Made by a program: the position numbers and the translations under genes
Assembly (NCBI RefSeq): GCF_006345805.1
Contig: NC_043011.1
Coordinates: 40,622,464 to 40,686,463 of the forward strand
DNA length: 64,000 nucleotides
Direction of reading: 5' to 3'
Source of the DNA: Octopus sinensis
Taxonomy: Eukaryota
Notes under the pieces: model-generated
What the model was told of the DNA's origin: nothing
Seen by the model: the letters and a program-made list of their open reading frames with translations, nothing else
Databases searched by the model: none
Shown here: in pieces, positions 1 through 64,000 of the stretch
Position numbering within the stretch: position 1 is the stretch's first letter
Layout: each line of letters opens with the position of its first letter

Positions 1-525
1 GTCTTTATGTTCTGAGTTCAAATTCCGCCGAGGTCGACTTTCCTATTCATCCTTTCGGGGTCGATTAAATAAGTACCAGTTACGCACTGGGATCGATATA
101 ATCGACTTAATCCGTTTGCCTGTCCTTGTTTGTCCTCTCTGTGTTTAGCCCCTTGTGGGTAGTAAAGAAATAGGTATTTCGTCTGTCTTTATGTTCTGAA
201 TTCAAATTCTGCCGAGGTCGACTTTGCCTTTCATCCTTTCGAAGTCGATTAAATAAGTACCAGTTACACACTGGGATCTATATAATCGACTTAATCCGTT
301 TGTCTGTCCTTGTTTGTCCTCTCTGTGTTTAGCCTCTTGTGGGTAGTAAAGAAATAGGTATTTCGTCTGTTTTTACGTTCTGAGTTCAAATTCTGCTAAG
401 GTGGACTTTGACTTTCATCCTTATTGGGTCGATAAATTAAGTATCAGTTGCGTACTGGTGTCGATCTAATCAACTCGCTCCCTTCCCCAAAATTTCGAGC
501 CTTGTGCCTAGAGTAGAAAAGAATA
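1..525 (+). repeat. Tandem array (~2.7 units, 184-bp period) of SINE family A bodies ending in the SINE tail; runs off the window start
   Basis: GTATTTCGTCTG recurs at 174 and 358. Each unit has B-box-like GAGTTCAAATTC and GGTCGACTTTGCCTTTCATCC. The tail CCCCAAAATTTCGAGCCTTGTGCCTAGAGTAGAAAAG is at ~484-520. Confidence 0.85.
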
Positions 526-620
526 TTATATATATATATACATACATACATATCAAAAACATATGTGTATATATATATATATATACATATCAAAAATATA
601 TATATATATATACATCACAA

Positions 621-662
<42 letters not shown>

Positions 663-1041
663 GCGTGTGTGTATACACACACATGTATAAATCATATAAC
701 CTCCATTTAATTATAAATATGCAACACTATGCTCACTGGTAATCGTTGTACAGCTTTAAATTACTTCGGAATTACTAACTAATTACTATATCTAAACGAG
801 GAATAGTTTTACACGAATCTTCATCGAAATATTTTAATTCCCACTAAACAGATTTCAAGTGTTCACAAACTCGCTATAAACACAACAAACATTAACTTCT
901 GTAATTCTTTTCATCATCTGTTCTTACGTGCATAGATTTTGTTGCTTTTGGGTTTACCGAACAACGATGTAAAACCGCCATTTTGATTGTTCCGTTTATC
1001 TGTTTCATTTCCTTTTAATGTAACTTTATATGCGCGCGCGC

Positions 1042-1076
<35 letters not shown>

Positions 1077-1624
1077 CGAGCGTGTGTGTGCTGAACACTT
1101 GTGTGTATGCGTTCGTTATTTGTATGTATATATCTATGCATGTGTTCGCTTTGTATATGTGTCAATCTAAGCGTGCGTACGTACGTGGGTGCATGTTTGT
1201 GTTCGATGATTTCCTTTCCGTGTACGTTTGTTTGTGTATGTGCAGGTGTATATGTGCTTGGGTGCGCGCGTGTGTGTGTGTATTGGACATTGGTGGGTGT
1301 TTACGTTTGGTTGTGTACGCAAGCATACACCTGTCTTTGTTTAGAACGTGTATACAAGGTACTACACACAGGTATGTGTATCTCATGCATTTATGTGTAC
1401 GGTTGTGTACGTATGCGTGATGTGACTGTTTCATGCATCAGTGTGTGCATGCACGCGATCGTGTGTGTTTGTGTATGTATATATGTATATATAGATATAC
1501 ATATACGAGCAAAACGCCCCCCGTCCAATGGACGGTGCTGAGATGTCAAACATTTAAACTTGCGCGTACAAATGCACGTTCCCACGGCTTTATCGATCGC
1601 ATTCTCACCTGGAATCGACTATTG

Positions 1625-1770
1625 TAAATTTTTTCAAGACTTATACACGCCCTGATACCATCGGTATCTACATATCAAATTTGAGCACAATTGGATGGAG
1701 GATGCCCGAGATCCTAGAAGACACACACACAGACAGACAGAACGTATTTTATATATATATATATATATAT
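1625..1770 (-). mobile_element. 5' part of a non-autonomous Helitron-like element
   Basis: Reverse complement of 17590-17760. It starts in (TA)n followed by a (CTGT)n/(GT)n microsatellite, as in non-autonomous Helitron/DINE-type repeats. Confidence 0.45.
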
Positions 1771-1782
1771 GTAATTTAGGGT

Positions 1783-1937
1783 ATCTAAGAGGTATCCACG
1801 CTGGAAAGTGCAGCCAAAACCTGACTCTAAAACCACATTAAATGTTTATACACTTCTCTCCTGGTGCTGTATGAACAGTTAATGTGGTTTTAGAGTCCAG
1901 TTTTGGCTGCTATTTCCAGCGTGGAGGTATCTCTTAG
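1783..1937. repeat. Long hairpin (~58-bp arms)
   Basis: TCTAAGAGGTATCCACGCTGGAAAGTGCAGCCAAAACCTGACTCTAAAACCACATTAA is mirrored by TTAATGTGGTTTTAGAGTCCAGTTTTGGCTGCTATTTCCAGCGTGGAGGTATCTCTTAGA. Confidence 0.85.
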
Positions 1938-2098
1938 AAATACGGAATTATAATTTTAATAATAATTATAACCTTTGAATGTTTTTATTCCCATGCTGGC
2001 CACTTGATAAGATCGATATTTAAATTAACGGTCTTATCCATATTTATGTAAATTTATATATATACATATAGGGTATTTCTCTCTCTCTCTATATATAT

Positions 2099-2726
2099 AT
2101 ATAATATTAATTAGAGACAAAACCACTATTATGCAAATCAAACAAAGAAAGACTTAATCCAATACATAAAAAAATTTATATAAATTAAATATAATTAAGA
2201 TTAATTAAGATATCCACTACGATCGTTTCTTGTCACTTCAATGGACATTCATCAGGTGGTTTCAAGGCCTAAAATATAATCAATATTTTTACGATATAAA
2301 TTTGAAATGACTAATATATATAAAATATAAAATTATCAATGAAAATATATATAATAATCAAGAAGTAAAATAACCTCTATAAACGATTGTATATAATGAA
2401 ACCTAGTATTTAAATTCTCATATTTAAAGATGAAATAGCTAATTTCAAAAAACAAAAAACAAAAAATAAAAAATATATATATACACACTTGCTCATGCAC
2501 ATATATCCATGTATGTATATAAACATATCTAAATACATACACAAACTCACACACACATATATATATATCTATACATACACATAAATATATAGACAAAGAT
2601 AAATTTATAATGTAGCCGTATACTTTTACACATTACTTATTCATACTCCCCCACACACACATACAATCTCTCATTCATAAACAAATTCTCTCAGCATGAT
2701 AATAACACAGAGGTAATATAACATCT
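2099..2726 (-). repeat. Left arm of a ~625-bp inverted repeat (Penelope pseudo-LTR-like)
   Basis: Near-perfect reverse complement of 4411-5040; the ORF track gives the same 86-aa peptide from both arms. Confidence 0.85.
2214..2259 (-). ncRNA. Minimal type I hammerhead ribozyme motif
   Basis: Minus strand reads CCAC CUGAUGA A UGUC CAUUGAAGU GACA A GAAA CGAUCG UA GUGG: canonical core, stem I CCAC/GUGG, stem II UGUC/GACA, palindromic stem III ACGAUCGU. Confidence 0.85.
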
Positions 2727-2958
2727 AGTAGCCGCAGATACTCAACCACAAACTTATAGAAATATTTCATTCTTAGTAAAATATTAAATACTATATACTA
2801 TATATGTAATAACCATATATAAATACGTAAACAAACACACACACATATATATTCTATATACTAAATGCATTTAATAAACATATATAAATACGTAAACAAA
2901 CGCACACACACGTATATATTTATACATACAAAAATACATAAAGACAATATTTCTACAC

Positions 2959-4319
2959 ATAAGATGCACCAAGTGTAAGCTATGGACACATAAGAGATGC
3001 AGCAATGTCAAAGGAAGGCTAACTAGGAAGATGGTTTTTGTATGTGGCAGATGCTCAGGAACAATAAACACTGAAAATGCTCTGAGACCAACTTCCGTCA
3101 CTTTCCAGGGAGAAAAACTAGAAATAGTTGATAGTTTCCGTTACCTAGGTGACCAAGTCAGCAGCGGGGGTGGGTGTGCTGAAAGTGTAACTGCTAGAGT
3201 AAGAATAGCTTGGGCAAAGTTCAGAGAGCTCTTACCTCTGCTGGTGACAAAAGGCCTCTCGCACAGAGTGAAAGGCAGACTGTATGATGCGTGTGTACGA
3301 ACAGCCATGCTACATGGCAGTGAAACATGGGCCGTGACTGCTGAGGATATGCGTAAGCTCGCTAGAAATGAAGCCAGTATGCTCCGATGGATGTGTAATG
3401 CCGGTACTCACACTCGGCAGAGTGTAAGTACCTTGAGAGAAAAGCTGGACCTAAGAAGCATCAGTTGTGGTGTGCAAGAGAGACGTTTGCGCTGGTATGG
3501 TCATGTGGCGAGAATGGATGAAGATAGTTGTGTGAAAAAGTGCCACACCCTAGCGGTTGAGGGAACCTGTGGAAGAGGCAGACCCAGGAAAACCTGGGAC
3601 GAGGTGTGAAGCACGACCTTCGAACTTTAGGTCTCACTGAGGAAATGACTAGAGACCGAGACCTCTGGAAGTGTGCTGTGCGCGAGAAGACCCGGCAGGA
3701 CAAGTGAGTCCACAACCCGTGGCCTTCTACATGGGATGGAGCCAGCCTACGTATGCATACCTTCCCTTCTTGGGACACAAAACTCTACTTGTGAAGACGT
3801 GTTGAGGCAAGTGAGGATCAGAATCGAAATCGATCAATGGAAATTGCGGATGTGCTACCAGTGCCGGTGGCATGTCGAAACTCTGCTTGTGAAGACCCAT
3901 TGAGGCAAGTGAGGATCAGAATCGAAATCGATCAATGGAAATCGATCAATGGAAATTGCAGATGTGTTACCAGTGCCGGTGGCATGTAAGAGAACTTTCC
4001 GTTTCGCGACCGTTGCCAGCACCGCCCCGTTTCGTGTCCGTTGCCAGCCTCGCCTGGCCCTCGTGCCGTTGGCACATAAAAAGCACCATCCGTTCGTGGC
4101 CGTTTGCCAGCTCTGTCTGGCACCAGTGCGGGTGGCACGTAAAAAGCACCCACTACACTCACGGAGTGGTTGGTGTTAGGAAGGGCATCCAGCCGTAGAA
4201 ACACTGCCAGATTTGACTGGGCCTGATGAAGCCTTCTGGCTTCACAGACCCCAGTAGAACCGTCCAACCCATGCTAGCATGGAAAACGGACGCTAAATGA
4301 TGATGATGATGATGATGAT
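2959..4319 (+). mobile_element. 5'-truncated RTE-clade LINE (post-RT C-terminal ORF2 region, 3' UTR, (TGA)n tail)
   Basis: ORF 3031-3609 has RTE hallmarks: F.YLG, ARVRIAWAKFREL, GRLYDACVRTAMLHGSETW, RLRWYGHVARM, GRGRPRKTW. A CxxC..WxHxxC module lies upstream. It ends AACCCATGCTAGCATGGAAAACGGACGCTAAA(TGA)n. Confidence 0.9.
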
Positions 4320-4410
4320 TAATAATGCATAGTCACACACACACACATACAATCAATCATTCATACATAACCGTATTCACACTGCAAAATTCTAACACAG
4401 AGGAGGAACT

Positions 4411-5040
4411 GGATGTTATATTTCCTCTGTGTTATTATCATGCTGAGAGAATTTGTTTATGAATGAGAGATTGTATGTGTGTGTGGGGGAGTATGAATAT
4501 GTAATGTGTAGAAGTATACGGCTACATTATAAATTTATCTTTGTCTATATGTTTATGTATATGTATATATATATATATATATATGTGTGTGAGTTTGTGT
4601 ATGTATTTAGATATGTTTATATACATACATGGATATATGTGCATGAGCAAGTGTGTATATATATATTTTTTATTTTTTGTTTTTTGTTTTTTGAAATTAG
4701 CTATTTCATCTTTAAATATGAGAATTTAAATACTAGGTTTCATTATATACAATCGTTTATAGAGGTTATTTTACTTCTTGATTATTATATATATTTTCAT
4801 TGATAATTTTATATTTTATATATATTAGTCATTTCAAATTTATATCTTAAAAATATTGATTATATTTTAGGTCTTGAAACCACCTGATGAATGTCCATTG
4901 AAGTGACAAGAAACGATCGTAGTGGATATCTTAATTAATCTTAATTATATTTAATTTATATAAAATTTTTATGTATTGGATTAAGTCTTTCTTTGTTTGA
5001 TTTGCATAATAGTGGTTTTGTCTCTAATTAATATTATATT
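4411..5040 (+). repeat. Right arm of the ~625-bp inverted repeat
   Basis: Reverse complement of 2099-2726. Confidence 0.85.
4880..4925 (+). ncRNA. Minimal type I hammerhead ribozyme motif
   Basis: CCAC CTGATGA A TGTC CATTGAAGT GACA A GAAA CGATCG TA GTGG; predicted cleavage after 4921. Confidence 0.85.
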
Positions 5041-5836
5041 ATATTTTACTATAAAATTGGATTCAATCCTAAATCTGATTTTTCCCTGTAAATTTGGATT
5101 TATTCCCTAATATTTATTATTATATATATATATGTATATATATATATAGGGTATGTGTGTGTTGGATATTTATGTGTATATGCAATTGTGGCTACGTATG
5201 TGCAAGTGCACCTGTGTGCCCTGTACATGCGTCTGTGCAAGCAAAACTGTGTACGAATGGTGGACATGTGCGTGTGTGTATGAAGTGGACATGTATGTGC
5301 GCGTATGTGTGTGAGTGTGTGTGTGAGCGTGTGTGTATGTGTGTGTGTGTGTGTGCGCGCTTAGATTTTACAATTCAGAAAATCACACTAAAAGGATAGA
5401 TTACCACTAAAATTCATATTCTTTGTCGTCAGCATATTCATCGTCTCCCTCATCACCACTATCATCTTCATCTTTATCATCTTCATCGTCTTCGTCTTCT
5501 CCGGGGTCTTCACGAATTCGTCATCATATATATATATATATATATATAATTTCAACAATTGAGGGCAAAATTAATTAATTATTAATCAATTTCACCAAGT
5601 GTTCAGTATGCAAAGGGACCATTCAAGGCGAATTCAAATTATTACATTATATAGAAGGGCTTAGTAAAATAAATTACTTTGCCGCATACTGAACTCATTA
5701 GAAATAGCAGCTAAAAAACTTTTTTAAGGCTATTTCTAATACTTAAAGAAAATCTCTCTCATATATAGTGTTTGCTTAATTCAACTCACAAAAGTTTGGG
5801 GGTAAGGACATCGAAAAATCAAATGCTAAGGTTATT

Positions 5837-5888
5837 CGAGAACGTACGTTTCAAGATTAGTCAAAACAACATTTCTATCATCGGCTCA
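5837..5888 (-). ncRNA. Hammerhead motif, array unit 1
   Basis: Minus strand reads UGAG CCGAUGA U AGA AAU GUU GUUUU GAC UAA UCU U GAAA CGUACG UU CUCG. Core has U4C, stem III is the palindrome ACGUACGU, stem I is GAG/CUC plus a U-G pair. Confidence 0.75.
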
Positions 5889-6377
5889 GAAATTCCTTGG
5901 TTTGGATTTGGAAACACTGAAAATAAGAACATACCCTTTCGAAGATCTGCTCCCAACTAACAGTGCCAACAAATTCAAAATAAGCAAGCGAAGAATCTCT
6001 GTTCTCCCCTTTCCACCAGCGTGGGTAAAATCATCAACACTATGCTTATTTCGGTAAGATCCGAAGCATTAATCAGAGGGAGATTAATTATAATTTCAAC
6101 AATTGAGGGCAAAATTAATTAATTATTAATCAATTTCACAAGTGTTCAGTATGCAAAGGACCATTCAAGGCGAATTCAAATTATTACATTATATAGAGGG
6201 CTTAGTAAAATAAATTACTTTGCCGCATACTGAACTCATTAGAAATAGCAGCTAAAAAACTTTTTTAAGGCTATTTCTAATACTTAAAGAAAATCTCTCT
6301 CATATATAGTGTTTGCTTAATTCAACTCACAAAAGTTTGGGGGTAAGGACATCGAAAAATCAAATGCTAAGGTTATT

Positions 6378-6429
6378 CGAGAACGTACGTTTCAAGATTA
6401 GTCAAAACAACATTTCTATCATCGGCTCA
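6378..6429 (-). ncRNA. Hammerhead motif, array unit 2
   Basis: Same sequence as unit 1. Confidence 0.75.
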
Positions 6430-6922
6430 GAAATTCCTTGGTTTGGATTTGGAAACACTGAAAATAAGAACATACCTTTCGAAGATCTGCTCCCAACTAA
6501 CAGTGCCAACAAATTCAAAATAAGCAAGCGAAGAATCTCTGTTCTCCCCTTTCCACCAGCGTGGGTTAAAATCATCAACACTATGCTTATTTCGGTAAGA
6601 TCCGAAGCATTAATCAGAGGGAGATTAATTATAATTTCAACAATTGAGGGCAAAATTAATTAATTATTAATCAATTTCACCAAGTGTTCAGTATGCAAGG
6701 GACCACCATCAAGGCGAATTCAAATTATTACATTATATAGAAGGGCTTAGTAAAATAAATTACTTTGCCGCATACTGAACTCATTAGAAATAGCAGCTAA
6801 AAAACTTTTTTAAGGCTATTTCTAATACTTAAAGAAAATCTCTCTCATATATATTGTTTGCTTAATTCAACTCACAAAAGTTTGGGGGTAAGGACATCGA
6901 AAAATCAAATGCTAAGGTTATT

Positions 6923-6974
6923 CGAGAACGTACGTTTCAAGATTAGTCAAAACAACATTTCTATCATCGGCTCA
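6923..6974 (-). ncRNA. Hammerhead motif, array unit 3
   Basis: Same sequence as unit 1. Confidence 0.75.
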
Positions 6975-7465
6975 GAAATTCCTTGGTTTGGATTTGGAAA
7001 CACTGAAAATAAGAACATACCCTTCGAAGATCTGCTCCAACTAACAGTGCCAACAAATTCAAAATAAGCAAGCGAAGAATCTCTGTTCTCCCCTTCCACC
7101 AGCGTGGGTTAAAATCATCAAACACTATGCTTATTTCGGTAAGATCCGAAGCATTAATCAGAGGGAGATTAATTATAATTTCAACAATTGAGGGCAAAAT
7201 TAATTAATTATTAATCAATTTCACCAAGTGTTCAGTATGCAAAGGGACCATTCAAGGCGAATTCAAATTATTACATTATATAGAAGGGCTTAGTAAAATA
7301 AATTACTTTGCCGCATACTGAACTCATTAGAAATAGCAGCTAAAAAACTTTTTTAAGGCTATTTCTAATACTTAAAGAAAATCTCTCTCATATATAGTGT
7401 TTGCTTAATTCAACTCACAAAAGTTTGGGGGTAAGGACATCGAAAAATCAAATGCTAAGGTTATT

Positions 7466-7517
7466 CGAGAACGTACGTTTCAAGATTAGTCAAAACAACA
7501 TTTCTATCATCGGCTCA
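7466..7517 (-). ncRNA. Hammerhead motif, array unit 4
   Basis: Same sequence as unit 1. Confidence 0.75.
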
Positions 7518-8012
7518 GAAATTCCTTGGTTTGGATTTGGAAACACTGAAAATAAGAACATACCTTTCGAAGATCTGCTCCAACTAACAGTGCCAACAAA
7601 TTCAAAATAAGCAAGCGAAGAATCTCTGTTCTCCCCTTTCCACCAGCGTGGGTTAAAATCATCAAACACTATGCTTATTTCGGTAAGATCCGAAGCATTA
7701 ATCAGAGGGAGATTAATTATAATTTCAACAATTGAGGGCAAAATTAATTAATTATTAATCAATTTCACCAAGTGTTCAGTATGCAAAGGGACCATTCAAG
7801 GCGAATTCAAATTATTACATTATATAGAAGGGCTTAGTAAAATAAATTACTTTGCCGCATACTGAACTCATTAGAAATAGCAGCTAAAAAAAAACTTTTT
7901 TAAGGCTATTTCTAATACTTAAAGAAAATCTCTCTCATATATAGTGTTTGCTTAATTCAACTCACAAAAGTTTGGGGGTAAGGACATCGAAAAATCAAAT
8001 GCTAAGGTTATT

Positions 8013-8064
8013 CGAGAACGTACGTTTCAAGATTAGTCAAAACAACATTTCTATCATCGGCTCA
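8013..8064 (-). ncRNA. Hammerhead motif, array unit 5
   Basis: Same sequence as unit 1. Confidence 0.75.
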
Positions 8065-8556
8065 GAAATTCCTTGGTTGGATTTGGAAACACTGAAAATA
8101 AGAACATACCCTTTCGAAGATCTGCTCCCAACTAACAGTGCCAACAAATTCAAAATAAGCAAGCGAAGAATCTCTGTTCTCCCCTTTCCACCAGCGTGGG
8201 TTAAAATCATCAACACTATGCTTATTTCGGTAAGATCCGAAGCATTAATCAGAGGGAGATTAATTATAATTTCAACAATTGAGGGCAAAATTAATTAATT
8301 ATTAATCAATTTCACCAAGTGTTCAGTATGCAAAGGGACCATTCAAGGCGAATTCAAATTATTACATTATATAGAAGGGCTTAGTAAAATAAATTACTTT
8401 GCCGCATACTGAACTCATTAGAAATAGCAGCTAAAAAACTTTTTTAAGGCTATTTCTAATACTTAAAGAAAATCTCTCTCATATATAGTGTTTGCTTAAT
8501 TCAACTCACAAAAGTTTGGGGGTAAGGACATCGAAAAATCAAATGCTAAGGTTATT

Positions 8557-8608
8557 CGAGAACGTACGTTTCAAGATTAGTCAAAACAACATTTCTATCA
8601 TCGGCTCA
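8557..8608 (-). ncRNA. Hammerhead motif, array unit 6
   Basis: Same sequence as unit 1. Confidence 0.75.
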
Positions 8609-9101
8609 GAAATTCCTTGGTTTGGATTTGGAAACACTGAAAATAAGAACATACCCTTTCGAAGATCTGCTCCCAACTAACAGTGCCAACAAATTCAAAA
8701 TAAGCAAGCGAAGAATCTCTGTTCTCCCCTTTCCACCAGCGTGGGTTAAAATCATCAACACTATGCTTATTTCGGTAAGATCCGAAGCATTAATCAGAGG
8801 GAGATTAATTATAATTTCAACAATTGAGGGCAAAATTAATTAATTATTAATCAATTTCACCAAGTGTTCAGTATGCAAAGGGACCATTCAAGGCGAATTC
8901 AAATTATTACATTATATAGAAGGGCTTAGTAAAATAAATTACTTTGCCGCATACTGAACTCATTAGAAATAGCAGCTAAAAAACTTTTTTAAGGCTATTT
9001 CTAATACTTAAAGAAAATCTCTCTCATATATAGTGTTTGCTTAATTCAACTCACAAAAGTTTGGGGGTAAGGACATCGAAAAATCAAATGCTAAGGTTAT
9101 T

Positions 9102-9153
9102 CGAGAACGTACGTTTCAAGATTAGTCAAAACAACATTTCTATCATCGGCTCA
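9102..9153 (-). ncRNA. Hammerhead motif, array unit 7
   Basis: Same sequence as unit 1. Confidence 0.75.
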
Positions 9154-9647
9154 GAAATTCCTTGGTTTGGATTTGGAAACACTGAAAATAAGAACATACC
9201 CTTTCGAAGATCTGCTCCCAACTAACAGTGCCAACAAATTCAAAATAAGCAAGCGAAGAATCTCTGTTCTCCCCTTTCCACCAGCGTGGGTTAAAATCAT
9301 CAAACACTATGCTTATTTCGGTAAGATCCGAAGCATTAATCAGAGGGAGATTAATTATAATTTCAACAATTGAGGGCAAAATTAATTAATTATTAATCAA
9401 TTTCACCAAGTGTTCAGTATGCAAAGGGACCATTCAAGGCGAATTCAAATTATTACATTATATAGAAGGGCTTAGTAAAATAAATTACTTTGCCGCATAC
9501 TGAACTCATTAGAAATAGCAGCTAAAAAACTTTTTTAAGGCTATTTCTAATACTTAAAGAAAATCTCTCTCATATATAGTGTTTGCTTAATTCAACTCAC
9601 AAAAGTTTGGGGGTAAGGACATCGAAAAATCAAATGCTAAGGTTATT

Positions 9648-9699
9648 CGAGAACGTACGTTTCAAGATTAGTCAAAACAACATTTCTATCATCGGCTCA
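9648..9699 (-). ncRNA. Hammerhead motif, array unit 8
   Basis: Same sequence as unit 1. Confidence 0.75.
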
Positions 9700-10192
9700 G
9701 AAATTCCTTGGTTTGGATTTGGAAACACTGAAAATAAGAACATACCCTTTCGAAGATCTGCTCCCAACTAACAGTGCCAACAAATTCAAAATAAGCAAGC
9801 GAAGAATCTCTGTTCTCCCCTTCCACCAGCGTGGGTTAAAATCATCAAACACTATGCTTATTTCGGTAAGATCCGAAGCATTAATCAGAGGGAGATTAAT
9901 TATAATTTCAACAATTGAGGGCAAAATTAATTAATTATTAATCAATTTCACCAAGTGTTCAGTATGCAAAGGGACCATTCAAGGCGAATTCAAATTATTA
10001 CATTATATAGAAGGGCTTAGTAAAATAAATTACTTTGCCGCATACTGAACTCATTAGAAATAGCAGCTAAAAAACTTTTTTAAGGCTATTTCTAATACTT
10101 AAAGAAAATCTCTCTCATATATAGTGTTTGCTTAATTCAACTCACAAAAGTTTGGGGGTAAGGACATCGAAAAATCAAATGCTAAGGTTATT

Positions 10193-10244
10193 CGAGAACG
10201 TACGTTTCAAGATTAGTCAAAACAACATTTCTATCATCGGCTCA
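10193..10244 (-). ncRNA. Hammerhead motif, array unit 9
   Basis: Same sequence as unit 1. Confidence 0.75.
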
Positions 10245-10464
10245 GAAATTCCTTGGTTTGGATTTGGAAACACTGAAAATAAGAACATACCCTTTCGAAG
10301 ATCTGCTCCCAACTAACAGTGCCAACAAATTCAAAATAAGCAAGCGAAGAATCTCTGTTCTCCCCTTTCCACCAGCGTGGGTTAAAATCATCAAACACTA
10401 TATATATATATATAACGTAAGGAACACACGTCTGAAAATCAGCAACAGTCCGAGGGGTAGGAAG

Positions 10465-10765
10465 ATGAGGAAAAACTTTCTGGAAAGTCCAAGGTGGGGA
10501 GGAAGGACTTCTTGGTAAAGTCCGAGGTGGGAGGACTTCCGGTAAAAGACAGATGAGGGGGAGTGGAGGAAGGAATGGAAGGACTTTCTGAAAACTCCGA
10601 AGAGAGGATGGAGGGGAAAATTCCTGGAAAGTTCCGAAGAGGGGTGGAAGGTGATGAGGGGGAATTCCGAGGACTTCCTGGAAAGTTCCCAAGAGAAGAG
10701 GTGAAGCGGTTGTGAGAGATTTCCTGCAAAGTTCCCAAGAGCGGGGACTTCCCCGGAAGTTCAGA
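10465..10765. repeat. Degenerate purine-rich minisatellite built on GGACTTCCTGGAAAGTTCC
   Basis: About 7 variants of (GGACTT)YCTGGAAAGTTCCRAAGAG at ~35-50 bp spacing. Confidence 0.65.
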
Positions 10766-11182
10766 GGACGAGAGACCACGGAGAAGACGAGGAAGATGAG
10801 GAAGAGAAGGGTGATAGTGGTGATAGTGGGCATGAGGGAGACGACGAAGAATATGAATTTTAGTGGTATTCTATCCTTTCAGTGTGATTTTCTCAATTGT
10901 AAAATCAAAGAACGCACACACATCCACGTACACGTATGCACTCCCACACACACAGACACACACTGACATGCACACTTGCTTACAAGCTTGCTTTTGTATG
11001 TATATATATATATATATATATATATACAAATATATACGCACATTCACACACATAAATATATATATATATATATACAGATATACGTATATTTATACACATA
11101 TTACATACATATATATATATATATATATATACACATACATATATACACACTGATATACATACATACATACACACATATATAT

Positions 11183-11218
<36 letters not shown>

Positions 11219-11290
11219 CGCACACGCACTTATATTCACACACGCACATATATACGCACACGCATATATATACACACACATATATACGTA

Positions 11291-11325
<35 letters not shown>

Positions 11326-11706
11326 ATATATATATATACCTCCTTTTCCCTCTACTGAAGACTATAAAAAAATATTGGTTAAACAGAGACTATATTGTAA
11401 GAGACACTTGTCCAAGGTGTCGAAGCTTTAACGATTTTTCCCAATTTAATGCTCGAAGAAAATGCCAAATACTGACATTTTCTATTGACAGATTTCTACA
11501 ATTTTACAAAAGAAAAAGTACAGCAGACGTTTATCAATTGTGAAATATATTCATTTCGTTTTGTGTTTTACTGTATAATACAGCACAAGTCCGTTAGGTG
11601 GATCTCCGTCGTTCGACGAAGAGGTTTCACTTAATTAACGTGTAAGCGGCTGATTATTCTAGAGTCACTAGCATCATTAACCACGCTTAACGTAATTCTT
11701 AGAGTC

Positions 11707-11930
11707 GGCAGAAACGTTAGCACGCCGGGCGAAATTCTTAGCCGTATTTCGTCTGCCGCTACGTTCTGAGTTCAAATTCCGCCGAGGTCGACTTTGCCTT
11801 TCATCCTTTCGGGGTCGATTAAATAATTACCAGTTACGCACTGGGGTCGATATAATCGACTTAATCCCTTTGTCTGTCCTTGTTTGTCCTCTCTGTGTTT
11901 AGCCCCTTGTGGGTAGTAAAGAAATAGGTA
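11707..11930 (+). mobile_element. SINE family A (tRNA-like head, one body)
   Basis: GGCAGAAACGTTAG (A-box-like), then GAGTTCAAATTCCGCC (B-box-like), then the same body as 1-525. Confidence 0.85.
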
Positions 11931-12489
11931 TTGTCTTCAGTTGTGTTTGTTTGTCCGTGGACAAGATATCTCAAGAACGGCTGGATGGATTCGGATGAAA
12001 CTTTCAGGGATGTTTGGCCTCGTGACTAGCACAAACTGATTAGAATTTGGGATGATCAGATACCGGACAAGGATTCTTGATTATTTTTCTTATTTTTTTA
12101 AACTTAATTTTCAAGAGCGGTCGTGTTCATTTTTAGCATTCTTGTTTGTGAGAGCAGTCGAGTTAATTTCAGATATTCTCATTTTTTTCTATATGAATTA
12201 TATTCGTATAACTGTTTTAAAATATTTTAACGTACAGTTTCATTAGGGCATTTCGTGAATTTAGATAAATTTGTATGCTCAGGTGTAGAGATAATAAATA
12301 TCTTTCCATACAAGGCTGGATCAGGGTTGTGCCTTCGTCAGAAAGGAAATAATTCACATTGATAAATGGACAACCCTGAATCACTGGATCCCTTACCCCT
12401 TATTATAAACGAACTCATGAACTTTAATGTATAATTTTTGCCTCTAACAGACCAACAGGTAGTAATCCGGATTCTTCTCTTTTTTTTTA

Positions 12490-12800
12490 ACATATAGGGG
12501 TTCAGTTCCACTGCTCAGCACGTTGGGCAAGGGTCTTTTACTATAGCCCCGACCAATCATTGCTTTGTGAATGATTTGAATGGACGAAAATTTAGAAACT
12601 CATGTATGCATGTATGTTTATGTATAAATGTGTGTGTGTTTTCCCCTCCACTGCTTGACAACCGGTGTTGGTTTGTTTACGCCCTCGTAAGTAAACAGTT
12701 CTGCTAATAATGTTAGAATAATTACCAGACTCCCAAAACTAAGTATTCGAGTCGATTTGTTCGACTAAGTCCTTCAAGATGGTGCCCCAGCATGGCGGCA
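12490..12800 (+). mobile_element. Degenerate SINE family B
   Basis: GGTTCAGTTCCACTGC..TTGGGCAAG at the 5' end and GGTGCCCCAGCATGGC at the 3' end. Confidence 0.6.
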
Positions 12801-12805
12801 GTGAA

Positions 12806-12995
12806 GGCGTATGGCCTAGTGGCTACGATGTTGCACTCAATATCGTAAGATCTCGGTTCGATTCCCGAACTGGGCGATGCTTTGTAAATTTCGACAAAAA
12901 TCACCATTTCACATTGCTCCAGTTCACTCCAATGTAAATGAGTTCCAACAATAGCTTGAAACTCAACACAGTGACAGACTGGCATCCCGACCAGT
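12806..12995 (+). mobile_element. tRNA-derived SINE of another family
   Basis: TGGCCTAGTGG (A box) and GGTTCGATTCC (B box) followed by a non-tRNA body. Confidence 0.55.
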
Positions 12996-13374
12996 GTGTG
13001 GTTGTGTGCTTAGGGAGAAGTGGTGTAATTTCAGTCACTTATACGCCATGGGAATCAGGTTTTATGAGTCCTGATAAATCTGAGACTACAGTATAATAAT
13101 TATATTTCAATTCATAACTATTTTGCTTAAAAGTCAACCACTCGATTTGTACATAAATCGTCACCAGAAGTCAGTAGTGGATTGGACTGGGTCGGATTGG
13201 ATTGGACTGGATCCGATTGGATTGGATTGTTTATGTTCAATCCACTACAGGGCGATGTTCTCTCTACGAACCACGGTTTGATGTGGGGGCCGTGAATTTG
13301 AGCTCGAGTTCATACTGGTTTGAAGAACCTGCTCTGCTCTGTCATACTGGCTCGACATGGTTTAGTAAACGGCT

Positions 13375-13525
13375 GCAGTTAAGATTACTGGTGCTTATTT
13401 CATCGACCCCGAAAGGATTAAAGGCAAAGTCGACCTCGGTGGAATTTGAACTCAGCATAAATACGGACAAAATACTGCTAAGAATTTCACCCAGCATGCT
13501 AACGATTCTGCCGGTTCGCCGCCTT
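13375..13525 (-). mobile_element. SINE family A
   Basis: Reverse complement of the head and body; ends ..GGTTCGCCGCCTTA on the plus strand. Confidence 0.75.
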
Positions 13526-15036
13526 AGAAATCAGTATCAGAAGGCCAAATGTGGTCAATAGACAGGGTCGAGAGAGCGATGAGTGAATTGATTTGTGATA
13601 TTCGTCCCGGCTCTCTGCGCTCTGAGTTCAAACCCAACCGACGTTAACTTTACCTTTTAGTCCTTTCTGTATTAATACAGTACCAATCCTGCATTGGAGT
13701 CGATTCTTGTCTTTTGTCGCTCTTTCTTGCTAGCTGTGTGTCTGTTTGTCTCTATTTCCAGAAGAACTAGGCTGTGTTCAGATTACGGGAAGAATGAATG
13801 CCCGAGATACGCCGCTACTTCACGACGGTTTCTATGCTACTCTATCAATTACTTGAGAACCTAATACAAGACAGAGTAAAGTCCGTAAGGGCTAATGATA
13901 CTATAAAATTGATGATTATAACACAATTTGCTACTACATCATCCGTCCCTTCCTCTTCTGTCATATCAATTATATAGAAAGAGTCGTTAGTGTGACGGAC
14001 AAATATTTTTTACTACTTAGACGATTTTGTCTTAACAATATACAATGTCACAGTTCATGAAGAATGTAAAAAATTACTAACGTACTTCGAACAAAATGAT
14101 TTTAAAAACATTTTATGGCTAAATGTTTAGGAATTATATAGAAAACTGTTGCTTACCTTGTTTTATTAATCATATTTGTTTTAAATAAAATTATGAATTA
14201 ATACGATTTTCAAGTTGCTCAAACGCCTAGTATGGCTTATCTCAAGCTTTAAATCATAATATTGTAAAAAACGAAAAAAGAAAAATCTGTGTCGTACAGT
14301 TGGAGAGCTATTGATTGGGTCACACTTTTGGATTCGTATCTAAAAGCCAATATTAATCAGAATTTCTTACAAAACTATTTAGAACATCTCTTACAATAAA
14401 ATTTATATCGAACCTTTGATATTTGAAAATTAACTATAATTATTGCTTTTATTTATTTATTTATTTATTTATTTTTGCTGTCAGTTATTAAACGAAATTC
14501 GACATTGACTCAGCGGTTTTAAACAATTTTGCAACCCCGAACATCTCTTTCTTTTCTTTATACTCCTTTACTCTCTGTCTCTCTGTTTCTCTCTTTTTGG
14601 GGCTACCCACCACCACTATATATCCAGCTAAACTGATATAATTTGTTATTTTATTCACTAACTATTTTAATGGCATATATAGAATAAGTTATCAAAACGA
14701 CTACAGAATGGAGCGTTGATATTAACATGAATCTCCACGTTCAAATTCCACCAAGGTAGAATTTGCTTTACCTCTTTCTGGGTCGATAAACAAAAATAAC
14801 TTACCAGGTAAGTACCACCGGATCTTTTCGCTTTGACTGGCAGATTTTAAAAATAATTTATTTGTAACTAAAAATGTTTAAACTTCGTATACTGGTAGAA
14901 TGTGTTTATAAAACATCTTTTTCTCTTGGCTTTCTTGAGAAAATTCTGTAGCTTGTAAGATATTTGGTCTTTAATTTCTTGCATTTCGGCAATTTCAACC
15001 AATCAACGACGTCTATTGAGGTGAATTCAATTTCTG

Positions 15037-15555
15037 CCGTAGTGTGTCAACAACATTTATTTCCGGTGTCATATGAAATTGTACCTGTTATTTATGACAT
15101 ATTTCATATAAGCTACGTTCGTATGAATAAAAGGTTATCGTTATTAAACTTTTATTAATAAACACATATTCTAAGTTCACAACATATGCAGTTTTAATTT
15201 TCCTCTCTGTTGCACAGATACACATATTACATATATACTCGTTTAAGAAACAGATTGGGTTTATTTACATTTCTGAAGAAAAAAGATACCCTTCCCCCAC
15301 CCCTAACCCTAACCTAAACCCTAACCTAACCCTATCCCTAACCCTAACCCTAACCCAACCCCTAGCCCTAACTCTAACCCTAACCCTAAAACTAGGGCCA
15401 TAATTATGGGCGGACACTAAAGAGGGAACGGTTTTGTTATCCAGCTCTGTTTACGAGTGACCCCTCAGTTTATGGCCACAGGGTATCTTTTTTCTCATAA
15501 ATAACAGGGACAATTTCATATGACACCGGAAATAAATGTTGTTGACACACTACGG
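15037..15555. mobile_element. Non-autonomous element with ~60-bp terminal inverted repeats and an internal (CCCTAA)n tract
   Basis: 15037-15097 is mirrored by 15495-15555. Inner IR AAAAAAGATACCC/GGGTATCTTTTTT. Telomere-type repeats at 15299-15390. Confidence 0.7.
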
Positions 15556-16399
15556 ACAAAATTCTTAGCGGTATTTCGTCCGTCTTTACGTTGAGAGTTC
15601 AAATTCTGTCGAGTTGGACCTTGCCTTTCATCCTTTCGATCAAATAAGTGCTAGAAAAGTACTGGAGTCTATGTAATCAATTTGCCCTATCTTACGAGAC
15701 TGCCGGCATTGTGCCGTATTTGAAACCATTATTTAATATTCCTTAAAGGCGCCAGATAAAATGCTTAGCAACATTCCTTTCGGTTCTATACGTTCCGAGT
15801 TCGAATTCTTTTGTGGTTGGCTTTGTCTTTCGTCCTTTCGCAGTCGATAAAACAAGTTCCAATTGAGCCCTGATTTTGATGTAATCGACTCCCTTTCAAC
15901 CCACTTCCCCCCAAAATTGCTCGCCTTGTACTAAAATTTGAAAGAATTACTTCAAATCCTTATCATAAATGGCTCTTCCTGCTTGAAAACGTTAAATCTT
16001 GTCACTCACGGCTAATAAAATTATTTCACTTCATTAGTTGTTTGTATTCAAAGCAACGAAAAAAAAAATGATAATAACGGAAGACAAAGCCAATCATTCT
16101 TGTTATATTTATTGTAATTCCTTATTTTTTTATTAAATACATTTTCATCGATTGCTTTTTTTTTCAATAACCCAGGGCAATATTTCTGAACTGAATCAAT
16201 ATATTTTTTTCTTTTTCTGCTTTTTTCTAATGTTTTTTTTTCTGTTTAAATATTTTTAAATTTATATATTTTTGCTAAAACTATCGAAAACTCATTTTGG
16301 AACAGTGGAGTACGCACACGCGCATACACGACAAGCTCACACACAAACACACACATAGGCAAGAATGCACTTGCAGGCAAACAGGTACACCCACACGCA

Positions 16400-16438
<39 letters not shown>

Positions 16439-16794
16439 ACACACGCACACGCAGCAATGCACTTACAGACAAACTGATACGCACACATAGACAAACACAC
16501 ACACATACAAACTTCTGTATGTGTGCACATAATCACATACAGAAATCAGTAAAGGCTCTCAATTTGCTGCTAAAGTTAGCAACGAAATTTCCTTCAGCTT
16601 TTGACCCACAGGAGCAATAAAACACACACACACACAAACACACACACACTCACACTCAAACGTACATATACACACAGACACCAAGAAGAGAGTTCGAAAT
16701 TACTTGACTGGCTAAAACTAGCAACTAAATCTACTTCACATTTTATCTCACTGGAACTCAAAATCAAAGAATAAATAACACGCACACGCATACA

Positions 16795-16920
16795 CATGGC
16801 GGGAGGCATGCGCAGTCGAGCAAACGAACAACTTCCTGTTTTTGTTTTGTCTATTCTTTTGTTGGATCTGTTGTCGCTTTGTATTTGTACGATCGACGTC
16901 ATAATTTGGTTTATGACGTG
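16795..16920. promoter_or_regulatory. Candidate promoter motif cluster
   Basis: CATGGCGG (YY1-like), GCATGCGCA (NRF1-like), ACTTCCTG (ETS) and an inverted pair ACGTCATAA/TTATGACGT (CRE-like), all within 125 bp. Confidence 0.35.
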
Positions 16921-17063
16921 TCTTGCTGTTTTATCATAATTCTGTCAACAAGTTTCCAGTTGTCCAGTGGTGGTGGTAGTGGTGGTGATTGTGGTGGTGG
17001 TGGTGGTGGTGGTGGTAATTGTTTTAGCCGTTTAGCTCCATAATTTGATATATAGCATATATA

Positions 17064-17095
<32 letters not shown>

Positions 17096-17589
17096 GAGTG
17101 TGTATGTATATATATATGTGTGTGTATGTATGTATATAGATGTGTGTGTGTGAATGTATGTATATATATGCATGTGTGTGTGTGTATGTGTGCTATGCAT
17201 ATAATAAAGGGAGGTGACATGTTTCTTATTACCGCTCTATACTGCGTTCTGAAGTATACGTACATTGAGTTCTACACCTGGTTATTATTCTCGCGATGTC
17301 TAAGCGAAATATTAAAACATATGCCATGTATGTATGTATGTATATAATTTAGAGAAAAAATCCTCTAAGCAATTCAATAGTGAAAGACGTTGTTCACACC
17401 ATATAGAAAAAAATAAATATACTATAAAAACCTTATTCTAAAAATCAATAAAGTACATAAGCAATAAATAGCAAATAGTAGTAAATTGACTACGCGCGTT
17501 TCGTGGCTATATTTTCAAATAGATAATAATAATAATAAAAATAAAATCAATTCGATTTGAAATGAAATCGACATATATATATATATATA

Positions 17590-17760
17590 TATATATAATA
17601 TAATATAAAATCCGTTCTGTCTGTCTGTGTGTGTGTGTCTTCTAGGATCTCGGGCACCCTCCATCCGATTGCACTCAAATTTGATATGTAGATACCGATG
17701 GTATCAAGGCGTGTATAAGTCTTGAAAAAATTACAAAAATCGATTCCAAGTGAGAATGCG
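17590..17760 (+). mobile_element. 5' part of a non-autonomous Helitron-like element
   Basis: Same family as 1625-1770. Confidence 0.45.
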
Positions 17761-17960
17761 GTCGACAAATTCTATCTTTATTTATTCTTTTGTTGGTGTC
17801 TCAAATTTAGGTTAAATTAATGTTTCTCAAAGGGGAGGCCTATGGGACGGTCGGACAAGCTGTCTTGAGAAAAGTTCGGTAAAATGTTTAACAACTCAGC
17901 ACCGCCCATTGAACCTGGGGCATTTTGCTCGTATATATATATATATACATATACATATGC

Positions 17961-18087
17961 ACTTTTTATTAAAGCTGCAAAATTATCACAGAACTAATAC
18001 TCAGAGTTTCACGTTCCCGTCGTCGGACGGCAAAGTGACGCTCTGAGTAACAGTTCTGTGATAATTTTGCAGCTCTAATAAAAAAGT
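17961..18087. repeat. Fold-back palindrome containing a hammerhead remnant
   Basis: Arms of ~46 bp. The minus strand has CCGACGA CGGGAACGU GAAA CUCUGAG UA with stem I degenerate. Confidence 0.7.
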
Positions 18088-19320
18088 ATATTATTCTACC
18101 TATGGTATTCGAATACTATTTCCTCCACCTGGAATGAAGGGCATTCTAGCTACGGCCTTCCCTATCGTTGTTACAAGTATTGTGCGTCTCTGATTCTCCT
18201 GCGAAAACTTCTGTTTTATGGATTTTGATCATGAGGCATCCCACCACATTTTTTTCAACATTCTCTTCCCTCCTTTAGATCGAAGGGGAAACTAAGAGAA
18301 AACTTACAGCCCGTAGTCTTTTTTATCTTCTTTTTCATTACACCGAATCTGGGTCTTTCGCCTGTTCCCAAATCCCTTTGAAACAGTTATCCCTCCACCC
18401 AAGTGAACCATTCTAGGACATGAACTACATGATAGTCAGAGACACAAATTAGGAAATGTCTAAGCTGTAGATCGTGAACATCTACGCGAATTGTATTCAT
18501 TCGTTGTCCACAATAAAGGTTTACTATCCAGGCATGTATTATACAAAACTTTTACCTGGAACATCTGTACAGTTTTTTTTGATATCATCCAAAACATGTG
18601 ACATACGCGACACCGTTCAAAATTTCTTTTGTCACGTGAAAGTATTAACTGTTATCATCGTATTTCACGTCCATGTTCCATTCTGGTAGCCCATCCGACA
18701 GATTTTGTCCCAAACAGTATATAAAGCCTCATTGTATTTATTTACGTTGGCTTTAATATTTTTTTAAATGCTAATAAATCTGTTGGTCAACTATGTCTGT
18801 GGTCACAAGTTTCGCGTAGCTGTGACGCACGTAACTAAATAGACGTGACATTCTCAAGACAAATATTTTGTCCTATTAACGATATTTCGCCGAAAATGAA
18901 ACATTTTAATGTACCTTTACAGGTGTATAGGGATCTTGTTATTCCAAACATTTCTGAAAATCTGTTTTGTTTTTCACTTTCATGACAATGTTCCACAAGA
19001 GTACCGACCAATGTTCCACTCCACTTTTTGTCTCTAGCACTTTTTCTTACACTACCCAAAACATAACCTGTTGTTTTAAATGTGTCCCTAACCATGCACA
19101 TGTATGTGTGTGTGTGTGAGTGTGTGTGTGTCTGTCTGTCTGTCTCTCTGCGCGCGTCCGCATATATATAGTAGTCTATATAATGTAAAGTATATGATTT
19201 GGAATAAGAACTGAAGGTATTAATTTTGATAATTTTGATATTTAGTCCTATATGTACCTATCGTGGATGATGTCGTTCAATGACGATTGAGTTGCTTGAG
19301 GGTAATTCTGTCTCTTAAAC

Positions 19321-19388
<68 letters not shown>

Positions 19389-19915
19389 TCTTCAAGTACC
19401 ACTTGAAAAGGAAAGTGAGAGTAGAGAGGCAAGTTTTGTCTAGCGAATGTTTTAAAAAAAGATGGGTGAATGTAGCAAGAATGGCACGTATGAATGACGA
19501 AGCCACCTTGAGCATGATCCTATGAACCCAGAAATTGAAAACAGAGAGTTGCTTATTTGCAAAAAAAAAAAAAAAAAAGAAATATAACATGTGACTCCAT
19601 TGACCGAGGTTACCGTGGTCTTTTCCGTAGGCTTTTCTTTCCGCGGGTAAACCTCACCTGTCCTCCCCTTTACACTTCATATTGACATTTCTGTGATAAC
19701 GATCCCTATTGATCAATTTTTTTTTTTTTTCTTCCCCTCCCCCTTTTTATTTTAACCCCCCTTTTTTGTCCTCTTTCTCTCCTTTTACGATCCCTTTTGA
19801 TCGAAACTCCCCCTTCCTATTTTTTCTTTTTTTTTTTTTTAAACCTTCAAAAGAAAAGCTCTACCTTGTAATTTGTTCTATCTGTGTGCAGCCCTGTGTG
19901 GCTAATAAAGAAACA

Positions 19916-19989
<74 letters not shown>

Positions 19990-20597
19990 CGAGTCCTTAG
20001 ACATGTTACCCAATTTGCGTAGCGCATAGGTGGAGATCACAACAGCTCCCATGAATAAGACGCTACTTCGTTGTAGGATTCCAGGCGAGAAATCTTTCAG
20101 AAGTCAATTACCATCGATTACATCGACCGTCGCTACTTGACTTTACTTCATTGGCCTCGACGTAAACAGCTGGAAGAAACGACACTAAGCATTTTGTCCG
20201 ACAGGCTAGCGATTTTGCTAGCTCGCTACTTTTATTGTATATGGGAAAGACATATCAGAGATTAGCCGATTTATTTAGAAAATGTAAATCGGATGATTCA
20301 GAAAATAGTAATAGATTATTTAAATCCATTGCCGACTGCTTTAGTTCTTCAGGCCACTTTCATATTTACTTTGACGTTTTTTGATCTCAAAAAACCCCAC
20401 CCTACAGTGAACTGCAGTTTGTATCCCTCACCTGGAGGTATTAATGGTTCATAAATTTTCATTTACAATCCCGCCTTCTTGCAGATAAACTCTACCAAAC
20501 AGAGCACTTTCTTTCCTTCACCAAGAGGTTATAACAAAACCCCACATTCACAGAGATAAACCTCCACACTTGCACTTACATTCATCAACCATACACA

Positions 20598-20767
20598 TAC
20601 CAGGCCGTGCGAAAAGCTCCTGACTTTAAGGGTGTCGCGAAAGGCCTGGCTGGAGATCCAAACTTCTACGTTTTCTTACAGGGCTTAGAAAAACTTAAGG
20701 ACTGCTTTAACTGATCATCTCATATTTTCTTTTACTCAAAGCCAGGAACTTTTCAGCTCCCTTCGTA
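20598..20767. mobile_element. Mariner-type internal-deletion derivative/MITE
   Basis: Imperfect TIRs ..GAAAAGCTCCTGACTTT / AAAGCCAGGAACTTTTC..; TA ends; internal FFLQGLEKL resembles a mariner transposase C-terminus. Confidence 0.55.
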
Positions 20768-21195
20768 CAAGGGGCAAGGTTTTCATCTACGTGCCCAACT
20801 ACTTATACAAGCTCTCACATAGAATATGTCTCCAGTCTCTTTCACATTATCCTACTCTGTCAAATAACGAAAACTTTCGGTGCTTCACTGGCATTAGCAC
20901 AATGTTCATCATACTCAGCGAGAAACCAACTATTGAAACCCATCTAAAAATCCTTATTAGTAGCCCCGTGCTACTTCCATACTATTCAACAGTATTTATA
21001 CAACTGACTTTTCTTCTTCTCTCCTATAATTATATATCTTGACAAATGGAAAATTGTCCGAAATGTCGATATCACTAGGCAATAAATGATTTGTACTATT
21101 GGGTATTGTTTTTTTTCATAAATTACCACTTGTGTGTCATTCTGTCAGAATGTTTATATGTGTATATATATTGGTGTGTGTAATTAATTTCAATT

Positions 21196-21229
<34 letters not shown>

Positions 21230-21239
<10 letters not shown>

Positions 21240-21672
21240 TGTATTTATATGTATGCATATATGTATATATATATATGTGCATGCATATATATATATATAT
21301 ATGTGCATGCATATATATATGTATATATATATATATACATATGTATATATATATATACATATGTATATATATATATATATATATATACATACAAACATGC
21401 TCATACAAACATACAAGCGTACACACTTTCATACTCAGACACATACGCTACACATAATTCTTACCTTCACATTTCTTTTCTTACATTTTCTGTATAATAG
21501 TTTTCTTTCTTTGTATTATATAGATATAGTTATGTTCACTCATGTTGTTTTATATTTTATTTTTATATATTCATTATTCACGGCATACAATTGAACTAAA
21601 AAATACAGTAAACGATTGCCAGATCTGATATTCGCAGTCAATATTCCTACACACACACATATGTATATATGT

Positions 21673-21717
<45 letters not shown>

Positions 21718-22149
21718 ATATATATCAGTGTATTTATATGTATGCATATAGTATATATATATATGTGCATGCATATATATATATATATATGTGCATGCAT
21801 ATATATATGTATATATATATATATACATATGTATATATATATATACATATGTATATATACATATATATATATGTATGCTCATACAACATACAAGCGTACA
21901 CACTTTCATACTCAGACACATACGCTACACATAATTCTTACCTTCACATTTCTTTTCTTACATTTTCTGTATAATAGTTTTCTTTCTTTGTATTATATAG
22001 ATATAGTTATGTTCACTCATGTTGTTTTATATTTTATTTTTATATATTCATTATTCACGGCATACAATTGAACTAAAAAATACAGTAAACGATTGCCAGA
22101 TCTGATATTCGCAGTCAATATTCCTACACACACACATATGTATATATGT

Positions 22150-22194
<45 letters not shown>

Positions 22195-22195
22195 A
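21230..22195. repeat. Tandem duplication, period ~478 bp
   Basis: Unique segments recur at 21411/21889 and 21616/22093. Confidence 0.85.
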
Positions 22196-22371
22196 TATAC
22201 ATACAAAATACATATATACATACGAAAGTACATAGATCCACAGACACACTTACTCAAATGCACACCACATATATGCACAGATATATATAGAAAAACGACA
22301 GAGAGAATGTAGGTTATTTGTAACCATACATAAACACACATACACACATACATACACACACACACACACAC

Positions 22372-22402
<31 letters not shown>

Positions 22403-22715
22403 TGAATATATACATACATACATATAGGTGGATCGTTGGCGTTCTTTTTTCTGGCTTTCTTTTCTCTTGAACTTTCCTCTGTCTCCTGTTTCTGAAGAAG
22501 AACTTTGCTCAAAACGTATAACACCCTTTTTTCCTTCCCTGGTACTTTACATGTACCACGTCCTTGCGTTGTTGTTTTTTCGTGTTGTGTTTTTGTACGT
22601 ATTTCTGGGGTGGGGGGATTGCATATATATATATATATATATATGTATACCGGAGTAAACACATAAATGTGAAACAAGGCTGCAAAAAGAGTACTCAAAT
22701 ACCAGGGGTAGAGTA

Positions 22716-22847
22716 ATATGCTTTATTTAAAAGCAGCAGAAATTCAACAAAACCTGTTACTCGGAGTTTCGCGTTCCCGTTCGTCGGAACGTGAAACTCC
22801 GAGTAACAAGTTTTGTTGAATTTCTGCTGTTTTTAAATAAAGTATAT
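22716..22847. repeat. Fold-back palindrome containing a hammerhead motif lacking the 5' strand of stem I
   Basis: Arms of ~62 bp around an 8-nt loop. Minus 22787-22754 reads CCGACGA ACG GGAA CGC GAAA CUCCGAG UA ACAG. Confidence 0.8.
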
Positions 22848-22854
22848 ATATATA

Positions 22855-22914
<60 letters not shown>

Positions 22915-23015
22915 ATAAGTAAGTGCGTAAATGCATGTATGTATTTATTGTATATGTACGAATATTTGTACATGCATGTTTGAATGTATGTATACACACA
23001 CACAGACACACACAC

Positions 23016-23046
<31 letters not shown>

Positions 23047-23849
23047 AATATATATATATATATATAGAGAGAGAGATATAGATAGATAGACAGACAGACT
23101 TCTTTGCGACACTTTAAATTCGTTTAGTCCATGAGATAAGAGAAGATAAGATTTGTCTCAAACTTAAAATATTTTATTCGGCATCAGTCAACAGTATGTC
23201 AATATTTTAGGATGAACATCGCCACAAGTGAAATAAGAAATAAATAAAGACAGAAGCAAAATAATGTAATCATATGTTTAATATTGTCAACTAATATCGA
23301 TAGTTGTGGCCTATATTTGCTTTAGGTTAATAACAAAATTGTAAAACAAACACAAAGAATATTCATAAGTATTGGCATCCGTGCCAATTTTGTTGAAACA
23401 ATGCTGAAACTTAAGTATAGAATTTTGTAAATATTGAAATATATTTTTTGTTCTGTTTATTTGATATCGAAATTGGTTAATAGAAGGGGCGTCGTTGGTT
23501 ACAACAGTTCCAACGCACCCATTGTTACATCGCTGCCTTTCTGGCGGAATAAGAGACACAGAGAGTAAGAAAGATAGGAAAGAGAAAGAGAGCAGGCGTG
23601 AAAGACGGGACAGAAAGGAAGAGCGAGTGAGAAAGATAGGACAGAGCGAGAGAGAGAAAGAGAAAGATAGGAGAGAGAGAAGGAGAGTGAGTGAGTGAGT
23701 GAGTGATTACAAAGTGTTTGTTACAAACAAGGACTTGGTGCGCTTGCGGGTTTTAAGCTTTTCTCTTTTATGGGCATTTATACACAAACAGGTGAATTCA
23801 CAGAAGCATCCACACATTTATACATGTATACATATACATACAAGCAAAC

Positions 23850-23896
<47 letters not shown>

Positions 23897-23971
23897 AGGG
23901 AGTATGGCTCCTGGTTAATGTCTATCACTGGTTGAGTTGCCTAATAGAGGTTGTATCTCTAATTCATATTT

Positions 23972-24013
<42 letters not shown>

Positions 24014-24533
24014 AGAGAAATGCATAGTTATACATTTACATGCATATACTCACACACATACATATGTATACATACATACGTACGTACGTAGGTACATACA
24101 TACATTCATACATATAGATATGTATGAGCCAGGTATAAAGGATGGAGAGAGTGGGTTTGGATAAATAGACAGTACGCTCGATTATGTTCCTATTCCACCA
24201 AAACCGATGCCCGTTAATCAATAGCATCTTAATCAATACAACGATAACCATCACCATTCTCATCTTTAACAACAACAACAACAACAACAACTTATCAAAT
24301 GATAGCGCTCTTATTTTTCTTCAGTTTGATCTCTAAATGTGCTCTGTCGACTTTCAACTTAAAAACTATGAGATTATTTTGACATGTTTCATGGTCGGTT
24401 GTCTACTCTTCAAATGACAAGCACCACATACGTTTCTTTCCCGTATAGAAGTTGACAATAATCCATCCATTCATCTACTTGTCTATCTATCTGTACACAT
24501 ATATGTGTGTGTGTGCACAAGCATACATTGATA

Positions 24534-24837
24534 TATCACCATGACCGACCAGGCTATCAGATGTTGCTACACATCGCTGGTCACAATGCGCCTTGCATTG
24601 TTTTAGCCTTCAAATGATGCCACCCCGCTGGCTAAGCAAGCAGGCCAACAGAAAAAAGAGTGAGAGAAAGTTGTCACGAAAGAGTACAGCAGGGATCGCC
24701 ACCCCACCTGCCGGAGTCTCTTGGAGCTTTAGGTGTTTTCGCTGAATAAACACTCACGACGCCCGGTCTGCGAATCAAAACCGCGATCCTACGACCGCGA
24801 GTCCGCTGCCCTAACCACTGGGCCATTGCGCCTCCAC
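24534..24837 (-). mobile_element. Full-length tRNA-derived SINE (family C)
   Basis: Head GTGGAGGCGCAATGGCCCAGTGGTTAGGGCAGCGGACTCGCGGTC..GATTC with A and B boxes, then a ~220-bp non-tRNA body. Confidence 0.75.
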
Positions 24838-25642
24838 ACATTCATATATACATGTATGTATGTATGTATGCATATATGTATCTATGCATGCATGTATGTA
24901 TGTAAGTATGTATGAATTAATCTGTAGTAGGAACTTATATTTAACAATATGTTCTTCAGGCAGAGCACACCATTTGGAAATGCCCAGTACCATTACTTTC
25001 AGTTTACCCTAGTTTTAATTGTTCGAAGTTCCTGAAGAGGCGCAATAAATTTGAAACGCATGCAAATATCTTCCTGACTACATAAAACTATTCTCACTCT
25101 CTCCTTCTTTTCTTTCCTCATGTAGTCGTTAACATAAATATTTAGCACTTTTAATAATTTCTGAATTCTCACCCTTGCTTCACTTTCAAATAAAAAATGC
25201 GCATTAAGGACAATAACGTAATTCTGATTCTTTAGTTGTTCCCATACTCTACCGAGTAGCGGTCCGTCCACGATCACCGTGTCTATCTCATAGCTACAAA
25301 GGTTTTCTCTGGTTCTATGGTTTCATCTAGGAAGCCTCTGTAACAAGCAAGTTCTACCCATCCTTAGGGTTCAGTCTGCGGTACAAACCTTGTATGTTAT
25401 CTGGGTTTGGTAAGCACTACTATCCTCACTCTTAATGACAATAGCCAAATGGAGATCAGCTGGTCGTGGAAGAAAAGTGTGACAGAGAAATAAAGATGCA
25501 CATACATACATATTTACATACATGCATACAGACATATATATATAATGGGAAGGTTTACGAAAATAAACAAAAGACGAAGGCAGGTGGAGTACAAACAAAC
25601 AAATGTATTAGTATAGCGCCCAGGAATAGAAATAGAAAAAGT

Positions 25643-25678
25643 ATTTTACGTTTCGAGCCTACGCTTTTCGACAGAAAG
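25643..25678 (-). ncRNA. Variant hammerhead motif (A6U) in a Penelope pLTR-like repeat
   Basis: CUUU CUGUCGA A AAGC GUAG GCUC GAAA CG UA AAAU; same repeat family as 40130-40280. Confidence 0.55.
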
Positions 25679-25715
25679 ATACACAGAAAAAAAACAAGGA
25701 GAGAAACAAGGAGGG

Positions 25716-25755
<40 letters not shown>

Positions 25756-27511
25756 AAGAAAGACAGGTGAGGAAGTGATACCTGTGAGTGACTGATACTT
25801 TCTTATGTTTATATTCGAAGGATCAAAAGTAAATTGACCTCGGTGGCACTTTGTATAACTTCTCAACATTCATGAAAATATACTAACATCAACAAATGCT
25901 CTTGGGTTCGCGGAAGTAGTGAGATGTCCCTATAGGTTTAAAGACCTTTAGTCAGATTGTTTCTGAGACAAGTTTTTAAGTGTTCGTGAATTATGTTTAA
26001 AGCATGTATAAATCTCTCAATCTTATCAGAAATTGGAGATTTTAGTTAAATGTGTTTCATTATAAAATAATGAAAATATAACTATTGCATGGATTTAGGA
26101 GAAATTTGCTATGATATAATGATCATGGGGGTGTATATTGTGAATGTGGCTTTTACCTGTTGCCATGGCACTTTTACTTGCCACTGTAGGTTGAATATGG
26201 TTACGTTGGTTACACGTAGGCGTTTTCTCGCATCTTTACAAGATATCGATACTAATAAATAAATAAATAAATAATATATAACGAATTCCCAAAATGTAGC
26301 TCACCTTTTGAGGTAGAAACCATTATTTAGCTAAAAGCAATCGAAGAAAATTATCCAGAGAAACCTACATAATAAAACGCAAAAACATTTAAACACATTT
26401 GCCAAAAGAAGTCTTTTAACAGGATTTTCTACCTAAACTAGGGTTAGACGTTATTTCTGGTATAAAAGCGTATTTATTTCTAGTTTTTGCCTTTTAGCAA
26501 CTCCACATTTTATATTGTGGTTTCATGTTGTTCAAAATTCGGAGACAGCTGCGAACATCTGCGGTATATGATTAAGAATATCTTAAGAGTCATACAACAG
26601 CCTGTTGACAGCAGATTCTTGGATATATTTGTTGATTAAACAGTTGAACATGCACAGGATCACATACACAGACACAAAAAACCAAGGTGAAACACTTAAC
26701 TCATTCGTATGCATACAACATTGACCAAATAAATCTTTGTTATAAAATGAATAAGTCAAAAATAGTCATCAAACAGAATAAGATGACTATCACACACCTA
26801 ACAAAAACATGAAACAACGATCATATAAGCCAAAAATACTGCATTTTTCCGACAAAGGAACAAGCTATTACAACACGTTAAATGCAAGACACGAAAAAAA
26901 TAATAAAGTAAGATAAAGGTATTTTTGATACTATATATTATTTCATTGACAATTTTAACTCGGAAGTTTTGCTGTTTCCCGAAATTAAAAATTACCCACC
27001 AAAATTTAAATGTTAGATCAAGAAAGTGATATGTAAAATAAACTGCGAAATTATCATGAGATTAACCAGATATTTACAGATAAACGATTTTAGATCCGGC
27101 GATGGTGATTTTATCTGATGAAGCGACATTCCTATGATCCTTGACAGCCTACTACAAAACGCACGTCAATAATAAAACAACACGCTCATCATTGAGAGAA
27201 TAAAAAACCGAGACAGCGTTTAAACGTTAATGTATTTATCAATGGTTTTATGCTACATAGAACGTAAATAAAGAAATACGGAATCTTTAATAAAAAAACA
27301 TCATATTCGAATGCAATGTATTTTCAGACATACATATACGTACGTACGTACATACATACATACATACATACATACATACATACATACATACATACTAATA
27401 CATACGTATGCATACATATGTGAATATATATCTGCATGTTCATATGTACAGTCTTATAAATATAGATATATATGCATATATTCATAACATATATACATGA
27501 AATTATAAGTA

Positions 27512-27542
<31 letters not shown>

Positions 27543-27861
27543 AAAATATATATAATAAATATCAATATGAATGTGTATTTGTATGAGTGTGTTTATGTTG
27601 AGTAATATTACTACCTTAAAGCAAGCTGGTATGTATATCAACAGAATATTTACGAATAATGTTTTTCTAAACAAGGAAAAGTAAATTTAGTTAGACGATC
27701 GTTTATCAGGTTGATTACATTATAAGTGTTTCTCTTCAAGAAACGCACACAGACACACCATATACGCACCACACACACACATACACACACACACACAAAC
27801 ATACACACACACTGGTACTGAATAAAGAATTCACAAGAAATTTAAAGCAAAATACAGTTCA

Positions 27862-27914
<53 letters not shown>

Positions 27915-28215
27915 CACACACATACTGCCCGTCTTCGCATTTTCCTATCCTGATTAAAAAAAAAATTCACTTTATCTCCCTCTACTTCCGGTCACTTCAG
28001 TAATGCAACTACACATGTGCTGTTAGTGATTTATATTCCTTCTTTGAACTTTTCCATTGCTCCTGTCCGACGAAGAGCTATGCTGGAATCGTCAAACTCT
28101 TTCTTTTCACCGAGTGTCGAGCAAATACATTCCTTGTGCAAGTTCTCTTTTTGTCCGTTAATTCTACTCATTTGAATTGATAGTTTATTTGAGTTGATGT
28201 ATATATATATATATA

Positions 28216-28426
28216 CAGGAAGCGGCAGAAATATCTCCCACATTTTAAACTTTTCCCCTATGTGTTGCTAATGAACTTATGCAAGTACCAATCATATTTT
28301 CATTTAGCTAATGAACAAAAACTGTATCTTTTGTTTAAGCAACAGTAAAATTAATTTTTCATAAATGTTGTTCTCTTTCTCTTTTGTCAACCTTTCAAAT
28401 GTGGGAGGTATTTCTGTTGCACCCTG
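28216..28426. mobile_element. Tc1/mariner MITE
   Basis: TIRs CAGGAAGCGGCAGAAATATCTCCCACATTT / AAATGTGGGAGGTATTTCTGTTGCACCCTG, flanked by TA on both sides. Confidence 0.75.
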
Positions 28427-28553
28427 TATGTGTGTATGTCTGTGTGTGCGCGCGTGTATAAAGATATATATATATATATCATACATAATATATATATATA
28501 TATATTATATATATATATATAATTATATATATATATATATATATATGTTGTGC

Positions 28554-28800
28554 CTGGAGAGAGTCATTTTGTTTTTGTGCCTTATAATTTAACACACTCA
28601 CCGATAAAATTTCCTCTTATTTCTTATTTTTATTTTCCTAGAATTTTCGTTGCGTCTTGCAACTTTTCAATAGCCTTGACTCTTGAAAATGTTGCAAGAC
28701 GCAACGAAAATTTTAGGAAAATATAAATAAGAAATAAGAGGAAATTTTACCGATGAGTGTGTTAAATTATAAGGCACAAAAAGAAAATGACTCTCCCCAG
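28554..28800. repeat. Near-perfect palindrome (~117-bp arms, 12-nt loop)
   Basis: 28554-28670 is mirrored by 28683-28800. Confidence 0.9.
28638..28673 (-). ncRNA. Variant hammerhead motif with U3-A8 covariation
   Basis: CUA UUGAAAA GUUGC AAGAC GCAAC GAAA AUU C UAG: stem I CUA/UAG, 5-bp stem II, palindromic AAUU stem III. Confidence 0.55.
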
Positions 28801-29425
28801 ACAAACAGAATATACTGCAACACACGAACTCATATAAAGAATCTTGGAAACCAAATCCAAAAATGATATATATATATATATTATATTTAATATATATATA
28901 TATATATTATATATATACATATATATATAAAAGAGGTGAGCACCGAAATCCTTCAAAAGGATGTCAAACATCCAAGTCCTCTAGTACAGTCCAAGTAAGA
29001 ATATCTATAAAAAAAATATATATTCAGTATTTGCAAAAACAAAAAATGAAGTATCAGGAAAAGGAAAAAAAATTGTAGGTGTAGACGATATATACAGATA
29101 TATATGATATAACATTGCCAGGACAGAGCTATGCCGTTTAGGTCCCACTGAAATATCTACCTTTATGCCAATGTTTAAATTGCACGGTACGAGAACGAGT
29201 AAATAAATATATATCATAGATTACTGTGATTTATATACAAGATTAAACACACACATATATATATATATATATATGTCCTTTTTTTTTGTTAGTTTCAGTC
29301 ATTTGACCGCGGCCATAATGGAGCACCGCCTTTAGTCGAACAAATCGACTCCAGGACTTATTCTTTGTAAGCATAGTACTTATTCTATCGGTCTCTTTTA
29401 CTATTATATAGTAAACTTTATTTTC

Positions 29426-30292
29426 ATGTTCATGCTATTAAATAGCATGAACATGAAAATAAAGTTTACTCTAGAACACCTCGACATCACTGGATCGCTA
29501 TCACTACTTGACTTCAAACTGAATATAACGGAAGAAAGGGAGATTCACACTGAGTTCTACAAGAAAGCAGCCAGTAGAGATATGTTTGTCCAGTACAATT
29601 CATCACTTCCACTCGGTGCCAAAACAGGATACGCCAGAAATGAACTTGCACGCATTCAGGGTAAGTGTAGGAGAACGGAGGACAGGGTAACCACCCTACA
29701 CGATTTTCTAGATATGTTGAAAACCAACGGGTACCCTAGATCCATTGTAAATCGGATTAAGTACCCAAGACGACCAACACGTCAAACACATAGAATACCC
29801 AGCAACACATGCTTCCTTAAAATACCCCATTTTAGCAAGAGGATAACTACATCCATCCGAAGAGCCATAAGAAGAGAAGGGCTAGACATACAACTAGCCC
29901 ACTCCGGCCCCTCTCTGAGAGGACACCTCACTAAGAAACGAACAAGGGACAACAGTCAATGTACCCTAGCAAACTGTCCCATCCGTGACACAGATTTATG
30001 CCAACGGGTTAATGTCGTGTATAGAATACAATGTAACAGATGCAACAAGTTCTATGTGGGTAGCACAACAAGACCATTACACGTCCGCATCAAAGAACAT
30101 CTGAACACGAAAGCTTCCTCCTTCAGAAAACATCTAGAGAGATGCCGGAACACCGACAAAAGCATAACAGTCACAAATGAGGCCAATGAAATAAATTTGG
30201 GTAATTTAAGAATTAAGGAAGCTATATTCATACACAGACTAGGGCCCCAAATTAACAACAGGCTGGAGGTTGGTAATCAATACATTATTTAG
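29426..30292 (+). mobile_element. 5'-truncated Penelope-like element ORF: RT thumb plus GIY-YIG endonuclease
   Basis: IKFTLE..SLSLLD..HTEFYKK, LKTNGYP, NVVYRIQCNRCNKFYVGSTTRPLHVRIKEH and LRIKEAIFI..PQIN; 288 aa without stops. Confidence 0.92.
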
Positions 30293-30709
30293 ATACATCT
30301 GGATGCGTGTAGGTTCATTTTTGATAATATGCTCATCTGTAGTTTATAACCAAAAAAAAAGAAGAAAAGAAAAAAAGAAGCAAAAAAGGAAGCTGCACGT
30401 ATAATACGTAACTTAGAATCAGCGCTACGGATGTATCAGCACACGCGAGATTGAGACATAGCTGACCTAACACACATCTCATGAGGAATTCCGGAAGGAG
30501 CATCGTGAAACCACAGCTGAGACGCTTCCACAAAATAAAAAAGAAAAGCTGTTAGAAAACCGATTATAGCAGCGACTCCATCTAAGAATATCTGCAGAAG
30601 GAATATTATTCCGAAATGTCATACCAGACTATGGATGACTAAATTACAACAGGTATATAGCCCTTGTCTGTATTATAGTGCATTGTTGTACCATTCATAA
30701 CATTTTATT

Positions 30710-30795
<86 letters not shown>

Positions 30796-31068
30796 TTATA
30801 GAAGGAGCTTCTACAGGACTAGAACTGTTTCATTCAGATGAAATCTTCAGGAAGCTGGCTGTCAAAATAAGTTCTGGTATTTATGCATTTAAGCAGATTT
30901 AATGGAGTGGTGGTGGCAGGGGGGACGTTTTTTGGGTAGGTTGGTATTTAGGAGATAAACAGGGGGCACAAGCTATTGTTCTTAGGGGAGTGGTCAAAGG
31001 CCAGAGTGTTTTTGAATCAGTGAGAAAATATATATATATATATATGTATGAATGTATTATAATTATTC

Positions 31069-31115
<47 letters not shown>

Positions 31116-31445
31116 ATTAGTTTGCTACTTTGTATTTCTTGCCGAGTTTCTTCCAGACACGCGAGACAAAGACATTCAGTATAGCTTGGTGGGCCAATAA
31201 AATAAACATACCATGTTATTCATTTACAAAGTTAAGTTTTGTGATAAAAAAAAAGGATAAAAGAAAAATACAGAAATAAACGGAAAATAGAAAAAAATTA
31301 CAGGAAAAAATGTAAAAAAGAAAACAAAGAAAAATTATTGTTCTTATAATTGTTGTCGTTGTTATTATGACAAGATCAACTTTTGCTCTCATTTCTCTGA
31401 GGTCAACGAAAATCGACTGATTATCTCCCTCAAATTCGAAACCGT

Positions 31446-31501
<56 letters not shown>

Positions 31502-31831
31502 AGAGCATCAACAGTGTTGATTAAATGCTTTTAGCTTATTTATTTGCATCTATCAATTTGATGAATGTTGATGAGTGTCAGCTAATAACATTCTATATAT
31601 ATTTTCTTCAATAAACACAACAACCTTTCAAAGAATTTTTTTTGCCAATGTCTCTTCTTCTAGAGAATAATTTTGTACTTTTTGTATATGTCTTAAACGC
31701 CATTGCAATTTTCGCATTTAACCAACCGAATAATACATTTCTGTTTTTCACTATCATGAAGATCTATGTTCTCGTGGTTTTCCCAGCGGTAAGGAACGTA
31801 AAATTAACAATACTTCAGTAGCCTACACCCA

Positions 31832-31931
31832 NNNNNNNNNNNNNNNNNNNNNNNNNNNNNNNNNNNNNNNNNNNNNNNNNNNNNNNNNNNNNNNNNNNNN
31901 NNNNNNNNNNNNNNNNNNNNNNNNNNNNNNN
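31832..31931. other. Assembly gap (100 N)
   Basis: Run of N. Confidence 1.
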
Positions 31932-32268
31932 TCGGTGAGGGTGAAATTGAATCGGTTAATGTTCTTCTTGAAAAGCTGCATGGTGTAGGCCGATATATGA
32001 AAGTGATGAATATGAAGCTCGAAGAAGGTGGATTCAAAATGGTTGTTTGATGGTTGTGACGATGGAGTAGACATGAGTTTGAGTGTGTCATAAGATTATC
32101 CGACTCCGAGGAGTAGAGGCTTTTGTGTAGTAGCGGTTGGATTGTAAAAAAGAGAAGACACACGGCAGCAGACTTGAGGTTGGGATAGGTAAATATCAAA
32201 AAATATAGAGGGGGTTGGACGAAGCAACTGTTACGATTGAGTCGGTTCCAGATTTAAGTCGAACAGAT

Positions 32269-32689
32269 AGGCGTAGGAGAGGCTGTGTGGTAAGTAACTT
32301 GCTTACCAACCACATGGTTTCGGGTTCAGTCCCACTGCGTGGCACCTTGGACAAGTGTCTTCTACTATAGCCTCGGGCCGACCAAAGCCTTGTGAGTGGA
32401 TTTGGTAGACGGAAACTGAAAGAGGCCCGTCGTATATATGTATATATAGATGTATGTGTGTGTGTATATGTTTCTGTATCTGTGTTTGTCCTCCCAACAA
32501 CGCTTGACAACAGATGCTGGTATGTTTACGTCCCCGTAACTTAGCGGATCGGCAAAAAGACCGATAGAATAAGTACTAGGCTTACAAAGAATAAGTCCTG
32601 GGATCGATTTGCTCGACTAAAGGCGGTGCTCCAGCATGGCCACAGTCAAATGACTGAAACAAGTAAAAAGAGTAAAAAAGAGTAAAGAG
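32269..32689 (+). mobile_element. Full-length SINE family B (tRNA head, CORE-like CCTTGGRCAAGT, internal microsatellite)
   Basis: GGCTGTGTGGTAAG..GGGTTCAGTCCC at the 5' end; GGCGGTGCTCCAGCATGGCC..TGACTGAAACAAG(TAAAAGAG)n at the 3' end. Confidence 0.85.
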
Positions 32690-33735
32690 GGATTCATATC
32701 TAATTACCAACGCAGTTCCCTCTTAACAAATGTATTTAATTCTGTTGCACTGAGTTAAATTATGTTAAAAAAGGAACGAAAAGAAACAACTGAGTGATTA
32801 GAGATTTGTATTTGAACAACATAAGTAAATACAGGTACATCAAATACCAATAACATAAGTTCTTGATTGATTAAAATCATCTCTACCTCTCGACATGCAT
32901 CATAATTACCAACAGTCACTTAAACATTCTCCAAAGTTGACTTATTATTAAAGATAAGGATGACGGCTATTGAAGCGGAATCACGTATTCACGGGTGTCT
33001 TTGTATCTCCTGACAAAAATCATCCTCTCTTTTTCCTTAACGGCATGTCAAATCTGAAGAAATTCTTGATTCTTGAGATCATCTACCCTTTTCATATGGA
33101 TCTAGTAACACATTATCAAAAGGTGGAAATAATTTTAGTAACTGAAGAATTTATGTTGTACGTTAATAAATCATACATAGTTATAATAAACAGCGTGATG
33201 CAGTATTTTAAGTGATGTTGTCTCAGGAATTATTTGTTTGCTCGTTATTGTCGGTGTTCAACTAATATCAAGAGACATCAAACGGATGGCAACTAATTTT
33301 GGACGTATTGCTTTGATAATGATGAGACGTGTTAGGTGTAAACCATTACTTCAAAACAAGATTGATTTAGTACATTGAGGAATTCGGAATTATTAGCATA
33401 ACATATCACCATAAAGGAGATTAGATTCAAGTTACTAATATTTATTTGGTCATGCGACCTGTATAATATTTAATCCATAGTCTGAGCCTCCCAAAAGGAA
33501 TACGTGAAACAAGATATATTTTGTCGGACTAACGATTATAGATTAAACAGTTTACTCACTTTCAAACTTATCTTTCAGTACTTTACTCTAAGTGGCCAGA
33601 TACAGTATATATACAAATACATACACACAGACACACACACGCACATACATATATGCATGTATGTATGTACGTATGTATATATGTACATATATATTTATGT
33701 GTGTATGTGTATGCATGTATATATCTATATATACT

Positions 33736-33784
<49 letters not shown>

Positions 33785-34239
33785 TTATGTATGTGTGTAG
33801 ACATGTAGTTATATATGTATATACAGTAACGGTCTAAATATTCTAGCCATATTCAGAAAGGTGAAATATTGTCAATGATAAAAGAAGATATTAGATAGCT
33901 AGCAATAACGTGGCACTATCATTGAGATTTCAGAATGGCATGTTGAGTAAAGCTGTTTGGAAAAATCACGAACGAAAAACCAGCAAACAGCAAAAAAAAC
34001 AAAAAAACAAATCAAAAAGACGAATTATAGAAAAATGACCTAAAATCTATGTGATTAAAATAATACTTAATTTGGCCACTTATTCTCGCTTGCTTTCATC
34101 CTTGCTTTCAAACCCAACGTATTTCTTTACTGGGTTTCATTTAAGCATTGTCACCATATCATATATATATTATATAGATATTTAAAGATGCCTGTCTTAG
34201 TCTTTTTCACTTTATATATATATATATATATACATATAC

Positions 34240-34500
34240 ACCATTCGCTGCTTTCTTCCTAGGAATCTAATGCTCTTAGATTAGTTTTCCTTGGGGTCGG
34301 CCAGATTGGAGCAATCTCGGGTATAACCAGCCGAAATTGCAAAGATAATCTGGAATTCGACTGAGGAAAGAAAACTCCGAATGACCCGTCCTTGTTTTCT
34401 TTGTATCATCTATCTGGATGTTTTGTTGTCCCTTTTTGTATCACCTAACTGGATGTTTTGCGTTCTTTTCCCAATTTGTATTATATATAAATATTCTATT
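34240..34500. repeat. Interspersed repeat (Penelope pLTR-like); related pieces at 40380-40470 and 43180-43260
   Basis: Shares CATTCGC..GGAATCTA.TGCTCTTAG with 43180-43260 and CTGGATGTTTTG..GTCCC with 40380-40470. Confidence 0.5.
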
Positions 34501-35781
34501 TTACTCGTTTCAACCATGCAGCTGTGGCCATTCTGGAGCAATATCGTGGTCCTTCTGATTTCCTCAGTCTGACGTGTTTCACATTATCATTCCTGTGCTT
34601 TGTACCAGCTGTTGGTCCCTTGTGTTGTATAAGGGAATTTGACATCAGCTTCCACCTTATGTAGATTTCTTTATTTTTGGTTCAGTTGGTAGTTGTTTAA
34701 AAAGGAATGTTTCTCCTGTGCATAGTTCAACATTTGAAGCATTTGCATTACGTTTTGGAACCGCAACGAGTCACTTGCGATATTTTTGTAAAGAAGATTG
34801 GCATCAATGCGGATACCAATCAGTTTTTGGAAATTGTTATTGCTAAAGATTTCACATCTGTGTATTATTTTCCAGTGTTCGTAGCTTGATGTCAATATAC
34901 TTATCTATTCCTCAATGCTCTAAATGTTACAAATATACAATAGGTAATATCGGAAGGTGTCAGCTATTGTAGGAAGCAACTTATGTGATGCAGTGTGTAA
35001 CAATTTTCAAACGATTAAATATACAACAGTGTTCCATTCAGATGCTGCCATGCAAATTCTTTTACAACTCATTCAAAGAACGGTAAAAGATAAATGAGTT
35101 TTTGTTTTCGCAATTGAAAGACTACGTAAGCGAAATTGCTTCAGAGAGGTGTTATAATCATCTAATCCGGGCATACACAAAATCCCTCACATCTACAAAA
35201 CATATACACATTTATATGCATGTGTGAGTGTGTGTGTGTTTTTGTGTGTGTGTGTTTTTGTGTGTGTGTGTTTTTGTGTGTGTGTGTGTGTTTATGTGTG
35301 TACATAGATATATATTTACACATATATAAAGTTATATATTTGTAAATATACGTTGCTCTGTTTCTATGCCGATTTATCCACATATGTATACATTTGTATA
35401 TACACTAGCACATACATACATACACACATACATACATATATATACACACTCACACACACACACAAAAATTCACAACCTTATACGTCAATAGACCACTATT
35501 GTTCCCGAAAATAATTTTTGTGCCTCCTACGGACTGCACGAAGTTTACTAACTTCCTACACATTGACCCTTGGATCTTACCTTTACACACGCGCGCGCGC
35601 ACACACGCATATGCACACACACACACATGCACACACATACATATATGACTATTAACCAGTAAAGATATATATATATATATATATATATACATGCGCATAA
35701 CGCATTTATATACGTACATACGTATATATGTATCTATGTATGTATATGTGTATGTGTGCATATCTATGTATATATGTATTG

Positions 35782-35856
<75 letters not shown>

Positions 35857-36525
35857 TGTGTGTGTATATACATATAATCTATGTACATCTGTACATATAT
35901 TTGTATATGTACAATATCTGTATATATTTGTACGCATATATGCATATATTGTATTTACTTTAATATCATATACAATGAATATGTATTCATAGGTACGTAA
36001 ACTACGCAGGTATATGTGTGTGTGTGAGTATATATATATAGGAGAAGAAAAATTATTATAAGGCAGAATGCTAAATTGAAAGTAAATTTTAATAAAAATG
36101 GGTGTATGGAAAATTTAAAAAAATAATAAATCAAACCGCTTTTCATCGCAATGCAAATTTTCAAGATTTGAAAAGGAAAAAGAATTTTTTTTTTAAATTG
36201 AGGAAGGGGAAAAAAGTTCCTCAATTTAAAAAAAATTTCTTTTCCCCTTTCAAATCTTGAAAATTTGCTTTGCGATGAAAACCGTTTTGATGTATTACTT
36301 TTTGAATTTTCCATACACCTATTTTTATTTAAATTTACTTTCAATTATTATAATTTTTCCTCTCCGATCATTTCTCCACGTGCGGTCAACACAACCCCAT
36401 CATTTATTGATTTATATATATATATTGCTGGAAAATTTCAAGCACTTCTCGAAATTCCCGAATGCACTACAGTTAATCACGAATGCCCTACAACCTGCAT
36501 ATATGGTACACGAAGGTACTACAAT

Positions 36526-36645
36526 ACAAGATGGCAGCAGAGTGCAGACAACTGGCAGGATGGATAATGAGGTCCTTCAAGATAAGAGACCAAGAAACTA
36601 TGTTGACCCTGTAGAGAACCCTTGTTCTCAGCCGCATAGACTACA
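36526..36645 (+). mobile_element. Degenerate CR1/L2-like LINE fragment (post-RT region)
   Basis: Translates as ECRQLAGWIMRSFKIRDQETMLTL*RTLVLSRIDY. Confidence 0.6.
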
Positions 36646-36789
36646 CTACACTAAAAAAGATTGAAACAGTCCTGCAGACGAGCTGCAGGAGTAGGCTGGG
36701 AAAACTACAGCTTTGGAAAACTCTAGAATGGCTAGTACCAAGCTTCAGCATGGAGTGTTATACAAATGCCAGAACTGTCTGCCATTGCA

Positions 36790-37160
36790 CTGCACCAAAA
36801 GTACCATCCTCTCAGCCATCTGCATTTCATTGCCAACTTTGCAACGTGTTTCTCTGGGATAGCAATTCATCCAGGTCCAGTGTATTTAAGTGGTATTGCA
36901 TTTAGTTTTGCATGCTGATAGCACAACCCTTGAAACTTTTCAGTATTAAACTGCCTGCTATTCTTCTCGGTCCACTTGTATATTTCATCCAACTCCAATT
37001 GCATGTGCATAGCGTCTTCAGGATTCTGTATCACCTATGAGACGTCTGTATCATCGGCATAATTTGTGATCTTGGCTCCCTTTGTGGCTGAGGGCATATC
37101 TGAGAGGGCCATTATGAACAGTAGTGGTCCTAAAACGATGCCTTACGGAATACCGCTCAC
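36790..37160 (-). mobile_element. Degenerate CR1/L2-like LINE reverse transcriptase fragment
   Basis: SGIP*GIVLGPLLF..NYADDT..ELDEIYKWTEKNSRQFNTEKF, matching the PQGSVLGP and YADD motifs, with stops. Confidence 0.85.
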
Positions 37161-38292
37161 TATTTGCGTGCACATGCACAAAATGACGACGACACGGGTT
37201 CGCTACCAGACTCTGCTCGTTTTTTCGTGAAATTGGTCCTACCCATTAATATTGATTTAAATTTTTGAAAAATGTCGAAAATTGACGAAAAATATTTCAT
37301 GGCTATAAACAGACATCTTATTAACATTAATTTATCACCGGGTACCTCAGCTAGTATATACATTTATAATAGTTAAAGATGGCGTCAAACATGAAGGCAA
37401 GACAAATATCTCAAGTCATATACAATATTATTATTGGAAGAAATTCAAAATTTTACCGCTGTGTCTGGGATATATCCCGAGTATGGGATATTCCATCATT
37501 ACAGACAAATATCTACCGTACTTCATCACACTACGTGATAAATATTAATTCTCTAATTTATTTTAAACCTTAACCCAATAAATTCCCTACTATAATCCCC
37601 TAACTCTTACTCCCCCTCATAAATAACTTAATATTCAACTCGCTCTTCCCCTCTCGACTACCTACGCAGACAACCCCATTGCTAAAAATAACTCAACAGC
37701 CACTGACCTTAGCCAGGACGGACACAAGCAGTTACTGTCAAATTTCCTCCCCAACGACTTTAGACTTTGTGACTACCAGACATCTACTACTCTCTTTAAA
37801 CTCCTTTCATCTCGCTCTATTTTTTTAACCCTATCTTCCTCTACCTCCTCATCCTCTTATCTCTTATCTTCTCGGCTACACCGTGCACAATTCTTAGACA
37901 CCATACATATATGCAACTTACTTTATCATATACGCAATCCTTAAAATCCCCCCTAACTCACTCGATCTACCTCTCTTTCTATTTTTTTTCTTTTCTTTCC
38001 TTTTAACAATTAATAACCACCCCGCTACCATTCTGTTATTGAACGTTTATATGTTCGCATCTTTTTGTTGGGATGTCTACTATATAAAGACATTTAACCC
38101 ACATGGATATATGCAGGATTGCACCTAAGGACTCATGCTCTGATTTCTATAACTTCGGAAAGTTGAACTATAAACTTTTATGCTTCTTCTTCCTTCTCTC
38201 TTTCCAACTCCTTATCCTTTTACTCTTGCCTTCTATGTTGTCATCTTATTGATATATACCATTCTCATTTTCCAATTTTTTTCCCCCTGGTT

Positions 38293-38348
38293 GTCTCTGA
38301 TGACGGAATATCCCATACTCTGGTATATCCCAGAAACAGTTGTAAGAT
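38293..38348 (+). ncRNA. Minimal hammerhead motif in the right arm of an inverted repeat (37364-37508 / 38291-38435)
   Basis: GTCT CTGATGA C GGAATAT..ATATCCC A GAAA CAGTTG TA AGAT; the left-arm copy has a decayed core. Confidence 0.7.
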
Positions 38349-38559
38349 TTTGAATTTCTTTCCATTATAATATTGTATATAAATTGAGATATTTGCCTTG
38401 CCTTAATGTTAGATGTCCTGTTTAGCTATTTTAAATCCACTGCATCGAAAATCTGTACTGGTCCATAACTATCGCCTCAGCTATAACCTTGAAGCCCCAG
38501 TAATCCGTTACCGTAATTATCTAGCGTACCTAATCGTTTAGATCACCTGGAAACTATAC

Positions 38560-38601
38560 CACACATATTGTATATATATATACATATACATATATATATA
38601 T

Positions 38602-38664
<63 letters not shown>

Positions 38665-39008
38665 TATATATATATTTATTTATATATATATATATATTTA
38701 TTTACATATATACATATATATATATTTATTTATATTTTTTTATATATTCATTTATATATGTAGTATATATATATATAAATGAGTAGTAGATAGACAGACG
38801 ACAACTGATGGAGTGTCCTTTCTCTGGGTTTACTTGTCCTGTTTTCCTTTTTCTCTCGTTGTTTACGTATTTAGCTTGTTTCTTTTAGTATATTTTTGCA
38901 CAGTTGGCGACGTCCTCCAGCCATCAATTATTCTGTATCTTTCAATACATACATACATACATACATATATGTATGTATGTTATATATATATATATATATA
39001 TATATAGA

Positions 39009-39048
<40 letters not shown>

Positions 39049-39119
39049 CATATATATATATATATACAGATATATAATATATATATATATATACTATATC
39101 TATATATATATACATTATA

Positions 39120-39154
<35 letters not shown>

Positions 39155-39311
39155 TATATATAGTATATACATATTAGATATGTATATATATATATATATG
39201 TATATCTATAGATATATGTATATATATATATGTATATATATATATGTATATATATATGTATATATATATATATGTATCTATATATGTATATATATGATGT
39301 ATATATATATG

Positions 39312-39373
<62 letters not shown>

Positions 39374-39470
39374 GTATATATATATATATATGTATACATA
39401 TATATATATATATGTATATATATATAGATATATATATATATTATATATACATACATAATGTATGTATGTA
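38560..39470. repeat. Long imperfect (TA)n low-complexity tract
   Basis: Directly visible; interrupted by ~200 bp of unique sequence. Confidence 0.9.
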
Positions 39471-39688
39471 TGTATTGAAAGATACAGAAATAATGATTCT
39501 CAACGCGTGATAATGCTAATAAAATAGCATTATCACGTTTGAGAATACATTATTTCTGTTTCTTTCAATACATCTCAACGCTTCTAAAGCAAACTTTGTC
39601 TGTTTACTTTCATCAGAAGTTGAATATATACGTATATGTGTGTATATATATATATATATACAGATTAGTGGTACATCAAGGCACCAAT

Positions 39689-39724
<36 letters not shown>

Positions 39725-40059
39725 GTACATAAAAATATATTTACATATATATATATACATATAAATATAATTATATACACATATAAATATATACATACAT
39801 ATAAATATATACATATTTATACATATAAGCATATACATATATATACATATAAATATATATTTATATATATATTTATAAACATATAAATATATATACATAT
39901 GTGTACACATAAATATATATATATAGCTCTTTCAAATAAAGTATGAAGAACAAAAACAATTAAATTATATATAATTTCGGAAACCGGTACTGAAACGTTC
40001 TTCGTGATAAAAGTATCTTAGCATTTTCTGCCTTGTCCTATTTTCCTCACACACAAACA

Positions 40060-40113
<54 letters not shown>

Positions 40114-40200
40114 AGAGTTCACGGAAAAAACAAAAGACGAAGACAGGTGGTGTACAAAACGAACAGATGTATTAGTATAACGCTCAGGAATTGAAAAAGT

Positions 40201-40236
40201 CTTTTACGTTTCGAGCCTACGCTCTTCTACAGAAAG
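40201..40236 (-). ncRNA. Variant hammerhead motif (A6U)
   Basis: CUUU CUGUAGA A GAGC GUAG GCUC GAAA CG UA AAAG, with perfect stems I and II. Confidence 0.6.
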
Positions 40237-40463
40237 GGACACAGAAAAAAACAAGAAGAGAAACAAGGAAAGAAAAAAATGTGTGTAGTGGCTACTGACC
40301 CATCATGGCGACTGCCGGACAGAAGGGTCACACAGGAGAGCGAAGAAGTAGGGGAGATAACAAAGTGTATACATATAATCATCTGTCTGGATTTTTTGTT
40401 GTCCCTTTTTTGTATCAGCTACCTGTCTGGATGTTTTGCATTCTTGTCCCATTTTTTGTATTC

Positions 40464-40497
<34 letters not shown>

Positions 40498-41935
40498 ATA
40501 TAGTATTGTATTTGGCTGCAAAATTCATTCACTATAAACCCATGTCACTGATTATGTTTTTAAAGTCTTTCGCCGACGACTTTGGCAATTTCAGCAAACA
40601 AATATTGTTGAACCGAGTGTATGTTTCTGTGCCAATACGTATTTTTTCTCCGATAGCGTGACTTATTGTCTATGGCTGTATGGATGCTTATATATACATA
40701 TATATATATATTATATATAGTTACATATGTATACCTGTTCGTGTTTGTGTATATACACATGTATATGATGACAGACTGATTGACAGTGGGGCGTTACGTA
40801 CAGCACCATCGGAGAAACAAAAGGAATTGCACCTGACCATAGTCTGAGTGAAATTATGAAAAAATTAAAAACTTGTCTAAGTACTTTCATCTGCTGAGTT
40901 CACAGAACACTGAATATTAAACAAAAACAGCAATAATAAACATATACACACGCACATATATACACCCACGCATGCACGCATGCACACATACATGGACAGA
41001 GATGCACATACATACATACATCGAATCAGACATATATCATAAATATGGAACCACAAATGCATATACATCTTTACATCCATATATAGTATAACATATATAA
41101 ATGTATATGTGTGTGTGCGTGTAGTAATGTATAAAGAACAATTTTATTTCATTCTAAACGTGTAGAAATATAGGAAAATAGAAGTTAAAAATGCACTGAG
41201 AATATTTTTAATTATTGTATTTAAAGTTGTAACCGGTTTCACTGTTCATACTCATTTTCAAAAAGTTCAAATATAAAGACGTAGCTTATGTCGCAGCTGT
41301 CTTGCTTCTAAATAGTGTTTGAAGCTAGCCCTATTTTTATAGGGAGTTCATGACTCAAGCTAGTATATGTTTTGAATAGGATTTGATTGGTAGGGGATAG
41401 TCACATGACTGGTTTAAAAACTTTTTGTAGGTTCCCTTCTACGTATAGGTTTTAGTATCAAGTGACCATGTGTAGCGTCGTACGTTAAGGCCCACACGGT
41501 TAACTGAACACGTCTAGTACTAACCATTCAATGCTCTGAACGTTTTCTGTCAGGTGTTTCTAAAGAATGAACACGTGATTAAGTTTAGAAACTTATGTAC
41601 ATTTCCCGCTACGTCCGCGTGTGTTAGTGTCGCATGGCAGTATATGTTGCACCTAAGATGAAACCCGATACGGTCACGCGACGGTATATTTTACCCCCAG
41701 AATGAAGGCCGTCACGTTTGAGTTAACATGCTTAGTTACAATTGTAACTTAATATGAACGCCCTATAAAAATAGGACAACCTTCAAGCACTAGTCAGAAG
41801 CAAAGCAGCTACAACGTAAGCCACATCTGTCTATTTCAAAAGTTTAAAGATCAGCGTAAAATTTGAAACAAATTGAATCTCTATATATGATAATAAAAAT
41901 ATCTGAATTATTCTCAGTTATTTTCAACTTCTATT

Positions 41936-41976
<41 letters not shown>

Positions 41977-42042
41977 GGGTGATTCAAAAGTCACCACACA
42001 TAGGAAAATTTTTATAAGAGACAGTTAAATAAACAACTATAT

Positions 42043-42089
<47 letters not shown>

Positions 42090-42090
<1 letters not shown>

Positions 42091-42475
42091 TTATTCTTTT
42101 ACTTGTTTCTGTCATTATGACTGCTGCCATGCTTGAGCACCGCCCTTGACTCGAAGAAATCGACCCGATGACTTATTCTTTGTAAGTCTTGTAGTTATCC
42201 CATCGTGCTCTTTTGCCGAACCCCTAAGTTACAGGAATGCAAATACACCAGCATCGGTTATCAATCGATGATGGAGGAGGGGGACAAGCACAGGCACAAA
42301 CATAAATACACACCCACATATACACACACACCTATATACATATATATACGACGGTCTTCTTTTCAGTTTCCGTCTACCAAATCCTCTCACAAGGCTTTGA
42401 TCGGCCCGAAGATATACTAAATGACACATACCCAAGGTGGATCGCAGTGGGACTGAACCAAGAACCCTGTGGTTG
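42090..42475 (-). mobile_element. Degenerate SINE family B
   Basis: Reverse complement of 32269-32689 with divergence. Confidence 0.7.
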
Positions 42476-43447
42476 GGAAATGATATACATGTATCACAGA
42501 GTCTTGTTCATCAAGAATCATACGAAACACACACACACACATATATATATATGCGTGTTTGATTATATATAAGTGTGTATATATATAATATGTGTATGTG
42601 TATTTATATATGTGTGTATGCATATGTATGTATATGTGTATGTGTGTATATATATATATGCGTGTGTATATATATGTATATATATATAAGTACATATATA
42701 TATATATAGCTAAATTCTGTACGACTCTCTTACTCTTCTTTTAACCCCCTTCACGCCCTCTTCGTTCTTTCAACTTTTCTTTTTCTCGCTCTTACTCTCT
42801 CACATTTCTTGGCCTTCCCTTCATTCTCACTTTCCCTTATAACTCACTCTGTTCCTTTCCTTTCTTTTTCTCTCTTTCTCGTCCCTTCCTAATTCTTCAG
42901 CCCCTCTGCCCCTACTTCTCTCCTCTCCTTCCACGTGACCGGTATTCCACCAGATCTGGCCTTTCTTTCTTGGTTCGACTACCACTAGTGTAGCATCTCT
43001 TATATTTCTTCCTGTGACTTATCTCTTATGTCCCTGGCGTAAGGCTTCACTTCCACACACGCCAGCTTTATTTAAATCGTCCTCAGTCGAAAGACAACTG
43101 TTGTTAATGTCCTATCGTTTGTATTTGTAATTGTGTACCATTTCTTCGTTTATTTCGTGCTTTGTTTACGTATACATTCGCTTGCTTTCGTCCAAGGAAT
43201 CTAGTGCTCTTAGTTTAGATTTTCTTGAGGCCGGCCTGGTTGGAGCAGTCTCCATTGTAATCGGCGGTAAAAACTTCCATTTCAGATATGGCTACATCTT
43301 ATTTCACAGGCCCTACATTCTTCCCGTTAGATATACTGAAACTGATTGTGCTCTCCATTGGTCAGATTGCTAATAGAAATTTCTTTTCTATAGAAAACGT
43401 GCACACCATGAACTATAGACTTTCTGGTTTCATACACTTATGTATAT

Positions 43448-43490
43448 ACTAGTAGAGATATCCGGCGTTGCTCGGGATTAAAATGGCATA
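43448..43490 (-). mobile_element. Helitron-type 3' end (also at ~58155-58195)
   Basis: Minus strand reads CCCGAGCAACGCCGGATATCTCTACTAG then T: a GC-rich hairpin-like stretch followed by CTAG. Confidence 0.55.
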
Positions 43491-43677
43491 GTATTTATTT
43501 TTACTTGTTTCAGTAGTCATTTGACTGTGACCATGCTAGTGCACCGCTTTTAGGCGAACAGAAAGGAAGGAAGGAAGGAATGAAGAAAGGAAGAAATTAA
43601 GGAAGGAAGAAAGAAAGAAATGATCAAATGAACAAAGGAAGAAAGAAAGAAAGAAAGAGAGAAAGAAAGGGGGAAGG

Positions 43678-43743
<66 letters not shown>

Positions 43744-43787
43744 GGAAAGAGAAATGAATTTATAACAAAATAAAATGTTGCTTTTTA

Positions 43788-43966
43788 TGTGTGTGATTTG
43801 AGAGGAAATGCTTGAGCCATGCAGGCTTAGTGAACCATTTGAGAACTCACAGGAATCGAACCTTTTAAATTGTGATACGGTTATTGTTCCCAAAAGAACA
43901 TGTGCAACCTATGGAAAGGTGTGCCTTTCAGTTGGAAGATTGAAAAACCATTTCAAAAGACTTCAT
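43788..43966 (+). pseudogene. Two decayed C2H2 zinc fingers, probably an RTE LINE C-terminus remnant
   Basis: CVI(*)..KCLSHAGLVNHLRTH with a stop and frameshift, then CAT(Y)GKVCLSVGRLKNHFKRLH with the second Cys lost. Confidence 0.5.
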
Positions 43967-44104
43967 AATGTGGCACCTGTCTCTTCTGCCAGCCAGCACA
44001 GCTGTGGGTGATGCAGTAGAAATTACAGTATACAGAGAGTGAGAGAGAGAGAGAGAGAGACAGAGAGAGAGAGAGAGTGAGTAAGTGAGAGAGAGAGAAT
44101 GAGT

Positions 44105-44144
<40 letters not shown>

Positions 44145-44466
44145 TTTGCGTTCCAACTGTAAGGAAAATAACCATTATTTAGAATTCCGTGTGTATTCCT
44201 GCACATCGAAAGGGAAAGTGTGAAGCGGAGTCATATTGCAGTGTTTCAGTACGATTTTCATTTGTTGGACGCTACGTAGAGAAAACAAAAAAAAAAACAA
44301 CACAAGAGTGTTTGTTTATAAAATATGTAAAAAAAATATTTATCATCTAAATATTTTCTTATGAACAAACTCTCCTGCTTCGTTCCACCTTCCAGATGTA
44401 CGTGTATGTGTGTATGTGTGTGTGAGTGTTTGTGTGTGTGTGTGCATGCGTGCGAGGATGTGTTAT

Positions 44467-44497
<31 letters not shown>

Positions 44498-44560
44498 GAG
44501 CGTCCAATAACACTATACTTGTTCTACGTCCTCGCGTTGTTGTTTTCATGTTGGATTAAC

Positions 44561-44621
<61 letters not shown>

Positions 44622-44632
44622 ATAAATATTAT

Positions 44633-44665
<33 letters not shown>

Positions 44666-44676
44666 CATATAAAATC

Positions 44677-44746
<70 letters not shown>

Positions 44747-45414
44747 GTGTATGTATCAAATATATATATGTATATACATACATATGTGTGTGTGCATATA
44801 TGTATATATATATATATATATTTATGTATATATATAAATATATGTATATATATATATATCTATATATATACAATACATACATATATGTGTGTGTGCATGT
44901 CTGTATTTGCATCTTTGTGTATATAAAAACCTAATATGTATATATATAAATATAATATATATATATATATAGATATATACATACAGACATGGATACATAC
45001 GTATTTATATATAACATATTTAGATATACGCAAACAACAACCAATACCGATTCGGCCTGCAAACTATAGGCTGCCTCGCAATAATATATTAAACATATGA
45101 ACAAAAAATCGAAGTAGACACTGTGCCAATACAAAATTATATCGTCACGTTATTTCACAATAAGCCAAATAAAGAGGATTCGCTTGTTCTGTCTGCGTTG
45201 TTTTTCTTTTTGTTTTTGTTTTTCCTTCCCTTCAGCTACTGCGGATGTTTTAATATAAACCGACCAGTTTATCATTGTTTACTCTCAAAGTCTTGTTAAT
45301 TCTTTATAATACATTTAATTTTCCTTTTTTTTTTATTGTTGTTGATGAAATTTTTAATTTTAAATTGTTTCAAGTATTCCCTTTTTTTTATAAATCCATC
45401 CTAACAACATTATG

Positions 45415-45469
<55 letters not shown>

Positions 45470-45470
45470 A

Positions 45471-45516
<46 letters not shown>

Positions 45517-45531
45517 CATCATTGTTGTTGT

Positions 45532-45576
<45 letters not shown>

Positions 45577-45599
45577 TATTATTATTATTATTATTATTA

Positions 45600-45644
<45 letters not shown>

Positions 45645-45645
45645 T
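45415..45645. repeat. Compound trinucleotide microsatellite (CAT)n(TAT)n(AAT)n(TAT)n
   Basis: Directly visible. Confidence 0.95.
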
Positions 45646-46029
45646 AATTTGACGCATTTTATTGTTTCCGAATTAATCTAGTCTCAGATCTACAGGACCA
45701 CGTTGTTATTTTAGTTTTTTTCTGTTACTGTTTCTTTTTTTCTGTTGTTGATTTTTTTTTATATTCTAAAAAACAAGCTTCACCGTTTTTGTCTTTAAAA
45801 TTTTTCTCATATATCAAAAATTTTCTCTTCACCGTTATATTGTTTCATTTTTACATTGTTTCTTTTTTCAATCACCATTTTCACCTTCCTTTTTTCTCAC
45901 CCTCTTCCTCTTTAAATCACTCCCACCACCACAAATCATGGCCATTACAGCATTAACAACAATGACACAAACCAACACGACAGATATTTTTCTATTCTCT
46001 TTTTCTGTCCGGTTTCCCTCGTTGAAAGA

Positions 46030-46293
46030 CTAAACACCAGTATCCATGAAATTGCGGGTTTCTTCTTCGTCCGGCGATAATTGCTTATCCGCACTGAAAT
46101 CGTCTGACATGGAAAACATTTCCTTTGTTCCGTTGAGTTTTTGGTCGTAGAGTAGCTCCTGCTGCATGGCTAGGTTGATGGTCATCGCCTGTTTTTGTAA
46201 ACTCAGTGACGAGATTCTCGAACAGCGCGTGGCCGTGGTTCGGCTGTGTGAGTTTTGACAGCATTTCAACTTCATGCGGAGAGTTTGTCGAAC
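46030..46293 (-). CDS. Terminal coding exon (87 aa plus stop), likely the C-tail of a class B/adhesion-type GPCR
   Basis: Strong acceptor (T)n ATCTGTCTCTTCAG with AG at 46295-46294, phase 0. Non-repetitive VRQTLRMKLKCC.. resembles helix 8 plus a cysteine pair. Ends in -DTGV*, a class I PDZ motif. AT-rich UTR-like sequence follows. Confidence 0.6.
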   Translation of the reverse strand, partial: VRQTLRMKLKCCQNSHSRTTATRCSRISSLSLQKQAMTINLAMQQELLYDQKLNGTKEMFSMSDDFSADKQLSPDEEETRNFMDTGV

Positions 46294-47667
46294 CTGAAGA
46301 GACAGATAAAAAAAAAAAAGAAAATAGAAATACGTGTGAACAAAAGTATACAAGTATAACATGAGGGGAATTGTTAAGATTACGACGGACAAGCCGAAAC
46401 TTCGAAGTGAGTGTCTCTTTTCCTTGTACTCTAATAAAAGTATTGAGTAATTATTCAGTTCAATACAAGATTGTTTTTCTAATATAAGTTACCACAAGCA
46501 CACAAACATGTTTATAAAGCAACCATTCTTACCTTTTCTTATGTATACGTGTATGTACGTGTGTGTGTAGTACGTATATAACCTTTATCGTTTAATTCTT
46601 TCAGCCAATAGACTGCGACCATGGTGGGGCACCGCCGCTTTCAAGAATTTCTAGTCGAATGAATTGACCACGTTATTTTATTTTTTGTTAAGTCTGATAC
46701 TTATTCTATCGGGCTCTTTTGCTGAACCGCTACATTACGGGCTCATAAACACACCAACAACGGTTCACAATCGGTAGTGGAGAACAAATACACACACACA
46801 CACACACCACACACACACACACGCACGTATACATAAAGTATAGATTGATCTGACTTTATAGAAGTTGATTTGCTAAGGTTGTCACTCAGTCGGATTGAAC
46901 TCGAGAACTCACAACCGCAAAGTGAAATCTTCAGTCATTCAACCACAGTGCTGCTATTATCGGAAGCATGAGATATTTTTTTTTATTGATTCCACATACC
47001 ATGTTCGGGCGAATTCAGTACATAAACTGTTTCAGTACCTACATCATACAATCGTGTGTGTGTTTGTGTGTGTATATATGTATGTGTGTATGCATGTTCG
47101 TGTATATATATTTATGCATGTATGTGTGTGAGTATATGTGTGTGTACATGTGTGTGTGTGTGAGTATGTATTATGTATGTATGTGTATATTTATATATAT
47201 AATGGACATAATTACGCGACTCATGTGTGCAAGCATGTGTGTTAGCACATATGTTCCTAAATGCGTATGTATATGGGTATATACTTTCAGAACTTAGCTT
47301 AATCTGACAGCGAAAAAACAGTCGATTAAATTATCTATAATTTTAACCTGTGTCTAGTATTTGATAAAAAAAAAAAAAAAAATAAATAAATAAAATGCCT
47401 ACAATTTCTACCAATATTCAAAGTTTTTTTTTTAATTCTAAGAGAAAAATAATTTCAACATAAAATCCACGTCTAAAATATAAATTAAAACATCCAAAGT
47501 TTTAACTTGAAAGAGAATCTCACTCAACCAACTTCAGATGTAGATGTTAAAAAAATCGTACATGACTGGCAAAATTGAGTGGAACTTTGTAACGTTCGAG
47601 ATTTTTAGCAGTAAAAACCGCGTTCGTCGTACTATATATAACTCGTAGTATAATGTAAAGGTAATAA

Positions 47668-48070
47668 TAAGGCGGTGAGCTGGCAGAAACGTTAGCACGC
47701 CGGGCGAAATGCGTAGCCGTATTTCGTCTGCCGTTACGTTCTGAGTTCAAATTCCGCCGAGGTCGACTTTGCCTTTTATCCTTTCGGGGTCGATTAAATA
47801 AGTACCAGTTACCCACTGGGGTCGATTATAATCGACTTAAACCGTCTGTCTGTTCTTGTTTGTCCCCTCTGTGTTTATCCCCTTGTGGGTGGTAAAGAAA
47901 TAGGTATTTCGTATGTTGCTACATTCTGAGTTCAAATTCCACCGAGGTCGACTTTGCCTTTCTTCTTTTCGAGGTCGATAAATGAAGTAATAGTTGCGTA
48001 CATAGGTCGATCTAATCGACTGGTCCCCTCCCCCAAAATTTTGGGCCTTGTGCCTACAGTAGAAAAGAAT
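47668..48070 (+). mobile_element. SINE family A: head, two tandem bodies and tail
   Basis: TAAGGCGGTGAGCTGGCAGAAACG.., two GAGTTCAAATTCC motifs, then the tail CCCCAAAATTTTGGGCCTTGTGCC. Confidence 0.85.
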
Positions 48071-48100
48071 ATAACTAATAGTGATCATAATAATAATAAT

Positions 48101-48674
48101 GCTACACTGGAAGCTATGCCAGCACTATGGAATAACAATAGAAAAAAGATGGCATAGGCACACGTCAGAAAAGGTCACAGAAAGTGAGAAAGCAACAATA
48201 CTATGGGATATGCCAACACACACAGATAGAGAAATTAAGGAAAATAGGCCAGATATTGTTGTCAGAGCACATGCAGAAAAAAAATGCTTTCTAGTTGATG
48301 TATCAATACCAACAGATGACAACGTTTCTCTGAAAGAAATGGAGAAACTTCAAAATACAAAATCCTGGAAGTAGAGGTTACTCAAATGTGGAGTCTAAAA
48401 ACAGAAACAATTCCTATCATAGAGGGCGCATTAAGTATGATAAAAAAATATTCAGACAAATACATAACGAAAACACCAGAACTAACAAATATATATAACA
48501 TACAGAAAATAGCATTACTACGCACCCAATACATCCTACGTAAAACACTTTCAATACAGTAACAATAAGAGCTTCGCAACAAACCAGAGCACATACCCAA
48601 AGCACACAGAGCTGCGCCCGGTAGTGCAGTGAAAGCATGTCATGAAAATATGACTACTGAATAATAATAATAAT
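48101..48674 (+). mobile_element. 5'-truncated R4/Dong-like non-LTR element: restriction-like endonuclease domain, 3' UTR, (TAA)n tail
   Basis: HWKLC..TILWD..TD..NRPDIV..CFLVDVSIP.D.N..KE.EK, then after a frameshift MWSLKTETIPIIEGAL..IQKIALL..ILRK; flanked by (TAA)n on both sides. Confidence 0.85.
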
Positions 48675-49435
48675 CCGCTATAGGTACAAGACCTGAAACT
48701 TTAGAGGAAGGGTTTGATCGATTAGATCGACTCCCGCACTCGACAGGTTTTTGAAATAACAAAGGATTAAAGTTAAACGAAGTTTTATATTATGCTAGAG
48801 GATTGGTTAAAGTTCGTTGATTAGACCCGTTCATGCAACGTTTCGCAGGAAGTAAATCAATTCTATAAATGTTTCCCAGCACAGTGTAGCAAGCGAACTT
48901 TATATTAATATAATACGTAGTTCTCTGTCCGTCCGCGCGTCCGTCTGTCTGTCACACGATAGTTCAATGATATGTCATAATTTACGATTTCCTTTATAAA
49001 TACACAGGCGGTGATTTTCAAGTAATATAAATATAAAGAGAGAAACCAAAATACATTGAATATATTTAATTTACTCGTGCAGTTCATATATGCAAGGAAA
49101 TGGAAAATATGGTTTGTGAAAGTTTATATTTTCCTCACCTGTCACCGAGAAAAAAAATGGCCGTAAATACTTCATTCTCAATTACAACAATAGACAGTTT
49201 AATTAAAAGGAAAAAGATTGAGACAGGGAGATTGGAATTTGAGAGAAAAAGTTAAAATAAAACAGTGACACATTTCAGAAAGCTCTCAGTCAGTCAGAGA
49301 GTTAATACTGCTATAAATCTATTTCGTGTCAATTTACAATACGAAACTATTTATTTCTGAGGTAGGTAAAATACTTTATAAAATACTTCAGTCAGTAATA
49401 CTGTCAAACGTGCAGTTTCTAGGGTAAATATATTG

Positions 49436-49854
49436 CTCTTTTACTCTTTTACTCTTTTACTTGTTTCAGTCATTTGACTGTGGCCATGCTGGAGCACCGC
49501 CTTTAGTCGAGCAAATCAACACCAGGACTTATCCTTTGTAAGCCTAGTACTTATTCTATCGGTCTCTTTTGCCGAACCGCTAAGTTATGGGAACGCAAAC
49601 ACACCAACATCGGTTGTCAAGCGATGTTGCGCGGACAAACACAGACACACAAACATATGCACACACACACACACACTCATATATATATACATATATACGA
49701 CGGGCTTCTTTCAGTTTCCGTCTACCAAATCCACTCACAAGGCTTTGATCGGCTCGAGGCTATAAGTAGAAGACACTTGCCCCAGGTGCCACGCAGTGGG
49801 ACTGAACCCGGAACCATGTGGTTCTTGAGCAAGCTACTTACCACATAGCCACTC
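49436..49854 (-). mobile_element. Full-length SINE family B
   Basis: Reverse complement of 32269-32689. Confidence 0.85.
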
Positions 49855-50266
49855 ATTGAACACTTAATTAATTTTTAATATACAACAATAGCGATTTTTT
49901 TGTTTCTTTTTATTTCGTGAAACCTGACTTTTGTGGTTAAGAAGTCCGAGTTGCAATCACTTGGGTCCAGATTCACTCCCATTGCACGACATTTTCACAC
50001 CTATTGAAACTTATTCTGAATACTTAAACCATATTCCCTCCTCTTACCGCCTACCTATAGGACCATCAGTGGCTTTATTTTTACTCCGTTCTTTATCTCC
50101 TCTTCCCACTACTCTTGCTAAAACACATGCACTTACTGTCCTCGTGCATATGGCTCTATATAAGATCACTCGGTCGTTAACTCTAATTATGACAATGCAT
50201 TAATATGAATCTCTCAAGTACTTTACTTTTCTTTGAAGAAGGAAGCGGTGGCCAATAACGGATATA

Positions 50267-50787
50267 CCGTAAATCATCGAGTATAGTCCGCCCTTAAGTA
50301 TAATACGCAGGGGATTTTTAGGGGGTTGTACTTTTGAAAAACCTACACCTTGTGTATAATATGCACCCCTTCTCTAACTAGAGTCGTGCGTAATTAAGCC
50401 AGCAGCACCTAGTCGAACAAACACTTCCGCGCATGCGTAATACAATAATGGTGATGTTCTTAACTGTTATATGGGAATGTAAATATGTTTGCAAATTGTT
50501 TTTTTACATGTTATTCTGTGTACCGAATACTCTTATTTTAATAAATGTTGCTTACTGCAATTTATGGATGGTTCTTTTATGACTTCATTGCTTTCAGGCT
50601 TAGCTTAAGGTATTTTCGCGCCCGACATCACAAAATGCATCTGGATAAACATTGCCGGACAGCAAATAGAGACTCGGACATTGCTTAGAAAATATTTTTC
50701 ATTTTAAACCTCGTATATAGTATGCTCTAGGCATTTTGACCTTTAAATTTTTGGAAAAAAGTGAGAATTATACTCGAGGGTTTACGG
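50267..50787. mobile_element. Tc1/pogo-type MITE
   Basis: TIRs CCGTAAATCATCGAGTATA / TATACTCGAGGGTTTACGG with TA on both sides. Confidence 0.75.
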
Positions 50788-51211
50788 TAAATCTCATTTA
50801 TTTGTCTGGACAACTGGTCCCCTAGAAACGGTCGTCGGACTTTTAATACTTAAACCTTTTATATTTTACCTTAATTCTGTGGTATCACTTTTATTCTCTA
50901 AGTCGCACTATGTATATATTTTTTTAATATATTTTTGATGTGTTTATATATTTATGTATTAATATATTTTTTTATGTCTTGATAAGTCTATATTTATATA
51001 TCTATATATTTTTAATGCTTTTGATGTATTAAATATATCTTTCAAACTTCATGCTTGTTGATTCTATGACTGAATGTACGTATTATTATATGTGAATTGA
51101 TTTAATTAATTTGATTCTCATTTCTATATTCCTCTTAACACCTCAAGTTCGAATCTCTTGAGCACTTCAAAGTGCTGTCTATACATTGGAAAATTATTAT
51201 TTCTCTCTTAA

Positions 51212-51312
<101 letters not shown>

Positions 51313-51660
51313 TGTGTGTGTATTACTGGTTACAGTTATTGGACTGCAACTATGCTAGGGCACCGACTCTGGAAACATGGTTGTTTCGTTCATCATCCTT
51401 AAACTCCCCTTATTCAGGGACCTTTTGAGCAAGAAAATTCTGACTGGGCCCCACCTGCAAGGTCGTGCACTGTTTATCTCGATATGAGATCACCACGTCG
51501 GGTACACATGGTTTTGATGCATGTGCCTGATATACCCTTTTCAAACGGGTAGCATGATGGGTATATTGGGTTTCGTACCCCAGTGTTATTTTTATGACAT
51601 GCACTGCTCTCTCACTCAATAATGATGATGACGATGATGATGATGATGATGATAATAATA

Positions 51661-51699
<39 letters not shown>

Positions 51700-52129
51700 T
51701 GATAATAATAATAATAATTATAACAATGATAATAATAATAATTATAATAATGATGATGATGATGATGACGACTTCATTTATTTGCGACCAGGGCGAAGGA
51801 TGAGAGGAAAATGCAAAGTCAGGTACAAAATGTGGGGGTTTACTTATAATGAAATGATAAAATGAATGAATAAATAAATAGCAAAAAAAAAAAGAGTAAA
51901 TATACACGATATACAATAAAGAGGAAGTAAAATACACACAGTATACAAAGGTTAAAATAGAAAGGAGAATGGGAGATATGTAGTGATCCTGATATAAGAT
52001 GACCTTTAAAGATAATCGAGGAATCCCAATATCCAAGATCTCCCTGAAAGCGAAGTGCAAGTACCTTCCCCAATTCCCCTTCACCGTTTCACAGGGCTAC
52101 ACTCTTAACCATTTTCGCAAATAATAAGG

Positions 52130-52290
52130 ATGATAGCCTCACATTTTTGCACATCGACCCCAGTAGTCGACTGGTACTTATTTTATCGACCCCGAAAGTG
52201 TGAGAGGCAACGTCGATCTCAGCGGCATTTGAACTCAGAACGTAAAAACTGTCGAAATGCCGCTAAACTTTTCGCTAACGATTCTGCCAG
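52130..52290 (-). mobile_element. Degenerate SINE family A
   Basis: ATCGACCCCGAAAG..TTTGAACTCAGAACGT..ACGATTCTGCCAG. Confidence 0.65.
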
Positions 52291-53004
52291 TTCAGATGAT
52301 GATGATGATGATAATGATGGTGACGACGACGACGACGACGACTACGACGATGATGATGATGATGATGGCAATGATGATTTCTTAATTTTGTTATATCTTT
52401 TCTATTAATATTTTAATGAATTCTGTCAGTATTCGCCATCTTTTGCTCGTCGATTTGAAGATAAGTAATATATAATATAATATATTAGTTCGCAAAAAGT
52501 GGAAGGACATATGACATATAAAAATATTAAGATTAATATGAGGAGAAAGAAAATATAAAGGCCAGCTAAGTCATATGCATGAAGAGTTGTTATAAAGAAA
52601 AGAAAAAAATGTAATTATTTTCTACGAGAAATGTCTCCCTTCATAAAATGTTTGATTTATAATCTCGGTTTCTCTTGATGCGGATGATATTTAGAAAGAA
52701 TGAAATGATGATAGGCAGGATTATCAAAGACCATAAAAATATATTAGATATGTATATTCTGAGCGCCTTCTTCCATATTCCTGAACTTCAGACTCGAATT
52801 TTTAATCCTGCCAAATATCATAACGTAATGTTTATCGCCTTTGTATTAATTACCCGCAAGGACACAGCATGTGTTTGATAATAAAACGTCTTAATAAAAA
52901 TGCATTTTAAATATCGAAGTATTGCAAGTCGTTTGAGAAATCATTATTGTTTAATAGTTACTGCATCCATTCTGCACGTGGATCTGTAATGGATGAGTTG
53001 ATGT

Positions 53005-53370
53005 GAACGCAGCGTGGTAAGAGGTTTGCTCCCCCAAACACATGGTTCCGGGTTCAGTTCCATTGCGTGGCACCTTTGGAGACTGTTCTCTACAATAGCT
53101 TCGGACCAACCAAAGGTTTTGCGAGTGGATTTGATAAGCAGAAACTGTGCAGAAGCCCGTCCTATATGTCGTTGTGTCTTTGTCTGTTGCTCATCCCACC
53201 GCTTGAAAACTGGTATTGCTATGTTTACGTCCCCATAACTTAGCGGTTCGACAAAAGGAAAGAGAGAACCAATACCAAACTGTAGAGAATTTCTGGGGTC
53301 GATTCTTTGGATTAAAAGTCTTGAAGGGGATGTTCCAAGATGACCAGTCTTATGACTCAAACAAGTAAAA
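53005..53370 (+). mobile_element. SINE family B
   Basis: GGGTTCAGTTCCATTGCGTGGCACC..TGACTCAAACAAGTAAAA. Confidence 0.75.
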
Positions 53371-53492
53371 TATATGTATATTTTATGTATATATGTATAT
53401 ATGTATGTATGTATATATATGTATGTATGTATGTATATATATATATACATATATATATATATACATATATATATATACATACATATATATAT

Positions 53493-53547
<55 letters not shown>

Positions 53548-53655
53548 ACATATAAAGTTAATCCAAACAAGAAAACATAAAAAAAACACAACAACGCGAG
53601 GATGTGGAACAAATATAGTATTATTGGACGCTCAGGAAAGAAGGGAAGAAGGAGG

Positions 53656-53690
53656 GTCTAACGTTTCGAGCGGAGCTCTTCGTCGGAAAC
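53656..53690 (-). ncRNA. Variant hammerhead motif (U4C) in a pLTR-like repeat
   Basis: GUUU CCGACGA A GAGC UCC GCUC GAAA CG UU AGAC. Confidence 0.6.
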
Positions 53691-54179
53691 ATAGGAGAAG
53701 GAAAGATCCCGAGAAGGGAAGACAGAGGAAAAATAAATCGCCAACGGTACACACGAGGTCACATTTTGAAAGACCGGAAGTAGAAAGGGTGAAGAAGGTT
53801 GTTTTCAAAGACAGAAGAATTTTCAAAGACAGTATGGTAGTATGTCAAAGACAAGGAATGTGGGAGGGGGAATATGTGTGGATGTGTGCGTGCGCGGTGG
53901 TCTGCGTGTGCGCGCGTGTGTGTATGTGTGCAATGATGACACGTGTGTGTGTGTGTGTGTGTGCGTGTGTGTATGTATGTGTGTATCGTTGTGGCTGCAA
54001 ACAACAGGCTAGTAGCTGGCCTGTTTGTAAGAATAAGGAGTGGTGTTTTTTTGTGTCCCAGTCACAGGTCAGAACAAAGAAGTATGTGTGTTTGTGTGCG
54101 TGTATGTATATGTATCGTGTGTGTATTTTGTTTGTAGTGTGTGTATGTGTATGTGTGTATTCGTGTGTGTATGCGTAGA

Positions 54180-55380
54180 GTTTGGGTGTGTGGCGAGTAA
54201 CTGTGCTTAACTTAGTGTATGTGTGCGTGTGTGCTTGTACGTGCGTGTGTGTATATATATGTATGTATAATTGTGTGCGTGTATGTATAATTGTGTGCCG
54301 TGTGTATGGGATGTATGTGTGGGTTCATTTGTGTGTGTGTGTGTATGTATGTGCGTGTAGTTGTGTGTGCGTGTATGTGTGCGTTTGTATGTGTGTGTGT
54401 GTAAACGTATATGGATGTATATGCGTGTATCAGTGGGGTTGTGAGTTTTGGGTGTGTGCATTGGTGTGCGTGTGTGCGTGCGTATGTGTGCGCATGCTTT
54501 TGTGTGTGTATGTGTATGTGTGTGTCTGTGCCTATATGTGTGTGCGTATGTGTATATGTGCGTGCGCGTGTATTTATATATTGTGTGTATGTATATGTAT
54601 CGGTGTATATGTGAATTTGTGTGTTTTTGTACGTGTGTATGTGTGTGTGCGTGTATTGTATATATATGTAAATGTGTGTGTGTGTGTGCGTGTGTGTGTA
54701 CGTGCGTGCGAGTTAATGTATGTATACATGTGCGTGTGTGTACAAATGTAGAGGTTTATATGTTTATATGTGTGTATATATATGTATGCAAGCACACACT
54801 TTATAATTGAAAGATTAATGGAAAAAAAATTGGTGTGGGTGTATGTGAATCCACAGGCACACACATACACACACTGATGCACGCCTGCAATACAGCCAAC
54901 CCCATATGTATGTATGCATGTATGTATGTATGTGTGTGTGTGTATGTGTGTGTGTATGTATGTGTGTATGTATGTATGTATGTGTGTGTATGTATGAGTG
55001 TATGTATGTATGTGTGTATGTGTGTATGTGTGTGTATGTATGTGTGTATGTAAGTATGTGTGTGTGTATGTATGTATGTGTGTGTATACGTGTATGTGTG
55101 TATGTGTGTATGTGTGTGTATGTATGTGTATATCTATGTATGTATGTGTGTATCTATGTATGTATGTGTGTGTGTATGTATGTATGTATGTATGTGTGTA
55201 TGTGTGTATGTATGTATGTGTGTATGTATGTGTGTATGTATGTATGTATGTATGTATGTATGTATGTGTGTATGTATGAACGTATGTGTGTGTGTATGTG
55301 TGTATGTGTGTGTATGTATGTATGTATGTATGTATGAATGTATGTATGTGTGTGTATGTATGTATGTGTGTGTGTGGTTT
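54180..55380. repeat. Long (TG)n/(TATG)n low-complexity tract
   Basis: Directly visible. Confidence 0.9.
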
Positions 55381-55993
55381 TTTTTATGTATGTAAGACAC
55401 AGAAATAGCTTAGCACTACAGCGCACTTTTTGATGCAACTCTGATGAGGCGCCACTCTCATCTATAAAACATTGAATATTTCCACGTCCAACTTTTCCAA
55501 GCAATGGCGTTAAAAACAGAGTGGTACCCAAACAATCGTAACTGGTAATTACACTCTCTCTTTGTCTTCTTATATCGATTATATTTCACTCTCCGCTAGA
55601 CACACCCTGGATTTTACCGGTGCGATACCCTGAATTTCTATAATAGCTGAATTTTCATCCTCCGCACAATCGGGTTATGCTGTATTAGTCATAGTCCGAT
55701 TTTCAACTTTTTCAGAACCTTAACACACACACACACAGACACACACTCACACACGCACACACGCCCGCCCGCGCGTATAGATGTTATTACCTAGGTGCCA
55801 TATTTTTGTCCGGGCTCCGCTTGCCAAGAGTTTCTAGTTCCATATGTACTTCGCTGCATGGATGCAATCAGCCAGGGTCTTGTCATATTTCCAATCCGTT
55901 CTTTGATGTTATTCCTCAAACATTTTGCCAGGCTCTTTGTTCTGTTTTTTTTTTACACACTTCCTCACAGAATGGTCGTCGGTAGGCACTTCT

Positions 55994-57085
55994 TATTTCT
56001 TTATTGACCACAAGGGGCTAAAAATAGAGGGGACAAACAAGGACAGACAAAGGGATTAAGTCGATTACATCGACCTCATTGCGTAACTGTTACTCAATTT
56101 ATCAACCCCGAAAGGATGAAAGGCAAAGTCGACCTCGGCGGAATTTGAACTCAAAACGTAACGGCAGACGAAATACCTATTTCTTTACTAGCCACACGGG
56201 GCTAAACACAGAGAGGACAAACAAGGATAGACAGACTGATTAAGTCGATTATATCGACCCCAGTGCGTAACTGGTACTCAATTTATCAACCCCGAAAGGA
56301 TGAAAGGCAAAGTCGACCTCGGCGGAATTTGAACTCAGAACGTAGCGGCAGACGAAATACCTATTTCTTTACTACCCACACGGGGATAAACACAGAGAGG
56401 ACAAACAAGGGCAGACAGACTGATTAAGTCGATTATATCGAACCCAGCGCGTAACTGGTACACATTTAATCGACCCCGAAAGGATGAAAGGCAAAGTCGA
56501 TCTCGGCGGAATTTGAACTCAAAACGTAACGGCAGACGAAATACCTATTTCTTTACTACCCACACGGGGCTAAACACAGAGAGGACAAACAAGGACAGAC
56601 AGACTGATTAAGTCAATTATATCGACCCCAGTGCGTAACTGGTACTCAATTTATCAACCCCTAAAGGATGAAAAGCAAAGTCGACCTCGGCGGAATTTGA
56701 ACTCAGAACGTAACGGCAGACGAAATACCTATTTCATTACTACCCACACGGGGCTAAAAATAGAGGGGACAAACAAGGACAGACAGACTGATTAAGTTGA
56801 TTATATCGACTCCAGTGCGTAACTGGTACTTATTTAATCGACACCGAAAGGATGGAAGGTTAAGTCGATCTCGGTGGAATTTGAACTCAGAACGTAGCGG
56901 CAGACGAAATACCTATTTCTTTACTACCCACAGAGAAGACAAACAAGGACAGACAGACGGATTAAGTTGATTATATCGACTCCTGTGCGTAACTGGTACT
57001 TATTTAATCGACACCGAAAGTGTGAAAGGCTAAGTCGACCTCGGCGGAATTTGAACTCAGTACGTTTCTGCCAGCTCGCCACCTT
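55994..57085 (-). repeat. Tandem array of SINE family A bodies (184-bp period, ~5.8 units) with one shortened head
   Basis: Unit starts at 55994, 56178, 56362, 56546, 56730 and 56914; head remnant at 57060-57085. Confidence 0.9.
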
Positions 57086-57569
57086 GTACTTTCAGTTTAC
57101 GCCTACTTTGAGTTTCCGCCTACCAAATCCACTCACAAAGCTTTTGGTAGGCTATAGTAGAAGACCTTTACCCGGAACCATGTGGTTGGGTAGCAAGCTT
57201 CTAACCACACAGCCATACCTTCGCCTACAGATATCGAAATGAAACGGAATGTGTCCGGGTCATGTTTTCAAGGGAATAGGAAATCCCAATTGATTAAAAA
57301 AAACGGGGGAAAACATGAAAAAATAGTTTACAAATCACGGAGAAATGCAACACATAATCATTCAGTTGACATAAAACTCGTTTCTTTTTCACACGATAAA
57401 ATAGAATTCCAAGTTTTTTAAATTGATATTTTCAAATATTAATCGATAACATTTTTCCCATTACGCACTTTTTACAGACATTTCATTTCAGTTTACGTAT
57501 TTCGATATGTTTCTGCTGCATTTTAACGCGGAGATAGTTTTTGATGAAAGAAAAAAAAAAGAATCATAT

Positions 57570-58070
<501 letters not shown>

Positions 58071-61000
58071 TTGTTGTCGTTGTCCATGTTGTTGTTCGCT
58101 GCTGTTACTGCTGCTGGTGTTGCTGCTGTTACTGTTGTTGCTGCTATGGTTCAAACAGATATACCCGGCGTTGCTCGGGATTTAAACGGCATAGTTTCTA
58201 TATACGGTACAGTGAAGTTAAAACATGTGATACGGGGAATTTCAATATTGACGACAAAACATTTGTGGAGTACATGAAGGGCTAATTCGATTGATTGACA
58301 TGTCATGCGTCTGTTTGGAAGATTCTAGGAACTAACCTTACCATGGAAAAGTGGTAGGGGTTGGTATGTGATTTTTAAACACATCAAAAAGCTGCCAGTG
58401 GATATATTCTCCTTTGCAGCTGTCGGCGCCGCCGCTACCACGCTGAATAATCAGCACCACATGAGGGGTCGATAAAATATGTACCAGTTTGGTACTGCGG
58501 TCAATATAATCGACTAGCTCCAATTTCCCAAAATTCCAGGCCTTGTGCCTATAGCAAGAAGGATTATTAAGGCGGCAAGCTGAACAAAATATTTATCAGC
58601 ATTTTGTCAGTCTTTACTTTCTGTCTTGAAATCCCACCCAGCACGACTTTGTCATTCATCAATTCGGACGAGTACTGGGTCGTTGTGATCAAGTAGTCTC
58701 TTTCTTCCTTAATATAAGACATTGTGCGTATTGTAGAAACTATTATTATCATTATTGTTTTTATTCACTTCTCCTATTTCTTTTTGTTATCAATCTTTCC
58801 TTTTCTTTTGCTCAAAACCAGCTCTCTTCATCACTTTGCATCACGTTCTTCTCTCTCATAGTGGACAAATCGTTCCTTTCACAACTTTATTAGTATCATT
58901 GTTGCTGTTGTTGTTCTTATCGCTGTCGTCATTGCGTGTATATTAAATTGATAGTCTTGAATATGTTGTAGTCTGCACATAACAAGGGTTGTTTTCAATT
59001 GTGTGTAACTTTTTGAGCAGTGGTAAATTTTATCTTCGTTCATTTTGCAAACGCGTTTACATCTATTTCATAACATGTAGCAGAGGAAAGATTTGTCTTT
59101 CAGATACTTAATTGCTTCTAAAAAGATCATGTGTTTACATTCAATAATTCTATATATCATAGCTTTTACTCTCAGAAGAACGGAGGAAGTAGGCACTAGC
59201 AACAAAGAGAAAAATGGCAATGACGCAAACTTCCCTCTCACCGAAAATATATACAATATACCTGCAAAATTTTGAATACACGAAAGCGAATGAAAAAGTG
59301 AAAGATACATTGTTGATAAGCATTGACAGTCTCTATTTAATACGCCATAACTTAAACGTGCATGACTTGAATAAAACTAACAAGTACAGCGCAAATTTTT
59401 TGATGTTAATAAAAGTACGAGCAATAACTTCTTTGTTAGCATTATAAGTCAAAGTGAGGTTTTAAGCACAGGTCGCATCTAGTCAGAGAAAGGAACATGT
59501 GTGTTACATAAGAGAGTGCATCTTTTCCTGTAGGATTTATTTAGGTACGGGCAAGAAAGAGAAAAGACGTATCTGTTTCATGCAAGCCGGAAACAGTCTC
59601 ATGAAGCTTAGACGACACGTGACATCATATGTGTTCTATTGATAGGTAGGACTTATGACGGTATGAACCTGGTTTTGAAAATAAGAAGACATGAAAGCAC
59701 GTCGAAATATCCCTCCTATACATTAGTACAACCGTTCATCAGACGATATGATACGAAGGTAACAACAAAAGACAGGAACAGCGGCTCGTCAGCACGGTTG
59801 TAGTAAAGTGCGAACTTGTAGTGAAGGGTGAGGTGATACGGAATGAAATGTAGTGGGTAAGGGTTGACATGGACATGCAAGTCTTGATCTTGAAGACTCT
59901 TGATGACTATGTAACTGTTTCGGAGCTGTAACTCTTTGTGGGTACAAAGCGGAAACGAATAATATACCCAAATAAGAGCTATTTCGTCTCAGAAATATAT
60001 CAAGTTGATAGTCCTTGGAATAACCTAAGGGTTACTGCTGGGCACATTGTTATACAACGGGGAGATTCTCTGCATTAGTCTTTTTGTATAAATCCATTTA
60101 CGTTTTACAGGAATGTCAAATTGACCGTATTCGGCCTTTTATTTATTTTATCGACTTGTTGAGAACGACAGGCAAAGGAATCGATATCTGTACAATACAT
60201 GATAGATATGGTTATAGGACATTTTACCGTAAACATTTTTGCCGTAGGAAAATTCGCCATAATACATTTCATTTTAAATGACTTCATCACATTTTTAACA
60301 GTTTGACGTTGAATAAAGACGTTCCTATTTAATGCGTTTATAAAACATTTTATCAGTTTTTTTTTGTATGTTTCAAAAACTGCTGATATAATATAGTTTA
60401 TCATTGAACATACGGCGAAATTTCTTACGGCGAATTTTCCTGAAACGAATAAATATATATTCTATTGAATCGTGGAGTGGCTGTGTTTATAGTTAGAATA
60501 AAAAGCAGATATAAAGATACACTGCAAAACATTACCAACTATTATTTAATGCTAATTATTTTGCTACGCTATCTTTTGTGGTGTGTTTAGTGAAAGAACA
60601 TATATAGACCTCCGCTGGCCAGTGAATATAGTATGATTAAGTATTTTGATTCAGCCTGTGCAGGTATAGGGAATATTATTTTTTGAATAGAAGACTAGCA
60701 TTTGCTTGCACAAGTCAAAGCTCCACCCTTATTGGCACCAACGATGTCAAAGGCGTTGCCGTTTGAAAGTAGAGGACCGGAAGAGCCACCACAAGGCATA
60801 TCGTCCGAACAGTGTTCTGTCAATCCACTACCTTGGGTCGGTACTTATTTATCGACTCTAAAAAAAGATAAAGCTAATTTGGTCTTGGCAGGATCTGAAC
60901 TCACAGCACAAAGGGTCGAATTAAATACTGAAAGCATTATATTCCAATGGTTTAACGACTTTGCCAATTTACCTCTTTAACTGACAGAAGCAACCGAAAT

Positions 61001-61304
61001 ATACGAGTATAAAGTAAAGATCATGTAATTATTTCTATATTTTCTTGATAGATCTCAAGAACAATGGGAAATCGAATTTCTGTGTGCTACTATGCTGTCC
61101 ACTCGACCTTTTGAAATTAGCAGCCAAATACCTCCTAAATAAAACCCGTGTGTCGTTTTGTAAAAGCAAGGATACATTGCTCTATGTAGTCTAAGATATA
61201 TATATAACAAAAATACATGAGGTTGGTTACGGCTGACCAAGAAGCAAGCGTTGAGGTTTGTTACGGCTTACCTAGAGCCAAACGATTATACTACTACTAC
61301 TACA

Positions 61305-61365
<61 letters not shown>

Positions 61366-61929
61366 ATACTGTGAATTTTCCAGTTAGCGTTCAGTGCTTC
61401 CTTAAACGTCCGACTCTGTCCTTTCTCACTGCTTCTCTCACTCACTTTCTCCCACTCCCTCTCACTCTCTTGTGTCTCTTTCTCTCACTCTTTTTCTCTC
61501 TCTCTCTTTCTTTCTCTGGTTCTGTTCTACAGACGTAATTGAAATCGGTGTGCAAGTAATTGCTTACGTTGCTCACAACACTCTAAATCGACATCGACAC
61601 GACAGTAACACTTGAGCTGAGATTTTTCTTCGATTAATCCAACATCAGCACGAAATATTATAATAAACAACGATATTGTGCCAACACGTGCACGTGAATC
61701 GCGATTTTTTTTTTCTTCAGTCAAGCATTTCGACTTCCTGACATTTAGAAAACGGCTGATTTGGAAAAGTGAGCGAGGCTGCAGTTCAATCTTCTTGCTC
61801 TTGATACTTGTTTTCATTTAATTAGTAAGATTTGTCATTTATTTAGGTGATAGTTTTAATGGTGTTATTTGACCAAAGGTCAGTCAGAATACAGAACACC
61901 AGTGTTTAATACATACATACATACATACA

Positions 61930-61965
<36 letters not shown>

Positions 61966-61968
61966 TAT

Positions 61969-62170
61969 ATATTGCCCACAAGGGACTAAACATAGAGGGG
62001 ACAAACAAGGACAGACAAAGGGATTAAGTCGATTACATCGACCCCAGAGCGTAACTGGTACTTTATTTACCGACTTCGAAAGGATGAAAGGCAAAGTCGA
62101 CCTCAGCGGAATTTGAACTCAGAACGTAACGGCAGACGAAAAACGGCTACGCGTTTCGCCCGGCGTGCTA
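61969..62170 (-). mobile_element. SINE family A
   Basis: Reverse complement of 11707-11930. Confidence 0.8.
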
Positions 62171-62185
62171 TATATATATATATAT

Positions 62186-62349
62186 AGGCGTAGGAGTGGC
62201 TGTGTGGTAAATAGCTTACTTATCAACCACATGGTTCCTGGTTCAGTCCCACTGCGTGGCACTTTGGGCAAGTGTCTTCTACTACAGCCTCGGGCCGACC
62301 AAAGCCTTGTGAGTGGATTTGGTAGACGGAAACTGAAAGAAGCCCGTCG

Positions 62350-62435
<86 letters not shown>

Positions 62436-62647
62436 TTTTGAGTCTGTGTTTGTCCCCCCCCCCCAACATCGCTTGGTGGTATGTTTACGTCCACGTAACT
62501 TAGCGGTTCGGAAAAAGAGACCGATAGAATAAGTACTAGGCTTACAAAGAATAAGTCCTGGGGTCAATTTGCTCGACTAAAGGTGGTGCTCCAGCATAGC
62601 CGCAGTCAAATGACTGAAAAAAGTAAAAGAGTAAAGGAGGAAAAGAG
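62186..62647 (+). mobile_element. Full-length SINE family B
   Basis: Matches 32269-32689. Confidence 0.85.
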
Positions 62648-64000
62648 TTATTACGGTCTTACTGTTACGCTTTTAATGACAGTTTAAATGTCAAAGAATT
62701 AGCAACACAATCTTAGTGTAATAGCGTTAATATCCTGGGAATAACGTTACAATCTCAACGTTATCCTCTTAATTTTATAAGACTAAATTTTGCGGTCTCA
62801 ATGTTATATAGCAACACTATCTTAATGTCACAATATCAGTCTTAACGTAATTCTCTTAAAATCATAGTCTGCTCGATTTTGCTCTTAATACATTTTAAAT
62901 ACCAATGTAGGTTGTATACACCTGAGGAAGCTAGACTTATTATTGTTTGAAACAATAACTCACATTTCAAGACGAGCAAAAATAGATGTTCATACTTCCT
63001 CTGAGGAAATCAACAGCTGAATTGTTGAATAGAATTGGGTAAACCGGTAATGCAAACACTTACGTTATTAGTTAGGATAAGATCTTTATCATTTGCTGTT
63101 AGGTGTTCACCTGTTAAGATTCTATGATTAATATCAAGGCGTTTAGCGAATTGTAAGCAAAACGAAAAACAGAATTTATATAGAATTTACTTTGAAAAAG
63201 GAAAACCAAAGCTTAAGTTTACGATGAAAAATATGTAACATAGTATTTTTTTTTCATTTAAACATATAAAAAAAACATAATAAAATAATGATTTGAGCAA
63301 GTTGAAAAAAGAAAGCGGACTGAAGATCAGAAAAGAAATTCTAAAAAACTGTGTTTAGAAGAAATTCAATTCTTAGCGAGAGAAAAGAATAGTGTGATGA
63401 AAATGTATATATAAAAGGAAGAAAATACAATATAAGTTATTAATTTGAGAGCTAAATGCAATCTTATTTTCACTCGATATTATCTGCTAAATATGTTAAA
63501 ATAGCAATTTATCATTGAAATGTATACTTTCAAGTAAACAAGCTTCACGAAGAACAACAATGTCTTTTCAGCCATTGTTGTAGATGTATCTATATCCAAT
63601 TACAAATAATATATTTTCTAATTTTTCAAGATTGAACTCTTTATTCCGATCTGTGTCTGAGAAAAGATGTTCCCCCCCCCCCCCTAGCGACTAAAAAAGA
63701 ATGAAAGCACAAGAAAGGAAAGAGAGAAGAAAGTAGTAGTAACAGCAAAAACAAACTAGAACAAAAAAATATACAAAAATAATATACGAACAATGAAAAT
63801 GGACAAAAGAAGTAATATACAACGATAGAGACTTGTATAAATAGCTCACAATTTCACTATACTCGGGTGAATAAACTGTAGCCTATACAAATAATCTTAG
63901 AATGAATTACCATTTATTGTGCAGCTGTTTCCAATGTCTCATAATTCAAAGCTGGTCCTAATCGGAGATTTATTTACTTCAAACGAAAGTTTGATGTACA

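What the first reader, a model, noticed from the sequence alone, without database searches (positions are those of the whole stretch)
5545..10401. Nine-copy ~545-bp tandem array with a hammerhead ribozyme motif in every unit (candidate retrozyme / circRNA system)
Seen: about 8.9 head-to-tail units. The minus strand of each reads GAG-CCGAUGA-[U AGA AAU GUU GUUUU GAC UAA UCU U]-GAAA-CGUACG-UU-CUC. This gives stem I GAG/CUC, a core with U4C, a stem II with an internal loop, and the perfect palindrome ACGUACGU as stem III. Established: minimal type I hammerheads with palindromic stem III occur in Penelope-like pLTRs and in non-LTR retrozymes (newt satellite 2, schistosome Sm-alpha, cricket pDo500), where they cleave as dimers in tandem transcripts. 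Inference: a minus-strand transcript would cut after GUU (between 5841 and 5840, and at the equivalent site in each unit). That would release 541-547-nt monomers that could circularise and be mobilised in trans by a Penelope RT. I do not know of this family being described, but I cannot search.
Basis: partly seen in the sequence, partly recalled or inferred. Interest (0 to 1): 0.92.

Follow-up and report, generated by a model that had tools for sequence, protein, structure and literature searches.

The report
Octopus tandem repeat with weak hammerhead motif
A real nine-copy, 545-bp tandem repeat in an octopus genome carries a degraded-looking hammerhead ribozyme motif in each copy and sits inside a (TA)n microsatellite, so it is most likely a new but unremarkable member of the known "retrozyme" class of ribozyme-bearing mobile repeats; whether the ribozyme cuts is unproven.

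Summary
The array runs 5545-10401 and holds 8.9 units of 541-547 bp. The 50-nt minus-strand motif is identical in all nine units, with the predicted cut between 5841 and 5840. The units are about 99.8% identical, so the nine-fold recurrence says nothing about selection.

The motif is a poor hammerhead. It has C4 instead of U4, a U10.1·U11.1 mismatch, a GUU triplet, a helix II worth -0.5 kcal/mol and a 3-bp helix I. Its predicted folds are not the hammerhead. Rfam finds nothing, but Rfam also misses exact-core minimal hammerheads in the same window.

Several things favour a real hammerhead origin:
- Chance expectation is about 0.001 per unit and 0.02-0.3 per window.
- Octopus DNA holds exact-core hammerheads of the same design (8-nt palindromic helix III, homo-mismatch at the base of helix II).
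- Both array ends abut (TA)n (p≈0.003), the target that Penelope-like elements use, including a copy in this window.
- The unit is non-coding, AT-rich and strongly self-paired.

No relatives could be retrieved, so covariation, copy number and expression are untested.

Verdict: a probable non-LTR retrozyme or Penelope-dependent tandem element, a new member of a known kind, with activity uncertain. Interest is moderate.

The parts
5545..10401 (-). Tandem array: 8.9 head-to-tail units of 541-547 bp (34% G+C, no ORF of note). Units are about 99.8% identical. The boundary unit lacks about 45 nt.
10194..10243 (-). Hammerhead-like motif, copy 1: GAG|CCGAUGA|U-AGA-AAU-GUU-GUUUU-GAC-UAA-UCU-U|GAAA|CGUACG|UU^CUC. 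Predicted cut between 10197 and 10196.
9649..9698 (-). Hammerhead-like motif, copy 2 (identical)
9103..9152 (-). Hammerhead-like motif, copy 3 (identical)
8558..8607 (-). Hammerhead-like motif, copy 4 (identical)
8014..8063 (-). Hammerhead-like motif, copy 5 (identical)
7467..7516 (-). Hammerhead-like motif, copy 6 (identical)
6924..6973 (-). Hammerhead-like motif, copy 7 (identical)
6379..6428 (-). Hammerhead-like motif, copy 8 (identical)
5838..5887 (-). Hammerhead-like motif, copy 9 (identical). Predicted cut between 5841 and 5840.
5526..5547 (.). (AT)11 microsatellite abutting the left end of the array; the junction shares TAT with the unit
10399..10414 (.). (TA)8 microsatellite abutting the right end of the array; the junction shares TAT with the unit
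5300..5510 (-). Left arm of a flanking inverted repeat (unknown repeat 'X', 5'-truncated, reading outward, ending in a (CA)n tail). About 82% identical to the right arm.
10415..10775 (+). About 360 nt of degenerate 32-nt repeats between (TA)8 and the right arm. Probably the upstream part of the longer right-hand copy of 'X'.
10775..10963 (+). Right arm of the flanking inverted repeat ('X', reading outward, (CA)n tail)

Best explanation
The array is a Penelope-dependent, non-autonomous tandem retroelement of the non-LTR retrozyme kind, in an octopus genome.

Shown:
- A 545-bp non-coding, AT-rich unit with strong internal pairing is present as a young 8.9-mer.
- Its truncated ends lie inside a (TA)n microsatellite.
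- Each unit carries, on the minus strand, a type I hammerhead layout of the design seen elsewhere in octopus DNA.

Inferred:
- A minus-strand multimeric transcript is cut after GUU by two neighbouring motifs. These pair through the palindrome ACGUACGU to form a double hammerhead.
- The roughly 545-nt monomer is circularised by a host tRNA ligase.
- A Penelope-like reverse transcriptase/GIY-YIG endonuclease that nicks (TA)n copies the circle or multimer more than once around. This yields a multimer of identical units in the microsatellite.
- Because all nine units carry C4, the template RNA carried it too. If this route was used, the C4 ribozyme must retain some activity in vivo. That activity is expected to be low.
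For: 1. The motif is unlikely by chance. It is expected 0.0008 times per unit and 0.02-0.1 times per window. An independent covariance model gives E≈0.3 for 128 kb searched, which is about 0.005 when restricted to the roughly 2.4 kb of long-period tandem units.

2. Exact-core hammerheads of the same design occur far above expectation in about 100 kb of octopus DNA. The design is a homo-mismatch at 10.1/11.1, a 3-4 bp helix II and an A-CNNNNG-U palindrome. Examples are window 4878-4927(+) and 2212-2261(-), and O. bimaculoides L004 ~2128-2178(-). Window 30806-30856(-) also has U·U at the base of helix II.

3. Each deviation has an active natural precedent. U4C in a viroid and U10.1·U11.1 are reported in PMC3088659. 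Axolotl HHR_Amex2 has U·U and works as a dimer (PMC7229834).

4. Both array ends abut (TA)≥6 runs, with a chance of 0.0026. PLEs prefer (TA)n (PMC8557442). The PLE copy in this window ends exactly at (TA)39, and its O. bimaculoides relative is bounded by TA runs.

5. The unit fits the class. It is 34% G+C with no coding capacity. The circular MFE has z=-4.3 on the minus strand against -3.1 on the plus strand. The size falls within the 51-972 bp range reported for retrozyme families (bioRxiv 10.64898/2026.07.22.740005).

6. Near-identity of the units and the truncated ends fit insertion of a preformed multimer.
Against: - Core position 4 is C. Helix II alone is -0.5 kcal/mol (z=+0.3). The 67-nt region folds into a different hairpin (-8.0, z=+0.4).
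- The double-hammerhead conformation is -13.4 against a dimer MFE of -22.8 kcal/mol. An extended quasi-palindrome, UUGAAACGUACGUU(C)UCGA, sequesters the GAAA box and the 3' strand of helix I.
- GUU is not among the usual natural triplets (PMC1636495).
- There is no Rfam hit at E≤10. This is weak evidence, because exact-core minimal hammerheads are missed too.
- The unit shows no homology to the PLE or to anything else in the window or in 83 kb of fetched loci.
- No second locus, transcript or relative was found. Mobility, copy number and covariation are therefore untested.
- U4C also appears as plain decay in a PLE copy. L002 has CCGACGA where its homologue L003 keeps U4.
Confidence: 0.55

Rival explanations
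1. The motif is a hammerhead-derived relic. The unit descends from a hammerhead-bearing Penelope-related element, but this lineage's ribozyme is dead (C4, U·U, GUU, eroded helix II). The array grew or was homogenised at the DNA level, by unequal crossing-over or re-insertion of rolling-circle eccDNA, after an initial insertion into (TA)n.
For: - The motif accumulates several sub-optimal features, and its predicted folds are non-hammerhead.
- Single core mutations, including U4C, are seen in decayed PLE 3'UTR hammerheads: window CUGcAGA, L001 CUGAAaA, L002 CcGACGA and L003 CUGACcA.
- Unit identity of 99.8% is equally expected from recent unequal exchange.
Against: - A nine-unit array this homogeneous, with truncated ends in (TA)n, is most simply a one-step multimer insertion.
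- U4C and U·U each retain activity in natural ribozymes.
Confidence: 0.25
2. The array is an ordinary satellite-like tandem repeat and the hammerhead resemblance is coincidental. The 8-nt palindrome is part of a longer DNA quasi-palindrome in a unit rich in inverted repeats.
For: - The window-wide covariance-model E≈0.3 ties with three other weak hits, at least one of them clearly spurious.
- The unit contains many inverted repeats.
- The palindrome extends to UUGAAACGUACGUU(C)UCGA.
- There is no Rfam hit.
Against: - The expectation is only about 0.001 per unit.
- The design is shared with exact-core octopus hammerheads.
- Placement in (TA)n has p≈0.003. Placement in (TA)n argues for insertion, not in-situ duplication. 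The unit junctions carry no (TA)n, which excludes microsatellite-mediated duplication.
Confidence: 0.15
3. The array is the internal tandem-repeat region of a DNA transposon or foldback-type element whose ends are the ~190-bp inverted repeats at 5300-5510 and 10775-10963.
For: An inverted repeat of 82% identity flanks the array.
Against: - The arms lie at unequal distances from the array (about 20 nt against about 375 nt).
- They end outward in (CA)n tails, like two head-to-head retroposon 3' ends.
- They are far more diverged (18%) than the array units (0.2%).
- The (TA)n runs lie inside the arms, directly against the array, rather than outside as a target duplication would.
- No other copy of the arms occurs in the window.
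Confidence: 0.05

Closest known systems
Metazoan non-LTR retrozymes (Cervera & de la Peña 2020, PMC7229834; Li et al. 2026 bioRxiv 10.64898/2026.07.22.740005), e.g. Mytilus 350-390-bp repeats and the axolotl Rtz_331/353 families
   Same: Head-to-tail repeats with one type I hammerhead layout per unit; low G+C; no ORF, LTR, PBS or PPT; a predicted highly paired RNA; coexistence with Penelope-like elements. U·U at the base of helix II and dependence on dimers, as in axolotl HHR_Amex2. The unit length lies within the 51-972 bp range.
   Different: The core has C4 instead of U4, so the published canonical and minimal descriptors would not report it. Helix II is much weaker and the triplet is GUU. 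The unit is longer than the 170-400 nt reported for invertebrates. No expression, circularity, cleavage or multi-locus data exist. The class is not reported in cephalopods in the literature searched.
Minimal hammerheads of Penelope-like element pLTRs (Cervera & de la Peña 2014, PMC4209133)
   Same: Short helix I, palindromic positions 15.2-16.2/loop 3 that imply a double hammerhead, an unpaired nucleotide after A9, low expected activity, and association with (TA)n-targeting PLEs.
   Different: PLE min-HHRs have a conserved G10.1-C11.1 and a long 6-8 bp helix II. Here 10.1/11.1 is U·U and helix II is 3 bp + internal loop + 3 bp. The unit has no sequence similarity to the PLE in the window, whose own 3'UTR hammerhead has a different design (GGAAU/AUUCC helix II, AUAU/AUGU helix III).
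Satellite hammerheads acting as dimers: newt satellite 2, Schistosoma Sm-alpha, cave-cricket pDo500
   Same: A tandem genomic repeat in which a weak or palindromic helix III forces two adjacent motifs to cooperate.
   Different: Those have canonical cores and conserved loop 1-loop 2 contacts, and transcripts and cleavage have been demonstrated. None of that is shown here.
Natural core variants of the hammerhead (Perreault et al. 2011, PMC3088659; the viroid U4C variant of Ambrós & Flores 1998 as cited there)
   Same: C at position 4 and a U10.1·U11.1 mismatch each occur in ribozymes that still work.
   Different: Those variants carry one deviation in an otherwise strong ribozyme with tertiary contacts. 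This motif combines both deviations with GUU and marginal helices.

Membership tests
Hammerhead ribozyme (type I) | Conserved box C3-U4-G5-A6-N7-G8-A9 | tested here: not met
   The box reads CCGAUGA in all nine units (U4C). A natural U4C variant retains in vivo function (PMC3088659).
Hammerhead ribozyme (type I) | G12-A13-A14, the A15.1-U16.1 pair and H17 (not G) at the cleavage site | tested here: met
   GAAA-CGUACG-U-U^C. U17 is allowed by the NUH rule (general knowledge) but is unusual among natural triplets.
Hammerhead ribozyme (type I) | Three helices around the core, with helix II starting at a G10.1-C11.1 pair | tested here: inconclusive
   Helix I is 3 bp (+3 after a bulge). Helix III is an 8-nt palindrome that pairs only in a dimer. 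Helix II starts with U·U, then 3 bp, a 3x3 loop and 3 bp, worth -0.5 kcal/mol (z=+0.3). The hammerhead fold scores +0.6 kcal/mol against an MFE of -8.0. U·U has natural precedent.
Hammerhead ribozyme (type I) | Covariation supporting the helices across relatives | not testable with these tools
   The units are near-identical. No relatives were retrieved.
Hammerhead ribozyme (type I) | Match to curated or independent covariance models | tested here: inconclusive
   There is no Rfam hit at E≤10, but exact-core min-HHRs in the window are also missed. Model R1, built from two other octopus hammerheads, gives 15.7 bits and E≈0.3 window-wide.
Hammerhead ribozyme (type I) | Site-specific self-cleavage | not testable with these tools
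   Requires transcription assays.
Non-LTR retrozyme | At least 2 consecutive tandem units, each with a complete type I hammerhead | tested here: inconclusive
   There are nine units with the motif. The motif fails a strict canonical or minimal descriptor at position 4.
Non-LTR retrozyme | Small non-coding unit, G+C below 50%, no LTR/PBS/PPT | tested here: met
   545 bp and 33.8% G+C. Only short ORFs that differ between units, with no protein relatives. The size lies within 51-972 bp but above the 170-400 nt.
Non-LTR retrozyme | Predicted highly self-paired circular RNA | tested here: met
   The circular MFE is -134 kcal/mol with 64% of bases paired and z=-4.3 on the minus strand (plus strand z=-3.1).
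Non-LTR retrozyme | Coexistence with autonomous Penelope-like elements in the genome | tested here: met
   A GIY-YIG ORF lies at 29426-30292. It is 80% identical at the protein level and 88% at the DNA level to O. bimaculoides PLE copies.
Non-LTR retrozyme | Multiple dispersed genomic loci (mobility); insertion signature | tested here: inconclusive
   No second locus was found in the window or in 83 kb of loci, and the genome cannot be searched. The insertion signature is present: both ends lie in (TA)n, p≈0.003.
Non-LTR retrozyme | Expression as linear and circular monomer RNAs | not testable with these tools
   No transcript data are available.
PLE pLTR min-HHR | Extra nucleotide after A9, conserved G10.1-C11.1, a 6-8 bp helix II, palindromic 15.2-16.2 | tested here: not met
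   The palindrome is present, but G10.1-C11.1 and the long helix II are absent. The window's own PLE 3'UTR motif does show these features.

The most novel reading that the evidence does not exclude
This is a recently active cephalopod retrozyme whose hammerhead works in vivo as an obligate dimer despite a C4 / U10.1·U11.1 / GUU core. It produces circular RNAs of about 545 nt, larger than any reported for invertebrate retrozymes. A Penelope-like enzyme re-inserts them as multimers into (TA)n microsatellites.
Probability: 0.3. Interest if true: 0.6.

Novelty: new member of a known kind. Interest (0 to 1): 0.4.

Why it matters
If confirmed, this would extend retrozymes to cephalopods. It would also give a natural genomic example of a hammerhead that tolerates C4 together with a U·U helix II base, which is useful for defining how relaxed search descriptors must be.

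The clean (TA)n-bounded multimer is a rare, readable insertion footprint. It links tandem hammerhead repeats to the target preference of Penelope-like endonucleases, a link so far argued mainly from co-occurrence and pLTR similarity.

If the ribozyme is dead, the locus is simply one more young satellite derived from a mobile element.

Tried and rejected
- Rfam gave no hammerhead at gathering score on the whole window, nor at E≤10 on the array. I do not treat this as evidence against, because the exact-core motif at 4878-4927 and the one at 30806-30856 are also missed.
- TRF cannot see a 545-bp period.
- The unit has no homology to the rest of the window, to the PLE, or to four fetched loci.
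- Two DNA pattern scans of JGI metagenome contigs gave 0 hits.
- Three protein searches used unit ORFs: the 116-aa plus-strand ORF, then a concatenate of the longer ORFs of both strands. Neither gave a hit. The third search identified the host as an octopus through the PLE ORF.
- No octopus or cephalopod retrozyme or hammerhead paper turned up.
- No tRNA-like part was found, and no ORF of note.
- I rejected a Helitron reading. The ends lack the 5'-TC/CTRR-3' termini (general knowledge, read).
- I rejected microsatellite-mediated in-situ duplication. The unit junctions contain 45 nt of unit sequence and no (TA)n.
- A three-sequence MAFFT alignment for the covariance model was misaligned and discarded. 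The two-sequence one was used instead.

Full report
**1. Observation.**

The repeat finder reports nine copies spaced 541-548 bp; TRF missed them because its period limit is 500. The string GAGCCGATGA…GAAACGTACGTTCTC occurs nine times, only on the minus strand. Cutting after GUU gives units of 545, 546, 545, 544, 547, 543, 545 and 541 nt, and the last cut falls between 5841 and 5840.

The array runs from 5545 to 10401, which is 8.9 units. The boundary unit lacks about 45 nt.

Among the eight full units, only 19 of 550 alignment columns vary. Most are homopolymer-length differences, and there are about 8 substitutions in 4360 nt. The motif's presence 'in every unit' is therefore a single observation and not evidence of constraint.

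**2. Quality of the hammerhead reading.**

Read as a type I hammerhead, the motif has these features:
- C3-**C4**-G5-A6-U7-G8-A9.
- A U10.1·U11.1 mismatch.
- A helix II of 3 bp, a 3x3 internal loop and 3 bp (one of them a G·U).
- G12-A13-A14.
- A helix III that is the palindrome A-CGUACG-U.
- U17.
- A helix I of GAG/CUC, plus 3 bp beyond a bulged U.

Thermodynamically it is poor:
- Helix II alone is -0.5 kcal/mol (z=+0.3).
- The 67-nt region prefers a different hairpin (-8.0 kcal/mol, z=+0.4).
- The drawn monomer hammerhead evaluates to +0.6 kcal/mol.
- The double-hammerhead evaluates to -13.4 against -22.8 for the dimer MFE. The palindrome extends to UUGAAACGUACGUU(C)UCGA and swallows the GAAA box and the 3' strand of helix I.
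- For comparison, an exact-core motif elsewhere in the window is only 4.6 kcal/mol from its dimer MFE.

Rfam reports nothing, even at E≤10. That negative is uninformative, because Rfam also misses the exact-core minimal hammerheads at 4878-4927 and 30806-30856.

The literature softens two of the defects. A U4C viroid variant has reduced activity in vitro but suffices in vivo. U10.1·U11.1 occurs in active natural hammerheads and is the best-tolerated mismatch (PMC3088659). Axolotl HHR_Amex2 has the same U·U and cleaves efficiently only as a dimer (PMC7229834). GUU is not among the usual natural triplets GUC, GUA and AUA (PMC1636495).

**3. Is it more than chance?**

It allowed at most 1 mismatch in CUGANGA, exact GAAA, an 8-nt perfect palindrome, H17, at least 3 bp of helix I and an unconstrained helix II. 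This descriptor is expected 0.0008 times per unit (both strands) and 0.02-0.1 times per 64-kb window.

As an independent test I built a covariance model from two other octopus hammerheads, not from the candidate. It scores the candidate at 15.7 bits, E≈0.3 for the whole window, level with three other weak hits. Restricted to the roughly 2.4 kb of long-period tandem units in the window, that is about 0.005.

Exact-core motifs of this design are hugely enriched in octopus DNA:
- One family lies in both arms of an inverted repeat in the window: CCAC|CUGAUGA|A-UGUC…GACA-A|GAAA|CGAUCG|UA^GUGG.
- One lies in O. bimaculoides locus L004: CGUACG|CUGACGA|A-GGGU-AAAU-ACCC-A|GAAA|CUCGAG|UC^CGUGCG.
- The Markov expectation for exact-core motifs is about 0.01 in that amount of sequence.

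These motifs share two features with the candidate: a same-base mismatch flanking a short helix II, and the A-CNNNNG-U palindrome. A one-mismatch copy is therefore much more likely to be a variant or decayed true hammerhead than noise.

Decay does happen, however. Four PLE 3'UTR hammerheads each carry a different single core mutation, and one of them is U4C.

**4. Context.**

The host is an octopus. The GIY-YIG ORF at 29426-30292 (Pfam PF01541) is 80% identical to an O. bimaculoides protein. The surrounding 1.27 kb is 88% identical to two O. bimaculoides loci.

That 5'-truncated Penelope-like element ends exactly where a (TA)39 begins. Its O. bimaculoides relative is bounded by TA runs, with a ~35-nt tail. 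A second, minus-strand hammerhead ends 15 nt from the other side of the same (TA)39. This agrees with the reported (TA)n preference of several PLE clades (PMC8557442).

The 545-bp array is bounded by (AT)11 on the left and (TA)8 on the right, with TAT shared at both junctions. (TA)≥6 runs, with a 3-bp margin, cover 4.7% of the window, and both ends abut such runs by chance in 0.26% of random placements.

The junctions between units contain unit sequence, not (TA)n. This rules out microsatellite-mediated duplication in place. It points to insertion of a preformed multimer, or of about 2 units that later expanded.

Outside the microsatellite lie two outward-reading copies of an unknown repeat, 82% identical to each other and ending in (CA)n. 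They are at 5300-5510 and 10775-10963, and the right-hand copy extends inward through 32-nt repeats to the (TA)8. This looks like an older head-to-head pair around the (TA)n rather than the ends of a transposon carrying the array.

**5. The unit itself.**

The unit is 33.8% G+C. It has only short ORFs that differ between units, and these have no protein relatives. It has no tRNA-like part.

It is rich in inverted repeats. The circular MFE is -134 kcal/mol on the minus strand (z=-4.3, 64% paired) against -110 (z=-3.1) on the plus strand. This fits the 'highly self-paired' retrozyme RNAs and mildly favours the minus strand as the RNA strand.

The unit length exceeds the 170-400 nt given for invertebrate retrozymes. 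It lies within the 51-972 bp range of the 2026 survey, where most families have at most 7 units.

**6. Mechanism and verdict.**

The most likely explanation (0.55) is a Penelope-dependent non-autonomous tandem retroelement of the retrozyme kind:
- Minus-strand multimers are cut by double hammerheads formed through the palindrome.
- The monomers are ligated into circles.
- They are copied more than once around and inserted at a nicked (TA)n.

Only the anatomy, the insertion footprint and the motif's non-random nature are shown. Transcription, cleavage, circularisation and reverse transcription are inferred. Because C4 is in all units, the template carried it. The route requires a C4 ribozyme with residual activity.

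The rivals are:
- A hammerhead-derived but dead relic that expanded at the DNA level (0.25).
- A plain satellite with a coincidental motif (0.15).
- The internal repeats of an element bounded by the flanking inverted repeats (0.05).

**7. What could not be done.**

No eukaryotic genome collection could be searched by DNA. Two metagenome scans and the ORF-based protein searches found no relative. Copy number, empty sites, covariation and expression therefore remain open. No paper on cephalopod retrozymes or hammerheads was found in the held library.

**8. Novelty.**

If real, this is a new member of a known kind, with a slightly unusual core.

Noticed in passing
window 2099-2729 and 4408-5039; motifs at 2212-2261 (-) and 4878-4927 (+): The arms of a ~0.6-0.9-kb inverted repeat (97% identical) each carry an exact-core minimal hammerhead: CCAC|CUGAUGA|AUGUCCAUUGAAGUGACAA|GAAA|CGAUCG|UA^GUGG. 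A LINE-type RT fragment (ORF 3031-3609) lies between the arms. The left arm ends at a (TA)7 run. Rfam does not detect the motif.
   Followed up: partly
window 30806-30856 (-): An exact-core type I hammerhead with a stable monomeric helix III: AGCUUC|CUGAAGA|UUUCAUCUGAAU|GAAA|CAGUUCUAGUCCUG|UA^GAAGCU. Its 3' side ends 15 nt from (TA)39, tail-to-tail with the Penelope-like element on the other side. It may be the 3' end of another element running into the N gap at 31832-31931.
   Followed up: partly
window 29443-30713 (+); decayed hammerhead ~30586-30640: A 5'-truncated Penelope-like element (GIY-YIG ORF 29426-30292), 88% identical to O. bimaculoides copies. Its 3' end abuts (TA)39 at 30713-30790. 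Its 3'UTR has a PLE-type min-HHR with one core mutation (CUGcAGA); the O. bimaculoides copy L001 has a different one (CUGAAaA).
   Followed up: yes
L004 ~2128-2178 (-) (O. bimaculoides CM046620.1): A well-formed exact-core min-HHR of the same design as the candidate (6-bp helix I, A·A-flanked 4-bp helix II, ACUCGAGU palindrome). It sits among TA-rich microsatellites and assembly gaps.
   Followed up: partly
L002 ~11125-11180 (+) and L003 ~11143-11200 (+) (ENA ERZ21867824, a distant organism): Homologous PLE 3'UTR hammerheads, each with a different single core mutation (CCGACGA = U4C; CUGACCA), an AUUAAU helix III and U17. This shows that U4C arises as ordinary decay in PLE copies.
   Followed up: no
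window 5300-5510 (-) and 10775-10963 (+): An inverted pair (82% identical) of an unknown repeat flanks the array. Each copy has an acidic-codon-like stretch, a conserved ~60-nt block and a (CA)n tail. No other copy occurs in the window or in the fetched loci.
   Followed up: partly
window 1-475 and 55994-57065; also ~11707-11924, 47671-47900, 61909-62170: 184-bp SINE-like units occur both dispersed and as head-to-tail arrays (2.6 and 5.9 copies, about 90% identical). They are 84-90% identical to O. bimaculoides L001 8918-9099. ARAGORN finds no tRNA.
   Followed up: no
window 15301-15389: An interstitial run of 15 CCCTAA telomere-type repeats.
   Followed up: no
window 21196-22372: A 477-bp-period tandem duplication (2.1 copies, 83-96% identical) made largely of TA/CA microsatellite-like sequence.
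   Followed up: no
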